A stretch of DNA of 63,049 bases, counting the filler, from Atractiella rhizophila (Eukaryota), in NCBI GenBank assembly GCA_021432655.1. It is 4 parts of 4 records of this genome, joined end to end, with 100 filler letters (N's around TTAATTAATTAA, not from the genome) between each part and the next. Parts side by side here need not be neighbours in the genome. Positions count along the whole stretch, not along the records: positions 1 to 27,849 come from MU271741.1; 3 more parts are not named here. One strand, 5' to 3'. This document shows positions 1 through 63,049 of this stretch, in pieces (positions within the stretch are counted from its first letter, which is position 1; every line of letters starts with the position of its first letter). The position numbers and the translations under genes were made by a program. Under the pieces are notes generated by a model that ran no database searches, was not told where the DNA came from, and saw only the letters and a list, made by a program, of their open reading frames with translations.

Positions 1-905
1 CGAGAAGGATTTTTCGGGAAGATTGATTAATATTGATTGCTGGGAAAGTGGCGGGAACTTTTTCGGGCCTTCCGATGCACATGAAACTCGCTCAGTAAAC
101 AGGATATTGGGATATTGGGAAAGGCTAGAGGAAATATTTTGTGCAGATAGCGAAGTGAGAACTGAGAGATCCAGTTACTCTGTACTTAGAGGTGGCGGTG
201 CGTTTCTCCCTTACTTTTCGACGCCAGAGGGAGCGACTTTCCGCTTCACGAATCATGATGCATTTCTTCATCCTTCCCTGCTCTGTGGCGGATCTTCCTT
301 TCCCCGCCAATGAACGAGATTTCCTTTGACAGGACTATCATCCTTGTTGGCGCAAGAATGAAAAGGAAAAGAGGAGGAGTACTTCATTCTGCAGAGGCCA
401 TGAACGTCAAAAGAGCGAAGGGCAAGTATGGAACACGTACACACCGATACGGCGCACTTCTTGCGCGAAACGTGAGGATGAGGGATCTGAGGAATGTGCT
501 CTCCCCATCTAGGTTGAAAGTTGAATAATTTCCTTGTACAAAGAAAAGTGCGAAATGGCAGTTGTTCCTAGAAGGCGACAAGGAAAGGGGAACCATGATT
601 TCTATATTCCTTTAAACGGCCCTTTGCAAAGGCAATATGTTTAATACTTTGTAATATCTGCAAGTCTAGTACTTCATTTCGGAAGGGAACAAGACCGCGA
701 ACAAAGGCGGGAATTTCTTACCACCAGCTTAGACAAAGGCAATATGCTAATAGCTGCTTTTCAAAACCTACAACATTGCCAGCTCCAATATGACCTTCGT
801 AAAGGGAAACTAGGCTGCGAATAAAGAGAATAATACGTCTATACCCATTTACCAGAATAAAAAACGGAATATGTCTGTCCCCTCCTTGCAAAGATCCATG
901 ACAAG

Positions 906-2117
906 ATGCCTCTCCTCGATCTCCCCAACGAGCTGCTGGTGGAAATCGGCAGCTGTCTTTACACTTGTGACGCTCTGAAGCTCAGTTGCACCAACTGGAC
1001 TTTCCGAAGACTTCTACTTCCACAAATTTTTCGCAAATTAAAGGTATGTAAGGAGAGGTGGAGATCAGAAACATACTATCAGCATTTTCCGAAAGCTTTT
1101 TTGCAGAAAGTTAGGTCTTTGAGCCTCCATTTCACGATATTGGACGACATTGGCGAATTGATTCGCGACCTCGACGATTGCACCCTTGCCCTTCAGCATT
1201 TGCTGACTACAGGTCTCGTCGAGCCCTCCTCCATTCGTCAAATTTCCTTTCATTACGATCCCTGCGGCCTTGCCGTCTGGATTTGGAATGACGACAGATT
1301 CGAAGGAGACGGGCGAGCTATTGCAGCAGTCAACAAGCTATTCAACACGTTGAGCCGATGTCCGGCCTTCGATCTCTCCTTGACACAGGAAAGGAGGTCT
1401 TTGGCATATCCAGAACTGGCCAATGACTTATTCACCTGCCTGTTTCAAACTGCTTGTTCATCTCCAAGTAACTTCGACCAACTCAAGCTCTCTGCTCCAT
1501 TGATGTGGCCATCCTTCCTACATAATCTTTCAGACCGAAAGAAATCTCTCGAGAAATTGCACATTATGTCTCTTGCTCCTTTGAACATGTCAACGATGGA
1601 GGTGGAAATCAAGGTGAAGGAGTTGATTCTCGAAGACATCGGCCCAGTCTCCCTGAACTTGTTGCTCAACTCCTGCCAGGCCACACTTCAGACTTTGAAA
1701 CTCGATTTCTCCGAACAACACTGTGGTGATTGGTCTGGACTATGTGCAGCCACAAATCTCACATCCCTCACCATCTCAAACATGTCGTGTCTTTTCGGCG
1801 TCGACGTTATCCAAGAAATTCTCTCATATTTCTCACAATGCCCCATAGTGGACTTCAATGTCTTCTTTCAAACACGACGACTATTCTATAGGACAAGCCA
1901 TCTCAAGGAGGACGATCGTACATTGGCAATCCAGGCAACTATTCAAGGCCTTTGTAAGCTCAGGGTGCTCACCAAATCGTGGAAGGCGCTCGAACACTTC
2001 CACCTGCCATGCGTTCACATAGCAGACGAATTGACCGAGAAATGTTTGCGGCAGCTTACAAATGATCGGGTGAAGGTCTGGAGAGGTGGAATGCTCTATG
2101 CTAGAGCGGTGAGCTGA
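906..2117 (+). CDS. F-box domain protein with LRR/RNI-like C-terminus (intronless, 403 aa)
   Basis: N-terminus MPLLDLPNELLVEIGSCL...LKLSCTNWTFRRLLLPQIFR fits the F-box consensus; Leu-rich LxxLxL repeats follow (TLQTLKLD, NLTSLTIS). Confidence 0.75.
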   Translation: MPLLDLPNELLVEIGSCLYTCDALKLSCTNWTFRRLLLPQIFRKLKVCKERWRSETYYQHFPKAFLQKVRSLSLHFTILDDIGELIRDLDDCTLALQHLLTTGLVEPSSIRQISFHYDPCGLAVWIWNDDRFEGDGRAIAAVNKLFNTLSRCPAFDLSLTQERRSLAYPELANDLFTCLFQTACSSPSNFDQLKLSAPLMWPSFLHNLSDRKKSLEKLHIMSLAPLNMSTMEVEIKVKELILEDIGPVSLNLLLNSCQATLQTLKLDFSEQHCGDWSGLCAATNLTSLTISNMSCLFGVDVIQEILSYFSQCPIVDFNVFFQTRRLFYRTSHLKEDDRTLAIQATIQGLCKLRVLTKSWKALEHFHLPCVHIADELTEKCLRQLTNDRVKVWRGGMLYARAVS

Positions 2118-2374
2118 CTCGGTACCCGACTTGATGACGTTTAAGCTGAAGCTTTGAGGCAGAAAAGACTTTGCATTGTTAACACTGCTTTTGACGTTCA
2201 TTAGCAATCTTAATTTTTTTGCCGCTTCTAATCCTCCTGGCTTTCTGTACATAGCAAACCTAATTGTTTTTGATGCTCCTTTTTTGATTACGTTATCTGC
2301 TAAACATTAAACATGCATCAATCACTTTGTGGTCAGAACATTGGCCCTCATGCTTGTGAACGCTGGCGGCACGC

Positions 2375-3608
2375 TCATTCCTCAAAAGGGTGAATGACAA
2401 GCTTGATTCCGCTCACTTCGTTCTTCTTGTATCGCTCAAGCCCATTGGATACGGCGCTAAGACCACCAGGAAGAACTTCATATCGCGCACCCTATATCTC
2501 GCATTAAATTGCTTGCGTATTTTGGCAGAGAGTACGGACCACTAGGATTCTGTCCTTCAACAACTCTGGCAGTCGCTGTAAAGCGTGTTCCCGAATGGAA
2601 GCATTCGTAAATTGGCTAAAGACGTGGAAACCAGTCTTATTTTCTGTCCTCGATCTCCATTCAGTTGACGTATGATTCGGTTTGGTGAGATTAATGAGCC
2701 CCCCCTCCTGGCTTGAGACAGTCGAGAGCGACACCTTGAGACTCTTCCGTACCCAGAACCGCATCCACGACGACGTCCAGATCTGAATATAGGGAAGAGA
2801 GGTCGCGCAGGGAAACTGAGGAACGATCCAACACTTGAGTAGCGCCGATAGAAGTGAGGTAGGCGGTATGCTTGTTCGACGCGTATGCCACAATCTCAGA
2901 AAAACCAAGGAACTTGAATACTTGAATACCTGGTTATCACCACACACATTTATGAGGATTGCACCTTAAGAATAATAGAGAAAAGCGTGCCGAATTGACC
3001 AACGGTGCTGCTACCACCAATTATGAGTGCTCTTTTACCCTTGCATGGTTGATCCATCGAAAAGGTAGGGTTGAGTCCTAACCCACGGGGAGGTTCGTTC
3101 ATGACACCGATGATCATGGTCCCGTAGCAGACTGGAATGGTAGCCGCTTCTTCGAAGCTTACGTTGTCAGGTATCTGATTAAAAAAAGCAAGTTAGTTTC
3201 CGAGCAGCTTTGCAAAATGAGTAAACGCACGGGAAACACAATCTGTTCTGACACAGCAACATATTGTTGGAAACCTCCTCCCATAGTCCCAACCATTCTA
3301 TACAAACCCTTACTGAGTTACGCTTTTGTTCTGTTTGATGAATACACTCACACTCTATCTCCAACTTTTAGCCGGCTCACTCCCCTTCCAACAGCGTGCA
3401 CCGTGCCAGCAATATCACTTCCTAAAATACATGGATAAGAAGTAATGTACATTCCACTGTCATGCCTCTTAGCATCTACAGGATTTAAACCTGCCGCCAT
3501 GACCTTGATTACGACTTCTCCTTCTGCGGGAGCGGGCACATCCCGACTCTGGACGACCCATCCGCCTTGGAAGAAGGGGATGACAAGGGCTTTCTGAGTG
3601 GAGACCAT
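2375..3608 (-). CDS. MDR-superfamily GroES-like NADPH oxidoreductase (enoyl-reductase/zeta-crystallin-like), multi-exon
   Basis: MVSTQKALV...VVIKVMAAGLNPVD...ILGSDIAGTV, IGGSSTVGQF nucleotide-binding loop and C-terminal EVLPGGLSAVSNGLERYKKNEVSGIKLVIHPFEE-stop (2375). Confidence 0.85.
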
Positions 3609-4388
3609 ATTCGCTTGCTAATACTTTGAGGCTTGATGAGATCGAGGAGCTTTATATTCCTCTCTAGATCTGCTGGAGTCGATCAACGCTTCTGAAGACA
3701 TCGTTTTCCTTCACTTAGACATGGCCTCCACTTGGATAGTCTTGTCAAGCCTCTCCGCCCCCTCCTCTGCCTTTACACTACAGGTGAGGGGCGGTTCGAG
3801 AGCGGCTGAGGAAACATGACATGGAGAAAGAGCGCTTTGCCGGTTCTGCAGTAAGGTCCAAGTGCCAGGATGCAAAGTGGAGGAACGGCAGCGGCGGAGA
3901 AACTCAGCAGAAGCTAAACGCCGATGAAAGGGGTAGAAGACGGATATGTTTTGTCGCAGAACGCGTGAAGCGTTGGGCAAGTAAGCAGGAGCAGAGCCAA
4001 CAAAGGACTAATTGTCAAAAGCTGACAGCGAGACCACACAGTCTCTTGTGATTGATTGAGGTGATATCGTAATAGATCCTCTGTGGACACAAAGTCAAGC
4101 ACCAAACAGCACGAGTGTTCTGCTTCTGACAAGCTTGTAAAACTGAGAGGACGCAAATGTTGACTATCCCTGCAGTTGGCCTCCTACGACAACCGTGCTC
4201 AACAATTTTTGAACAGAAACTCCTTAAAGGAAGTACAGGCCTATAGCGGTTAACATTTTGAGCTTCGGACAACAAAGATGATGTTCTGAATACACATATT
4301 CTGGAGTACACAGCTTCTAGGACTGAATTAGTTTCTGTTCATCAGTCTCACAAACACACCGTTTCTGATACATAGGCACTGAAAACTT

Positions 4389-6092
4389 TTATTTTCCACT
4401 TCCGCTAGAAGCAGCCTCGAGCCCTTGCTCCAGGTCTGCTCTCAAATCCTCAAAGTCTTCCACGCCAATCGACAAACGGACTGTGACCGAAATGTTGGCA
4501 TGCTTCCATCACATTGAAAAAGAGGAGCGCACCTAAACGGGGATCTTCTGTAGGATCAGAGAGTAAACGCTGCTCGATCAAACTCTCCACTCCTCCTTCA
4601 ATTGCAGTCCCGAACAAGGCAGAATATACCATTAGCATTACCTCCAAACTCATAGGTAGAAATGAGCATACCAAGAGACGTTGCCGGCTTCGGTGAATGT
4701 TCAGCAAGAATTGCCGGGGGAGAAACTCAAATCGGCGTACCGTAAAGAGTTTCAACGCAAAAGGCAGGCGTGCAGCGGCATCCTTATCCTTCATCTATCG
4801 CTCGCTCTCAGCCTCGATCTCTGCTTCTGAGCAGCGAAGGAGTGTGCATACAAAGATTGAAAAGCAGGCAGGTCCCGCCTCGAGTTGTTTTCCTTTCCCA
4901 ATCAATCCCTCCGCTCCTTCCTGCAGACTCGCATGCCACACCTTCTCTACGTCCTTCCTCCCGTTCAACCACTGTGCGATCTTTGTTCCGGTTTCAGCTT
5001 GTTTAGGAACACGCAAATGGAGCGTGCGCAAGGAGCGCAGGACGAGCCATTGTTCCATCGATCCAGGAACAAGTCCAAGGTAAGTTCGAGTGTGCCAGAG
5101 AGAGTTCCAGGTCTCCATAGATTTAACGGAGATGGTGCCCATGAGAGCGTCGGAGTGGCCACCCTTCGAGCAATGCGCAGAGGTGAGGGTGGTAATGACG
5201 GAGAGAAATTAAAACCGTACGAAATATTTCGTTCCGCTGTGCATGATTACATCTACCCCCCACTTAAAGGGATCTGACAGAGGAGGAGGCGCTAAGGTGG
5301 AGTCAACCACAAGAATTCCTTGTTCTGGAAGCTTCTTTCGATCTGTCATATATCTCTCCCGTCAGTATGGTAATTGGTATGAAACGGAGGGGACAAACAG
5401 AACGCAAGGTCTCGAACCTCTCCTGTTGGGTTCAACGGGGTCTCCACCCAAGCAAGTGTTTTAGGATGAGTGAACGGTTGCGAAAGATCAATCAATTTCT
5501 GATTCCAATCGATTTAGTAAGTGTCTAATGTGGTTCATATAAAGGGACGCACCACATTGTTTGAACCCTTCAGCTCGACATATTTCTTGATAACCATATG
5601 CACGCCGTGATATCCCTTTGTAATAGCAATCACTTCCTGCCACCCGCATCTCAGCTTGACCTCGATGTTGACGATTGGAGGGAGGTTTACTGGTTGATAG
5701 TGCATCAGCACTCCGAAAGCTGCGCTCAATCCACTTCCGTAGACGATGGTATGCCCTCCAATAGCCGCAGAAAGAACTTTCTCGAGTCGATAAAGAACGG
5801 GCGTTGAATACCTTCACCGGAGACAGCAAAAGTCAAAATCGCAGCAGATAAAGGACCACGTAGGTTTACCGGGAATAAAGGTATGTCTTTGGGTCCTCTG
5901 GATCGAATTCTACGAACTCCCCATCAGTGGAAGGAGTATGCCGGAAAGTGGTTGTGAGCCTGGAAGTCACAGTTTAGCACTAGAAATAAAAGGAAGAAAA
6001 AGGTGAACAGACGAGATCGAAGGTGCGACATCTGCTCTTTCGTGAGCGTCATCGGCATGTAGAAGAGTGGTGCCTAATTGTTGTGGTGACAT
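4389..6092 (-). CDS. Cys/Met-metabolism PLP-dependent lyase (cystathionine gamma-synthase/lyase family), copy 1
   Basis: Spliced model MSPQQLGTTLLHADD...VAPSIS, GYHG, VVDSTLAPPPLSDP, PLP-lysine motif HSGTKYF|GGHSD, WLVLRSLRTLHLRV, ATSLGGVESLIEQR; ends ...SGSGK-TAA. Confidence 0.9.
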
Positions 6093-7186
6093 TTTCGTAT
6101 TCTTCCCCGCTTGGTTTTGTGCTACTGCAATGCCCTTACTTCCAACGTTTTGGAGAGCAGTATATGTATACGATGGAGAGCAACAAATTCGTCTGAGTCG
6201 CGGTGACAGCAGGGGACTTTATAGGGGATTTTACAGGGAGTTTATGGGGACAAAAATGAGCTAAAATGTCGTGCCTCCTTTCATTGATTCCTTCGATTCG
6301 GCACAGAGTTCGGCGGATTTCTTCTCGCGAACAAGGACAGAATACAAATTGTCCAACAAAAATTGTCCAACAACTGCGGAATGATTGCGAAAACTGGAAT
6401 TGACTGGAAAACCCTGTCATAAATAGGTAGGGAGGGATGCAGGTACCAGATAGAAAACGAAGAAGACGAATTTTCACTGCCAGTATCCTATCCTGTTCTG
6501 TTACTGTAGTGCTGTTGTTCAAGCTTCTTTCTGGTTTCAAGGGAACTGCTATTCAAACTCTTAAGAAATAGGACCTTTTGGTTCATCGTCGAGCTTATTA
6601 CCTTAGTCTCTCTGAAATCAAAGTCCCATAATCATGACATTCTAAAGGAAGAGTTGTTTGAACGCAGGTTTGACGGACAGTTACCTGGAGGACATTCCTC
6701 ACCCACCGTTCATTAGATGACCTAGAATAAATCCAACGGGTACGTTAATGAGTTGAAGGAAGTATAACAGTTAGTATTGAGAGTATCAAAAGTAATTTTG
6801 AACTACAGCTGAAGTACTGACGATGGAAGAACTGGAAGAACGCAGGAAGAACGACACAACAAAGTATGAACAGCTGCCTCAAGAAAATGCCTCACCCAAA
6901 AGGAGTAGATAGAGCCTAGCTCACCAAAAGAAGAAGGGAAGAATAAGTAGGTATGTGGCGTAAGTGTAGAAAGAATGACGACGTTTGTACACAGCGGAAC
7001 AGCGAGACCTTCACGCAACTGGAGATAATAGGAATCCATCCATCAAGCAATCCAATCCAATCACTTGTCTCCTTATTTTAAATTTGACCGCAAGGACCCC
7101 AGTCAGGGGTCCATCACCGCTCAGCTTCTTCCACAAAGCGATGTGTCCTCCACTCCTTCCCTGCCTCATCCGATCGAAAAGGACGC

Positions 7187-9966
7187 TCAATGCCTCCTCT
7201 TATCTTCATCCTCCACCTCCTCATCTGCTCCCCTTACCCGACTCCGATCCTCCATCCTCACACTCGCACAATCAATCGCGTCCTCCGGCTTGACACCAAT
7301 GTCTTCCTCCACTAACCTATCGTATCCATACTTGCACCATCCATACCTCGTCTTCCTCAAAATCATCTCCCTCAATTTCGGATCGAACTTATTCCACGCC
7401 GAGAAAGCAGGTGACTTCCTCGAGTAATAAGGCTGATTCGAATCCGTGCCATTCGGGTTGAAAAGGGAGCAACTGAGGTTCGGAAGAGTAGGGCGATATT
7501 CCTGAGGTAGGAGGAAAGCGAGAAGTCCGAGCATCTCAGTCAAAGTGTTCGAACGAAGATCCTCGTATCTCATCACGTGAGTGGCGATTGGCGCGTCGTC
7601 CCAGTAATTCGTATGCTGGATCCATTGATCTGCGAAGCCGCTGACTTGCGTCCACTGGGAGAGGGGAATGAAGTCGTTCTCAGAGTGCCAAGAGTGATCG
7701 CGCTCTCCAGCTTCGTTTTTCGGTGCATGACGGAAATTCCAATATGAGTAGATGGCATCGATGGGGTTCCTCACTATCATTCATCGGTAAATTAGCGGCC
7801 ACATCAAAGCGAGGAGTGAAGGGATCAAGGACGAACCGAGATGAACTGTCTGATCCCACTGCCTCCAATAGTCCTCGATAACATCCCCGGTCAAGACGGG
7901 ATAATGAGTCTTAATGAGCCACTTCTCGGTCCTGTCGCACTCTCCCAAAAAGGTCTTCCTCAGCGCCGGATCACAATAAATCGAGCCCGTCCTGAAACCC
8001 GTCGTTTTCTCCAACAACGATCGAATGTACGAATTGCCGCTCCTTGGGAAGGTGACAAGTCCAGTCTTCGGTGTGCTGTCCAGGGTAGGGAACTGGCTCG
8101 TTTCAACATGGGAGTCTGGGCAGGAGCCGACGGTACCGGAAAGAGTGGCGAGTTGTTCCCCCCATGTTGCCTGTTGTGCGATAGTTTCGGCGAGGAGTGA
8201 AGAGTCGAATGCCTTCTCGAACGGGTTGAGGTTGTGGAAGGTTGTTTTGAGGCTTTCGGTGTCGACGGACGGCAGAGGAGTACCGAGGAAAGGGGAGATG
8301 ATGATGGAAAGGATGAGAGGAACGAGGACCGGGATTCCGTACTGCTTGAATGCTGCATCACGAACCGAGCACGAAAGAATTAGTATGGATGTTCGTCCAC
8401 AAAAAAAACGTTTAGCTTTGGGATCGCATTCAATTTTTCACACTTCACACGTTGACAACCGTCGGAACTTTGGACGGTTTCTGAAAATACCACTCCGTCT
8501 TCCCGAGTGAGTCCAAGATAGCCATGCGAGGCATAAATAGAGATTTTGTTCTCCTTCAGAGCTACAAATAACCCGCATGGTCTCTTAGGCCAATTCTCCT
8601 CCCCTCCAATCCCCAAACGAAAGCGAAAGCGAGAGCAAGAAGAAAAAGAAGACGTACGTCCGCCAGGTTTAGGTTTCGACACCTCAGGAAGATCGGGCAA
8701 AAACTTTTCTTCCTCCATATCCCTCAAATTCCGACTCGTAATGCGAGCGTGGCTCCTGGTGTCCTCCCTCGAATAGCTGCGTCCATGGCTCCTAATCTCT
8801 CGTTGTCCTTCTCCTCCAGAAGTCGGTTTCGGATCATCGAATCTTTTATCCATCTTTATCCACACTCCACTTCCTACCCATCCAACTCCCAGCCAGCCAG
8901 CGCCGCCGATCTTTCCTAGGTTTCCAAAGATACCAGCATTGATGAGAATGCCAAGAAATTGGCGAACCGTCATTATTGTCGATGACATGAGGGCTCCAAA
9001 ATTGGATATGGTGGATAAAAGGACGACCAGGCCAAGACAGGAAGTGAGGGACAGGAGGATGATGGATCCTCCCACGCTGAGGGGGTATTTGACGATGAGA
9101 AGGAGAGATGTGCCGACGGAGGAAGTGGGGGAAGAGAAGTGAGAGAAGACGAGGGTGATGAAGCTGATGGCGCAGGCGAAGAAGTTGACCCACACCATCT
9201 GGTCGAGGATGGGCGAGTTGGCAGTAAAAGGATTCATCCCGCCTGATGCACCGGCATCCTTGCTCTTTCCGAAGACGCGCTCCTGTGTCGTCGACGTAAG
9301 GCCGTCGAAGAAGAGATATCCGAGCAGGAGTGCAGCGCCGAGGAATCCTTCCCATCCGTCTGCTCCCTCTTTTCCTTCGCTCTCCTCTCCGCCGAACCAC
9401 AGATAGGTCGCACCTCCGAGGACAACTAGCGAGGCACCGATCCATTCTCGGGTCTTATGGCTCTTGCCGTAGATGCATTTGCCGACGACGAGGACAGGTA
9501 CCATTTTCACTGTCTTTGCCAGAGATTGGGTTGTGAAGGAGACATGCTTGAGTGCCTCGTATTGGCAAGTAGTGGAGAGGAAATTAAATATGGAGACGAG
9601 GAAGTAGGCATAGATTGGGGAGGCAGGCATGAGGAGAGATAGGATTGATTGACCTGGTACGGGCTGGTGGGAAGGAGAGCGCATACGGAGCGAGAGGAGC
9701 ATGAATGCTCCTGTCGTGCAGGAAAAGAGGCGGTTGAAGAAAACTAGTAGTGGAGAGGAAGTAAAGCGCTCTTCATTCTCTCCTATACAACGGAGCCTTC
9801 AACGTCCCGCAGCTCTTGCAGCAGAGGGAAAGCACAAACCATAAGTGCCTTTCATGATCTTCTCTTGCAAAATGCCATAAAGACTGTACAAAACGAAGAT
9901 CCCTATTCCATGAGCGAGGAGGCCCAGGCCTCCCCCTCCATCGGCACGATGTGAGGTGGCAGTCAT
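7187..9966 (-). CDS. Predicted fusion of a UAA-family (SLC35B/PAPST-like) nucleotide transporter, a TM anchor and a PAPS-dependent sulfotransferase domain
   Basis: Exon 1 MTATSH...GIFVLYSLYGILQEKIM. Transporter motifs LVFFNRL, CQYEALKHVSFTTQSLAK, LFFDGLTSTTQE, FGALMSSTIMTVRQ. A phase-compatible intron 8657-8353 joins to an exon with sulfotransferase 5'-PSB motif TFPRSGNSYIR, IKTHYP, 3'-PB motif VRNPIDAIYSY and MRYEDL. Confidence 0.8.
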
Positions 9967-10951
9967 TTGAATGAGTGTTGTCCAAAGAGTGTTCTGCGCC
10001 AGCCACCTATGAACTCGCCCGTGCCATAAGAGAACAGGAAACTCACGTCTTACACGTATGCTTGAATCGTCTGAGTGAGGAATTTTAAAAAACGAGGCCT
10101 TTCCTTCGTGGTCGTTCTGGCTCTTCTGGGACTCCGGAAAATTCGAACGGTAACCTAAAACACAGTCTTGGCGTCGATGCTGGGCTCTCTAAAGTAGCTT
10201 CTACTTCTAATTTTGATAGATAATGCGAGTTTGGTTAGCAAGGGAAGTCGATTTGGAGGAGGGTAGCTTTATGGAATATGATGAAGGGCTACGGGCTACG
10301 GAGGTCCGTGTGGTTGTCAACTTCGGGAACGAGGAAAAGGGGGAGAAGGAGCTGCGAGCTGCTGCTCCGCCGGCAGACCTTCTGTACATTCATGTGAGAG
10401 AAGAAAGGAACAGGAGTGGTGTTCTCCAAGGGCAGTCATGTATTGTTTGGTCAATAGACCTGCGAGAACCTGAGCCCCGGAGCAATTTATTGTCCAGTGC
10501 TTTCAGCAGTTCATTGCCGTCATCGGCATGAGTGCGGAATCCGATGCGGAGCTGTCCCATCTCTCCCTGTACATTTTGTGTTTCTTCATCCCTTACTGGC
10601 TATTGTGCGAAAGGAAAAGAGGCATCCGCAAGGGATATGAGTGTCTTCTATGGACTTCCATTGTATTCTCATTAGATCAATTTAGATGGCAATGTTTTTA
10701 ACCCGTTCCTGCTCACTAATGCGCGCCTCTCCAGTTGTATTTGGTGTGATACTGAAGAAGGGCTTAAGCAGCTCCCTAACGGAAATACAACACGTCTCGT
10801 GATTTGGCAAAGAGTTATCTTGATTTTCACTTTGCAGGCTCCTTGATTCTTCCGTCATTGCCAAACCATGATATTTTGCTTTTTTTACTTGAGGTTGACT
10901 CTGAGGATCTGAGGGGAGAACAGACATTTTCGCCAATGAAATTTCGATCAT

Positions 10952-11635
10952 TAGAGAGGGTTAGGAAATTCAAAATTTGACTTTTTTCAGACTCGGAAAT
11001 TCAAAAATTGCAACACAAGTTTTCTATATCCTAATAGGTATTTGAGGCTCCCTGGATGTCTATAAAGTGATTCTGAGGCCGATTGAGTGGATCTCAAGGA
11101 AGATATAGCAGCGTTGCAGCATCCAGCTGTAGTTGTGCAGTAGTTTTTCCTGTAGTGTTCACAATGTGAACCAGCGTCAACCAAAACGCCTTCGCCAATG
11201 CTCTCTACCACCCTGCACGGAATACTATTTGGCTCTCAAGCCCCTGCTAGAAGCTCCATTGTCAACATACTCGAAAGTTGTACAGGAGAGGAGGATATTC
11301 TTGACATAAGAAGCTGTCAAACTTTAGTAACCATACAACGGAGAGAATAGTACTCACGAGAATAGGTATTGGGGGCTTGCAACGCCTCCTGACCTAGTTG
11401 TAGTTGGACTTGATGGCATGTGGATGGTGAATGTCGTTCCCAGAAAGTCCCGCACGTGATTTATGTTCCCCCTCAAAATTCCATGACTTCGAACAGCTCT
11501 CCCTCAGTCCACAGCAACCACAGCAAGAACAGAATTGCAGCTACAAGCTCAGTGACTGTATTTCTACATTCCTATTGCATTTTACAATTTATTTGAAAAT
11601 TCAAGAAACTTTTTTGAATTTCCTAACCCTCTCTA
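10952..11635. mobile_element. MITE / non-autonomous DNA transposon with 24-bp terminal inverted repeats
   Basis: TAGAGAGGGTTAGGAAATTCAAAA (10952-10975) is the exact reverse complement of 11612-11635; terminal TA may be a Tc1/mariner-type TSD; no long ORF inside. Confidence 0.65.
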
Positions 11636-11898
11636 TTGCCCAATTTGAAATTGTTATCAGCCAGACTCAGACAACATTTCGCCAGCGGAACCTCGCTGTA
11701 AAGCTTTAGTTATCGCGTTAGGCAGCAAAACAAACTTGTGACAGGCATCTGTAATCAACAGCTGTGTCTGCGTGTGTTCTTGCTCGTCCATTGGTCCCTG
11801 CTTTTCCGTAAGAGGTATCCCCTTTTTCAGTAGTTCTTTTCACAGCTGGTCTAGGTTCTAATCTTTCTACATATAACAGAACAAAAACAAAGTAGATC

Positions 11899-13629
11899 AT
11901 GTCATCAAAAAAGCTAGGCACGAGCCTTCTGCACGCAGATGACTCTCACGAAAGAGCAGAGGTCGCACCGTCGATCTCGTCTGTCCCTCTTCTCTTTCGC
12001 TGTGCTATCTCCCAGCTAACGAATAGCTCCAAGGCTATCAACGACCTTCCGTCACATTCCTTCAGCCGACAGCGAGCATGTACAATTTGACCCTGTAGAC
12101 CCAAAGACACACCTTTATGCTCGGTAGCGTCATCTTGTCCGTCTGGCTGCCGTGCCTTTAGTGTTTACTGTTTCGGCGAAGGTACTCGACCCCGATTCTT
12201 TATCGACTCGAAAAGGTTCTATCTGCCGCCATCGGAGGGCATACAATTGTCTACGGAAGTGGACTGAGCGCCGCGTTCGGAGTGTTAATGCACTATCAAC
12301 CAGTGAATTTCCCAATATTCGTCGTCGAAGTTAAACTGAGATTCGGGCGATAGGAAGTGATTGCCATTACGAAAGGGTACCATGGTGTGCATCTCGTTAT
12401 CGAGAAATATGTTCAGTTAAAAGGTCCGCAAAACGTGGTGGGTCCCGTTCTCTTTCTTTAACACGCCCAACATGTCGATAGTGAGTGTGCGGGAGAGATT
12501 AGAAGTTGATTGATCTCACGGAACCATTCACTCATCCGAAAACATTGGCGTGGGTAGAGACCCCCTTGAACCCAACAGGAGAGGTCCGAGACCTTACTTT
12601 CTGTTTGTCAGCTCTACTTTATGCGAGTTATTCAAACTGACGGTTGGAACTATGGAATAAACGTATTGCAGATCGAAATAAACTCCCTACAGAAGGAATC
12701 CTGGTAGTTGATTCCACCTTAGCGCCTCCCCCTCTGTCCGATCCCTTCAAATGGGGAGCAGATGTAATCATGCACAGCGGAACAAAATATTTTGTGCGGC
12801 TTTAACATTCCTCCGCTCTTATCAGCTTCTTACCCCACTATGAAAAGGGAGGTCATTCGGACGCTCTTATGGGCACGCTCTCTGTCAGGTCTCTCGAAAC
12901 CTGGAAATCGCTTTGGCACACACGTACCTACCTTGGACTGGTCCCAGGATCGATGGAACAATGGCTCGTCCTGCGCTCCTTGCGCACACTTCATTTGCGC
13001 GTCCCAAAACAGGCTGAGACCGGAACAAAGATCGCACAGTGGTTGAACGGAAGAAAGGAAATAGAAAAAGTTTGGCACGCCAGTTTGCAGGAAGGAGCGG
13101 ACGGATTGATCGGGAAAGGCAAACAATTAGAAGCTGGACCAGCCTGCTTTTCAATCTACGTATGCTCGCTTACTCTCTCTCCTGAGACGCAGAGACGGAG
13201 ATTGATCCTGGCTGATAGATGAAGGATAAAGATGCCGCCGCACGTCTGCCTTTCACTTTGAAACTCTTTACGGTGCGCCAATTTGTGTTTCTCCCGTTCC
13301 AGTTATTGCTGAATATTCACTTTAAAGCCGGCAACGTCCCTTGGTATGCTCACTTTTACCATGAGTCCGTATAAAGGCTGATTACATATTCTGCTTCCAT
13401 GGAATAACAGGAGGAGTGGAGAGTTTGATCGAACAACGTGCAATCTCTGATCCTACAGCAGACCCTCGCTTAGGTGCAATCATTTCTATCTAATTAGACC
13501 TCGCTGACACAATGATATTTGCACATAGTCCGTTTGTCGATTGGAGTGGAAGACTTTGAAGATTTGAGAGCAGACCTAGAGCAAGGTCTTGAGGCTGTCC
13601 ATAGCAGGAGCGGAAGAGCAAAGTTGTGA
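11899..13629 (+). CDS. Cys/Met-metabolism PLP-dependent lyase, copy 2 (C-terminal PTS1 -AKL)
   Basis: MSSKKLGTSLLHADD..., HSGTKYF|GGHSD and the same exon structure as copy 1 including a 16-nt micro-exon (13328-13343); ends SGRAKL-TGA. Confidence 0.9.
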
Positions 13630-13860
13630 ATGATCAGTGAGTGAAAGTACATCCATGTTCTGAGACTGATGAACAAAGACTGATTCGGTTTTAGAAGTTT
13701 CCCTACTCTAGAAAATGCTTCACAATATGAGCACTTCGTACAAAACTCGTGATACATCGTGTGGCAGCCGCTCTCAACGATAAATAGATACTTTGTATAA
13801 ATGAACAATGCGAGCTATTCATACAATCCATTGTGTACATTCTTGTCTAAGTCTAACGTA

Positions 13861-16118
13861 TCACCACTTAACCGCCAATCCATTAACTTCCTCATCCTCC
13901 ACAAGTCTATAAGAAGTGCTCAACCAACCCTTTCCTTCGTCCACCTCTCGCTTCACCCGTGTGGTCCATTCTCCAGCATTTGCCTTGGGTATCAATAACG
14001 GCAGGATAGTAGGATGGATGTCCCCATCCTCCACTCCATTGGGCATAAGCGTGACACTGTCGTCCCAATACGCTCGCTCGACCTGCTCAATCCAACTCTT
14101 TCCGGCGTCTACGACAGGCATCCCCTCTGCATCTTTCACAAGTTCACGCGGCGGAGGGATTTGCCCACCTCCGTTTACGCAACCTGATGGACAAGCCATC
14201 ACTTCGATGTAGTCGTATTCCTTCTCTTCTCCGACTTTCACAGCGGCGGAGTCGCGCACACGATTGATGCCACTACCATTTAGACGAGCACGCCGGCGTC
14301 CACCTCTCAGTGGGACCGCTGCGTCAGAGCTAGGAGAGCTTTTGGAGACCTTCCGAACCATATTCTGGAGGTTCTTGAATCCATAACACTTTGCCCCCTT
14401 GAATATTATTTGGTCCTTCTCGAACAGTAAATAGTCTTCAAAATCCCCACCTCCACGATTGTGCGCTACTTCAAGGCGGAGGTGAGGGATACGGGTGGGA
14501 GGAAGAGTGGAGAGGAATGCCTGAAGGGCATTCTGGAGGTAGGATCCGGAAGAGGTGCCACTTGAACTCGGCAAGGAGGGGAGTATCGAGGATTCTTCGT
14601 CGTCTTCGTTCGCAGTGAATGTATTTGAAAAGGAAGACAGCGAGAAGGAGCGCGATTGCATTAGTTTCTCTAGTTCGCCAGTTGTGAGAACACAGTCGAC
14701 CTGCCGCACCGGTTCTGCTGATGCTGCAGTCAAAGAGTCCGCTTGCTCAGTGGTGTGGAAGTCTGCTCTTGAGGCTTCCAGCTTCTTATCGAAGCACATC
14801 ATGATAGACACGTGATAAATGTTCTCCTTCCTATACACACAACATCAACTTCACAATATTGCAACAATCATAAAAGGAGACGAACGAGACGCCAATTTTC
14901 TTTGACAACCATCCTTCCTTGACCATCCACCCCATAACCGCCATCGGACTCTTTACCTTACTCAATCTCGGCAGTAACACGTCGGCGGACGATCTTGTTT
15001 TCTCAGCATAGCACACGAAGCCAGGACATGCGCTGGAGAGGATAGGGAGAGGAAGTTTGCTTGTAGATGCTTCGCTCGAGGCTGCCATCGAAGTTGGAAG
15101 GGAAGAAATGAGTTCTTCCGACGCTTGATCGAGGACAAGAGAATGAGCGAATGTGGTATCTAACACCAGCCTGAACCTCCATCAGCTGTCGTTATTTCAG
15201 AACGAGAGGTTGAAAAACAGACCGGAACCCGAGCACGCTCTTGAAGAAATGTCGTATGCCATGAAGCGTCTGCCGCTTTGAAATTTTGTGGTAAGCAGCT
15301 AAGGAGGCGAGGGATTGAGGCGAGATGGTGACGACAGGGACTAAGTTCTAGAAGAAATCTCAGCATGGGCGCGAGCGGAAGTAACGGGCTGACATACTGG
15401 ATTTGCTGACAGTGCGCGGAACACCTCTTCATGAGACTGCATGGAGACAAGGATGGATTCCGCTGAGGTTATGCAGCCACTGCGAGATAATAAAGGTTAG
15501 TCAGATGAACTCAGTCTAAGAAAGATACTGTAATGGAGTGAAGGGTTTCACATCCAAGGTGTAGGAAGGAGGACGTCGTTCAGACACTGTTGTGATGAAA
15601 GACTCTTGTAGTTCTGCACATCCAGACCAAGCTCTAAGGCATCAAACATCACGAGTAACTTGCACCTATTTTGAATCGAATCAAAAGGTGCAAGGTAGAA
15701 TGAATCAGCACGCAATTGCCATTACGTATCAGTATTCTTACAAAGAGCAGAACTTTTTTTCTGCGACAAAACTGATCATCTTCATATGTACCAAAACTCG
15801 AATGATACATAAGTGTCAACTAAGCATAATACAGCTATCGACTTCACTCTCACTCGATATCGCTAGCCTTTGGCTGCTACCAATTTTCTGCACTTCAACA
15901 AAGAAGACATACCTGCAAGCCAAACAATCGCTTAAACTGATTTCAGCTTTCTTCAGCTCCCCGACATCCTCCTCGACCCCAATCTGCACTTCTCCTGCCA
16001 AATTTGATGTCGCTTGCCCCTTCTTCACTGTTTGTACTGGCTTGATGCATACAGCTGAGGGAGTGAGGTAGTCAGATAGATCATTGACAGAGAGAAGGGG
16101 AGAAAAGTTGGAGGCCAT
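13861..16118 (-). CDS. NAR1: Cytosolic Fe-S cluster assembly factor Nar1 ([FeFe]-hydrogenase-like)
   Basis: DYLTPSAVCIKP, ISLSDCLAC|SGCITSAE, SSACPGFVCYAEK, IMMCFDKKLEASR, YGFKNLQN, IEVMACPSGCVNGGGQ and terminal W. Confidence 0.93.
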
Positions 16119-16488
16119 CGTTTGCCTATTTGCTCGTGCTGGCTGTGGCCCTGTGGTTGTGATTTTCGAGGTTGATGATTGGTGGCAATCGTCGCAATCG
16201 TGACTCTGCTACCAAACTTTATCGGCGTGATTTTGTCACTGCGCAGCATGACTGATCAACTTGATCAACTTATCCTTATCTCAAAGAGGACGCAAGGATG
16301 CAGACTCGGAGGCAGAACTACTCAGAAAAGAAGCTTAGCGCATGTATCCTATCCATAAACATAGGCAGTAATGATACGGAAACCAGCAGTTTGTGTTGAC
16401 TAAAGACAAGCACAGAGATAAGCACCCAAGTCCACAATACGTATACTTTTGAGAAGCCGACGATATCCTTTAGTTATCCAAGAACCCA

Positions 16489-19400
16489 TCAATCAGTTTT
16501 GACCTTAGCCATCCCACTAATACCCATCCCCTTCAAATCTCCTCCGCTCCGACTCCTGCTCCGACTGAACCTGCGCCGTCTTCCGCTTTCTGAACTCCCT
16601 CTGCTTGTTGAATTTCTGGGTACATAAGAATCGAGAACGTTCTGTCATCACACAAACAGGTCCCATCAGCCTTACATTGCGGAAATCACAGAAGCGGAAA
16701 GAAACTCACGATAGCCTCGTCATAGTCCGCCATCTCCCCCTCGCTTGCTTCACTGTGCTCCCCATCCGCTCCGTTCAACCTCTTCTCTCCACTGCCACTC
16801 CCGCTCGACCACCCGAAGATCCTATCATCCATCCAACTCATAGGGTTCCGTAACGGGTTCTTTTCGTCGCTCCTTCCCCTCCCCTCAGGATTCGAGGTGG
16901 GAGGATGATAAAGCCGCATCTTCTCGAAATTGTCAAACACTGTCGGTCCAAGTGTGGTGATGATCTCATTCACTTCAAACTGGAGCGCACGTCGCATTTC
17001 TCGGAGTTTTTGCAGGCGTGAGGAATTGCCAGGCATCAGAGAAACAGTGAGCGGTGCCAAGGATCTGATTATGAGGTAGGATCAGCGTAGTTCATCAAAG
17101 AGAGGACAACATACTTATAAATGTCCATCCCAACTTCTCCAAATTTCAATGCAGAGTATCCCACGGTCGGGAGCGCCAGAATGGTAAGAATTGGAGTCCA
17201 AATCTTCCACCTCAGCGGCCAGTTGTACCTGAACGCGATATACGTGGCAATTGCGACGTAGGTTCCATAGAGAGGAGGGGCGATACCCAGTGAAACAAGC
17301 ACTTTCCAGGTCGCAAGAACATCGCGGCCTTCTAACTTGACAGTTGATGCGGCTAGTGCCTCTGTACACAGCAAAGGTCGTCAGGAGTGGTACGGGTGCG
17401 GAGGGAGTGACGAACCCTTTGCTTTGCGATGGCTAATCACCTTCGCTGCGATGAACATGGGTGCGTTAAGCACAACTCCGGGTAATGCGAGGACACCCCA
17501 GACGGTTAAAAGACCAGTACGATAGAGGAGGAGGACAAGGGATTTCCACGCTGGTCGGTTCGCGCTCTCCACCTGAAATCATGCGGGTCATCAGACCCAG
17601 AATGCGACACAACTCGAGCAACAGACCTGATGATCCTTCAAGCCCATATACGCCAGCTCTTTGTTGTACCGCTGAACATCAGCCAGCGCTTTTTTAACCC
17701 GGGGATGGTCTTTGTACACTTCGTAGCCAGTGATAAAACGTCGATTCAAGTCTACTACTTGCCCTAGTGTTGGGTGCTGTCCAGGTGGCACGTAAAGTCT
17801 GCGAGTAGCTTGTATCAACTATTTCCCTCCGGTCAGTATGCTGCTGCTACCCTCGTTACGGGGTGCTGGAAAAGATGTACCATCAAAGTTTCATAGTCGT
17901 CTGCCCTAACTGTCACGCTCTTCAAGCCATTGAGGACGAGATCCATAACGCCGCCAGTCGCCTTGCGCTTCTCGTCGCCTCCGGCCTTGTAACCATTGAC
18001 AAGTTCTGCAGGAATCTCAATGGGATGTCCAAATTCGACAACCGCTCTCGAACGGAATTTATGAGGATGAAAGTAGGACAGGCCGACCGGCACGATCTTT
18101 ACGTTGAGGCCTTCATTATTGGCCATCGCCCCAAGCGCCATGAGGGAAACGCCAGCTTTGAGGGGGAGGAGGTCCGTGCGGTCGTGCGATCCGCCTGTTG
18201 ACGTCGCGTTAGCGTGCAAGGCGGAAAGAGATGGTGAAGCAGAAACGAACCTTCAGGAAAGATGCCGATCGAGCCTCCTTCTTTAAGCTGCTTGTAGACT
18301 TGCCCGTACATCTGCGACTGGTCAATATGGGGAAGGATTTTGTAAGCCAAGCCCTTTCCCTCTTCCTCCGCTTCTAATCTGCACGACTGTGAGCTTGCAC
18401 AATCCACAGAGTAGAAGGCAACTTACAAAGCCTGTTTTGGTTTCGAAGAAAATTCCTTCTTGACCTTCACACGTTCGTCGTCCAGCACCTCCACAACTTC
18501 AACTTGAGGGAATCCGTACTCTTTTCCTAGCATGATCTGTTTCTTGGGCTGTAGAGAATCCGTGAATTTTGTCCCACGGCCATAGATTATCGTTCCTTCA
18601 TCCGACGATTTCATGTACAACGTTCCAGCACCCTTCACTGCATTGTCGGCTGCCCTCGCAACAGGAACTGTAAGATAAGAAACACGTTAGTGGTGCCCTT
18701 GAGAATAGAAATCAAAAGGAGAAAGCGAGTACCAATCAGATCTCTGTTCGACGATCTTCTTGCTCCAAACCGTACAGAACGGTTTCGTGTGAAACCAGAG
18801 CTGACGGATTTGGGGTCAGCGATGATAATCCATAGTGAATGGTGTTTCGTCATCGGTGCTCGTTAGGATTGGGGTCTAAGCTAGAAAGAGAAGGCGGCAG
18901 CGCCGACAATTCAACGGGTGTCGCTGCAAGTTCGCGAAAGAACAACTTGATTTAATCCCATGTTTTCTTCCTCCAGGGGAGAAGCTCAACGATATCTCTT
19001 CGAATGTATGAAAGTCATTCTCGAGAACCTCTCCGGTATCTCCATCCAAAATTGTGGGACAAGTACGACCGTGCAATTGCAAGGTAGCATTGTTCACCAC
19101 AAGTATCAGCTACGAAAATGGAACAGGATTGGTCGCGAAAATGCAGAAAGAAAAATAAAATATAACATAGATGGACGCAGGACAGGGGAATCCCGTTGTT
19201 GAGCTCCCCAACCACTCTACACTGCACAATGTCCATCCCATCTCTCAATCCAAACGGACAATCAAGACACATACTGCTCTTAAAGATGCTGGCTCCAAGT
19301 CCTATAAACTGCCTCTTCATGCTATGCTCAGCAACCAAAAAGCTGACTCTCCTGCCCGAAGCCTCTCTGACCACCAAAGCGAGGATCAAGTCGAGGAACT

Positions 19401-19569
19401 GATTGGCATGCGGGCCGGCCGCAAAGATGATGGGACCTTCTTTGGGGATGTTGTGCGCGCCCCTCGTCCTCACTTCTCGAAAGAAGACGTGGACGATGAG
19501 ACCAAATGCACCGAGAGAGAGGTCGTACATCACGTTGGACGCGAGCACGCTGGAGGAGAGAGAGGCCAT
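16489..19569 (-). CDS. SCT1: Glycerol-3-phosphate/DHAP sn-1 acyltransferase (fungal GPAT), proximal first-exon isoform
   Basis: FFREVRTRGAHNIP...GPHANQFLD, RRVSFLVAEHS, IGIFPEG|GSHDRTDLLPLKAGV, YFHPHKFRSRAVVEFG, LKFGEVGMDI; last exon ends AKVKTD-stop at 16489. Confidence 0.9.
18728..18860 (-). ncRNA. Candidate intronic box C/D snoRNA-like RNA
   Basis: Minus strand reads agcaccg-ATGACGA (C-like)...CTGA (D')...internal hairpins...CTGA (D)-ttggtact, with a near-complementary terminal stem, about 60 nt upstream of the 3' splice site of a long GPAT intron. No target identified. Confidence 0.4.
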
Positions 19570-20150
19570 GGTGCAGGATTGTAAGGTGAGATAGGATGGT
19601 GTGCTCTTGTCCTTCCACCAGGATCCCAGTCCAATATCCCACCCAACCCCAACAAGGTGCGCAATATCACAGAAGAACTAGAAATTAAGATTTAAGGACA
19701 ACACTACAGACGTCATAACAGCATAACCTTAACCTCGCCAGATAAGCTGTTAACCTCCTTCCAGCTCCATAGATGCCAAACTAATCAATGCAAAGTGTTG
19801 TCACACAGATTAACCGCGAAACATCACAGTGTTCGTTTCCCAACGCTGTCAGTTGACATGTAATGTACATTGATTTGCCCTTGGTACATGAATCCCAAGG
19901 CCAATCCCGTTCCAGTCATGCAACCACAGCCATCCAAGCGCGGCAAAGACGGCAAAAGAGGACATGAAAGTTTCGCCGTAACGAATGGAATAAACTGTAA
20001 AAGTCGGCCAAAGACTATATCAGTTGCACAACCTCTAAGCTATTTGTGTTGTGCGCTTTGTTGCGGGAGCATTGAATCAACCAAAAGAAGCTCAAGCTCA
20101 CAATCTCACATCCCCAATTCCCATGGACATATAAAGAAGAATGTACGTAC

Positions 20151-20628
20151 TACTCTTCAACAACATGGACATGGTTCCCACGAATGCCCTCTTCCAGCTC
20201 TTTTCCGCAATCAAAAAGCTAACTCTCCTCCCCGACCTCTCCCTCACCACACTAGCGAGGATAAGCGGGTCCAAGAACTGATTATGATGCGGCCCGGCGC
20301 AGAAAATGGTCGGTCCATCAGTTGGGATATTGTGTGAGCCTCTCGATCGGACTTCGCGGAAGAAGAGGTGGACGATGAGCTGGAGGAGGGAGATGGCGAG
20401 GTCGTACAGTATGTTTGAGGCGAGGAGGCCTTGGGAGCGTAGCATGGTTGCGAGGAGGTAGAGCAAGCGGGAGCGGAGGGAGGCGAGGAAGGGATGCCGT
20501 AGGAGTTTGCGGAGGGGAGAGGGCAAGAGGGAGCTGAAGCGGTGGAGGATGGGCCGTAAGTCCCCCGACTCAGGCAAGGAAGTGTCAGGCGACGGAGGAA
20601 GAAGCAGAAATGAGAGAACCGATGACAT
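20151..20628 (-). CDS. Duplicated distal alternative first exon of the GPAT gene
   Basis: Encodes LASNILYDL...FFREVRSRGSHNIP...GPHHNQFLDP...RRVSFLIAEKS, paralogous to 19275-19569; ends at a phase-1 donor A|GTACGT at the same protein position. Confidence 0.75.
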
Positions 20629-21965
20629 TTTGACTGGAGGATCAGAGGAGAACTAGAGACTACAGCTTTACTCAATTTATTTTTGCTCTTTTTCACAATC
20701 AGGCACTTGAGGCGGCCCGCCTGAGCTGAACGGTGAAAACATTCAGAAAACATTGAATTCTGGAGCAGATGTGAAGCTGATGAAGCACCGGCAGAGAAGC
20801 GCACGAATATTGAATCTTTGATTGCGTGTGCTCCTTTTTGTGGGATGTTGCTAACGACCGCACACGCAATCAAAGTTACCGTCGAATTCAATCGCACAGA
20901 ATCGGAGCGTCGAGCTTCTTCAAATCGAGAAGCTTTGGGTTCTAGTCTAAATTGTAACGTCAGGACAGATACCTCCTGCTTTTCCTCTGGCCATGTCCAT
21001 GACCGAACGGCGCAAGTTGGAGTGAAAGGGGGATGATTTGAAAACGGTAAGTTTACGATCTCTTGCCACCCCCTGAGTAGCTCCAGCTGCAACAAGAAGG
21101 TTACTCTAACGGTTTCTGCTCAAGCGCTCAAGGAGCTTGCCGCATCTTAGACTTCACTGATGACTTTTCTGCTTTGATACAAACGCTTACTCGTGCTGAA
21201 CTCCTGTTGTGTATTCAAAGCTTGTCCTGAAGTTAAGTTCACCACAATCAGATGTGTCCTCAACATCAGTGAGGCTCTGACTGGCCTGTTTACTTGAGAT
21301 TGCTCAAAACTTTGCGACCACACATTCAGCATGAAATACAAAGGTGTTTCTATGATTTGTCGAATATGTGGGCGTCGACACTTTGTAGCAAAATTGAAGA
21401 AGAAACTTTTGTTAGAACAGAACATGCAGGCTGCCCCGCCGCCCCTTTGTTTCTGCGTTGTTTGGTAGCAGGAATGAGGACAGACGGCGACCCAGTGGAC
21501 ACAACATTCAACGCCTTAGGCTTTGTTTTAATTGTCAAAAGATTTACCAAAGGCGATTCTAGTATGCCTGGCGATCTGCTGTTCATGTTTTCAATGCTGT
21601 CTGTGAGGTGTTTATTACGTGGAACAAGCCCCGACATTCTTCAGAGTCGCAATCTTAACTATCGCACGCTCCTTGCATTCTTCCAGGAGGTTTTTGAAGT
21701 GTGCAATTTCGTGACACACGTCATTTTCAAAACCGGCCATGATTTTCTTCAAGATCTTCCAGTCTTGACACTTTCATCCCATTCGTAGCCGCTCCCGCGT
21801 TGTCAAATGTATTTCATGTCTTTGTGCTATTCAATATTCAAGGTAGAAATACTGGTCATGAAATTTCAATGTTGGTTTGGATGCTCGTCCAAAGGATACC
21901 CTTTTGTGAACGAAAGAGACGATCTGAAAGACACAATTTTGTCAAATTTATTGCAAGGTTTCTAT

Positions 21966-23546
21966 TTAACCACCCAAGTAAAAGTATGGTCTCTCATAAT
22001 CATCCAAATTATTACCACCGAGTTCGCCAGCTCTTACTGCAGCCGTTTGTACGTCCAAGTTGGTCCATTCGCCATAAAAGAGGTGAACCCAAACCATCGC
22101 CTCTCTAGGCAAAAGCCGTTCAATGAGAGGTATGAAGCCATCGAATTCCAACGAACAGAAGCGGAGCTCGAGTTCCTTCAAATTCACCAAGCGGAGGAGC
22201 ACCGGTGTTTGAAATGTATCGATGGGGAGGACGCCGCTGTTTTCATGTCCTCCTTCGATGACTACATCTGTGAGATTGGGAAAGACTGAGAGATTGAGTG
22301 GGCGGGAGAGGATGAGAGTGTGCCGAAATTCAAAGCGACCTATTTTGTTGGATGGATCGGAGAAGCGGAAGACGAAGTTGGTGATAGTTGGATGTCGCGA
22401 ATGCGCCGCCAGGTCAAAAGGCAAACAATTTTCAAGCGTGAGATCTTTAAGATTCGGAGCGTCCAATAAGGAGGCGATGATGGGCGTGATGTAAAGGTTG
22501 CTCAAGACGAGGAGAGTGAGTTCGGATGGTCCAGGTCTGAAAGTCGGCACGGCATTGATTTCCTGTCGTAATATCAGCGCTCGATCAGTGCTTGTCAGAT
22601 GAAGTGTCTCGAAAGTGTCCCACGATTTAGTGTTCCGTAAAAAGCTCTCTAGGATCGTTTGAGGCCAATTGGAAAGTCCAGGGCGACTAATGGTGCTCAA
22701 TCCTTCCAACAAACCAAGGGCTTCTTGTTGTCTGAAGGAAGAAGGACAGTCAAGTTCGATCTCTGTGACTGCTGGTTGGAAAGCCAGAGTTGCATAGACG
22801 AGACGTTGGAAATCCACTCCAGCTTCTACATCTTCAAATAAAAAGTTGAGTTGATTCCAACATTTCATGATTTGAGGAAACGAGGTCAGATGCCTTAACT
22901 TGAGCTGGCCATTGGAAGGTTCGACCATCAATATCAGCGCACGTTCCTTCCACGCAGAGCAAGTCGTGGTACAAAGTTCGTATCCCTCTTCATGCTCTAG
23001 TACCGATTCGAGGATCTTGTCCAAAGTTTCAAGTGGTAATCTGTCAAAAAGGGGTTCTGATGTTTTCGTGGAAAGTTGAAAGATAGCAGAAGTCCTCCAT
23101 CCGGAGGGGATGAAAGCAAAATCGTCAGGATCAATGGATAGAGCTCCAGATGTACGCGTGACGCTGACTTGGAAAGTACGAACCACTTGATGTTGAAGCT
23201 GAGAATCAGCGATGAAGACTTTGAGTGGGTCAAGTATCACCACGTCTGTCGTCCGTTTCTGCTCCTTATATCCTGCGTAGTAGATATGGAGGGAAGATGC
23301 ATGAGTTGACACATCAACCACATGTTGTCGTTCGCACTCTCCATCCCAATCTGAAGCCAAGAGGTGTAGATATATCTTTTCTACGGAGGTGGATAGAGCA
23401 AAGGACTCGGTCCAGCTCAGAACGACTTGTTCGTAAGGAGACTCTGAAAGCGGATGTCGCTCTGCAGTGTGTAAGTCGACGTCGTCGTCTCGGTCGTATT
23501 GATAGAAATGGAAAATTGGCACTCCTTCGTGCTGATTTGACTCCAT
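21966..23546 (-). CDS. Intronless 526-aa protein with internal F-box-like motif and LRR-like C-terminus
   Basis: Long uninterrupted ORF; LFDRLPLETLDKILESV resembles an F-box; LxxLxL repeats (PNLKDLTLE, NLKELELR). Confidence 0.6.
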   Translation of the reverse strand: MESNQHEGVPIFHFYQYDRDDDVDLHTAERHPLSESPYEQVVLSWTESFALSTSVEKIYLHLLASDWDGECERQHVVDVSTHASSLHIYYAGYKEQKRTTDVVILDPLKVFIADSQLQHQVVRTFQVSVTRTSGALSIDPDDFAFIPSGWRTSAIFQLSTKTSEPLFDRLPLETLDKILESVLEHEEGYELCTTTCSAWKERALILMVEPSNGQLKLRHLTSFPQIMKCWNQLNFLFEDVEAGVDFQRLVYATLAFQPAVTEIELDCPSSFRQQEALGLLEGLSTISRPGLSNWPQTILESFLRNTKSWDTFETLHLTSTDRALILRQEINAVPTFRPGPSELTLLVLSNLYITPIIASLLDAPNLKDLTLENCLPFDLAAHSRHPTITNFVFRFSDPSNKIGRFEFRHTLILSRPLNLSVFPNLTDVVIEGGHENSGVLPIDTFQTPVLLRLVNLKELELRFCSLEFDGFIPLIERLLPREAMVWVHLFYGEWTNLDVQTAAVRAGELGGNNLDDYERPYFYLGG

Positions 23547-24337
23547 GTCTAGAGTCGGGAGCTAAGTCACCGTGTTAGGTTCTCTCGTAAGCATGCTACG
23601 TATTTATCGTGCTCATCGCATTACTGATTCACTTGTCATACTTGACAGGTCTGTAAATTGCTGAATTCAACAGCTCTCACAGCTGAAAGAGAACTCAGAA
23701 ACTATGTTGGATTTGTTTGGATGAATTGCAGACAGACGTGCAGCTGATGTCTAGTTTGAAATCATTGACGGCTTTATATCTTTTGCTAGACTATTCGAAA
23801 GAATTGGAACATGCATCACAAATGACACTTCCCAACACTAAATTAAAGTGTGAAAATCTCAAGCCTTATAGACCTTTCGCCGTGAAAATGGTTCGAACAG
23901 TTGACCTATCCAAGCACAGAAAGAAAGGCTCACAAGATAATACCCTCTGAAAATTGCGCACGCTGTTAAGCTCACAGAGAGAATGCAATAACGATCTTAC
24001 GAACGATGCGGGTCTGCTTCAGTTCTGCTGGAGGAAACAGATTTATTATGAGACTGCAACGGCTTTGTTAGTCCTCTCTAGTTATTCCATCACTATTCCG
24101 ACACTAAGTGTAACCCGACGGAACCAACAAAGACCTGAAATCGATTGCGTTGACCTGCACTCGCACTTCTCACTCAGCCTCTATCACACGGCAGTCTTTA
24201 CTTCTTTGTCACGCTAAGACACAGCTTCCCGCTCGCACATTCGCAGCTCGCAACCCGGCCAGCGGACAGCATCCGAGGGACCGTCCGCTCATAACTTACT
24301 GTAGCTCTGGAGGCGAGGCGCACTCGCGGTCGCGAAC

Positions 24338-26427
24338 ATGGTCAAAATTAAGGCATGCATTCTCTTATTCTTTTATTATTGCAGTGCTAGTAAGCTGACC
24401 GTGTACTATGAAAGGCCCCCTCGAAGAAGGATCTCACACATACCGTCAAACACAAGAAAGCTTCTATCCTCTTCTAGTCCGTTCATCATTCTCCCCCTCT
24501 CCTCCTTAAAGATGGGTTGAATCGAATGCGTCTATGGTGCAGCTCCATAGTCATAGTCTGCGGCTGGTTCGCGCCACCGCTCGCCGTCCTCGTCCGATTC
24601 GGAGTCGGCAAGGACTTCTTCCTCAACATCATCCTCACCCTCTGCGGCTACTTCCCCGGCCACTTCCACAACTTCTACCTCCAGAACATCAGGAACAATA
24701 AGAACAGGGCGAGGACGCCAAAGTGGGCGATTAGGTACGGGCTGGTGCATGTGAAGGACCCGAAGAAGAATCCGAAGCGCCAGTGGGCCAATCGGTATGA
24801 GGGTACGTTGTCTCTTTTGGGTTTGACATGGTTGCTGTGTTGCGTTGGTGTTGCATCGGAGTGGAACAATTCCCCTGCGGGTTGTCCTGGAGCTATCTAC
24901 TGAGCCAGACGTTCCTCGAGATGTGACGGATGAGTGCATATCTCCCTTTGTCTCTCCAAAGCATGAGCACAGAAGATCACAAGGTCCCATGCTCTCTAGT
25001 CCTACAGGACTTTGCGGACCAGGGGATGTGGGTGATTTGAATAGCTGCCCATTCTGTGCCTTTGTCCTGTAACCCTATCTAGCCTTCGTTCGTATCAGGC
25101 TATTCTTTCTCTTCCCTCCCAGGTTATATCGGTATACGACGAGTCTTCTCGTCCTTCGCTATGCATTGCCATTCCATCAAATACAATGATTGAATAACTG
25201 CACTGTTGTAGAGAGAACAATGCTTCGGGTGAGAACCGTGGAACTAGGCATAGCTCTGAAGTGCACAGCTTCTGTACCTTGACTTAGGGTTGGACATCAA
25301 ACTTATCATGTCACTTTAAATGCCCCTATTTCAAGTAACATCCAATGTTAGAACGCTGCATCAGTGCATATGTGGCTTATGCAACGAACTCCCAGAGCGT
25401 ATTGATGGGGAAGGAGACACTTTCTGGTAAACTGAGCGGAAAATTCTCTTGTGACGAGACCGCGCCACATCTGTCTGTCTCATAAATGCATATCTGGACG
25501 TCGATGTCTTCTGCGCCTAATTACAACGGGCAGTTGACATCATGCTACGGACTTAGGATCAGGTTTGTGTTAGTATATCCATCTTTCGGCATGCATTGCG
25601 ATGAGCATGTTGGCGCTTAAACTTCCTCTTATTTATATTACCACTGTGTTTCAAACGAACGACCCCAACTAACCTGTTTTCCCTCTCACCCAGAACGTAA
25701 TCCCTACAACGACTACGAGGACGATGCATCCTCTGGATCTCCATCTCAATCCGCTTCCTGGGACGGAAGAGGACCTGAACCACCACCAAAGGATGACCTC
25801 TACTCCGGCGGACCACGACACAAAGCTCTGGAACGCCTATCCCCCTGTTCGTATTCCGTCCCTCATTTCATCATTCAGCATGACTAACTTCGCATGGGAT
25901 GGATAGGGAAAGATGTGATCGACGCCGAAGAGGTAGAAGACGGATACGACTATGCCACCGGAGCTTCGTCCGCGAGGAACAAAGCCCATAGGTCTGGAAG
26001 GGACGAAGACGTCGAGGAATTTTACGCCACCGATGGCCTCCAGGATTCCAACGCTGCCTCTTCAGCACATTCGGGGAGACATCATGGAGGGGGAGGGTCG
26101 AAGATCCGCAACCTCGTCACGGGCACGAGTTCGCGACAGGAGCCGGATAGGTTCGATAGGATGGAGAGGGCGAGGAAGAGGACGTACGAGGATAATTCTC
26201 GGGTTGGGAATAGTGGTGGAGGAGGAGGAGATGAGTGGGAGAGGAGGGAGGGAATCGGGTTCTTTGGTGGTGAACAAGATGCGAGGGCTTACGATGAACC
26301 TGTGGGTGCTGGGAGACAGGGACAGGGAGCAGGTAGGAGGAGGACGGGCGACGAGGATGGTGCGTCCCATTTCCCTGAGGATGCAACGGAACTAATGAGG
26401 TGTAAAGCCCTCGAACATCAATTTTAA
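24338..26427 (+). CDS. Pmp3/UPF0057 proteolipid-domain protein with long disordered C-terminal tail
   Basis: GWFAPPLAVLVRFGVGKDFFLNIILTLCGYFPGHFH matches the Pmp3 motif; downstream exons at 25694 and about 25907 are acidic/Gly-rich and end EHQF-stop. Confidence 0.8.
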
Positions 26428-26987
26428 CTGTTCACGATCAATACCAATACCGACGTTTTAACACTACAGTCCTTTTTACTCCTATTGATCAACATTCACC
26501 TACACATCCCTTCCCCTTCTCTTTCTCTACTCGATCAGTGTATCTTAGGCTTTGGATCTTTCTGTGTTCTGTTTAACGTTGTCGGATCGGCATAGTCGTC
26601 ATACCTAGCGGGTATTGAGCACGATGGACATTTTAGGTGGAAAATCCTGTACATAAGGAGGGTAATGGGTCTTCGTAAATGAAATATTCTTACTCTGTGT
26701 CTGAGGGCGTGCCATTCTGTTGGGAAAGTCGATGTTCCAAAGACAATACAGTAACTTGACAATTATCTACATGAGAAAGTGCCGTATTCAGGCAGCAGAA
26801 GGACAAAATTTACACAGCGAATTCTCCAAACTTTTCCTCCTCAACCATATCATGATCAACAACATTGGGCACTGAAACACAGATACTGAAGCACGAAACA
26901 AACCGTGGCCGGTGGCCATTCCTCATATCTCAATATTAACCAAAAGGCAAAAGCCAAACCAAATCGGCATTCTGGCTCCTTGCTCCT

Positions 26988-27849
26988 TCAACTGCTACCC
27001 TGCGAGCTCTTTCGGTGACGATGATAAACTTCAGTTGCAGCGGCCTGAACGATCTTGCTTCTCCTAGCGCTCTCATCCTCGCTCTCGTCCGCCTCTTCCC
27101 CTCCTTCCTCATCCTCCACATCTGCGGGGACATCCACGTCCACTTCTTCCATATTGTCTGCTCCGTCCGTTCCATTCAAGACATGTTTCTTGCGTTCGAT
27201 CGCCTTTTTTCTCGCTTCCATTCGTTCCTTCATGCCCGACAAAGTGGTGCGAGATTTAGTCATGGAAGAGGAAGGGAAAGGAGAAAGCGCCTCGTCCTTC
27301 TCTTCGGATACCGAAAAAGTTCCAGTACTGGACCTCCTAAGCGCATCTCCAACATCCTCCTCCTCAGGCACCGAAACCTGTACACCATCCTTCTTCTTCT
27401 CCCATGCACCAGCCTCCCTTTTGTCCTCCTTTCCATCCTTCCCCGTCCTCCCGGCCTCCTTGGCCAATTCGCTCGCTCGCATGACGAACTTGGTATCCCC
27501 ATCCTCCTTCTGGGCCTGTATGGCACTATTCACCCTCTCCGGACTCAACGTCCTCGTCAACGGCGCGCCCGGGGATCCGTTGATCAAACTGGCGCGCGCG
27601 GAGACGCCGAGGGAGATGCTGTTGGAGCGGTTCTTGGGTTTGCCGGTGGGGAGAGGGGCGAAGTGGATCGTGGAGCTCCGTCGTGGAGAGCGACCTTCGG
27701 TTGCGATTGGAGAGGTGGGAGGTGCGTCTGCGGTGGCGGGTTTGGTGGGCATTTCGGAGGGAGAAACGGGTCTAGGGACGGTGGGTTTGGTTGCGCCGGT
27801 GGAGGGGATGGAGGTCGTGGAGACGGCGGGAGAGGTGGGAGGCGTGGAG
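26988..27849 (-). CDS. Hypothetical low-complexity protein, 5' end lost in gap
   Basis: Open frame runs into the N gap; contains IHFAPLP...RSNSISLGVSAR and an acidic tail. Confidence 0.55.
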
Positions 27850-27949
27850 NNNNNNNNNNNNNNNNNNNNNNNNNNNNNNNNNNNNNNNNNNNNTTAATTA
27901 ATTAANNNNNNNNNNNNNNNNNNNNNNNNNNNNNNNNNNNNNNNNNNNN
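27850..27949. other. Assembly gap with artificial TTAATTAATTAA linker
   Basis: Exactly 100 bp: 44 N, TTAATTAATTAA (stops in all six frames), 44 N. Confidence 0.95.
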
Positions 27950-28445
27950 TACTCGATTACGTCCCCTTCGACACCGATTATTCGCTTCATTCCGCACCCT
28001 TGTGGGTGCAAGGGCAGGGAGTAGGCGACCAGTTGGCCGCGATGGAAGGCGCTTAGGTTCTTTAACGAACTGATGAGCGATTTTTTCGCTGTCAGTGTAG
28101 GAGAAGTAGAAGGGGAGGAAGTGCTGCAGGTCGATGAGGTAGAGGAAGAGGAAGGGAGACAAGCGAGGAGACGAAGGAGGACAGGGCGGACGATGAGAAT
28201 GGCGTGTCCAGTGGTGAGGGTCGGGTACATCGATTGGCCTACGCACTTTGGAAGGGCTTTTGAGGCTAGGTTATGGCTGAATGGGATGGTGGAGAGCGAC
28301 GCACGGTTTGGACAGTGAGGAAGTGGGTTGTGAATAGATGAAGAGTGCAGGAAAGGGGGATGAGTGAGAGCAGCCCGTATGTAATTGGGCGGATAATGTT
28401 GGGTTTTAGCGGCTTGTTCGGACGAAGCGCCTTGAGGAGAGCCAT
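27950..28445 (-). CDS. Peptidase S26 (mitochondrial inner membrane peptidase Imp1/Imp2-like), 3' end in gap
   Basis: Catalytic Ser box GQSMYPTL, RGQLVAY and Lys box MKRIIGVEGD; basic N-terminus MALLKALRPNKPLK. Confidence 0.8.
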
Positions 28446-28787
28446 CCTGAATATTACTTCTGACTTGCGTATTACCAGATTATTACTGGGATGTGTGTTA
28501 TTTGAAATTGAAGCAAGGAAAAGATTATGGGCCGTGCGGAGGAAAGAGTTTGTACAAACGCGAAGGGTTCTAGTTGAACCGTTGAAGAGGGACGGTTCAT
28601 AGTGAGCACTTCCTTTTCATTCTTTCCTTCTTTGTAGGCTGCTGAAATTCCATACTTTATTGTAACACATAATGTAGATAATTAATTGCAAGCTTCGTGT
28701 ATCAATCGCCCTCAGGCTCGTCAACCCGATCATCTCTGCTCCCATGCTCTGTTACTACGCTCAGAGCCTTATGAAGTACCTCATCAG

Positions 28788-30567
28788 CTACCTCCCAAAG
28801 AATAACCTAATTTTCAAAGAATAACCTTGGTTGACCTTGTAGAACCAGTGGATGAAATGCGGTAGCTCTGAGCAATCCGTCACCAGGTAGGCAAGCTCAA
28901 CCAGCTTGACCTCCGTCGTCTTAAGAGTGCCGAGGAATTCACCGTAAACTTGAACAAGGTTCGATGTTTCTGCTCCGCCGTCAAGAATGAGATAGGTTAG
29001 ATGTACAAGGTGTGACCAATCGAGTGGTTCGTGCAGGAAAGAAAACGGAAAGAGTACTAGCGCTAGTTTTCGCAGGCTAGATGGCAAAGAGCCGATAGAA
29101 TCAGGGAGGAGACATACATCGATAAGTCGAAGCTGCTGAAGAGTATCTGGGAGGTGGGAGAGCTATTCGTCGGGATGGAAATGGCAGCTGGTGACGTCTA
29201 GGGTTTCTAAGTGAGGAGTTAATCGATGGAGGCTTGATCCCAGAGGGGCAGCGGACGAAGGAGAGCCCCCCGTATCATAATTGAGACGTGTAATCTTCCC
29301 CTCGTATTCCGAAGAAAGTGCCCCATATCCTCTTTCTTCCACCTTCTTTCAGGACCGACATGTCCAAAGGTAACCCACTCAACCCTCCCCAAGCTTGCAA
29401 TTGCAATTAACACCACCTTCGCCTCCGCTTCATTCCACAATGGCCTCATGCAAACCTCCCTAACATTCATTGAGCCGGCAATAACTTCTTTCACCATCTT
29501 GACATTTTTGTCATCTCCGACTTGCTCGAAGTTAAGCCTCTTCCACAGACGTCCTGCACCAGGATACCGTTTCAATCTATCATGTTTCTCAACCGCACTC
29601 CAGGGCTCCATCCAATAAGGAACCGAAAAGAAGTTTCTAAGTATGGCTGACTTTCGAAAGCTCGGATACTTCCTCCTCGCCATCGTCGAAACTGCTGTGA
29701 AAAGTGTCCTTCTGGAGAAAGCCGAAGATAAGAGAGAGGACTTCGTAGGGAGCTGAGAGATATAGCACCTTATCGCAGAGAGAGAGTTGGATGACGACCG
29801 AATCCAACAGGTTGACAGGCTTGGAATACGAGGATAGGTCACTGACAGGGACGAGGCGCTGTGGGTGCAGCTGACAGAATCAGGTGGTTCAGGCCAACAG
29901 TAGGCGACGGGGGTGACAATAGCATGTGAGCGATGTTCTGGGAGGGGAAAGGTGTGAGTGAAGCGAATCGTTTGTGGTGGAGTCCCAAGGAAACAATCGT
30001 ATCCTGTCTTGTGATCGGACAAGCGACACATCAAGTTTCTAATTTCGAGCGTTGATAAATGACGAGGTGTTGGATGAGACAAATCCAAAGCTGCAGCTCC
30101 TTCACCCTCCCCAAAAGTTATCATGAAATTGTTCAAACTGTAGGTGATGTAGAGGTTCGCTACGCCGTCGCTTTCGACCTCATTTCCACTTTCGATACCC
30201 TCAAGTGAGAAATGGAACAATCTCGAGGATACCATGGTAGGCGTCCAATGTATCCTCGCCAGAGGTAAGACATAGGAGACGCGCAGTGTACGAATTGATG
30301 AAGGCAGGCAAGACAGAACAGAAAACTGGGAAGAATGGACAGGCACAGAGGACTGCGGTGCTCTGGTGCGATGAGGTCAAGAAGTCCCATCGGGGACGGT
30401 TGCAGAGAACCTTCGAAGGGGATTAAACGTTGCGGCTCATCAGCGTGGACTATAACCCATAAACGATGTTTGATGCGAAGATGAAGGGCAAATAGATCAT
30501 GCCTGGGCTGCATCCTCAAACAATGCGACTTCAGCCATCTTTGATCGTCTCTGCAGGATGTCTCCAA
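28788..30567 (-). pseudogene. Fragmented paralogue of the 21966-23546 F-box/LRR-like family
   Basis: YWMEPWSAVEKHDRLKRYPGAGRLWKRLNF aligns by eye with LMVEPSNGQLKLRHLTSFPQIMKCWNQLNF; coding signal is split over three ORFs with stops and frame changes and no obvious introns to repair them. Confidence 0.5.
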
Positions 30568-31299
30568 ATCGAGACTGTGTGGTTGTGGAAAGGGAACAAA
30601 TGCTGAGAATGGGAGGTTATGGCAGGTCGATGGATGGGATGGATTTGACTTTGTAGGAGCTCCGTGTCCGGACGTAGATCAGCAAATTCTAGCGAATGAC
30701 ATTCAAAAGATCTACACCTTCTTCTGCGGGATGGCCCCTGGTCCCATAGCGGTTCGCGTTGGGTTCTGACATCAAACATCCAAGCCGCACGGCTTTCACC
30801 GACGCCATTCCTCCATCCTCCTTCGTCCCTCACCTGGACAATAATACCATTTCGAATGGGTGAACTTTAGAGTAAATCTTCAAGCGTGAGAACGTCCCTG
30901 ACAAACAAAGCTTGGAAAGTTCGATTTTCGGTTGGTGCAATTGAAACAAGTGGAGAAGCATAGTGCGACGCTGCAATGGGAGCGACTAAAATTTGAAATT
31001 GAAACAAGGAACTAGGAAAGATGCTGGTTGATGCATATTAATACGTTCTTCGTCGAAAGCACAGACTTACACGTTATATATTATTGGAGGCAGGACCTCT
31101 CACTTGCCTCCGCGTACCCACAAGCACTATTGCTAAGCAAACATGGTGCGTCATCTCTGCAGCTGCTGGAAAGACTGGGGAAAGACGTAGTCTTGGCTAC
31201 TTATTACTTCAATACCCTACAACATATATAGTCACAACCATTTCCATTTCTATTTCATCCCATCTACCAACAAAACTGATTAGCTGACTAACGGACTAT

Positions 31300-33354
31300 G
31301 TGATGTGTTTCCAGTCCCTCTTCGGCCGTCGCAAGCGTCCCGCTCCCCCACTCACGCCGGAGCCTCCACCTCCACCACCCTCCCTCCCGGCTATTCACAG
31401 CACGCCCTCCCTCCCGGAGCTCGCAAGGACCTATGGAATCTCTCTTCCACCCCAACAGGTGCCACAAAAAGGTGGGAAAGCGCCAATAAGCGCGGAAGGG
31501 GAGCGAGGACGGAAATACCACTACCCTCCTCGCGTCTCTGGGGATGTTCAACGGTCCCAATCTGACTTAGGACACGGAGGAGGAGGAGGAGGAGGGAGAC
31601 CGTCGAATGTGGGAAGCGTGTCGGTGAATGGACATGGGAAAAGTATTGCGGAGATGTACAAGCGCGAAGAGTTTGTCAATTCTCCTTCCGCAAGACAGAC
31701 GGGCTATCGTCCTCCTTCTTTCCTCTACTCTCCGGGCTCGGCACCTCCTATCCCGTCGCTCTCGGCGCTGAGGAGTGCGAAAGCGAGAAATAGAGCTCCA
31801 AGGTCTACAAAGGCGCCGCAGACTTTTAATCTCGTCGTGGTGGGCGATAGTGGGACTGGAAAGAGCTCGTACCTAAGAACTTTGCTTGCCACCTTCGGGA
31901 ATGGTGCGGAGGATCAGTTTGTGGTTGGTGGGAAGACGACGGTGGAGGTGGTGAGCGAGGAGGGGGAGAGAATCAAGTTGTCGGTTGTGGATACGAAGGG
32001 ACTGGGGATGAGTGAGGGGAGGGATGAGTTGGAGACGGAGAGGAGGTTGGGGAAGGTTGTTAGGTTGTGTGAGGAGAAGTTTGAGGAGGTCTTAGTCGAG
32101 GAGGGACAGGTACGTCCGTCATTTCTTCCTTCTTCAGAAACTTGCTGGAAACCGACGTCGACGTCGTATTTTCAATTTTGAAGTTTGAGGGACGAGATTA
32201 CTAATGAGGAGGAACGAATGGACAGGTATATCGAACGACCTCCAAGTCACATGACGCCTTCATCCACCTCTGTCTCTACTTCCTCAACCACTCCTCCATC
32301 CTCCCTCGCCCCTCCACCTCTCACACCAACGGGGTCTCATCCCTCTCCTCTCCCAGTCTCCCAGCCTCAGCAGAGGCCGACGAAAGAGGATTCGGAGACC
32401 AAACCAAGGAGCAGCTGACGATCTCACCCCTTGACCTCCGTCTCATCAAACGGCTCTCTGCTCGCGCGAATGTGTTGCCAGTCATTGGGAGAGCGGATGA
32501 GCTGACGGAGGAGAGGTTGAGAGAGTGTAAGGAGGCGGTGAGGAGGGATTTGGGGAGGATAGGTATTGGAGGTGGTGGGTGGGGAGTTTTTGGACGGGAA
32601 GGTGTGGATGAAGACGAAGAGGAAGAGCTTGCTGTACCCGTGCAGGGGAGGGGGAGAAGCAAGTCCGTTAAATCTGAAGCCGCGATCACTGAAGAGGGAG
32701 AGGAAGAAAACGAAGAGGGTGAAGTGGAGGGAGAGGAGGAAGAGGAAGAGGAACAACCAAAAGTCATAAAAGTCCGTTCACGGTCTCCTCACGTCTCTAA
32801 ATCCCCAAACCCTCAACCCTCAACCCCGAAAGCGACCCCGCGCAGGAAGTCTCTGCATTTCGGAGGCGCTCCAGCTTGGGGAATTAGCAATGGAGGAGTG
32901 GACGAACCCCCTCTTCCTGACGTCGCGGAAGTGCTACCGTTCGCTCTCATCAGTCCTGAGAACCCGTGGGCGAAGGACGGGCCGGGAAAGTTTGAGAGGA
33001 AGTTCAAGTGGGGAAGAGTCGAGGTCCTCAATGAGGAACATTGTGATTTCGAACCGTTGAGACGCGCCGTGTTTGGCGGATACTTTAAGGTCCGTCACCT
33101 CCTTCCTTCCTCGTAGCATTTAGATTATTGATGCGATTTGTTGTGTTGTGATGCAGCTGTTGAAGGACTCGACGAGGCAGGAGAAGTACGAACCGTTCCG
33201 GACTCAGAGGCTGTTGGCCAGGAGGGCGACGAGGAATATTAGCAGCGAACAGAGGGAGGAACTCTTGAAAGACCTCGAGAAGGGTGCGACGCTAGGGTTA
33301 GGAGCCGCAGTACCCCTGCCTGAGAGCAGAGCGACGAGCGTGGATCATCACTGA
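31300..33354 (+). CDS. Divergent septin-family GTPase
   Basis: G1 GDSGTGKS, G3 VVDTKG, HLCLYF, NVLPVIGRADEL (G4-like), PFALI and septin-unique element RKFKWGRVEVLNEEHCDF. Confidence 0.85.
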
Positions 33355-33878
33355 ATCCCTAGCCCCCAACTCCTCTTCAGTGATAGTGACGTTGCACTGA
33401 CAGTCTCTGGATCTTAAATTTGTTTTGACGTGTGGAAAATCTTTTAGTTCTCGTTAGTGCTTCTCCTCTTATTATGATCGATGTATTCTTGGGTTCGAGT
33501 TGATTGATGAAAACACCATGTGGTGCTCGCCTCGTTGTTGGATGGATGGCTGATGTTTGCCAGGATGCGGAGTTCAGTGAACCCTCTCTTTCTTTACTCT
33601 TTGATTCGGAGGAATGATCCCAGCCTCACCTTTTTGATTCACGTTTGGATCTTGATTGACTGCATATACCCTCACGCTCGCTTTCTATAACTCCTTTCTG
33701 ACCATCTCACAAAATATCATCAAAATATCGGTTACCGTCTTCTTGCTCATAGTTTTATAACCTTAATGGTACCACTTCAGGCATTCTGGAACCTTTGTGA
33801 TCAGTTTCTGCTCCTTCTTCCTCTAGCAAACGCTTCGAGAGTACCAAACAGTTGAATGTCATTCCCATTTCTAGCTAC

Positions 33879-35922
33879 CTATCCATACCTGACGCCCTCT
33901 CCTCCCCCGAACCAATCATCCGTCTTCTTCGCCTCATCTGTTCGAGCATAATTCCAAATCACGCTCTTCCCGACCGTGTAACTCTCGTACGCTTCCTTCC
34001 CATTCTCCTTCCCGATCCCACTCCCCTTTACTCCACCCCAAGGAGACGAAGGATCGTTTCTATGGTGCGTGTTGATCCATACCATCCCGCTCTGGAGCGC
34101 ATTCGACACTCGAATCGCCCTTCCTCCGTCCGACGTCCAGATCCCGGCTCCAAGCCCATATTGAGAATCGTTTGCCAACCTGTTCAGATTGAGTGTCAGA
34201 AGAGCAGGACATGAAGGAGGGAGTGAGAAAGTACCGAATAGCCTCCTCTTCGTTGGAGAAGGTGGTGACGACCAAAACTGGCCCAAATGCTTCTTCTTTC
34301 CAAACCTCATAGTCCGAACACTTCTCCCGATCCACTACGAGGACAGTAGGCTCGAACCAGAACCCGTTGACGTGCTCTTCATCCTCCTTCAGACCCGTCG
34401 GCCGCTGCCCTCCATATAAGAGCTCGGCGCCAGCTTGAAGCGCTCGCTTGACCATCCCTTCTACTCTGGTCAACCCTGAAGCTGAGATCAGGGGACCCAT
34501 GAGCGTTTCAGGATCAAGAGGTGACCTCATGTGTTTCGAAATGTGCTGTAAACGTGGTACCAGCGCAGATTTGAACTGGGAGAGAAGAGACTCGTGGATG
34601 AGAAGACGTGTTCCTGAGACGCAAGTCTGTCCTGATGCAACGAAGGAGGCGAACAGAAGGCCGTTAATAGATGTTTCTAGATCTGCATCCTCTATCCAAC
34701 ACCAGATGAGTAGACAGAGGGTTGTACATAAAAAGGAACCAACCAAAAATGAGGATCGGTGCTTTACCACCCAGCTCCGCCGTCATAGGTATCACTCTTC
34801 CAGTGTTTGCGATGAGCTGGTTGATCTTCACGCCCGTCGGCGTTCCTCCCTGAATAGCGCAGGTCAATACGCAGAAACTAGTTCAACAGCGAGCATTGCA
34901 GACCGTGAAATCAACGCGCCGAATGGAAGGATGTCGTATAATCTCTTGGACAACTTCCGGTCCGCCAGGAAGGATGGAGACCACCCCTTCAGGGACTGTC
35001 GTAACAAATCAACGATGTCAACTAGAAGAAAGCATGTCAATACTCACCACCGGCGGAAGCAAGCACATCTCCCAACTCCAGGACCGACAGAGGGGCGAGC
35101 TTCTCTATATTTCAGCACGAGCAAAGGTTAAAAGGAGTCATGTACCTCCGAAGGTTTTACGACGACAGAGCATCCCGCTGCCAAAGCTGCGGATAACTTC
35201 TTGATCGAGATGAGAAGAGGGTGGTTCCAAGGAGTTATCTACACTTTGGAGCTTCAGTCCTCTCAGATCATCAAAAAAAGGCAGAGAAACTACCTGCGCA
35301 ACTACGCCCAGTGGATATCGCTTCATGTAATTGAGTAGAGAGCCCTGTCCAATACAGTCTCGGAGATCTGATTATCACAAACATGAGAAAGACCGACGCT
35401 GGTTGGAAAAACCGGATCTTCATGTGTACGCGCGACGCTCGCAAAATACTCTATTAGCAATGACGTTACATAAAGATCATCGTACTGTGAAGTTGAGACA
35501 GAGAACAAACCGAACCACTCCCCAACCCTCCCCAGCTGTGTTTTCATCTCCCTAATAGGCCGCCCAGTTTGCAGTGTTTCTAGTTCCACCAACCGTGGTA
35601 AACGCTCTTCAAAGATCCTTGCCGCTCGTTGGAGAACTTGCGAGCGGTGAGAAGGTGACGCGCGGGACCAAATGCCAGAATCAAAAGTGGCTTGTGAGAG
35701 GGAGAGCGCTTGGCCGATTTCTACATTAGATGGAGAATATACGGAAGCGAGAGGTTTGGAAGTAGCTGGATTGAGGACCTGAAAACTGGTCACTTTGAGC
35801 TGCGATGTTCAACCAGGCATTGGATGGAAAGCAGAGTACCTGGAGGAAGCGGCTGAAGGAGTAACAAATTTATTCGAGATCCAAGAGGCGTAGGATGGCT
35901 TTAAGGCGATTGTAGGCTTCAT
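33879..35922 (-). CDS. Aldehyde dehydrogenase (NAD(P)+ dependent)
   Basis: [33 protein letters not shown] (catalytic Cys), [30 protein letters not shown]. Confidence 0.92.
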
Positions 35923-36528
35923 CTCGAGGAAGTAAAGCGAATCCAACTCGTCGATTTACCTCGTCTGCTTTGTAGCACAGGATCTGAACACAAGCGTATC
36001 AGCCCTTGACGCATGTTGTTTTTGCAAAGATGAAATGACATCAAGCAAAGGAGTTCCCACCCCATAATATTTCTAGACTAAAAAATTGTGGAAAAATTGT
36101 AACGGTCCATGATTGCGGGAAACATGCTCCACCCTGCCTTGATAGGCGAAAGTATTCCTAACTGGATCCGCCGTAGTCCCACATAGGTGGAGCTTGAACC
36201 GTGATTGGATTGGTATTTTTCCTGTATCACCGATGCTTTGACGAATCAAGCCCCAGTGGCAAGAAACCGATCGAATTTGTCGGCTTCTACCTGGCACATA
36301 GACTCGTGGGAGACTCTGAGCTTTCGCCCGCAGTCACTGCACTCCACATTAGAACATATCCTCAGAGAGGTGGTGACCAGTGGACACGACGTGATGAATC
36401 TGTCGACGATGCCGTGGATGCAGAAGCTCCACTTCAGATCTTAGGTCTGAAGACGCCATTAATGTTCTGAGTAGGGGTATAAAATAGCGTATCAACACAA
36501 GTGTCCAATCAAGTGCGGTATCGCCAAC

Positions 36529-37726
36529 ATGACTGGTAGAAATAGTTTGGTGACTGGAACCTCTGGTGGACTAGGCGTCAGTGGTCTTTGACCTTTTCCA
36601 TCACACCATTAAAGTATAGTGGGAGAACAGCTCGAACTCGTTCATCAACTCTCAAATAACCCCAGCGATCTCGTCTTCGCTCTCACCCGGAACCCTTCCG
36701 CTGCTACTTCCCTGCTAGCACTCGCGAATGAACGGAAGAATGTCATTGTGGTGAAAGGGGATATTACAGAGGAAGCGAGCATGAAATATGCGTTCGAAGA
36801 GGTAAAAGAAAGAATCGGAGGGAAGGGCATCGACGTTCTCATTGCCAAGTACGCTTTCTCCTCTTCATGAACCCGAACCAAAAAGAAGTCCAACTACAGC
36901 GCTGGAGCCATTGACGTCGGTGGAATCAAAAGAGGGGTGGAGGAGATGAGACGGGAGAAATTCAGCAATGTTCCACTTCAAGACTTCAGTGAACTAGTGA
37001 GTGTTCAATCCGGATACGTCTGCGCTGTTACTGAGAGCAGTTACAGTTCAACATCAACGTGATTGGAACCTTGAGAACGGTAAATACCTTCTTGTCACTT
37101 GTTAAAGGTGGCAAGGAAAAGAAAATCGTTATCGTTTCATCCACTATCGGATCATGCAGCTACGTCAACGTGGACGCCATCTTTGATCCACTGAACAATG
37201 GTGTTTTCGTTCCTTATGCAGGTGAGCTCTCTTAATTCGTTTGAATGATTTAAAACGCGCTGGTTAGTTTCAAAGGCTGGTAAGATTCACTATATTCTCT
37301 GAGAAGTTTGCAGCAATACCTAAAGCAACTCTCAGCGCTGAATATGGCAGCAAGAAAGTATGCGGTCGAATTCCACAAGGACGAACTCATCGTGATAAAC
37401 ATTTCACCTGTGGGGTTCTCCCTTTCAAGGCGTGACCGTTATTGATATGCAGAATAGGGATACGTCAAAACTAACGGGTGAATATTTCCTACAAGTCCCT
37501 TTGACACTGACGTTCTCAAAACGTTCACTTCCTTAGGTCAGGAACAGATATCGTGAGTTGCAACCTTTACGAACGATGTGGCTTTTCTGACGAGACGAGC
37601 GCGCTCAAGGCTCCTCTAGAAGCGCCTGAGGCTATTGAAATGCTCATCAAGCTAGTCGACAAGATCACGCTGAGCGACTCAGGACGATTCATTGACGTCC
37701 CAGAAGACAAAGATGCTGCATTTTGA
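36529..37726 (+). CDS. Short-chain dehydrogenase/reductase (CsgA/C-factor-like), copy A
   Basis: TGTSGGLG Rossmann motif, GIDVLIA, spliced YAVSK catalytic motif, SGRFID tail. Confidence 0.85.
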
Positions 37727-38372
37727 GTGGAGAAAATAAATAGCATACAGTGTACCACATTATTGTGACTGCATGGCACGGTACAATGCGCGCTCATTTC
37801 TCAGTGCCATATCAGTTGCATGCAGTCAAGACACTTTTAAGCAGGTCTTATTGCGGTAACAATCTGCCTCGTCCAAGATCCAACCAGAACAGCCCCAATC
37901 CAGCGCTTCAAAAAGACACGCACCTTTCTCCTCAGTCCTTATTCAGCTCTTAGCACTCAGTCCCTGTTTTTGTGTTATCCGTTATCCTTTCTCTCACACG
38001 CAGCAAGGTGGAGCGGCCCGCTCCGCTTCCCGGTCACTACCAGCCGAGTAGACTCAGACATTCGCAGAGACGTCGACCTTCGCCACATTCTTTTCGGTAA
38101 GAGACTACGAGCTTTCCTCATGAACCTTAGCTTCTCGACAGGCGAGTTTATAGTAAATGGAGCCAGTACTAAGTATTTCAATTCACGAGCAAAGGCTACC
38201 CAAGATCACATAACCGAGACGAGGCAAACTTCAGAATTGAATGAGGAAGATTGCATATCCCGCTAAATATTCATGTGTTGACCTGGGGTGCCCTAAATGC
38301 GGCACTTCTCTTCAGAAACAAGTAAGTTCACTATTTCAAACAAAACGAACCAATTTATTCTCCTTGTTGTCC

Positions 38373-39578
38373 TCAAAATGGACAGTCCTTGTCTTCCGCG
38401 ACATCGAAAAATCTGCCTGAATCGCTAAATGCCATGGCATCAATCGCCTTGAGGAGTTTCTCCATTGCAGCAGGAGCCTCAAGGGTCGCCTTTAAAACAT
38501 TGGTCAGAACTTGCTGCTTCACTTATGGATCGGCTTACAATATCTGTCCCTGACCTGCCGAAAGAAACAAAAGATTGTTTGTAGGGAGTTGTAGATTCAG
38601 AAGGGAGCAAAAACTAACAGATTGGTCTTGACCCATCCCTTAGCATGTCCAAAAGTTTAGATGCAGCATGAGTTCAAAGATAGGAGAAACGCACTGGAGA
38701 AACAGTCACCACGGTGATTCCGTCCTTATGGAGCTCGACGGCATACTTCCTACCAGCCATGTTAAGAGCTAACTCCAAAGTAAGTGCATCACTGTTTGAA
38801 AGGGTAGAACCCCACCAGCTTTCGAGACTTTAGAGCGAGTGTTAGGACAAATTGTGTTGGACGAAGAGAACGCACCAGCATAGGGTCCGACGACGCCGAG
38901 GTTCGAAGGATCGAAAGGAGCGTTCAAGCTGGCGAGGGTGCAAGAACCAGAAATGGTCGAGATGATGGTGATTTTCTTCTCGTTTCCCTTTTTGATCAAC
39001 GGGAGGAAAACGTTCACCGTTCTTATGCTGCCCATCACATTGACATCGAACTACAGCAGCCATCTTTCAGATAAGGACGCAGCGTTGCGTGGATAAAACG
39101 CACCAGGTAACTGAAGTCTTCGAGAGGGGAAGACGTGAACGATTCGCCGGCCATTTCATAGACACCTCTCTGAATCCCGCTGGGAGAGGCGGCTCCAGCA
39201 CTAGCAAATCACCTCAATTCATGCCAAAAACTGGGGAAGATGAAGCTGTACTTAGCAATGAGGAGATCAATACCCCTTTCTCCAAGTATCTTCGCGACAA
39301 TTTCGAAGGCATCTTTCATGCTGCGATCATTCGTCATGTCCGCTTTCACGAGTACCAGATTGTTGCGCTCAGAAGCAAGGACCTGCAGCTTTGGAGACGA
39401 TAATGGGTTACGCGTGAGGGCAAATACAAGGCTGTCTGGCTTGGCTGAGAGCTGATTGACGAGCTCGAACTATTGTTACAGCACTCCTGAACACTGTATC
39501 GGAAGCAAGAAGATAGTCGATATCACTCATGCCTAACCCACCAGATGTTCCGGTAACCAAACTGATTCTTCGCGTCAT
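38373..39578 (-). CDS. Short-chain dehydrogenase/reductase, copy B
   Basis: MTRRISLVTGTSGGLG; same exon layout as copy A. Confidence 0.85.
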
Positions 39579-41118
39579 GTCGTAAAATCAAGTTCTTCCA
39601 AAATGTGCGGTCTGTAGACCTGAGTGTCGACGAGGCATCATTTTATATCCAACCGACTCTACCGCAGCTGTTAGGCCCTGCACATCTACACTACACCGAA
39701 TTCGAAGAGATAGAAGAAGATGCAGACCCTGAGAGTGGAGCCTGGCCATTCCCTACACTGTCTTGTCTCTATCGGTTTACCATCATATCTCCACTCCCAG
39801 AAAGATTTAGTCACTTGATTGATCCGAACAGGTAATATTTACGTTGTTGTAGCCACTATGGCTCCGTCGCCCCGTGATTTGTAGTTCGGTGCCTCCTTTG
39901 CCTACGATGGAGTAAAACCTGCTCCAAGATACAATTCAGTCATAAAGTACCGGAACTCGTCCCTTCACTTTGCTCGGAACAGTTGATCCGAACATGTCAG
40001 CTCCCTCTCTCGCAGCTCGCAGTTTGGCATATCTGGCACATCCTCATGTGCCGCATCTCCTCTCCTCTTTTCTGACCCATCATCCATTCCCGTGACTCTC
40101 CTTCAAGCCCACTTTCTTTGAAACCCCTTCTTAACTGCATGCTTAAAGAAGCGCATACGGGCATCCTCCGACGATGGCTGCCAAACAGAGTGATCCATTT
40201 TTTACTTCTTACACGATTGTGACTGTTCGCCAGTCCTGTTCTGTAGATGAATATTTCCTTTTCGCCTGCTTCGTGTCACAGTGCCGCAATGGGGATAATT
40301 TACTCTGCTCCTCTCAAAGCTCAACACCTAGGCAAATTATCGTAGCTCATCTTGGAGAAGATGAATACGAGCCTGAGGAAGGCTAACTATGAGGCCGTCG
40401 GGCAGAGGGACTTCAAGGAGGTAGGATTTTGTGAGCACCCCACCAAAACAAGTTGATCCAAGACAGTCAATCTTCCATTTGGTCAAGCTCTGCACGAATC
40501 GTGACACACCTCAAGAAGAGTACACTCGTCTTTCTGCATTCTGACTGTCTCTACTAGTCAATTCGCATTGCATAGACGGTGTCATTAAGGTGATATTGAT
40601 ATGACCTCTCGCAAACCTATGTTATTTATTATGTAATTTGGTGGGAGCGAGGCAAAGAAGCAAGATTTCTGAAACATGGGCTAACCACACACCTTAAGAG
40701 TGCCACTTTCTGTCAACTGTTACCTGGCATTCCTCCCGCTTTTTCCTTGGTAGGAGTTAGTAAGGATGGTGACAGGGTGGTGCTATGCTTATCGCGATAG
40801 CCGATGTTTGTCTGCTCAAGACGTCCAAGCTTCCATGATATAGTCTAGCTCGCATGCAACCTGCAAAGCAATCATACGGCCGCTTAACCCCACCGTCGAT
40901 TCGTGACTCAGCTGGAGCTGGTAGGGAAATAATCATATTTCTAAGTGTAAAGATGAGTTTTACACACTCGTTCTCTACAAGTTCAAGTTTGTGATGTAAG
41001 TCCCTGCGAAATTCATTGCTCCCTTCTCCAACAAGCAGCCATAGCACTATACTCAAAATCTGAAGTATGAAGTAGAGAGACAGCTGTAGGCATGGCCATC
41101 AGATTACTCTCCTTCTTT

Positions 41119-42328
41119 TCAGAACGGAGCATCCTCTCCCACGGCAACATCGATAAACCTGCCAGAATCACTGAGTGTGACAGCGTCAATGGTCTTGATG
41201 AGCTGCTCCATCGCAGCTGGGGCCTCCAGAGGCGCCTGTCAAAAATTTGTTAGAACGACCTGGATTTTTTTCACTGCCCGTGGATTGACTTACAATATCT
41301 GCTCCGGACCTTGGACAGGGTGTTAATGGTCCGTCCTGTGGATGATACAGTGCAAAAATACTCACAAGTTGGTCTTAACCCATCCCTGCGTGTGCCGAAA
41401 GGTTCAGATGAAGAATGGGTTCAAAGAGGAGGAGAAACGCACAGGCGAAACATTCACTACAGTGACTCCGTCCTGATGAAGCTCGACAGCGTACTTCCTA
41501 GCCGCCATGTTAAGAGCTGGGCACACAAAATGAGTGTCTCATTGTCTGAAATGGCATGTAAGCCTTACCAGCTTTTGAAACTGTAGTCACATTGTCAGTA
41601 GCTTCACCATTTGGGAAACGGGTAACTCACCAGCGTATGGGCCGAAAACACCGTTATTTGAACCATCATAAGGAGCGTTTAGACTGACGTAACTGCAAGA
41701 GCCGATAGTGCTTGAGATTATGGTGATCTTTTTCTCACTTCCCTTTCTGATTAATGGCAGGAACGCGTTCACTGTTCTTATGCTGCCAATCACATTGACA
41801 TCGAACTGCTCTTCTGGTCAGAAGATGATCAGGCACTCTAGCGAAAAAAGCGTACCAAGTAGGTGAAGTCTTCGAGAGGAGAATAAGTAAACGATTCAGC
41901 TGCCATGTCTTGTGCGCGTCGCTGACTTGGGCTGGGAGACGCAGCGCCCGCGCTGTGGCATCACTTCATTTCGAGTGAAATTGATGGACAATGCGTGCGT
42001 ACTTGACGACGAGCAGATCAATACCCTTGCTGTCGATTGTCTTCTGAACTTCTTCGAAGGCAGCCTTTATACTATCATCATCCGTCGTGTCCCCTTTCAC
42101 GACTACAAGATTTTTGCGTTCTGAAGCAAGGGCTTGTAGTCGTGGAGAAGAGGACGGGTTGCGCGACAGAGCAAAAACGAGGCTGTCCTGTTTGGCTGAA
42201 AGCTGGTTGACAAGCTCGAACTGTTGTCCGTTCAACACATCTCAACGCTGCGATGACGCAGGGAGATTGATGGTACTCACACCCAACCCGCCAGATGTCC
42301 CAGTAACCAAACTGATTCTGCCAGTCAT
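41119..42328 (-). CDS. Short-chain dehydrogenase/reductase, copy C
   Basis: MTGRISLVTGTSGGLG; same exon layout as copies A and B. Confidence 0.85.
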
Positions 42329-44033
42329 ATTGTAAAACAAGTATCTGGGATTAAGTGTCTTGAATTAAGATGTGTGGTAGCCTTTGGTTGTTTTTATATT
42401 GCAGCTTTTGAGCCCACCAAGTTCGGTTTCCTAGGCCACGGAATTCGGAACTGCTCCGAAGTTGATTTGTGGAGGGGGAGATGGGAACTGCGGCAGGGGA
42501 TGTGGAGAGGCCCGAGCTGACAGAAGCACGGAGGAAGAAGATATCATTTTAGAGGACCAAGCGTTCGTCATGAAAACAAGACCTCACTGCGTACCAAATC
42601 TCTCAGGTTCGTTTTGGATGGCTGGTTCGACCCAGCTTCCTCGATTCCCAATCTTCCCTGGTTGACATCGGCGACCAGCGGTCATTGAGCACGGCGTTGT
42701 TCCTCCACAAAGAGTCTATCCTCTTACAATTTACTGGTCCTGTCAACAGGTAGATCTGCCAGTATAACGAAGTTCAGTTTTCAGTTTCGCATATATACTG
42801 TGTAGTCCTGATTGTGATAATCGTGTATCGGTTTCACAGGCAAGCAGTATCAACTATCTTGCGGTAAAGAGCTGTCAAAAGCGAAGAAAGGACAAGCTGA
42901 TGCTCGACTACCGCCATGAAAAGAGAGTGAGACGTACGAGAAACTGTATCCTCCATTCTCCACCTCCTGGTCTTTTTCAGAACATGGGTTTCAATTCGCA
43001 TGTCAATTCCTAATATGGGTATGCTCCGCAAATGATCCTTGCTACGGTGAAAAGTGGGACTTTGATGCAATCACACACATCCTAAGAGAACATCTGGGGC
43101 TCCAAAACAAATGGTTGTTCAAAGTGTAAGTCGACGGTCAACCCTCAGATAATCAAGGCAGACCTATCGACAATTCTGGTCGATGCATCTGTCCGTCCTC
43201 GATATCCTACTACGGCCACCGCTGGACTCCCACTGGCCTGTTTCCAGGAAGTTACCGCAATCGTTGCAAAGGAATGCCTGTTCGACACCAGCGTTCCAAG
43301 CTTATATCTGCGCTCCTTGTTTACGCCAGTGAGTCGAAGACAAAATCAGGACATTCTGCTTGCGCCAGCCAAAATCAGAATGGTCCATAGGGGTATAATT
43401 GCTCGTCCAGTCAAGTCATTCAGTGAAGCTTCAGTTAAATACTCTACGGGTATGGCTGCGCATCTGCTTGGGCGAGAGGCATGGACAGAAGTTTGCAATG
43501 TTTGAGGCGATGTAGCGCTGGCCACGAAACGCTTCTGCTTCTTCGGGTCACTCTGGTGCAGACAGCGGCCTCATAAGACACGTCGCTCAGACTCAGCATC
43601 TTTGTCTATCCTGGTCTATCAATTCAAGGGGCATAAGCCCATTTTTCATGCCGTGGAAATTGATGAGACTGGTATAATGCAGGCTGGTCGCAAACGCACT
43701 TTCTGCTTGCATATCGTTGAAAACACAATTTGTCTAGACCCACCAGGCGAGACAATGCCTTATGCCCTCACGACCTTACCCTCTTTCGTTTGAGATGAGC
43801 TCACCTCTGAGTTAAACACCACATCACATCTTGCTCGCTCAAAAACAACCGAGCTCTCTATGAAGCATCCTTTCCAACCAGCTCAAAACTCCAACCATAA
43901 CTAGCATATTCCTTTCCGTAGCCCTTTGTTTTGTTGGCCCTTTCCACTCCGCTCCGAAGCATGACGTCACGTTATATAAAACCTTACCACTCAGCCCACC
44001 TCACCTTCGTATTCTTCTCAAATATTCTGCAAA

Positions 44034-45089
44034 ATGTCTTTGCTACGAACTTCCCTCCCCCGCGTGTCTCGCGCCTTCTCTCCACTGCACTCTCAGGCGG
44101 CCAGCCAAGTGCGAGGAAAACACACGGTCCCAGACCTGGCATATGATTATGGGGTGCGTTTGTGTCTCGTTTCCTTTGGTCGTATTGACGCCAGCCGTGG
44201 GACAGGCACTCGAGCCTCATGTCAGTGCTCAGATTATGGAGCTTCACCACACCAAGCATCACCAGACGTAAGTTCTTCATACCTGCCGAAAAATGTGATA
44301 ACCGATTCTCACGTTGGGGAATAGATACGTGACTGGCTTGAATGCCGCTGAAGAGCAATATGCTGAGGCCTCAGCTAAAGGTGATATCAAAAAGCAGATT
44401 GCTTTGCAGTCTGCCCTCAAATTCAACGGCGGAGGTCGGCTCCTTTCCTCCCGGTCTTCAGACGAACATTATAGTGAGAGTGTTGGCTAGGACATATCAA
44501 TCACACTTTCTTCTGGAAGATCCTCGCTCCCACTTCCAAGGGTGGTGGAGAACTTGCACCTGGTATGCTTCATTCCAGTGTCAGGCATCGAACAACACCA
44601 CTGACGATAAAGTACTAGGGGATCTGTCAAACGCCATCAAAACCGGCTTCGGCTCTCTCGACGCTCTCAAGTCCAAATTCAACCCCACCGCGGCCGCCAT
44701 TCAAGGCTCGGGATGGTGCTGGCTCGTTTGTCCCCCTCCTGCTTCCATCCTGCACTAGCTCTGCACGGATGCTGACGCGTTGACGTATAGGGATTGAACC
44801 CGGTCACCAAACAGCTCGAAATAACGACGACTGGGAACCAGGACCCTTTGACGAGTCACATCCCGATCGTGGGCATTGATATGTGGGAGCACAGCTATTA
44901 CCTTCAGGTTCGTCTTTCTCCCCATCCCATCCTTCTCTCCCCTACCGTCTGTACCGCTCTGTGATTTGGTTGTCTGATGGTGCTTGCTAACAGTACAAGA
45001 ACGTGAAGCCGGATTACCTGAAGGCTATTTGGAATGTGGTCAATTGGAAAGAGGCGGAGCAGAGGTATAAAGAAGCACTTAGCAACTGA
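44034..45089 (+). CDS. SOD2: Mitochondrial manganese superoxide dismutase
   Basis: Presequence ending [52 protein letters not shown]. Confidence 0.95.
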
Positions 45090-45305
45090 TGCCCCTGTAA
45101 AAAGTGAAGAGGCCAGACAAAATTCAGCCTAGCTCATAAATTACTCATGGAATGAATCGATTCATACCTATATTCATGTGTGAAATCGAACTTTGCATCG
45201 ACTGCCCATCTCACGAGGGTTCTGTTAGGAGCCAACGATAAAATCATGATGATAGAACAGGAGGAAATGTCGCAGAGTGACATTCACAAGTTCCACGTAA
45301 AACAA

Positions 45306-47400
45306 TCAGTCCCCAACTCGTGCCCTCCATGCCTCTAAGGAAGCAACGATGACCTCCTTCCATTCCTCCCCTTCCAAACCTCCCAAAATATCGTCCGCAA
45401 TCCCCTCCTCGTCCACCACCCACCGACCCTTCCCCATCTCCACCGCGCTCCTTACCAGCGCCATCTTGACCAAAGCATGCCGTTCCCTCCCCATCTGCGC
45501 TTTCTCTTCCACGCTCAAACTCGACTGTGCTTCTTGCGCCGCCTGAGCGCGACGGCGTGGGACTTTTCGAGCCTTTTTCTCCTCTGGGGACGCAACATCG
45601 ACATCCATTTTCCCTTCTTCTTCAGCCTCTTTATCGCCGTCTCCGCTCATCTGTCTCTGAGCGGCTTGGGCTGCACCAATTTCGATTGGTGTCCTCGAGA
45701 GATATCTCTCTCTGATATTCTTCCCATTCCTGAGCTCCGTCCATGCCTTCCGAGGTGTGTCCACTATCATCCCGCTCGAATCCTTTGAGAGACTTGCTTT
45801 TCGCGGACTGGGTGATGGAGAAGGCTGGGAGAGGTTTGGCGTGAGTGTGGAGGCGGAGGGAGGGAGAGAGAAGGAAGAAAGGTAGGAAGTGGTTAAGTGA
45901 TAGAGAAAAGGAGGGCAGGGGAGGAGGGAGAGGAAAGAGCGGAAAGAGGACGAGGGAAGGGAACGCAACGAGGTGAGTACGGAAGACGTCAGAGTCGCAC
46001 CGTCTAGAAGGTTTGCGGTACAGAGATCTACGAGCTGTTTGTCTTCAATCACCAAAGAATCAATTGAAGGAGAGATCACGCACAAGGCTTAGTAGCCGCA
46101 TGCTCAGCTGCCTTTTTCGAATGGTCGAATATTCTTTTCCGATTTCTAAAGTAGAGCTGGTTTTCAGGAAAGGAAGGAACACGATATCGAGCGCTTTATT
46201 CATATTCGTCGTTCGTTTCCTTGATCCTGCTGAAGGCATGAATTGGCGGAGCAGCCAATTGGAGTACGGCGCCTTGATGCCTACAGCCGTTAACATCCAC
46301 ATGTCAGTCCAACCGTCAAGTCGTAGAGTGGAAGTGAGGACAACCTTTCCCATTCTTGAAAGCGCGGCCACTGTCCCACTCCCAACACTCCACAAAGAAC
46401 TCCAACGCTTTCCAACCATCCTCCCGGCCGTCGTCCGGTGTCGTCCAAACGACCACACCTTCCCTTCTCTCTTTTGCTCTCCCAGCCTTTCCAGCCAAGA
46501 TGTCCCACACGTTCTCAGCATCTCTTATCCTCCATCCTGCTTTTATCAAAGGACCTATCTTCTCAACTTCATCATCATCATCACTTCCTTTGTCCTTTCC
46601 AACACTTCTACCCATCCCCCTTTTTGCAGCTGGACGAAGTGAGGAGCGCAGCTGTCGATCGGAAAATGTAGCGGCTGGAACATGGTCTTCAGCGTCCGAG
46701 TCGTTCCCTCTACCTTCCGTTGCGCTAGTTTTAGGACCGGAAGAATCCGCGACGACGAAGTAAGAGATGTCCACCTCTTTAGGAGCAGCAAATGGGTCCT
46801 GCGGCTCTTCTCCCTCTTTGGCATCTTCAAGACCTAACATGCATCGAACATTCCACTCCAAGACGTCTCGTCGAGTGTGCTCTTCCCCTTCTTTTGCTGA
46901 GTAGCTGGGGACGGCGCGTAGGATGGCTTCTGCACCGTTTACGGCAAGTATTCGTCGTAGGAGGCGGAGTGCAGAACCTGGAGTTGATGCTTGGGTAAGG
47001 GAACTTGCGGAGGAAGTGGACGATATCGAGTTGGAGTTCGGAGCGGGGGGATGTAGGAGGAGCGAGAGGAGGATGTGAATTTGCTCTCTTAAGGCATGTT
47101 TGAGCTTAGAACGAGAATTTAGGAGAAGGATGCGAACGGAGATAGTATCCAGCCTTCACCAACCATTCCGTCAAGTGTTAACAACCCCTCCGCCACTAAT
47201 CCCAAGACGAAACAACAGTCAACGAACCCGCACACCGTCTAAGCTATAAGACAGAAGGCGCACCCTCTCCATCCTCCCAGCTAAACCGCAAGAAATCGTT
47301 CCAGATTTTGGGGAAAGTCGTCGCAGTCTTCTTATGCTTCTGTCTTTGCGGCTTACGGCCATCCAAAGAAAGGTCGAGAGAGTTGCTTTCATTGAGCATC
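45306..47400 (-). CDS. Hypothetical multi-exon protein (start uncertain)
   Basis: Consecutive long minus-strand frames (about 47150-46320, 46290-46100, 46050-45306) separated by short intron-like segments; no recognisable domain. Confidence 0.55.
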
Positions 47401-49534
47401 CTGCGTCTGTCTAAGGTACCGCTCAGCTAGGAGAGTCCTCGTTCAGCCCTTGCTCAGGCTGGGGTTGGTAAAGCTTGGTTTAAGCTTGAGGCGCTCGGAC
47501 GCGTTTGGCCAAGACGCGTCTTTTGCCGACCGCCTTGTTCTTAAGGAGGGAGCATGCAACTGCTCATCCGCCCTCATTTACATAACTCTGCACGCAACTG
47601 TCTTGCAAATCTGCTTTGCTTCCCGCTCCCCTAATGCTTCTGTCGTCTCTTTTTCCATTGACTCGATGTCTGCAACCCTCCACGCAACGAGGAGCGAATG
47701 TGGCTTTTTCAAGGCAACGATGAGGGTTATGATGGAGTGCTTGTTTTTTTAAGATACTACTGTATGTTCTTCTCTGAAACGGATGTGTAGGGGATGGCGT
47801 GCATATGCATCTATGTCCAAGTACCAGTACCATTGTACCTTGATCTCCTGTTGAGACTGAAACAGACTGCGTAGCTACGTTTGTTGAAAGCAGCCTGAAA
47901 GTAGTCCCACTGTAAAAGGTACTGTACTACTCCAGGGTGAAGGACGCTCTCCTTGGGCTTTTGGACCTGCATCAGATTGTTGTCACGAAACAGTATCCAA
48001 AAAGGTCGCAGCGTCTGCCTTGAGAGGCACGCGATCAATCAATTAGACTGAAAGGTCTTGTCCCATAAAGTGGCATACTGCGACTGTGGTTCGTTATTTA
48101 ATTACAGACCATAGGTTACTGTGAAGCGCTGACACACCTCCTATTTCATTGAAGCAATTTAGTGAACTTGAGATTTTGACTTCTAATCGTAAATGTCATG
48201 GTGGTGGAGGTGGTGCTTGCTCTCAACCCTTTGCAGATCCCGTCATTCCACAAAGACATATCGCAACAATGGCTCGATGCCTGCAAACTGATCCTCCGAG
48301 GACAAGGCGGCAAGTCTCACAGAGCCCCTGCTCTCAGGCCGTCGCACATGCTGATGACCATCCCACTACCAACTGCTTTGATGTCAACTGCGGCTTTGAG
48401 TTGACTGCGCGTCCAGATATTCATATTGCTGTAATATCGCAAAAACCAGTCCTGGATATCCAAAGGAGGGATTCACGCCTAGGACTGTCTGCGAATGAAT
48501 TTGGAAAGGACTACTTATGAGGTAATGAATGAATTTTAACGATGAACGTTGAACATCGCACTTTGAATCCCAGATGCAATTTCGAACTCATTTATATTGC
48601 AACGGAATGTAATGTCAGACAGATCCACGGCGCCAACCAGAACCAGTTGTGTGAACATCGAACTGTTTCGCCAGACGTTCACGGGCTGAGATTGATCGGA
48701 TCATTGGGCTCTGCAGCCTCGATACTGTACCCAATGAGCTCCAGCATCTTAGAAGGTAGGTCCTTCTCACCCGACACTTCTTTGCCTTTCGCAAAGCGGC
48801 TGCCCGCTGAATACGTGACCCACGACGAAGTGCAGTGCTGAAACCATGCATAAGCTCTAAGAATAGCCACAATGCATTCTAGCCTCCTCGAACCTCTGTC
48901 TTCATTTCAAAGAACGCAGGAAAGACGCGCTCTCGGACCTGCAACTTTGCCACTGGCTGAAATCTGGAAGCCTCAACTGTAAACTATTTTTATACAGCCT
49001 GTCGCTTTCTTCCACAGTTGCCATGAGCTCCCCCATGAAATAATTGAAGGAAGTGGTCGTCTCTTGTTTCCTTCTCACCTTTTGTCTGAAGAAACTTTTG
49101 GTTCCATGCGGCATCTCGGCGTCTGAAAAATCCGAATAATCCCAAAATAGCGGATGTCCTACAGTCGCACCAGGTCGATTCCTGCTCTTCGTGCCTTTGG
49201 AGCTTCTAAACCTGAGAAAAATGGGTGGAATACCTCAGTTTATGCATGGAGTATGCAGGAAGTATGCATGACGAAAGAGTGGATACAAAAAAAATGATAT
49301 GCTTCCTCCCTCGTCTGTTAGGCGTCGACGGTTCCAAGAAAAGGTTCCGCGGACTTCTTACGTCTGGAAAGCACCGAAGGCAATAAAACCATTGGGTCAG
49401 TGTCCGTGAATGATTCCCCCTTAACAACCATCCCAACCTCCTCAGCTCTCCCTTTGACCTGACCAAAGCAAGAGCGACCTTTTCTACACTCTTTTGTAAC
49501 TCACAACAAAAAATTACAACGAAATTTTTTCAAG

Positions 49535-50710
49535 ATGAGGCAATCAGCTCTTTTCCTCGTTTCTGCGCTCGCCATCGCCGTTAACGCGTCCAACATCAAA
49601 CACCTTCAGATTTCCCGTGCCATTGCTTCCAATGTCACAAGCGCTGATGGCTCCAACGCTCTCTCGGTCGACACGGACGACTCGGACTACGAGCCTCAGG
49701 ACCATGACTACTCGGAATTTATCCACGACGTTGATCCAGAGGAGGATGGATGGGAGGATATTGATACTCACGGAATGATGGTCTTCGATCACGATGTTTC
49801 GCCCGTTGAACAAAGCTCGCTCATTAAGAGAGCATATTCGGTGGATTCGAGCCCAGTCAGGGATGTCGCAAGAAGGGAGGTCGAGATGCACCTCGACGAG
49901 AGGGGAGAGCTTCATTTCCCCAGGAGCTGGAATGATTTGAAGAGCATGGTCAAGACCGTCAAGAGGGGATTCAGTTTCAGTATGTGAATTTCTTTGACGG
50001 ACATGGAATGGGTGTGAAATGATTCGTTATAGAGGCGAGGATTACCTGGTATACCGGATATGATTTGAAGTACCCCAAGTCAGTCTTTGTTTCCTTGTAC
50101 TAAGATGTCCATAACTGAACTGCATTTTAGCTGCTGTGACGTTCGTCCCTTCTCATAGGCTCTCTATCCACAGTCCTGACTATTCTCTCAGAAATCCGGC
50201 TTCACTCCCACTGACAAATCTCTCATCGCGGCCACGACCCTCAATGGCTGGGCCGGCGCTCCTAAATGTGGTACTTACATGAAGGTTCGCTTTTTTTGGA
50301 TTCTGAAGAAGCGATATTTATGGAAATCTGCAGCTCCGCTCCACCAATGGCAAGAAGTCAGTCATCGTCCGCAAGATCGATACCTGCGCTGGATGTGCAA
50401 AGGGAAGCAAGCACGTCGACCTTACCAAGGCGGCTTTCTCTGCTCTTTATTCCCTTGATGTTGGGTGCGTTTTTTCCTGCCTATTCCTCCTTCCACTCCA
50501 CCTGCATGCTGTGGATGGGATGCTGACGGGTTTCTGTTGTGTTTATGTGACAGATTGGTCAACAACATTCAAGTGAAGCAGGTTCCCCAACCTTTCAAGA
50601 AGTACACCACCGCGATCGTACGTTTTCAAGCCCTCCGTGTAACATCTCTTCTACCGAACTGATTCTCTCCCTGTGAATAGAAAAAGATCTACGGGCCCAA
50701 AGTACTTTAA
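49535..50710 (+). CDS. Secreted RlpA-like/DPBB (expansin/loosenin-like) protein with acidic propeptide
   Basis: Signal peptide MRQSALFLVSALAIAVNA; KR sites; GRITWYTG, KCG, VIVRKIDTCAGC...HVDLTKAAFSAL. Confidence 0.85.
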
Positions 50711-51330
50711 ACGCTCCCATCAAATGTCAAAGGATGGGATGGTGATACCTGTGCCGGTATACCTGCCTTTCAATCGGACTTGGAAATCTTTGCTTCATTC
50801 TTTTTCTGTCCTTCCTCGGTTCGATTCCCCTGTCCAAAAAATTCACCCTTAAAACACAAGTGACCCTGGCTTCGGTTTGACTTCTGCCCCTCCTCATCTC
50901 ATTGATGAGATGGGATGATCCACGACCGCTTTTTTGCTTTCTCGGTCGTTGAATTGCTTCATTGGTTTTTTTGGTCGGTCGTTCCCACTGTCGATACTCA
51001 TTGTCAATTATATGTCAATGTTTAGCTTCAGCTATCGACCTACCTATTTTATTCCGCTAGGTCCTGGCCAAGTTACGAGTTAAGGTGGGAAAATATTGAG
51101 ACTTCCGGACGCTGTCCCTTGGCTGTTGACATCGACAACGGAGTGGACAGTGGACACAGGACAGGCAGAATCAATAGAGTGCGACCTCCTCCATGTGTTT
51201 CACAATCACAACCGTCTCCTCTCCTTGTATGTGAAACCTGTAAGGACCGCTTCGCCTTCATAAGGACCACGCTTTCGATCCTTGTCGCCCATCATCGAAC
51301 CGACCACTCTCTCCATCCCAACCCAACACC

Positions 51331-52692
51331 ATGCAAATCTCTCTCTTTTTTACTGTCATTTCATCCATTCTCTTCAGTCTTCCACTTGTCCAAGCTGCTG
51401 GTAAACGAGGAGCGTGCTGGGCTTGGTGTCAGCTTTCCTTCAACTTCCGTGAAGATGAGCTGAGAGTGAGCACGCACACACAGACAACGGGAGCTTGAAT
51501 CCTGGCAAACTCCACAAGAACAAAGTCTCCTACATTTATGTTTGTCGTCTCGAGTGGCCTCTATTTTGCTTCGCTGAAGCTAGGTGTAGGACTATGAGAC
51601 ATATCAACCTCCGTCGACGAACGGAGCAGGAGGTAAGCTCTCTCCTTCTCGAAGAGGCAGTTTAAGAACGATCGTAACAAGGTCTGGAATTTATCGGCAT
51701 GCAGCGATGCTTGGATTGCGATTCTAGCCCGATTGGACAATTGAAGGCTCGCTTGAATGATCAGAAGTGGAAGAGTACGTCGCACCATCCTCCCCTCCTC
51801 GACATTCACTGACGATGCTTTCCGAAAGAACTTTTCACTCTGAACGAGCCCGACATTAACGGTATCAGTCCAGCCAGCGCCGCGACGTGGTACAAGAAGA
51901 ACATTACTCCTTTGGTCCGTCACGTTCTGACAAATCCGTTTTACGACTGATTGAGTGATGCAGAAAGTGGCAAAGGCCTTCCCTGCTGTCACCAATTCTA
52001 ATGCAGCTGGCCAAGGACTGAACTGGCTGCGTCAATTCATCAGCGCGTGCAATGGAAAGTGTCCTGCGAAGTGGATCAATCTCGTGCGTAGTCACTCTGT
52101 CTAGCGCAAACCGTATCCCTCCATCTTAACAATGAGTTGTAGCATTGGTACGGTGCAAATTTGAATGACTTCAAGGCGCACGTCCAGAACGCGCACAAAC
52201 AGTTCCCGGTACGATTTTGCTCATCATTTCTCAGCAATCTAAAGCATACGCCTTACAAATCCCTTTGTAGAGCTACAAAATCGCTATCACCGAATTTGCC
52301 CTGAACAAACCTGCTGGTGGTCAACAGGCTCAGTGGGTGTCATGTCTGTCAGACCATAACCACCTGAAGTCGCTGTGACAGGATTAATTTCTACACGAAG
52401 GCATTTGCATGGCTCGATAGTCAGGCTTATGTTGAAATGTAAGTCGTCTAGCGATTTCCAAAGGGGAACAACGGGTGACCAGGACGATCAGGTACTTTCC
52501 GTTCATTGCCACCACTCCAAACCTGTTGAAGGCCAACGATGCCAACGCCGCCAATAACGTCGTCGGCACAGGGTCATGCCTGTACAACAACGATGGTACG
52601 GTTTTATCCGCTCTTTTCATTTTTGAAGAGGTGAAATTGATCGCGTTACAGGTACCCTCTCCAAGGTTGGACAGCTCTTTACAAAAGCCTGA
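51331..52692 (+). CDS. Secreted GH128 (Asl1-like) beta-1,3-glucanase
   Basis: Signal peptide then GKRG; NEPD acid/base motif, GLNWLRQFISAC, HWYG, ITEFAL nucleophile motif, WLDSQAYVE. Confidence 0.85.
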
Positions 52693-53230
52693 AGTCCGCA
52701 ATGTATCATTTCGAACTTGGATATTACATTACGATCTCAGAGTCGTGTAATAAAACTGCCTCTCATGTCCAAAGCAGTCATCAAAACATTTCTCGGGCAC
52801 AGATTAATACGAACTAGCAAACCTATCAAAACGCCAGCTCGGTTCGAGGCCGTGCAGTTCTTGTCAGGCAATTTGCTCTCCTGTATTTTCAGGCTTTTAA
52901 TCAATTCCGTCTCTCGTGAAGACTGTGTTCCCAAGTGATGGCACAGCAATGAGCTCAAACTTTAGCGCAGCGCAAGGAGCATTCAAAATTCAAAGCGTGC
53001 TGAATGACTTGCTGTTGGTTGGCGGGTTCTGTACACTCTTATCCCAAGAAAGTTTGTAGACCAGCAGCTCAACAACTGTGGATCAACGTCGTGTCAGCCT
53101 CCTTCTTGAGAGATGAACGTCTCTGCAATGCAATGGAAGGAAAATATATTTGTCTATAGTCTCTGATTCAAGATAAGTTGACTCAAGTCGACGCACTGAT
53201 GTTCTGTTTGAGTTGTGTTGCCAGAAATCT

Positions 53231-55696
<2,466 letters not shown>

Positions 55697-55796
55697 NNNN
55701 NNNNNNNNNNNNNNNNNNNNNNNNNNNNNNNNNNNNNNNNTTAATTAATTAANNNNNNNNNNNNNNNNNNNNNNNNNNNNNNNNNNNNNNNNNNNN
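55697..55796. other. Assembly gap with TTAATTAATTAA linker
   Basis: 100-bp N block with linker at 55741-55752. Confidence 0.95.
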
Positions 55797-56487
55797 AGGG
55801 GCAGCGGCTCCTCCCATCCCGTCCGAAGATTGACAATTTGCACGGAAGGCATGAATGAGATAGGTGCACCAACCATTCTCTGGTTTAGAGCGTGGAAAGT
55901 GGGAAGGGAGGAAGATTGCGAATTTAACCTCGACGGCCCTCAAATTGAGCATGGCTTCTTCTTCAGCTCCCACCAGCTCACATATGACGAGCATGTCTAC
56001 AACACCGGGCGATATTTCTTTTCACATGGGTTGTGTACAAGCAGTTCTGTCTGGGAAGCTGATCATCCAGCATTACGCTCCTTGCAGATGGGAGACAGAT
56101 TGGTTATCGTGGTTAGCTGTGCGCCATTCTTTCAACCTAAAGATAGGTGATGAACTGATGTATGTTCCGTTGCAGCCGTACGTTACCTTTTGGAGAATGC
56201 TCGAGCCCAACTTTGGTGCATGTGAATTGTGAGTTACTAAAACAAGGCAGTTAATTTACAAATTATCGTGTTGCGCATTGCCCCCTGTTTGATGAGTCCC
56301 AGCCTCACAGTCCTGCTTGCGAATTACAGGTCACGCAAAGGCAATGATTTGAGCGCAGTAAACATGCACAAGTGAGTAAATAGGAATTGTGCATTTATTC
56401 AAAGCTATAATCATCAAGTCGTTCATCGTTATACATTTTATGAAATGCGAACTTAGATACTTGCTTCGGGAAAGTCGCGGAGGGTAT

Positions 56488-57827
56488 TTAAAAAGGCCAG
56501 TTCCCCATTGTTCCCTCTCCTCCATCTCCTCCTCTCTGAGCACTCTGCAAAAGGATCCTCAGCGCCTCATCCGGATTCATACCCAATCCACCTCCACCAA
56601 GCATCCCACCCATCGCTCCCATACCACCTGCGTCTGGATACGATGACCTCCGCTCATGAACCGGATGATGTGGGTTTGCATATCCGTTCCCCCCAGCTAT
56701 TGGACTTTGGATGGGGAATCCAGCGGAGACCGGAGAGAGCGAGAAAGGTGATGTTGACCCGTTGCCTGCTCGTGCAGACGCGTGGTTGGAGGTCGACGGG
56801 GACGTGACGATCGATAGTCGAGGAGTGGGCTTTGCTAGTCCCCTTGAGCCGGAGGAGGATGCTTGAGGTGGTTGTGGAGCTCGATCTTCTTCGTCAGCGT
56901 CGCCGTCTGTGCTCTTTCGCTTTCTCTTCGTCGTTTTGATTGCAGGCTTCGCCCTATACACAAGAAATGTGGTCAATATCCTGCCTTTTTGAAGGAGGAA
57001 AGACACACTTGTCGCCTTCTCTCTGAAGGGTTGCTAATAACCTCAAAGGATGTTCCCGATGCCTCGAGTTGCATGTGGCGAGATGTTCTCTCACGACAGA
57101 TGGTCTTTTGAAGACGTCCTGAGACAATGTGCCGAGGAAGGAGAATCCACAACTGCACTTCTTAATGCCTAAAGCTTGCCCACGGATCCACTCGTTTCTG
57201 CAATTCATACATCCAACATGGCGTCATTAGGGGAAATTGGGGAACCAAAGGATAGACGAACCCAGGTCCCTTTCCCGTAAACGGCCACACTTCCTCGCCG
57301 CTCCCCTTCTCAAAAACTCTCCAATAGCTTCCAGCACTGAGCCTAATCTCCATCAATCCCTCCCTCAGGCCTCCAGCAGTCATCAGCTCCGAAGCAGACG
57401 ATCCAGCAACGGGGGCACCATTCGAGGTATCCCAATAGAAAATCAGTGGCTCAGTAGACGGGAGGACATCGAGGTGTGGGGGCGCCTTTGGGGGTGGTAC
57501 TACCGGCAGTGAAGGTTTTTTCTTCTTCGATAACCCTGCTGGTCCTGCAGAGACCGGTTTGGAGCTGAGCGGCGCCGGAGCAGTGCTGGAGATGGTGCTG
57601 GACGAGGAGGAATGATGGTTAAACATGGAGTCATTCCCTCCCATTCCTGGAGAGGGACCACCCAGTCCTCCAACCAAACCCATTAGCGAAGCGCTTCCGG
57701 CGCCAGGAGAGAGGTGTGAGGGAGAACAAGATCGTGCCCTTTGATCCGCAGTGCTGCTTGATCGCCAAGGGGTGAGAAAGCTCGATTGAGTTGGACCGGA
57801 CGGTGGAACGGAACTTGTGCCCGCCAT
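56488..57827 (-). CDS. Hypothetical nuclear protein (Ser/Pro/Gly-rich, Cys/His motif, NLS-like KRKRK)
   Basis: Three-exon model in compatible phases: MAGTSSVPP...GKGPG|NEWIRG...KKCSCGF...REHLATC...|AKPAIKTTKRKRKS...NWPF. Confidence 0.6.
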
Positions 57828-58869
57828 TGAAGAGAGAGGGGAAAGGTCTTGATAGAGGGAAGGCAGGAAAGACTCGTTCCTTATGCGCGTTGCCGTCTTC
57901 CGTATAAGGACGGGCGGTTTGGTACTTGAACCTCGAAAATACTCGACCCTCGTCCACTCCAACGATAAAGTCTCACTCCTTCAGCACTCTTCTCACCCCT
58001 GGAACTACCACTTAGTTCCTGTATTGGTCTTCGGGTCCTCCACGCACAAACAGAGGTAAGGAGTCGATCTAAATAATTACCTAAAAGAGTTCGTCGCGTT
58101 AGGGGTGAACTTGTTCCTAGAGGAATGCGACCTAGATGTCCTNNNNNNNNNNNNNNNNNNNNNNNNNATCGTAGTATTTAGCGTCCGCTATCAATTGACA
58201 ATGCTTCCAGCACATCCGATTCATGTCGCGACAACAGTCTCGATCGGGCTTCAACTCGTCCCTCTTGACAGCCATGAAGTCGGGTTTGTTTTCGGACTGG
58301 CTTCCATCATACTCTTTAGGATCGGCATGTTTATGCACATCCCAGAACTCCAATTCCGTATTTTTCAACAGGTAATTCAGGAACTCGGTCTAAGCACCCT
58401 ACCCATAAAAATTTGGCCCCTTTCTGCAAAGGTACTCACAATAAGTGAGTGCCACTCAGTTCCAGTCTGAACCTCATCTTCTTTCCCTGTCCCTACCACC
58501 TTGTCCTGCCATTTCCCCAACTCCGTCATCTCAGGTTCGAGATTAACTGTTTTAGAGAGAGGGAAAATTCCTCGAGGAAATCATTTGCCGTCGTCCAGTC
58601 GAAATGGCTCCGTGTTCCCAAGTCTGACAAGTGCTCATCGGTCGTCAATTTCGTTCTTCTCTTCTCTGTTGTGTCCAGACGTAGTCAATCTGCTCGGCAT
58701 TGTCTCGCAAATAACGCGTTTCGTAGCTTGTTGTTGGTCGTGTTGGCACCCTGTTGTTTGTTCTTAAGCGGGAAGCGACCACTATTTCAAATTTTCATGT
58801 TCCGCTCTAATACTCATTCATTCCTTCATGATTGTTCGTGGATTAATCATTATTTCTTTACCAAGACCA

Positions 58870-60680
58870 TTATGACGACGACGCCACGACCTTTACCCTC
58901 CTGGCCACACTCCAACTCCTATTCTCGACGCCTCTCAAGTTCCATCCACTGAGCTCAGGCTGTTTCGTTCCCGTTTCTTCCTCTATCCCACCAATTAACA
59001 TCATATAAGCAACTCAATCAGCACGTTCATCCGTTCGAAGGTGCAGATTATGAAGGCCACTCACCGGCGCGACAAACAAAACTGAGCTCCTTGCCCACTT
59101 CCTCTTGCTCTAATTCCAATTCCACAAACCAACGCTTCCACGCCCATCTCTCTTTCCCATCATCCATAAACTTTGCTTCTTTCCACCTCTTTACCGCCAT
59201 CTTCTTCGAAGGCGACAGATGCCCGTTCCCGTCTTCGTTCGTCAGGTCCGATGGATGGTCTTGGGACACAATGCCTACTTCGACCTTTGAAATCTCGAAT
59301 CCAGAACCCGTGACTGCGTAACCTTGAAGGGTGATCGTTGGAGTGGAGGAGAGGGAGGATACGGTGACCTGGGAAGAGGGTGAGGGAGAACAGATGACGG
59401 ATTGTAAGCCGAATTGAGTGAGCGGTTCGATCTTTTTCATTCACCTTTCCATCAGCGCGGACTGCACAGGTGTGGGAGGGAGGTACCTTTTTCATCCATT
59501 CCTGCTTCTCCGCCTTATTTTCCCCGTTCACGAAGGAAGGCACAATCTTGTAATCCTTCGCCATATAAAAGTTTTCCGAACACTTCTCCACGATTTCGAT
59601 GCTTTCCAACCACTTGACCTACACCAATCCCAATCCAACATGAATTTCGGAAATGAAACCTGAGGGCTTCATGCAAGAGACGTACCCATCTCGCTCCGAT
59701 GTATCCAGGGATGACCAACCTCACTGGTCCTCCGCGATCGACGGCAAGTGGTTTACCATTCATCCCAGTGCAGAGAAGGATAGGTCGGGAAAGATCCATG
59801 GCAACTGACAATGGGACGGATGATTCGTATGTTGCGTCATCTGTCATGGCATCAGCTACACGTTTTCAATTTCGACAAGAGGGGCTGCATACCTTGACAA
59901 GGAAGAGAGCAGCGAAAGAGCACATGGACATTCGACAGCACCGGGATGCAGTTGTAACACGCTGGGATGCCCAAGGCGAGAAGAGCGCTTCTCAACGTCA
60001 CACCTTTCCAATCGGGAACATTTCTCATCAATCACTTCAAGGAAAGGTGGGTAATAAGGGTGAGGACCTACCTTGCCATCGAGCGTTAGCGACAACGCAA
60101 TTTCCCCATCCCAAACCTTCCGTCTTCCTCCTTTCGCTCATCTCGTCTCTCCTATTCCCAGCACACTGCAACACTGCTACCACATCTTCTTCTTGCAAAT
60201 TGCTTTCTCCCCATCTCAGCCTCTTAATCTCTCCCATAGTCAACCTTCGTCCTTCCCCGGCCCCCGATTCCGAAGTCAAACGCTCGAGGTTGGGCTCGCT
60301 CGAAAATTTGTCGAGGAGGGAAGGAGCGACGGAGAAAGAGAGCGCGTGATGCTCGTAGCAGTGAGAAGCGAAAGCGGAATGGTTCCTCCTGAAGGACTAT
60401 ACCCCACAGTCACAGCCATATCAACATCGTCAGTCTGAGAAACCAAATAGAATGATTGGAAATGGAAGCGGAATTGGAGGGTAAGGAAGATCCGCACCAG
60501 AGACTCTGGAGTGATGAAATGTTTGATGAACTCTTCTCCATTCGCTGGCTCCGCGTTCAGAGGCTCTTCAGTCTTGATTTTAAGACCGCTCATGTCGAAT
60601 TCAGGACTTTTGATCTTGATAGAAAGGTCCTGCATCTTCTGTGAGATACACGTTGATGTAGTCGTTGCCGTCCTGCTCAT
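58870..60680 (-). CDS. Sulfite-oxidase-family molybdopterin oxidoreductase without heme domain
   Basis: [17 protein letters not shown] (Mo-ligand Cys), [30 protein letters not shown], dimerisation-domain WAWKRW and WNLRGV. Confidence 0.88.
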
Positions 60681-61475
60681 TTCAGCGAAGATAGTGAGTT
60701 AAATTCGAGAAGATCTGTAAAAACGTTGGAAGTAGATCCAAAAGTGAAAGAAGGGGAGATGGTCGTTAAGAGTGCATCTGCGAGGTGGGAGAGGGCGAAC
60801 TGCGATGGGAAACCGCGCTCGGCACCGTTCCCGGCGGGCAAGGACGCATTGGTACCTTCTTCAACTGCTCTCTACGTCCATCCTGCTGCAGCTGCCCGTG
60901 AGCGCCTCTCTGGGTAGCTCAGACTGGTTGGAAAACGCGATCGAGACACGGGAGAGAGATAACAAGACGCGTTGAGGCGCGTGGGAAGACGCCATCGACC
61001 GATAACTGTGGCCGTAAGTCATGTAGCCGTAAGTTTAGCGGACACTCTCGGACCGAGAACCTTTTGACTAAATTTTAATCTTCCAATGGCAGACCCTTTG
61101 GGCGAGTCTGGATTGGAGGATGATCCTTGCCGTTTGGCATGTTACTGTTAAGTGCTTTAATAAGAATATGTGTTTTACAATTGCCAGCCGTATCTAAAGC
61201 CCAGCCTTCTGCAGGAATCCAGAAATGAAAGCGCAGAGGACCATAGTACATCAGTGACCAGTCTCTTCCTTCCCATCTCCTATTTTCCGCATCCGATGCA
61301 GTAGCACAATCTCGTTTCTGCGCGGGAAAAGCAATTCAGGCGGTCGTAAATATCTTCGAATAAATCACGAAGAAAAATAGATGAAGAAAACATACTGATT
61401 GCCCTCCCAGCCTCTCGCCCTCTCTCTTGCCTCGGCCAAATTCTTACTTGCCTCATTATGCCTCTTCTGTAACGC

Positions 61476-61575
61476 NNNNNNNNNNNNNNNNNNNNNNNNN
61501 NNNNNNNNNNNNNNNNNNNTTAATTAATTAANNNNNNNNNNNNNNNNNNNNNNNNNNNNNNNNNNNNNNNNNNNN
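61476..61575. other. Assembly gap with TTAATTAATTAA linker
   Basis: 100-bp N block with linker at 61520-61531. Confidence 0.95.
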
Positions 61576-62897
61576 CTGGGAGAAATCGAAGATCAGGCGT
61601 CAGCCGTGCCTCCTATCTCTGGAATCATACACTTCGCTGGTTACGGCACTTCCTGCAATGCGGATATGACTAACTGCATTGACGTCGGCGCCAATGCTAC
61701 CCAAGCTTTGCTAAACGCCATGGAATCCGCCGAGAGGCTACCATGGCTGCTGATTTCTTCTCATGTGGATCCTGTTCAGGTACCTTTGCTGTTCTCTCGC
61801 CTGAACTGACATGCTAATCCTGTTACAAGACTGAGGGTCTTACGCAGCTACCTATCCAACTCGTTCGCAACTTCGCGTCCTCGTTCGCACTCCACAGCAT
61901 CGATTTAACACTCCCTCCTCTCTCAAACCTTTTCGGCGACGTTTTCTCCCCCCATTGGTCGCCTGTCACCGACATCATGCATAAAGCTCTAGCCGATGCA
62001 CCAATACATTTCGAAACTACCTCCGTCGACGGGTCGGGCTTTATGTCTTACACTGCGGTGGCGAGCACAGTCGCGGATGCAGTAGACATGCTGGACGCGG
62101 CAGGGGAAGCAGATTATGTGAGACAAATGGCATTTGTGAGCGATGTGGAAGTGTCACCGTTACAAGAGGAAGAGGCAGATGGAAAGATGGGCATCGAGGG
62201 GATCGCATTGAGAATTGTGCACTTGACGAAGTCGGACTCGCCAATGCAGATAATGAGAGATAGGCGTCCTCTTCTTCCATCCAGGTCGCGAAAAACTTTG
62301 TCTCGGACTTTGCAACAACAACTTGGTTCTGCGCCGACGATGCCACTTCACCTGGAACTCAAGGGTTCCTTGTCCGAAATTCTCGCACAGCAGGCTGACT
62401 ATTTATCCTCTTCCCTCAGTGAACAGTGCGGTGCACCACCTTCTGTTGAGGATTTAGAAGAAGGACTGCTCAATCTTGATCGATGTCAAATTCAACTTCT
62501 TACGGTTTTAGAAGGTACAATATATGGACTTGGATGCCCTTCTGGTTCGCAACGCGCCTTCGCTGTTCAATCTGCAGTACCTTTGGCGAACTCGGATCAT
62601 CTCTCGTCCGTGCAATTTGAGGCTGAACGAGATGATGAAGGAAGGATTGTGATCCACCTTTCATGTCCAAGAGAAAAAGGCAACGGATTCGACAACCTTG
62701 TTTATGAAGAAGAAACTATGTCTTTCCTACTCAATTCGCAAGCTGCAGGAAAGAGGGTCACGAGAACTTTTTATGCCAAGTTCGTACATCGGGTAAGATT
62801 ACAGTACATGGTGAATTCTAGCTCAATCGGCAGAGCAGGAGTCTCGTACTTTCACCATCTCTCTCGATCCGGAAGATACACATCCTTCGGTGACTAA
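61576..62897 (+). CDS. Partial protein, possibly with a degenerate NAD-dependent epimerase/dehydratase-like region
   Basis: GIIHFAG...C...CIDVGANATQALLNAM...WLLISS resembles extended-SDR segments; a long ORF follows; both ends incomplete. Confidence 0.45.
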
Positions 62898-63049
62898 GGG
62901 GCCATCGTTACGCCATCTCATCTTCAATCGCGTCGACGAAACAGCAGACGATCCATCTCATTCCCTAGAAACCGTCTTTGAAACGAAAGATGGCTCTGTA
63001 CAGACTTGCTGTTGTTTATCCTAAGCGGAACTTGTTCTAACCCCTCGGA

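Follow-up and report, generated by a model that had tools for sequence, protein, structure and literature searches.

Sulfation of the Golgi type needs a donor carrier and a lumenal enzyme. The carriers SLC35B2 and SLC35B3 (PAPST1 and PAPST2) exchange cytosolic PAPS for lumenal PAP or AMP. To our knowledge baker's yeast has neither a PAPS donor carrier nor a lumenal sulfotransferase, and we know of almost no studies of fungal secretory sulfation. The gene described here, from Atractiella rhizophila, has in common with SLC35B2 and SLC35B3 the Pfam family UAA and the expected supply of PAPS to lumenal sulfotransferases, and differs from them in that carrier and donor-consuming enzyme appear to be covalently linked. 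The match to human SLC35B1, the ER ATP/ADP exchanger (9grz, 9i20), covers the 10-helix core; SLC35B1 lacks both the extra helix and the enzyme domain which this gene possesses.

The described relatives of the enzyme half are the cytosolic SULTs, the plant SOTs and the bacterial StaL-Teg group. Both cofactor motifs, the Lys-x-His catalytic motif and the acidic motif following it align with these enzymes, and the folds match with Z of 11–14 at an identity of only 14–18%. They are soluble proteins with a lysine in the first motif, whereas here that residue is an arginine and the domain follows a membrane anchor and carries six conserved cysteines. According to PMC9304399, the sialate O-sulfotransferases WSCD1 and WSCD2, with orthologues reported in deuterostomes, are type II Golgi proteins in which one membrane helix precedes a lumenal domain with both cofactor motifs. 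The nearest Atlas cluster to the enzyme half carries the name "WSCD family member" (score 0.96, 194 shared features), a lead only, from a feature search. WSC domains were found neither in the three exon translations from the window nor in 28 relatives scanned.

The window, that is, the whole stretch of DNA analysed, comprises 63,049 nucleotides. The gene lies on its minus strand, with a start codon at 9966, a stop at 7189-7187 and four coding exons (9966-9840, 9782-8658, 8352-7837 and 7773-7187) which give a 784-amino-acid frame. It is the same gene as a public A. rhizophila "UAA-domain-containing protein" (P0002, 751 amino acids), which is already fused. Its features are as follows, all on the minus strand.

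10047..10100, minus strand: 5' untranslated first exon, its upstream limit being approximate (cover by RNA contigs ends between 10102 and 10103)
9994..10046, minus strand: 5'-UTR intron of 53 nt, GT..AG (joint 9993/10047, CT..AC ends on the plus strand, in X15 at depth 1568 and in X1)
9840..9966, minus strand: coding exon 1, with the start codon and helix 1 of the transporter, residues 1-42 and a single base of codon 43 (translation identical to the start of P0002)
9783..9839, minus strand: intron 1 of 57 nt, GT..AG (joint 9781/9839 in all four runs)
8854..9782, minus strand: first part of exon 2, the core of the UAA/SLC35B transporter as far as helix 10, approximately residues 43-352 (Pfam, SLC35B1 match, Foldseek)
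8658..8853, minus strand: last part of exon 2, basic linker, residues 353-417, predicted to be cytosolic (hand-derived coordinates)
8353..8657, minus strand: intron 2 of 305 nt, at the boundary of the two halves (exact skip in all four runs)
7837..8352, minus strand: exon 3, with anchor, stem, first PAPS-binding motif and catalytic-His motif (translation, alignments)
8282..8335, minus strand: anchor, the eleventh membrane helix, residues ~424-441, in exon 3 (hydropathy, predicted helix, conserved column block)
8050-8030, minus strand: first PAPS-binding motif, in exon 3 (hand-derived coordinates)
7912-7898, minus strand: catalytic-His motif, in exon 3 (hand-derived coordinates)
7774..7836, minus strand: intron 3 of 63 nt (63-nt skip in all four runs)
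7187..7773, minus strand: exon 4, with second PAPS-binding motif, the remainder of the sulfotransferase domain and the stop codon at 7189-7187 (Pfam, profile match)
7771-7745, minus strand: second PAPS-binding motif, in exon 4 (hand-derived coordinates)

Contigs of four public runs (X1, X2, X4 and X15) contain the exact 305-nt skip of intron 2, with GT..AG ends and the joint at 8352/8658. In X15, three spliced contigs cross this intron with a summed depth of 6535, against 25.4 for a single unspliced contig (approximately 250-fold), and X1, X2 and X4 have one contig each across the joint, with at least 255 nt on either side. A 2,000-nt contig of X2 (record 18) spans 7497 to 9921, covering both transporter and sulfotransferase with all three introns removed. 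X4 is a metatranscriptome on record, X1 and X2 are RNA by guess only and the kind of X15 is not recorded; the contigs of all four are without the introns. X15 may stem from the project of the source organism itself, leaving three studies as independent. The skip of intron 3 falls at 7775/7839 in all four runs and also at 7773/7837 in X15 and X1; in our reading the 2-nt shift is due to a single synonymous difference that those strains have at 7838. Upstream, the joint 10047->9993 in X15 and X1 bounds the 5' untranslated first exon, in which no ATG is visible by eye over 10047..10100; a rare variant of this joint, 3 nt off, has a depth of 4.5.

The donor of intron 2 is the GT at 8657, a branch-point-like element stands approximately 27 nt before the AG acceptor, and the exon resumes in frame at 8352, all at the places given in the preliminary description, whose proposed splicing of 8657-8353 is thus the one seen in the RNA. 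At 305 nt this intron is an outlier, some five times longer than the others of the gene (57, 63 and 53 nt). No functional element was recognised in it, there being no Rfam match at E<=1 over 8300-8720, and its ATG frames are short or out of frame, none being in frame to start a separate sulfotransferase. The absence of a methionine ahead of the first cofactor motif, also claimed earlier, is borne out throughout the stop-to-stop frame of the sulfotransferase exon (7781-8437); because of it the enzyme has no start of its own. Left unspliced, the transporter frame ends at a stop at 8380. A tblastn search with P0002 matched this locus only, so that the window holds no second copy. These data confirm a single gene with one fused mRNA which joins the transporter to the sulfotransferase.

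The N-terminal half, residues 1 to approximately 352, is confirmed as a 10-helix UAA/SLC35B carrier. Exon 2 alone matches Pfam UAA (PF08449) with an E-value of 6.5e-27 and 94.9 bits against a cut-off of 26.2. Its best match among solved sequences is human SLC35B1 (E-value 6.8e-17, residues 21-367, ~26% identity, 64 bits), which is also its best solved fold match when the AlphaFold model of P0002 (mean pLDDT 84.6) is searched with Foldseek (target-normalised TM-score 0.85, range 0.82-0.87), followed by carriers of CMP-sialic acid, triose-phosphate and GDP-mannose. This search places the half in the ten-helix drug/metabolite-transporter fold. All 11 invariant columns of the transporter-family alignment are retained.

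The identity of the cargo is a separate question. Among the stand-alone transporter relatives, four of the six informative names are PAPS-transporter and two are UDP-galactose transporter, all of them automatic, and one fused relative has been auto-named PAPS transporter 1. The transporter half scores 84–125 bits against proteins named as PAPS transporters and 64 bits against human SLC35B1. The Porphyridium protein named PAPST reaches 107.6 bits against SLC35B1, not far from its 125 against the protein described here. The nearest Atlas cluster to the transporter half is named SLC35B1. In a transporter tree, computed with FastTree only and from rows that include no named SLC35B1, HUT1 or SLC35B4 reference, the fused clade branches as sister to the whole set of 80 stand-alone rows, including the four that are PAPST-named, and is nested in no named subfamily. 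The fusion itself, together with the automatic names of the nearest stand-alone relatives, hints at PAPS as the cargo.

The preliminary description had proposed profile searches for the UAA and the sulfotransferase domains; the former was found, while exon 4 alone falls just below the Sulfotransfer_1 cut-off (E-value 5e-4, 20 bits against 22) because the intron splits the domain. On the whole protein P0002, PF00685 is present among the precomputed matches, and among 28 scanned relatives 22 have it at E<=0.001, with up to 52.1 bits. A profile built from the sulfotransferase region of the relatives matches 48 solved sulfotransferase sequences at E<=0.01, the best being SULT1C3 (3.9e-13), to which the first cofactor motif, the catalytic histidine, the second cofactor motif and the following acidic motif align. 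Both PAPS-binding motifs are intact, as had been described: in P0002 numbering R488, S489, G490, N491, K532, H534, R558 and S566 are near-invariant, each being found in at least 52 of 54–60 sequences. The arginine of the first cofactor motif replaces the canonical lysine in 52 of 52 sequences. Six near-invariant cysteines of the enzyme domain would fit three disulfides, and the domain also contains two sequons.

The sulfotransferase fold was tested on P0025, a sulfotransferase-only relative that is 42% identical (model pLDDT 82). Its model matches SULT3A1 with Z of 13.8 and an rmsd of 3.4 over 199 residues, and TPST1 with Z of 11.7; each of the top 22 rows of this search is a sulfotransferase or retinol dehydratase, a related enzyme. 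Foldseek with the complete 751-residue model returned only weak sulfotransferase matches (TM 0.4-0.55). By sequence and by fold, the nearest proteins are small-molecule sulfotransferases and not glycan ones (SULT1C3; Teg14, Teg12 and StaL; SULT3A1). These comparisons confirm the C-terminal part, of approximately 340 residues, as a PAPS-type sulfotransferase domain with conserved cofactor and catalytic positions.

The linker between the two halves has no confident predicted structure, the AlphaFold pLDDT being below 50 over P0002 residues 365-407, and the 71 residues up to the anchor include 15 K/R and 13 D/E. Of all segments that follow the transporter, the anchor has the highest hydropathy (2.19 over residues 423-441); it lies within a long predicted helix (AlphaFold, P0002 417-457) and its column block is conserved in the fused relatives. 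There are eight K/R in the 40 residues before the anchor and two in the 40 after it, and alignment to SLC35B1 and the predicted helices both put the ends of the 10-helix domain on one side. Of ten sulfotransferase-only relatives with an N-terminal region, nine have a hydrophobic segment in that region; two of these group within the fused clade and could be pieces of fused proteins. With a topology based on a crude hydropathy scale, the charge bias, the six conserved cysteines and the anchored stand-alone relatives favour a lumenal enzyme domain. We infer, besides this orientation, a Golgi location and an acceptor which might be a glycan, a protein or a small molecule.

The same architecture was sought in other basidiomycetes and was found. 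Both halves are present in 52 of 184 fetched proteins, often several per genome, and both Pfam families are precomputed on 25 of 39 homologue matches; in each set all the named ones are Pucciniomycotina. One fused relative of 757 amino acids is encoded on a contig of 2,593 nt and therefore in one uninterrupted frame. Four relatives are transporter-only models, of which those from Rhodotorula and Meredithblackwellia still end with the anchor block and look truncated; over-long merged models also occur in the family. In three over-long models, additional Aldose_epim, PWI and RRM domains seem to come from neighbours merged into them, and the 28 relatives scanned contain no extra domains proper to the fused family. 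In the transporter tree all 39 fused domains fall into one 49-row clade (support 100) and none among the other 80 rows, and the same subgroups are recovered in the sulfotransferase tree, likewise computed with FastTree only. On these trees the fusion arose once, in an ancestor common to Atractiellomycetes and Microbotryomycetes, and was duplicated thereafter. The duplication suggests several acceptor specificities among the fused genes.

The fusion is a real, conserved and uncharacterised new architecture made from known parts. Outside subscription journals and bioRxiv supplements, the literature, as far as its available text goes, contains no description of this transporter-sulfotransferase fusion, of a PAPS transporter or secretory sulfotransferase of Pucciniomycotina, or of a donor-carrier/transferase fusion of any kind.

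The reading that we consider probable is that of a 784-residue bifunctional membrane protein in which a PAPS carrier feeds a tethered lumenal sulfotransferase. The carrier half would exchange cytosolic PAPS for lumenal PAP or AMP. The basic linker, of about 70 residues, would stay on the cytosolic side with the two ends of the carrier, and the eleventh helix would cross the membrane again and so place the C-terminal sulfotransferase in the lumen of the secretory pathway. There the tethered enzyme would take PAPS at the carrier exit and sulfate an acceptor passing through the ER or Golgi. The mRNA would be translated into one stable polypeptide; cleavage of the fused protein at the linker is possible.

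Three other explanations were weighed against this one. Two adjacent genes may have been wrongly joined, with a transporter mRNA ending at 8380 and the sulfotransferase on an mRNA of its own, an outcome which the preliminary description had itself named as fatal to its claim. The length of intron 2, the one unspliced contig in X15, the four transporter-only models and the over-long merged models in the family would all agree with such an error. Against them stand the exact in-frame GT..AG joint in all four runs, at some 250 times the unspliced depth in X15, single contigs that span both halves, the truncated look of the Rhodotorula and Meredithblackwellia models with their terminal anchor block, and a relative that is a single uninterrupted frame on a short contig. 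This explanation is extremely improbable, and separate genes are ruled out by the RNA joints and the missing start codon; the single gene with transporter, hydrophobic anchor and sulfotransferase that was originally proposed is upheld by the spliced contigs, the domain and fold searches and the relatives.

If the fusion is real, its transporter could still have a different nucleotide as cargo (ATP/ADP, as in SLC35B1, or a UDP-sugar, as in HUT1) or serve as a scaffold or localisation device, the enzyme receiving its PAPS through a different carrier. SLC35B1, the one relative with a solved structure, binds ADP and AMP-PNP to judge by the entry titles; the Atlas cluster and the two UDP-galactose transporter names point the same way, and the position of the fused clade outside every named subfamily leaves room for it. 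On the other hand, PAPS is the only small molecule that this class of enzyme needs in the lumen, most of the informative names are PAPS-transporter, and a fusion kept through many speciations and duplications, its halves co-diverging, argues for a functional link; the 11 retained invariant columns do not suit a decayed scaffold. A cargo other than PAPS, or a scaffold, is in our view unlikely. Somewhat less likely again is a cytosolic enzyme which sulfates a cytosolic small molecule that the attached carrier then exports, that is, conjugation plus export in place of donor import. The closeness of the domain to cytosolic and small-molecule sulfotransferases (SULT1C3 at 3.9e-13; Teg14, Teg12 and StaL; SULT3A1 at Z of 13.8) is what speaks for it, but a conserved, strongly hydrophobic helix lies between the two halves, the charge bias across it is that expected for a cytosolic linker and a lumenal domain, the six near-invariant cysteines suit an oxidising compartment, and an N-terminal anchor, as in type II lumenal enzymes, is present in most of the sulfotransferase-only relatives. 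We also know of no UAA carrier that transports sulfated metabolites, which counts against export.

Returning to the carrier with its tethered lumenal enzyme, a wider interpretation can be offered tentatively, as one that may well not hold. Pucciniomycotina would own a self-contained, transport-coupled sulfation module, in which a PAPS/PAP antiporter hands the donor straight to the tethered lumenal enzyme and removes the inhibitory product, and each of the several paralogues in a genome writes a different sulfate mark on cell-wall, secreted or lipid molecules. If true, there would be a so far unknown class of fungal sulfated surface or secreted compounds, which could matter in root and plant association; this would be the first case in nature of an SLC35 donor carrier covalently fused to a donor-using transferase, and direct evidence that donor is channelled from carrier to enzyme in the secretory pathway. 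The fusion, being conserved, expressed and duplicated, predicts sulfated products across the whole subphylum, among whose members are yeasts used in biotechnology (Rhodotorula, Sporobolomyces), plant pathogens (Microbotryum) and root endophytes (Atractiella); since Rhodotorula toruloides has genetic tools, the prediction is directly testable. The fusion would also act as a natural "Rosetta stone" from which an orphan SLC35B-like carrier receives its cargo assignment, and it lends support to the view that donor carriers act as physical units with transferases.

The public annotation can be corrected from these results, the records naming the transporter only. P0002, whose name does not mention the sulfotransferase, has the same junction as the gene in the window and differs from it by four substitutions over 751 aligned residues. 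Immediately past the anchor its model is short of two segments, 14 and 19 residues long, both of which are present in the 784-amino-acid frame. The two skips have no support in the RNA, because 7839-8352 is contiguous in X1, X2 and X4; the Atractiella model thus omits 33 residues that are present in RNA.

The fusion gene on the minus strand is real and has the architecture proposed in the preliminary description, a UAA/SLC35B transporter half, a hydrophobic anchor and a sulfotransferase half. Its coding sequence of 2,355 nt specifies 784 residues and is distributed over four exons, separated by introns of 57, 305 and 63 nt (minus strand, GT..AG in all):

10046–9994, minus strand, 5' leader intron of 53 nt, spliced in runs X15 and X1
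9966–9840, minus strand, coding exon 1, with the start codon at 9966
9782–8658, minus strand, coding exon 2
8352–7837, minus strand, coding exon 3
7773–7187, minus strand, coding exon 4

RNA cover extends upstream to about 10100, and the first ATG downstream of this limit is that at 9966. In a rare X15 variant of the 5'-UTR intron (depth 4.5) the joint is shifted by 3 nt and three additional letters stand between its flanks. The halves had been proposed to be joined through an intron with its donor at 8657 and the next exon starting at 8352; both sites sit exactly there in the sequence, with the branch-point-like element, also as described, approximately 27 nt upstream of the acceptor. Left unspliced, the transporter frame reaches a stop at 8380. 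The frame of the sulfotransferase exon (stop to stop, 7781–8437) indeed lacks a Met before the first cofactor motif (the 5'-phosphosulfate PAPS-binding motif), and the 305-nt intron offers only short or out-of-frame ATG frames. This intron lies exactly at the seam of the halves and may, speculatively, be a relic of a former intergenic spacer.

RNA contigs were examined in four public sequencing runs (X15, X1, X2 and X4) among the 24 listed for the window. X4 is catalogued as a metatranscriptome, that X1 and X2 represent RNA is a guess, and the kind of X15 is not on record; X15 possibly stems from the source organism itself, in which case three independent studies remain. The RNA check suggested for 8657–8353 gave a clear answer: in all four runs contigs carry the 8352/8658 joint and skip exactly 305 nt, the skipped segment showing CT..AC ends on the plus strand. 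In X15, three spliced contigs have a summed depth of 6535 versus 25.4 for one unspliced contig (8328–8685), and no cover was found inside the intron in X1, X2 or X4. One X2 contig of 2,000 nt covers 7497–9921 and lacks all three introns, and contigs bridging both halves are also present in X1 (1,142 nt) and X4 (827 nt). Since the contigs deviate from the window at many positions, the same spliced form is expressed by several strains. The intron-3 joint is displaced by 2 nt (7775/7839; window 7838) in some contigs of all four runs. The most likely cause is a synonymous change in the final complete codon of exon 3 in other strains, and not an alternative splice site.

The gene model is already public under a wrong name, and its family is broad. 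A search with exon 4 recovered an NCBI protein of Atractiella rhizophila (P0002; 751 AA), named merely "UAA-domain-containing protein", on which both Pfam families are precomputed. It differs from the 784-residue model by four substitutions and by two absent stretches (14 and 19 residues) directly past the anchor, corresponding to approximately 8309–8268 and 8249–8193 in the window (residues 435–448 and 455–473). The skips resemble two micro-introns; with contigs of X1, X2 and X4 unbroken over 7839–8352, they appear to be artefacts of gene prediction. At E≤0.001, a full HMMER search against 1.84 billion representatives recovered 2,904 matches, the best being proteins of 675–971 residues covering both halves. 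The same architecture does occur elsewhere, both families being precomputed on 25 of 39 word-indexed matches. Every named match in this set belongs to Atractiella or to genera of the Microbotryomycetes (Rhodotorula, Rhodosporidiobolus, Sporobolomyces, Microbotryum, Meredithblackwellia, Pseudohyphozyma and Phenoliferia), the lineage having been verified for three species and the class of the remaining genera being taken from general taxonomy or from their names. A domain test on 184 fetched proteins assigned both halves to 52, the transporter alone to 107 and the sulfotransferase alone to 25. A fused relative of 757 residues sits on a contig of 2,593 nt and must therefore be encoded in a single uninterrupted frame. 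The literature searched, at the level of listings and abstract openings, yielded no account of the fusion, nor of sulfation in the secretory pathway of these fungi.

Genomes often carry more than one copy, R. toruloides having at least four distinct proteins. Neighbouring paralogues occur on the same contig with few genes between them in Rhodosporidiobolus microsporus (two loci five gene numbers apart, tags ..002748/..002753) and Sporobolomyces ruberrimus (..004444/..004448), a spacing which points to duplication in place or to a small gene cluster. Five public models (P0006, P0011, P0082, P0175 and P0153) are over-long at 957–1,593 AA, owing to a second sulfotransferase portion placed before the transporter or to additional domains (aldose 1-epimerase, PWI/RRM); these look like adjacent genes merged by prediction.

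Trees were constructed with FastTree only. The transporter tree (129 rows covering at least 270 domain positions; P0165 excluded as a near-copy) placed all 39 fused rows in one clade of 49 rows (support 100), and none of the 80 other rows is fused. Five of the ten unfused rows inside this clade are Pucciniomycotina gene models, four of which end at the anchor block; since they still end with this block, they look truncated. The sulfotransferase tree (64 rows, excluding those with fewer than 150 positions as well as P0001, P0165 and P0006) recovered the same subgroups, with nine stand-alone enzymes as the outgroup. Taken together, the two trees point to a single ancient fusion, with duplications after it.

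On its own, exon 2 already scores 94.9 bits against the UAA transporter family (cut-off 26.2), and the transporter half retains 11 of 11 columns invariant in an alignment with 39 stand-alone relatives. Its best solved relative is human SLC35B1 (E-value=6.8e-17; residues 21–367), with all ten helices spanned. The AlphaFold model of P0002 (77 aligned sequences; mean pLDDT 84.6) superimposes on SLC35B1 with a TM-score of 0.82–0.87, normalised to the target.

The putative PAPS cargo is the weakest link of the reading, the chief argument for it being the fusion itself. A search with a profile of stand-alone relatives recovered six informatively named proteins, four of them PAPS transporters (two Porphyridium, two JGI) and two UDP-galactose transporters (Riccia), and one fused relative carries the automatic name PAPS transporter 1. 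The transporter half scores 84–125 bits against these named relatives versus 64 bits against SLC35B1, to which a Porphyridium protein named as a PAPS transporter scores 107.6 bits. In a transporter tree without a named SLC35B1, HUT1 or SLC35B4 reference, the fused clade branches as sister to the stand-alone rows as a whole, not within any one group of them. As a putative function, the coupling of PAPS import to sulfation in the lumen is well motivated.

In the P0002 model, helix 10 is followed by approximately 70 residues with pLDDT below 50 and then by a long helix, the core of which (residues 423–441) is the top hydrophobic peak downstream of the transporter. Both ends of the ten-helix core lie on the same membrane side, which in the UAA/SLC35B family faces the cytosol; with one more helix, the enzyme domain would therefore lie across the membrane from the cytosol. 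Consistent with this topology are the lysyl- and arginyl-residues (8 in the 40 residues preceding the anchor, 2 in the 40 following), the anchor block kept among fused relatives, and six near-invariant cysteines in the enzyme domain, an even number which would suit three disulfides. A hydrophobic N-terminal segment, as in type II lumenal enzymes, is present in nine of the ten sulfotransferase-only relatives having an N-terminal region, two of these nine falling within the fused clade and possibly being pieces of fused proteins.

For the sulfotransferase half, a profile of 23 relatives hit 48 different sequences of solved sulfotransferases (E≤0.01), led by SULT1C3 (3.9e-13), with SULT1A3, Teg14, Teg12 and StaL next. 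In these matches the two cofactor motifs (the second being the 3'-phosphate motif), the catalytic Lys-x-His and the acidic motif after it are aligned; the same positions are near-invariant across 52–60 family members, in which Arg consistently replaces the canonical Lys of the first motif. Tyrosylprotein sulfotransferases likewise have Arg at this position. The fold search used a model of the sulfotransferase-only relative P0025 (42% identical, pLDDT 82), which matched SULT3A1 (Z 13.8, rmsd 3.4, 199 residues), SULT7A1 (13.4), TPST1 (11.7), and NDST and 3-OST (about 10); Foldseek ranked Teg14, Teg12, plant SOTs and cytosolic SULTs first. An Atlas feature search with the enzyme half gave "WSCD family member" (0.96) as the nearest cluster, then oomycete and ciliate sulfotransferases, and a possible kinship to WSCD is a lead. 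WSCD1/2 are type II Golgi sialate O-sulfotransferases (PMC9304399). The WSC domain is absent from the exons of the window and from the 28 relatives scanned.

On both sides of the fusion gene, at approximately 4314–6092 and 11899–13697, lie inverted, diverged copies of a gene for a PLP-dependent enzyme of Cys/Met metabolism, one on each side. They share 11 inverted-repeat segments that are 73–84% complementary, and both read away from the fusion gene. Each matches PF01053, with cystathionine beta- and gamma-lyases as the closest solved relatives; the arrangement may reflect a sulfur-metabolism neighbourhood or nothing more than an inverted duplication of the segment. The gene at 13861–14844 (minus strand) resembles iron hydrogenases, with a match to PF02906 (C-terminal domain of the iron-only hydrogenase large subunit; 1.2e-23), and probably specifies a fungal Nar1-type Fe-S assembly protein.

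Follow-up and report, generated by a model that had tools for sequence, protein, structure and literature searches.

A glycerol-3-phosphate acyltransferase (GPAT) gene of the root-associated fungus Atractiella rhizophila carries two homologous first coding exons in tandem, which end in the same phase and have one common acceptor. The gene, of the SCT1/GPT2 type (fungal GPAT-A), lies on the minus strand at 16489-20628 of the 63,049-nt stretch of DNA that was analysed (the window). We put at roughly four in five the probability that the first coding exon of this gene was duplicated in tandem and that the copies are alternative first exons making two enzymes. This explanation is anchored in the homology of the exons, in the joints of both to the rest of the gene and in the catalytic residues that each retains. 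In every glycerolipid the first acyl chain is put in place by GPAT, at the committed step, and organisms usually have several isoenzymes, encoded by separate genes.

Gene structure and family membership

The coding parts of the locus and the introns behind the two first exons are:

20151..20628, minus strand: E1a, distal first coding exon; 478 nt, 159 codons plus 1 nt; ATG at 20628; donor A/GTACGT
19275..19569, minus strand: E1b, proximal first coding exon; 295 nt, 98 codons plus 1 nt; ATG at 19569; donor A/GTATGT
18668..20150, minus strand: intron of the E1a transcript; 1483 nt, GTACGT..TTACAG; holds E1b and its putative start region
18668..19274, minus strand: intron of the E1b transcript; 607 nt, GTATGT..TTACAG
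18427..18667, minus strand: shared exon 2, which opens with motif II, IPVARAAD
16489..18378, minus strand: shared exons 3-9, with motif III (FPEGGSHD), motif IV (IVPVG) and the stop TGA
18378-18251, 18194-17881, 17818-17627, minus strand: exons 3-5; spliced translation equals P0006 exactly
17572-17416, 17361-17115, 17064-16710, 16641-16489, minus strand: exons 6-9; spliced translation equals P0006 exactly

P0006, a public protein of 693 aa, is 100% identical to the spliced E1b model and is exactly that model. The predicted products have 754 aa (E1a form) and 693 aa (E1b form), with 595 residues in common. At the common acceptor, TTACAG/TTCCTGTT, the residues I-P-V-A-R-A-A-D are in frame with either first exon. 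The remaining seven introns are 48-68 nt long.

Motif I is present in each form, as HHNQFLD in E1a and as HANQFLD in E1b (H54-D60 of P0006), and motifs II-IV, at P0006 residues 99-106, 219-226 and 255-259, are coded by shared exons only. The parts of PMC4207751 consulted give the fGPAT-A motifs as H-x-N-Q-F-phi-D (its Table 1), phi-pi-V-x-R-x-x-D, FPEGGSHD and phi-phi-P-[V/C]-G. The original prediction had named HxxxxD as the catalytic motif; this needs a small correction, since that published survey of the family counts motif I as HX5D, not HX4D. By our own count on P0006, motifs I and II are 38 residues apart (39 with E1a), II and III 112 and III and IV 28, which fits the ranges of 35-46, 97-132 and 26-28 given in the same parts of that paper, whose counting convention may be off from ours by one residue.

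The Pfam family PF01553 (Acyltransferase) is precomputed for P0006; its cut-off of 23 bits is not reached by either first exon alone (20.1 and 13.8 bits). Protein matches that share 49-57% identity carry the name glycerol-3-phosphate O-acyltransferase or 'related to SCT1'. An AlphaFold model of the protein (mean pLDDT 75.2) was matched by Foldseek to human GPAT1 (8e4y, E 6.7e-4, probability 1.00), to PlsC (5kym, probability 1.00, TM 0.52 on the target) and to squash GPAT (1iuq/1k30, probability 0.97); the predicted structure has the GPAT/LPLAT fold. A sequence search for a solved structure of an SCT1/GPT2 family relative found none. By its motifs, their spacing, PF01553, orthology and the predicted fold, the product of the locus is a fungal GPAT-A.

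Two homologous first coding exons

E1a and E1b each open with the first in-frame ATG after a stop (that of E1b in the context CACCATGG), have a length of 1 modulo 3 and end in phase 1, with ...AAG AGT A/GTACGT in E1a and ...AAG AGC A/GTATGT in E1b. They are identical at 144 of 193 positions by blastn (75%, E 4e-19), and in tblastn each exon recovers the other at 65-66% protein identity (E 1e-35 to 1e-38). Both code the first long helix and motif I. E1a adds an N-terminal extension (about 61-66 residues), its 159 aa exceeding the 98 aa of E1b by 61 residues, and E1b is without the Pro after the catalytic Asp; the active-site regions read HHNQFLDPLIL in E1a and HANQFLD-LIL in E1b. Sequence and translation thus bear out what had been predicted here: two paralogous first exons, each with its own ATG and a phase-1 end at the same residue, either of which joins the acceptor at 18667 in frame, with these two active sites and about 60 extra residues in the distal copy.

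No third copy of the first exon was found by tblastn in the 63-kb window, and no significant similarity in the sequence flanking the two coding parts. We rejected an allelic misassembly as the source of E1a and E1b because 66% protein identity is far below the level of alleles; it is also countered by an independent run, which has contigs at 19092-19290, from E1b into the intron, and at 19610-20142, across the whole spacer.

The E1a extension is basic and rich in Leu, Ser and Pro (8 K/R vs 3 D/E), with an amphipathic peak near residues 25-45. A mitochondrial presequence is disfavoured and kept as a weak idea, the counterpart of the extension in orthologs being internal, after 100-190 other residues.

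Both first exons are joined to exon 2 in RNA-derived contigs

The RNA evidence consists of assembled contigs of four public runs (X1, X5, X17 and X18), which carry no strand, 5' ends or reliable abundance. X5 is registered as a metatranscriptome (RNA), and the other three runs were taken as RNA from their intron-less contigs. Contigs of X18, X1 and X5, from three separate studies, contain the joint 20151>18667, with 100, 56 and 39 letters, respectively, on its shorter side; the 1483 nt that it skips have GT..AG ends when read on the minus strand. In X17, 20 of the 21 letters of an overhang at 20151 are the start of exon 2. At the E1b donor, 19275, overhangs match the start of exon 2 in X17 (two contigs, 13 of 14 letters) and in X18 (9 of 9). 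The joint 19275>18667 is visible in the contigs only as these overhangs of 9-14 letters, without a full listed joint, and is also that of the public gene model P0006. The lone overhang mismatch is one X17 variant at 18654, common to both X17 overhangs, and the 13-mer of the overhang occurs once in the window. In RNA-derived contigs, each first exon is joined to the common exon 2, and both junctions put forward for checking in the original prediction are accounted for.

Contigs joining E1a to E1b were absent among the four runs, from which absence cannot be shown; both exons in one mRNA would break the frame because the 295 nt of E1b are not a multiple of 3. X17 depth on E1b is of the same order as on E1a, contig depth being a poor measure. 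E1b is without cover in X5, and cover gaps in X5 and X1 were not counted as absence. The introns of shared exons 3-9 are all skipped in X17 contigs, and most of them in X18 and X1.

The joint of E1a weighs against the reading that this exon stands alone as a small gene, or is a partial copy that is dead, and that the locus makes one GPAT. Public annotation leans towards that reading: the 176-aa NCBI protein P0130 is E1a, from 20628, read through its donor into the intron, and among annotated proteins none combines E1a with the shared exons, a search giving five matches, the best of them (Rhodotorula) 49% identical. However, the E1a joint is canonical, in frame and found in three runs from three studies plus the overhang in a fourth, all catalytic and near-invariant residues of E1a are kept, and X17 depth, 335-640 on the exon, is only 11.9 where the 176-aa model runs into the intron. 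We consider a separate or dead E1a very improbable, and the absence of distal-exon transcripts, which had been named as the mark of such a duplicate, is contradicted by the contigs of X18, X1 and X5. On one point the public annotation errs: what it lists as a 176-aa 'gene' is exon 1 of a 754-aa isoform that it lacks. No second Atractiella protein occurs in the best 120 of 3033 protein matches.

Putative start regions of the two forms

Two further features lie between the first exons or overlap them:

19570..19640, minus strand: putative 5' UTR of the E1b mRNA and likely internal promoter/start region; contig cover, depth step, no ATG
19610..20214, plus strand: possible spliced antisense RNA, from a single X17 contig of low depth (11.9)

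A contig of X18 covers 19275-19633 and ends at 19633, and X17 depth is 278 in the bin 19473-19639 against 11.9 in 19640-19806. No acceptor upstream of E1b was observed. Upstream of 20642, where depth drops, there is no contig cover in any of the four runs. The original prediction had been of two isoenzymes made by alternative promoters. Its two spliced forms stand, with both joints in contigs and the near-invariant residues kept; as for the promoters, we infer that E1a and E1b have separate ones. Neither a scan for promoters and terminators of bacterial type nor a profile of composition was informative in this region, the DNA being eukaryotic.

In the mechanism that we favour, transcripts from upstream of 20628 would carry E1a, spliced from its donor at 20151 over 1483 nt to exon 2, and E1b would be lost within the intron. 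Transcripts from near 19640, inside that intron, would carry E1b, spliced from 19275 to the acceptor at 18667. Because the E1b transcripts would start inside the E1a intron, the form would be chosen by the place of transcription start and not by a splicing switch. The two products would be identical in motifs II-IV, the membrane helices and the tail. They would differ in the 61-residue extension, present in the E1a form only, in about 34% of residues in the first long helix and motif-I region, and in the Pro directly after the catalytic Asp. Both forms would be translated, and they may differ in acyl-CoA preference, regulation or location; the original prediction had suggested a possible difference in substrate or localisation.

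The 5' end and start codon of E1a are predicted only, since an X17 contig departs from the window at 20619, 9 nt past the ATG, into 22 letters that are absent from it; the X17 overhangs at 20619 and 20423 match nothing in the window even when 3 mismatches are allowed. This departure, the lack of cover upstream of 20642 and an in-frame Met61 would suit an E1a isoform without the 61-residue extension, made from a downstream start (e.g. Met61) or another 5' exon, in which case the enzymes would differ in core first-exon residues only. We think such a form quite unlikely: the frame is open from 20628, where NCBI P0130 also starts, X17 and X18 have contigs that reach into the extension as far as 20619 and 20602, the extension aligns with a homologous coding region of orthologs (E 0.010), the alignments of many library proteins begin at profile positions 11-30, and a variant within the extension, at 20466, is synonymous.

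On the plus strand, the contig covers 19610-20142 and resumes at 20198, where its overhang maps uniquely. The skipped piece of 55 nt, GTACGT..TTCCAG, has GT..AG on the plus strand. This single contig hints at a spliced antisense RNA divergent from 19610.

Selection and ancestry of the two exons

Compared pairwise over 94 codons, E1a and E1b give a dN of 0.30, a dS of 1.15 and a dN/dS of 0.26 (NG86), with dN/dS of 0.30 by LWL85 and 0.09 by ML. Conservation was read from 118 orthologs, a set that omits proteins with a blastp match to the E1a core of fewer than 71 query residues or starting before residue 1. Both copies keep 16 of the 16 invariant columns and 23 of the 23 that are at least 95% conserved; in E1b the residues kept include the H, N, Q, F and D of motif I. 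Three variants between runs are listed inside the first exons, that at 20466 among them, and all are synonymous.

Pro follows the catalytic Asp in 107 of the 118 orthologs and is missing from 10. Mean identity to the orthologs is 52.8% for E1a and 50.5% for E1b. The E1a extension aligns with the N-termini of Rhodotorula, Pseudozyma and others and is conserved in Pucciniomycotina and Ustilaginomycotina, while Agaricomycotina orthologs have short N-termini. In a FastTree phylogeny of 120 rows, E1a and E1b are sisters inside Pucciniomycotina (support 0.946) on branches of 0.22 and 0.40. They are sisters as well in a quick IQ-TREE run on a subset of 38 rows (SH-aLRT 95.7; branches 0.18 and 0.46), for which 42 rows had been named and 4, missing from the 120-row set, were dropped. 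The E1b branch is about 1.8-2.5 times longer than that of E1a. Two alternative groupings were not rejected by AU tests: E1b together with the Pro-less proteins of Agaricomycotina (p 0.079), and E1a with other Pucciniomycotina to the exclusion of E1b (p 0.090). From the extension in common with other Pucciniomycotina and the consensus HHNQFLDP, E1a looks like the ancestral copy, which would retain the original architecture, and E1b, short and without the Pro, looks derived and faster-evolving. The nearest ortholog after the own protein is 56% identical. A metagenome scan with the E1a/E1b alignment gave seven loci, all at most 37% identical, and a search of 1.84 billion library representatives gave no closer relative, the own 176-aa stub being followed by Mixia.

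The longer branch of E1b, its lack of a Pro so common in orthologs and of the extension of Pucciniomycotina and Ustilaginomycotina, and its slightly lower ortholog identity would also be expected if both mRNAs were made and only the E1a form were a fully active GPAT, with E1b decaying, regulatory or inactive (e.g. a truncated competitor). Yet E1b retains every near-invariant column, the dN/dS of 0.26 between the copies comes with a dS above 1, the Pro is missing in natural orthologs too, Agaricomycotina N-termini are naturally short, and X17 depth for E1b, poor measure as it is, is of the order of that for E1a. An impaired E1b form is unlikely in our judgement, and two working enzymes from alternative first exons remains the explanation that we prefer.

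Comparison with other isoenzymes and alternative first exons

S. cerevisiae SCT1 (GAT2) and GPT2 (GAT1) belong to the same family, have the four motifs and are two isoenzymes at the committed step (PMC4207751, in the parts consulted). The same parts describe them as separate genes from a whole-gene duplication confined to Saccharomycetaceae, in agreement with the statement of the original prediction that yeast uses two genes. In Atractiella, by contrast, only exon 1 is duplicated and the other 595 residues are common. Pairs in Agaricomycotina (Daedalea quercina P0075/P0080; Phanerochaete sordida P0129/P0078) have one member with NQFLDP and another without a residue after the Asp, like E1b, and the Agaricomycotina forms share its short N-terminus; unlike in Atractiella, each pair consists of two complete paralogous genes, with 68-71% identity over more than 620 residues. 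E1b groups with E1a in Pucciniomycotina and not with Agaricomycotina, and its Pro loss therefore looks convergent in the trees, with an AU p of 0.079 for the alternative.

Among animals, UGT1A and the clustered protocadherins have variable first exons that arose by tandem exon duplication. As in Atractiella, tandem homologous first exons, presumably with their own promoters, are spliced to constant exons, and downstream copies leave as intron. Atractiella differs from the animal cases in its compact fungal genome, in having just two copies and in that the part swapped is the catalytic motif of a lipid-synthesis enzyme. Tandem exon duplication is reported for 7-17% of metazoan genes in PMC3342872, whose parts covered here hold no fungal figure. 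A literature search on homologous alternative first exons in fungal GPAT found no such case. Known alternative starts in fungi reportedly make one same exon shorter or longer, whereas in Atractiella an alternative start would bring in a diverged paralogous coding exon. The parts consulted of a Cryptococcus study (PMC11302930) and a review (PMC9604717) describe fungal alternative start sites that yield different mRNA or protein isoforms from one gene.

More widely, fungal GPAT-A may have been split repeatedly into two catalytic types, one with a short N-terminus and no residue after the Asp: as whole genes in Saccharomycetaceae and Agaricomycotina and by exon 1 alone in Atractiella, with the choice made by promoter and possibly aided by a divergent antisense RNA from the internal promoter. 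We offer this generalization tentatively and think it rather doubtful. If it is true, exon 1 alone would hold the determinant that separates the isoenzyme types, in acyl-chain preference or membrane placement, and the locus would be a domain-swap experiment set up by nature, in a membrane enzyme family without a solved structure.

For the gene itself, our explanation means that one fungal gene would yield two GPAT forms by exchanging only the exon that encodes the first helix and the catalytic His/Asp motif. The segment of roughly 95 residues would be the part that differs between the isoenzymes, and the two forms would be a ready chimera pair for acyl-CoA preference or placement. The GPAT of Atractiella would then be a documented fungal instance of homologous alternative first exons.

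Two first coding exons share one acceptor

The locus is an intron-containing glycerol-3-phosphate acyltransferase (GPAT) gene on the minus strand, running from 20628 to 16489 of the window. Spliced from the proximal of its two first coding exons (E1b), it gives a 693-residue product that equals, at every position, a public entry, P0006 ('hypothetical protein BT69DRAFT_1356523 [Atractiella rhizophila]'). The window accordingly stems from this root fungus of the Pucciniomycotina or from a strain almost identical to it. The second copy of the first exon, E1a, was located upstream of E1b from the sequence.

Exons of the GPAT gene (window coordinates)
20628-20151, minus strand: E1a, distal first coding exon
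19569-19275, minus strand: E1b, proximal first coding exon
18667-18427, minus strand: exon 2, shared
18378-18251, minus strand: exon 3
18194-17881, minus strand: exon 4
17818-17627, minus strand: exon 5
17572-17416, minus strand: exon 6
17361-17115, minus strand: exon 7
17064-16710, minus strand: exon 8
16641-16489, minus strand: exon 9

Each copy opens at the first in-frame ATG past a stop, has a length that leaves 1 on division by 3 and ends in K-S-A|GT, with GTACGT as the donor of E1a and GTATGT as that of E1b. A single acceptor, TTACAG| at 18667, faces both, and E1a spliced onto the shared exons keeps the frame open to yield a 754-residue product. The first intron measures 1483 nt after E1a and 607 nt after E1b; the other seven introns are 48-68 nt long. 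The copies are identical at 144 of 193 nt (75%, E 4e-19) and at 65-66% of protein positions, a likeness that is confined to the coding part with none in the flanking sequence, and no third copy was found within the 63-kb window. Thus the original prediction of two paralogous first exons with their own ATGs and a common acceptor at 18667 is confirmed from the sequence. Upstream of the locus lies an open frame of 531 codons (21966-23561, minus strand).

Searched against longer proteins, E1a gave five matches, led by a Rhodotorula protein at 49% identity, and no annotated protein joining it to the gene body was found. An exhaustive library search recovered a 176-residue NCBI protein, P0130, which consists of E1a plus 17 residues read from the intron.

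Frame of P0130
20098-20628, minus strand: E1a read past its splice donor, 17 more codons into the intron

P0130 is a mis-called stub and no separate gene.

Both first exons are spliced to exon 2 in contigs derived from RNA

Four public sequencing runs (X1, X5, X17 and X18) were compared with the window, all as assembled contigs, which inform on joints and not on levels. X18, X1 and X5 come from three different studies, and X5 is recorded as a soil metatranscriptome; X17, X18 and X1, though their records are silent, were treated as RNA because the gene's other introns are skipped in the same runs. The joint between 18667 and 20151 is present in one contig each of X18, X1 and X5 (100, 56 and 39 letters on the shorter side); it skips 1483 nt whose ends read CT..AC on the plus strand and hence GT..AG on the gene strand. 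Two X17 contigs reach past 20151 by as many as 21 letters and two others past 19275 by as many as 14, and an X18 contig ending at 19275 extends by 9. Compared with the plus-strand sequence just below 18667, where exon 2 starts, these overhangs match at 20 of 21 (X17, 20151), 13 of 14 (X17, 19275) and 9 of 9 (X18, 19275) positions, while against the local intron they show 19, 12 and 7 mismatched positions. The lone mismatch falls at 18654 in both X17 overhangs and is therefore taken as a strain variant; the overhang 13-mer has a single occurrence in all 63 kb of the window. Since the overhangs equal the start of exon 2 and the E1a joints are complete, assemblies derived from RNA connect E1a as well as E1b to exon 2. 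The prediction that one locus makes two isoforms is thereby supported at the RNA level, and the distal exon, which the annotation makes a small gene of its own, begins a GPAT isoform that is missing from the annotation. Contig depth in X17 is ~270-280 over E1b, 335-640 over E1a and 2-12 over intronic stretches, a poor measure that implies no isoform ratio.

At intron 3 (18193-18253), the X17 joint is the GT..AG of the gene model (skipping 56 nt); in X18 and X1 the joint lies 2-3 bases away and a single extra letter separates its two sides, probably a small strain sequence difference rather than another splice form. X17 contigs diverge inside E1a at 20619 and 20423, adding 22 and 18 letters with no match in the 63-kb window even when 3 mismatches are allowed; these letters may come from a chimeric contig, from a different allele or paralog, or from an unrecognised 5' exon.

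The site of initiation would select the first exon

No acceptor before E1b is used in any contig of the four runs, and E1b follows a clean 5' UTR and has a CACCATGG start, so that E1a and E1b are most likely alternative first exons selected by the site of initiation. A distal start would give E1a joined to exon 2, with E1b removed within the 1483-nt intron, and a start near 19640 would give E1b joined to exon 2. An internal start at that position is suggested because an X18 contig ends at 19633 and X17 depth falls upstream of 19640.

A single X17 contig of low depth (11.9; window 19610-20214, plus strand) spans 19610-20142 and resumes at 20198, so that 55 nt reading GTACGT..TTCCAG on the plus strand are skipped. 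This one contig hints at a spliced antisense transcript that would diverge from the region where E1b starts. The E1a donor GTACGTAC is palindromic and so reads as a donor on the opposite strand too.

Enzyme family and fold

PF01553 is present in P0006, whose orthologs, at 49-57% identity, bear the names glycerol-3-phosphate O-acyltransferase or 'related to SCT1'. PMC4207751 gives four motifs (Table 1) and their spacing for the fungal GPAT-A (SCT1/GPT2-type) group, and all four occur here with the spacing that the paper gives.

GPAT-A motifs
Motif I, exon 1: HHNQFLD (E1a) or HANQFLD (E1b)
Motif II, very start of exon 2: IPVARAAD
Motifs III and IV: FPEGGSHD and IVPVG

No solved relative was detectable by sequence. 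The AlphaFold model (mean pLDDT 75.2) has human GPAT1, PlsC and squash GPAT as its best structural matches, and its exon-1 part opens with a long helix (2-29); two strands and the catalytic loop come next, and then a second helix (59-71), one more strand and a pair of short helices. Between motifs II and III, residues ~107-218 (exons 2-3) form a strand-rich insert of ~112 residues, typical of fungal GPAT-A, for which Foldseek lists numerous pyruvate kinases as weak matches (probability 0.2-0.4); it is perhaps a small barrel resembling the kinase B domain.

Four places set the isoforms apart: the N-terminal extension, the central part of the first helix, the eight residues that lead up to motif II, and the Pro next to the catalytic Asp. 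These differences would fit altered membrane placement or regulation, an altered acyl-CoA site, or both.

Ancestry and constraint of the two copies

Over 94 aligned codons, E1a and E1b differ with dN 0.30 and dS 1.15, and dN/dS is 0.26 (NG86), 0.30 (LWL85) or 0.09 (ML), a pairwise ratio that cannot separate the two branches; searches of proteins, metagenomes and the library found no close relative for a branch-wise comparison. The first, second and third codon positions show identities of 0.68, 0.84 and 0.50. Both copies keep all 16 invariant columns and all 23 that are at least 95% conserved, and 29 or 28 of the 30 at least 90% conserved. Among the between-run differences listed, the three in the first exons (19408, 20215 and 20466) are all synonymous; a further 72 differences over the whole stretch lie outside that list.

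The first 66 residues of E1a contain 19 Leu, 12 Ser, 8 Pro and 8 Lys/Arg versus 3 Asp/Glu, and align with the segment before the first helix in proteins of Pucciniomycotina and Ustilaginomycotina, Rhodotorula and Pseudozyma among them, though pairwise support is weak (E 0.010). In the library, many proteins begin to align to the profile at positions 11-30. E1a carries the family consensus HHNQFLDP. E1b begins just ahead of the first helix, like Agaricomycotina orthologs, and is without the Pro; at this site after the catalytic Asp, 118 orthologs have Pro (107), Gly (1) or nothing (10). Over 92-93 shared columns, the copies are sisters within Pucciniomycotina (FastTree 0.946, 120 rows; IQ-TREE SH-aLRT 95.7, 38 chosen rows), the E1b branch being about twice as long. 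On this small number of columns, AU tests rejected neither a grouping of E1b with the Pro-less proteins (p 0.079, lnL 29 lower) nor one of E1a with other Pucciniomycotina without E1b (p 0.090). Because of the extension and consensus of E1a, the sister placement and a dS of about 1, we take the duplication to be probably old and confined to the Atractiella lineage, and E1a to be ancestral in form.

Comparison with other fungi

Alternative first exons from tandem exon duplication are a known phenomenon; the setting and enzyme here are unusual. No description of the arrangement was found in the titles and abstract starts of the open-access papers and preprints listed for Atractiella rhizophila, nor in open-access literature on fungal tandem exon duplication, GPAT alternative first exons, basidiomycete mutually exclusive exons, basidiomycete SCT1/GPT2, fungal alternative-promoter acyltransferase isoforms, or fungal alternative first exons and start sites. 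Mycena and Lactifluus proteins resemble E1b in lacking the residue that follows the catalytic Asp. According to the survey in PMC4207751, the SCT1/GPT2 pair stems from a duplication restricted to Saccharomycetaceae. Daedalea quercina (P0075/P0080) and Phanerochaete sordida (P0129/P0078) have two full-length GPAT-A genes each, 68-71% identical, one member of each pair with the Pro and the other, as in E1b, with no residue after the catalytic Asp. Atractiella seems to reach a comparable GPAT pair through duplication of a single exon.
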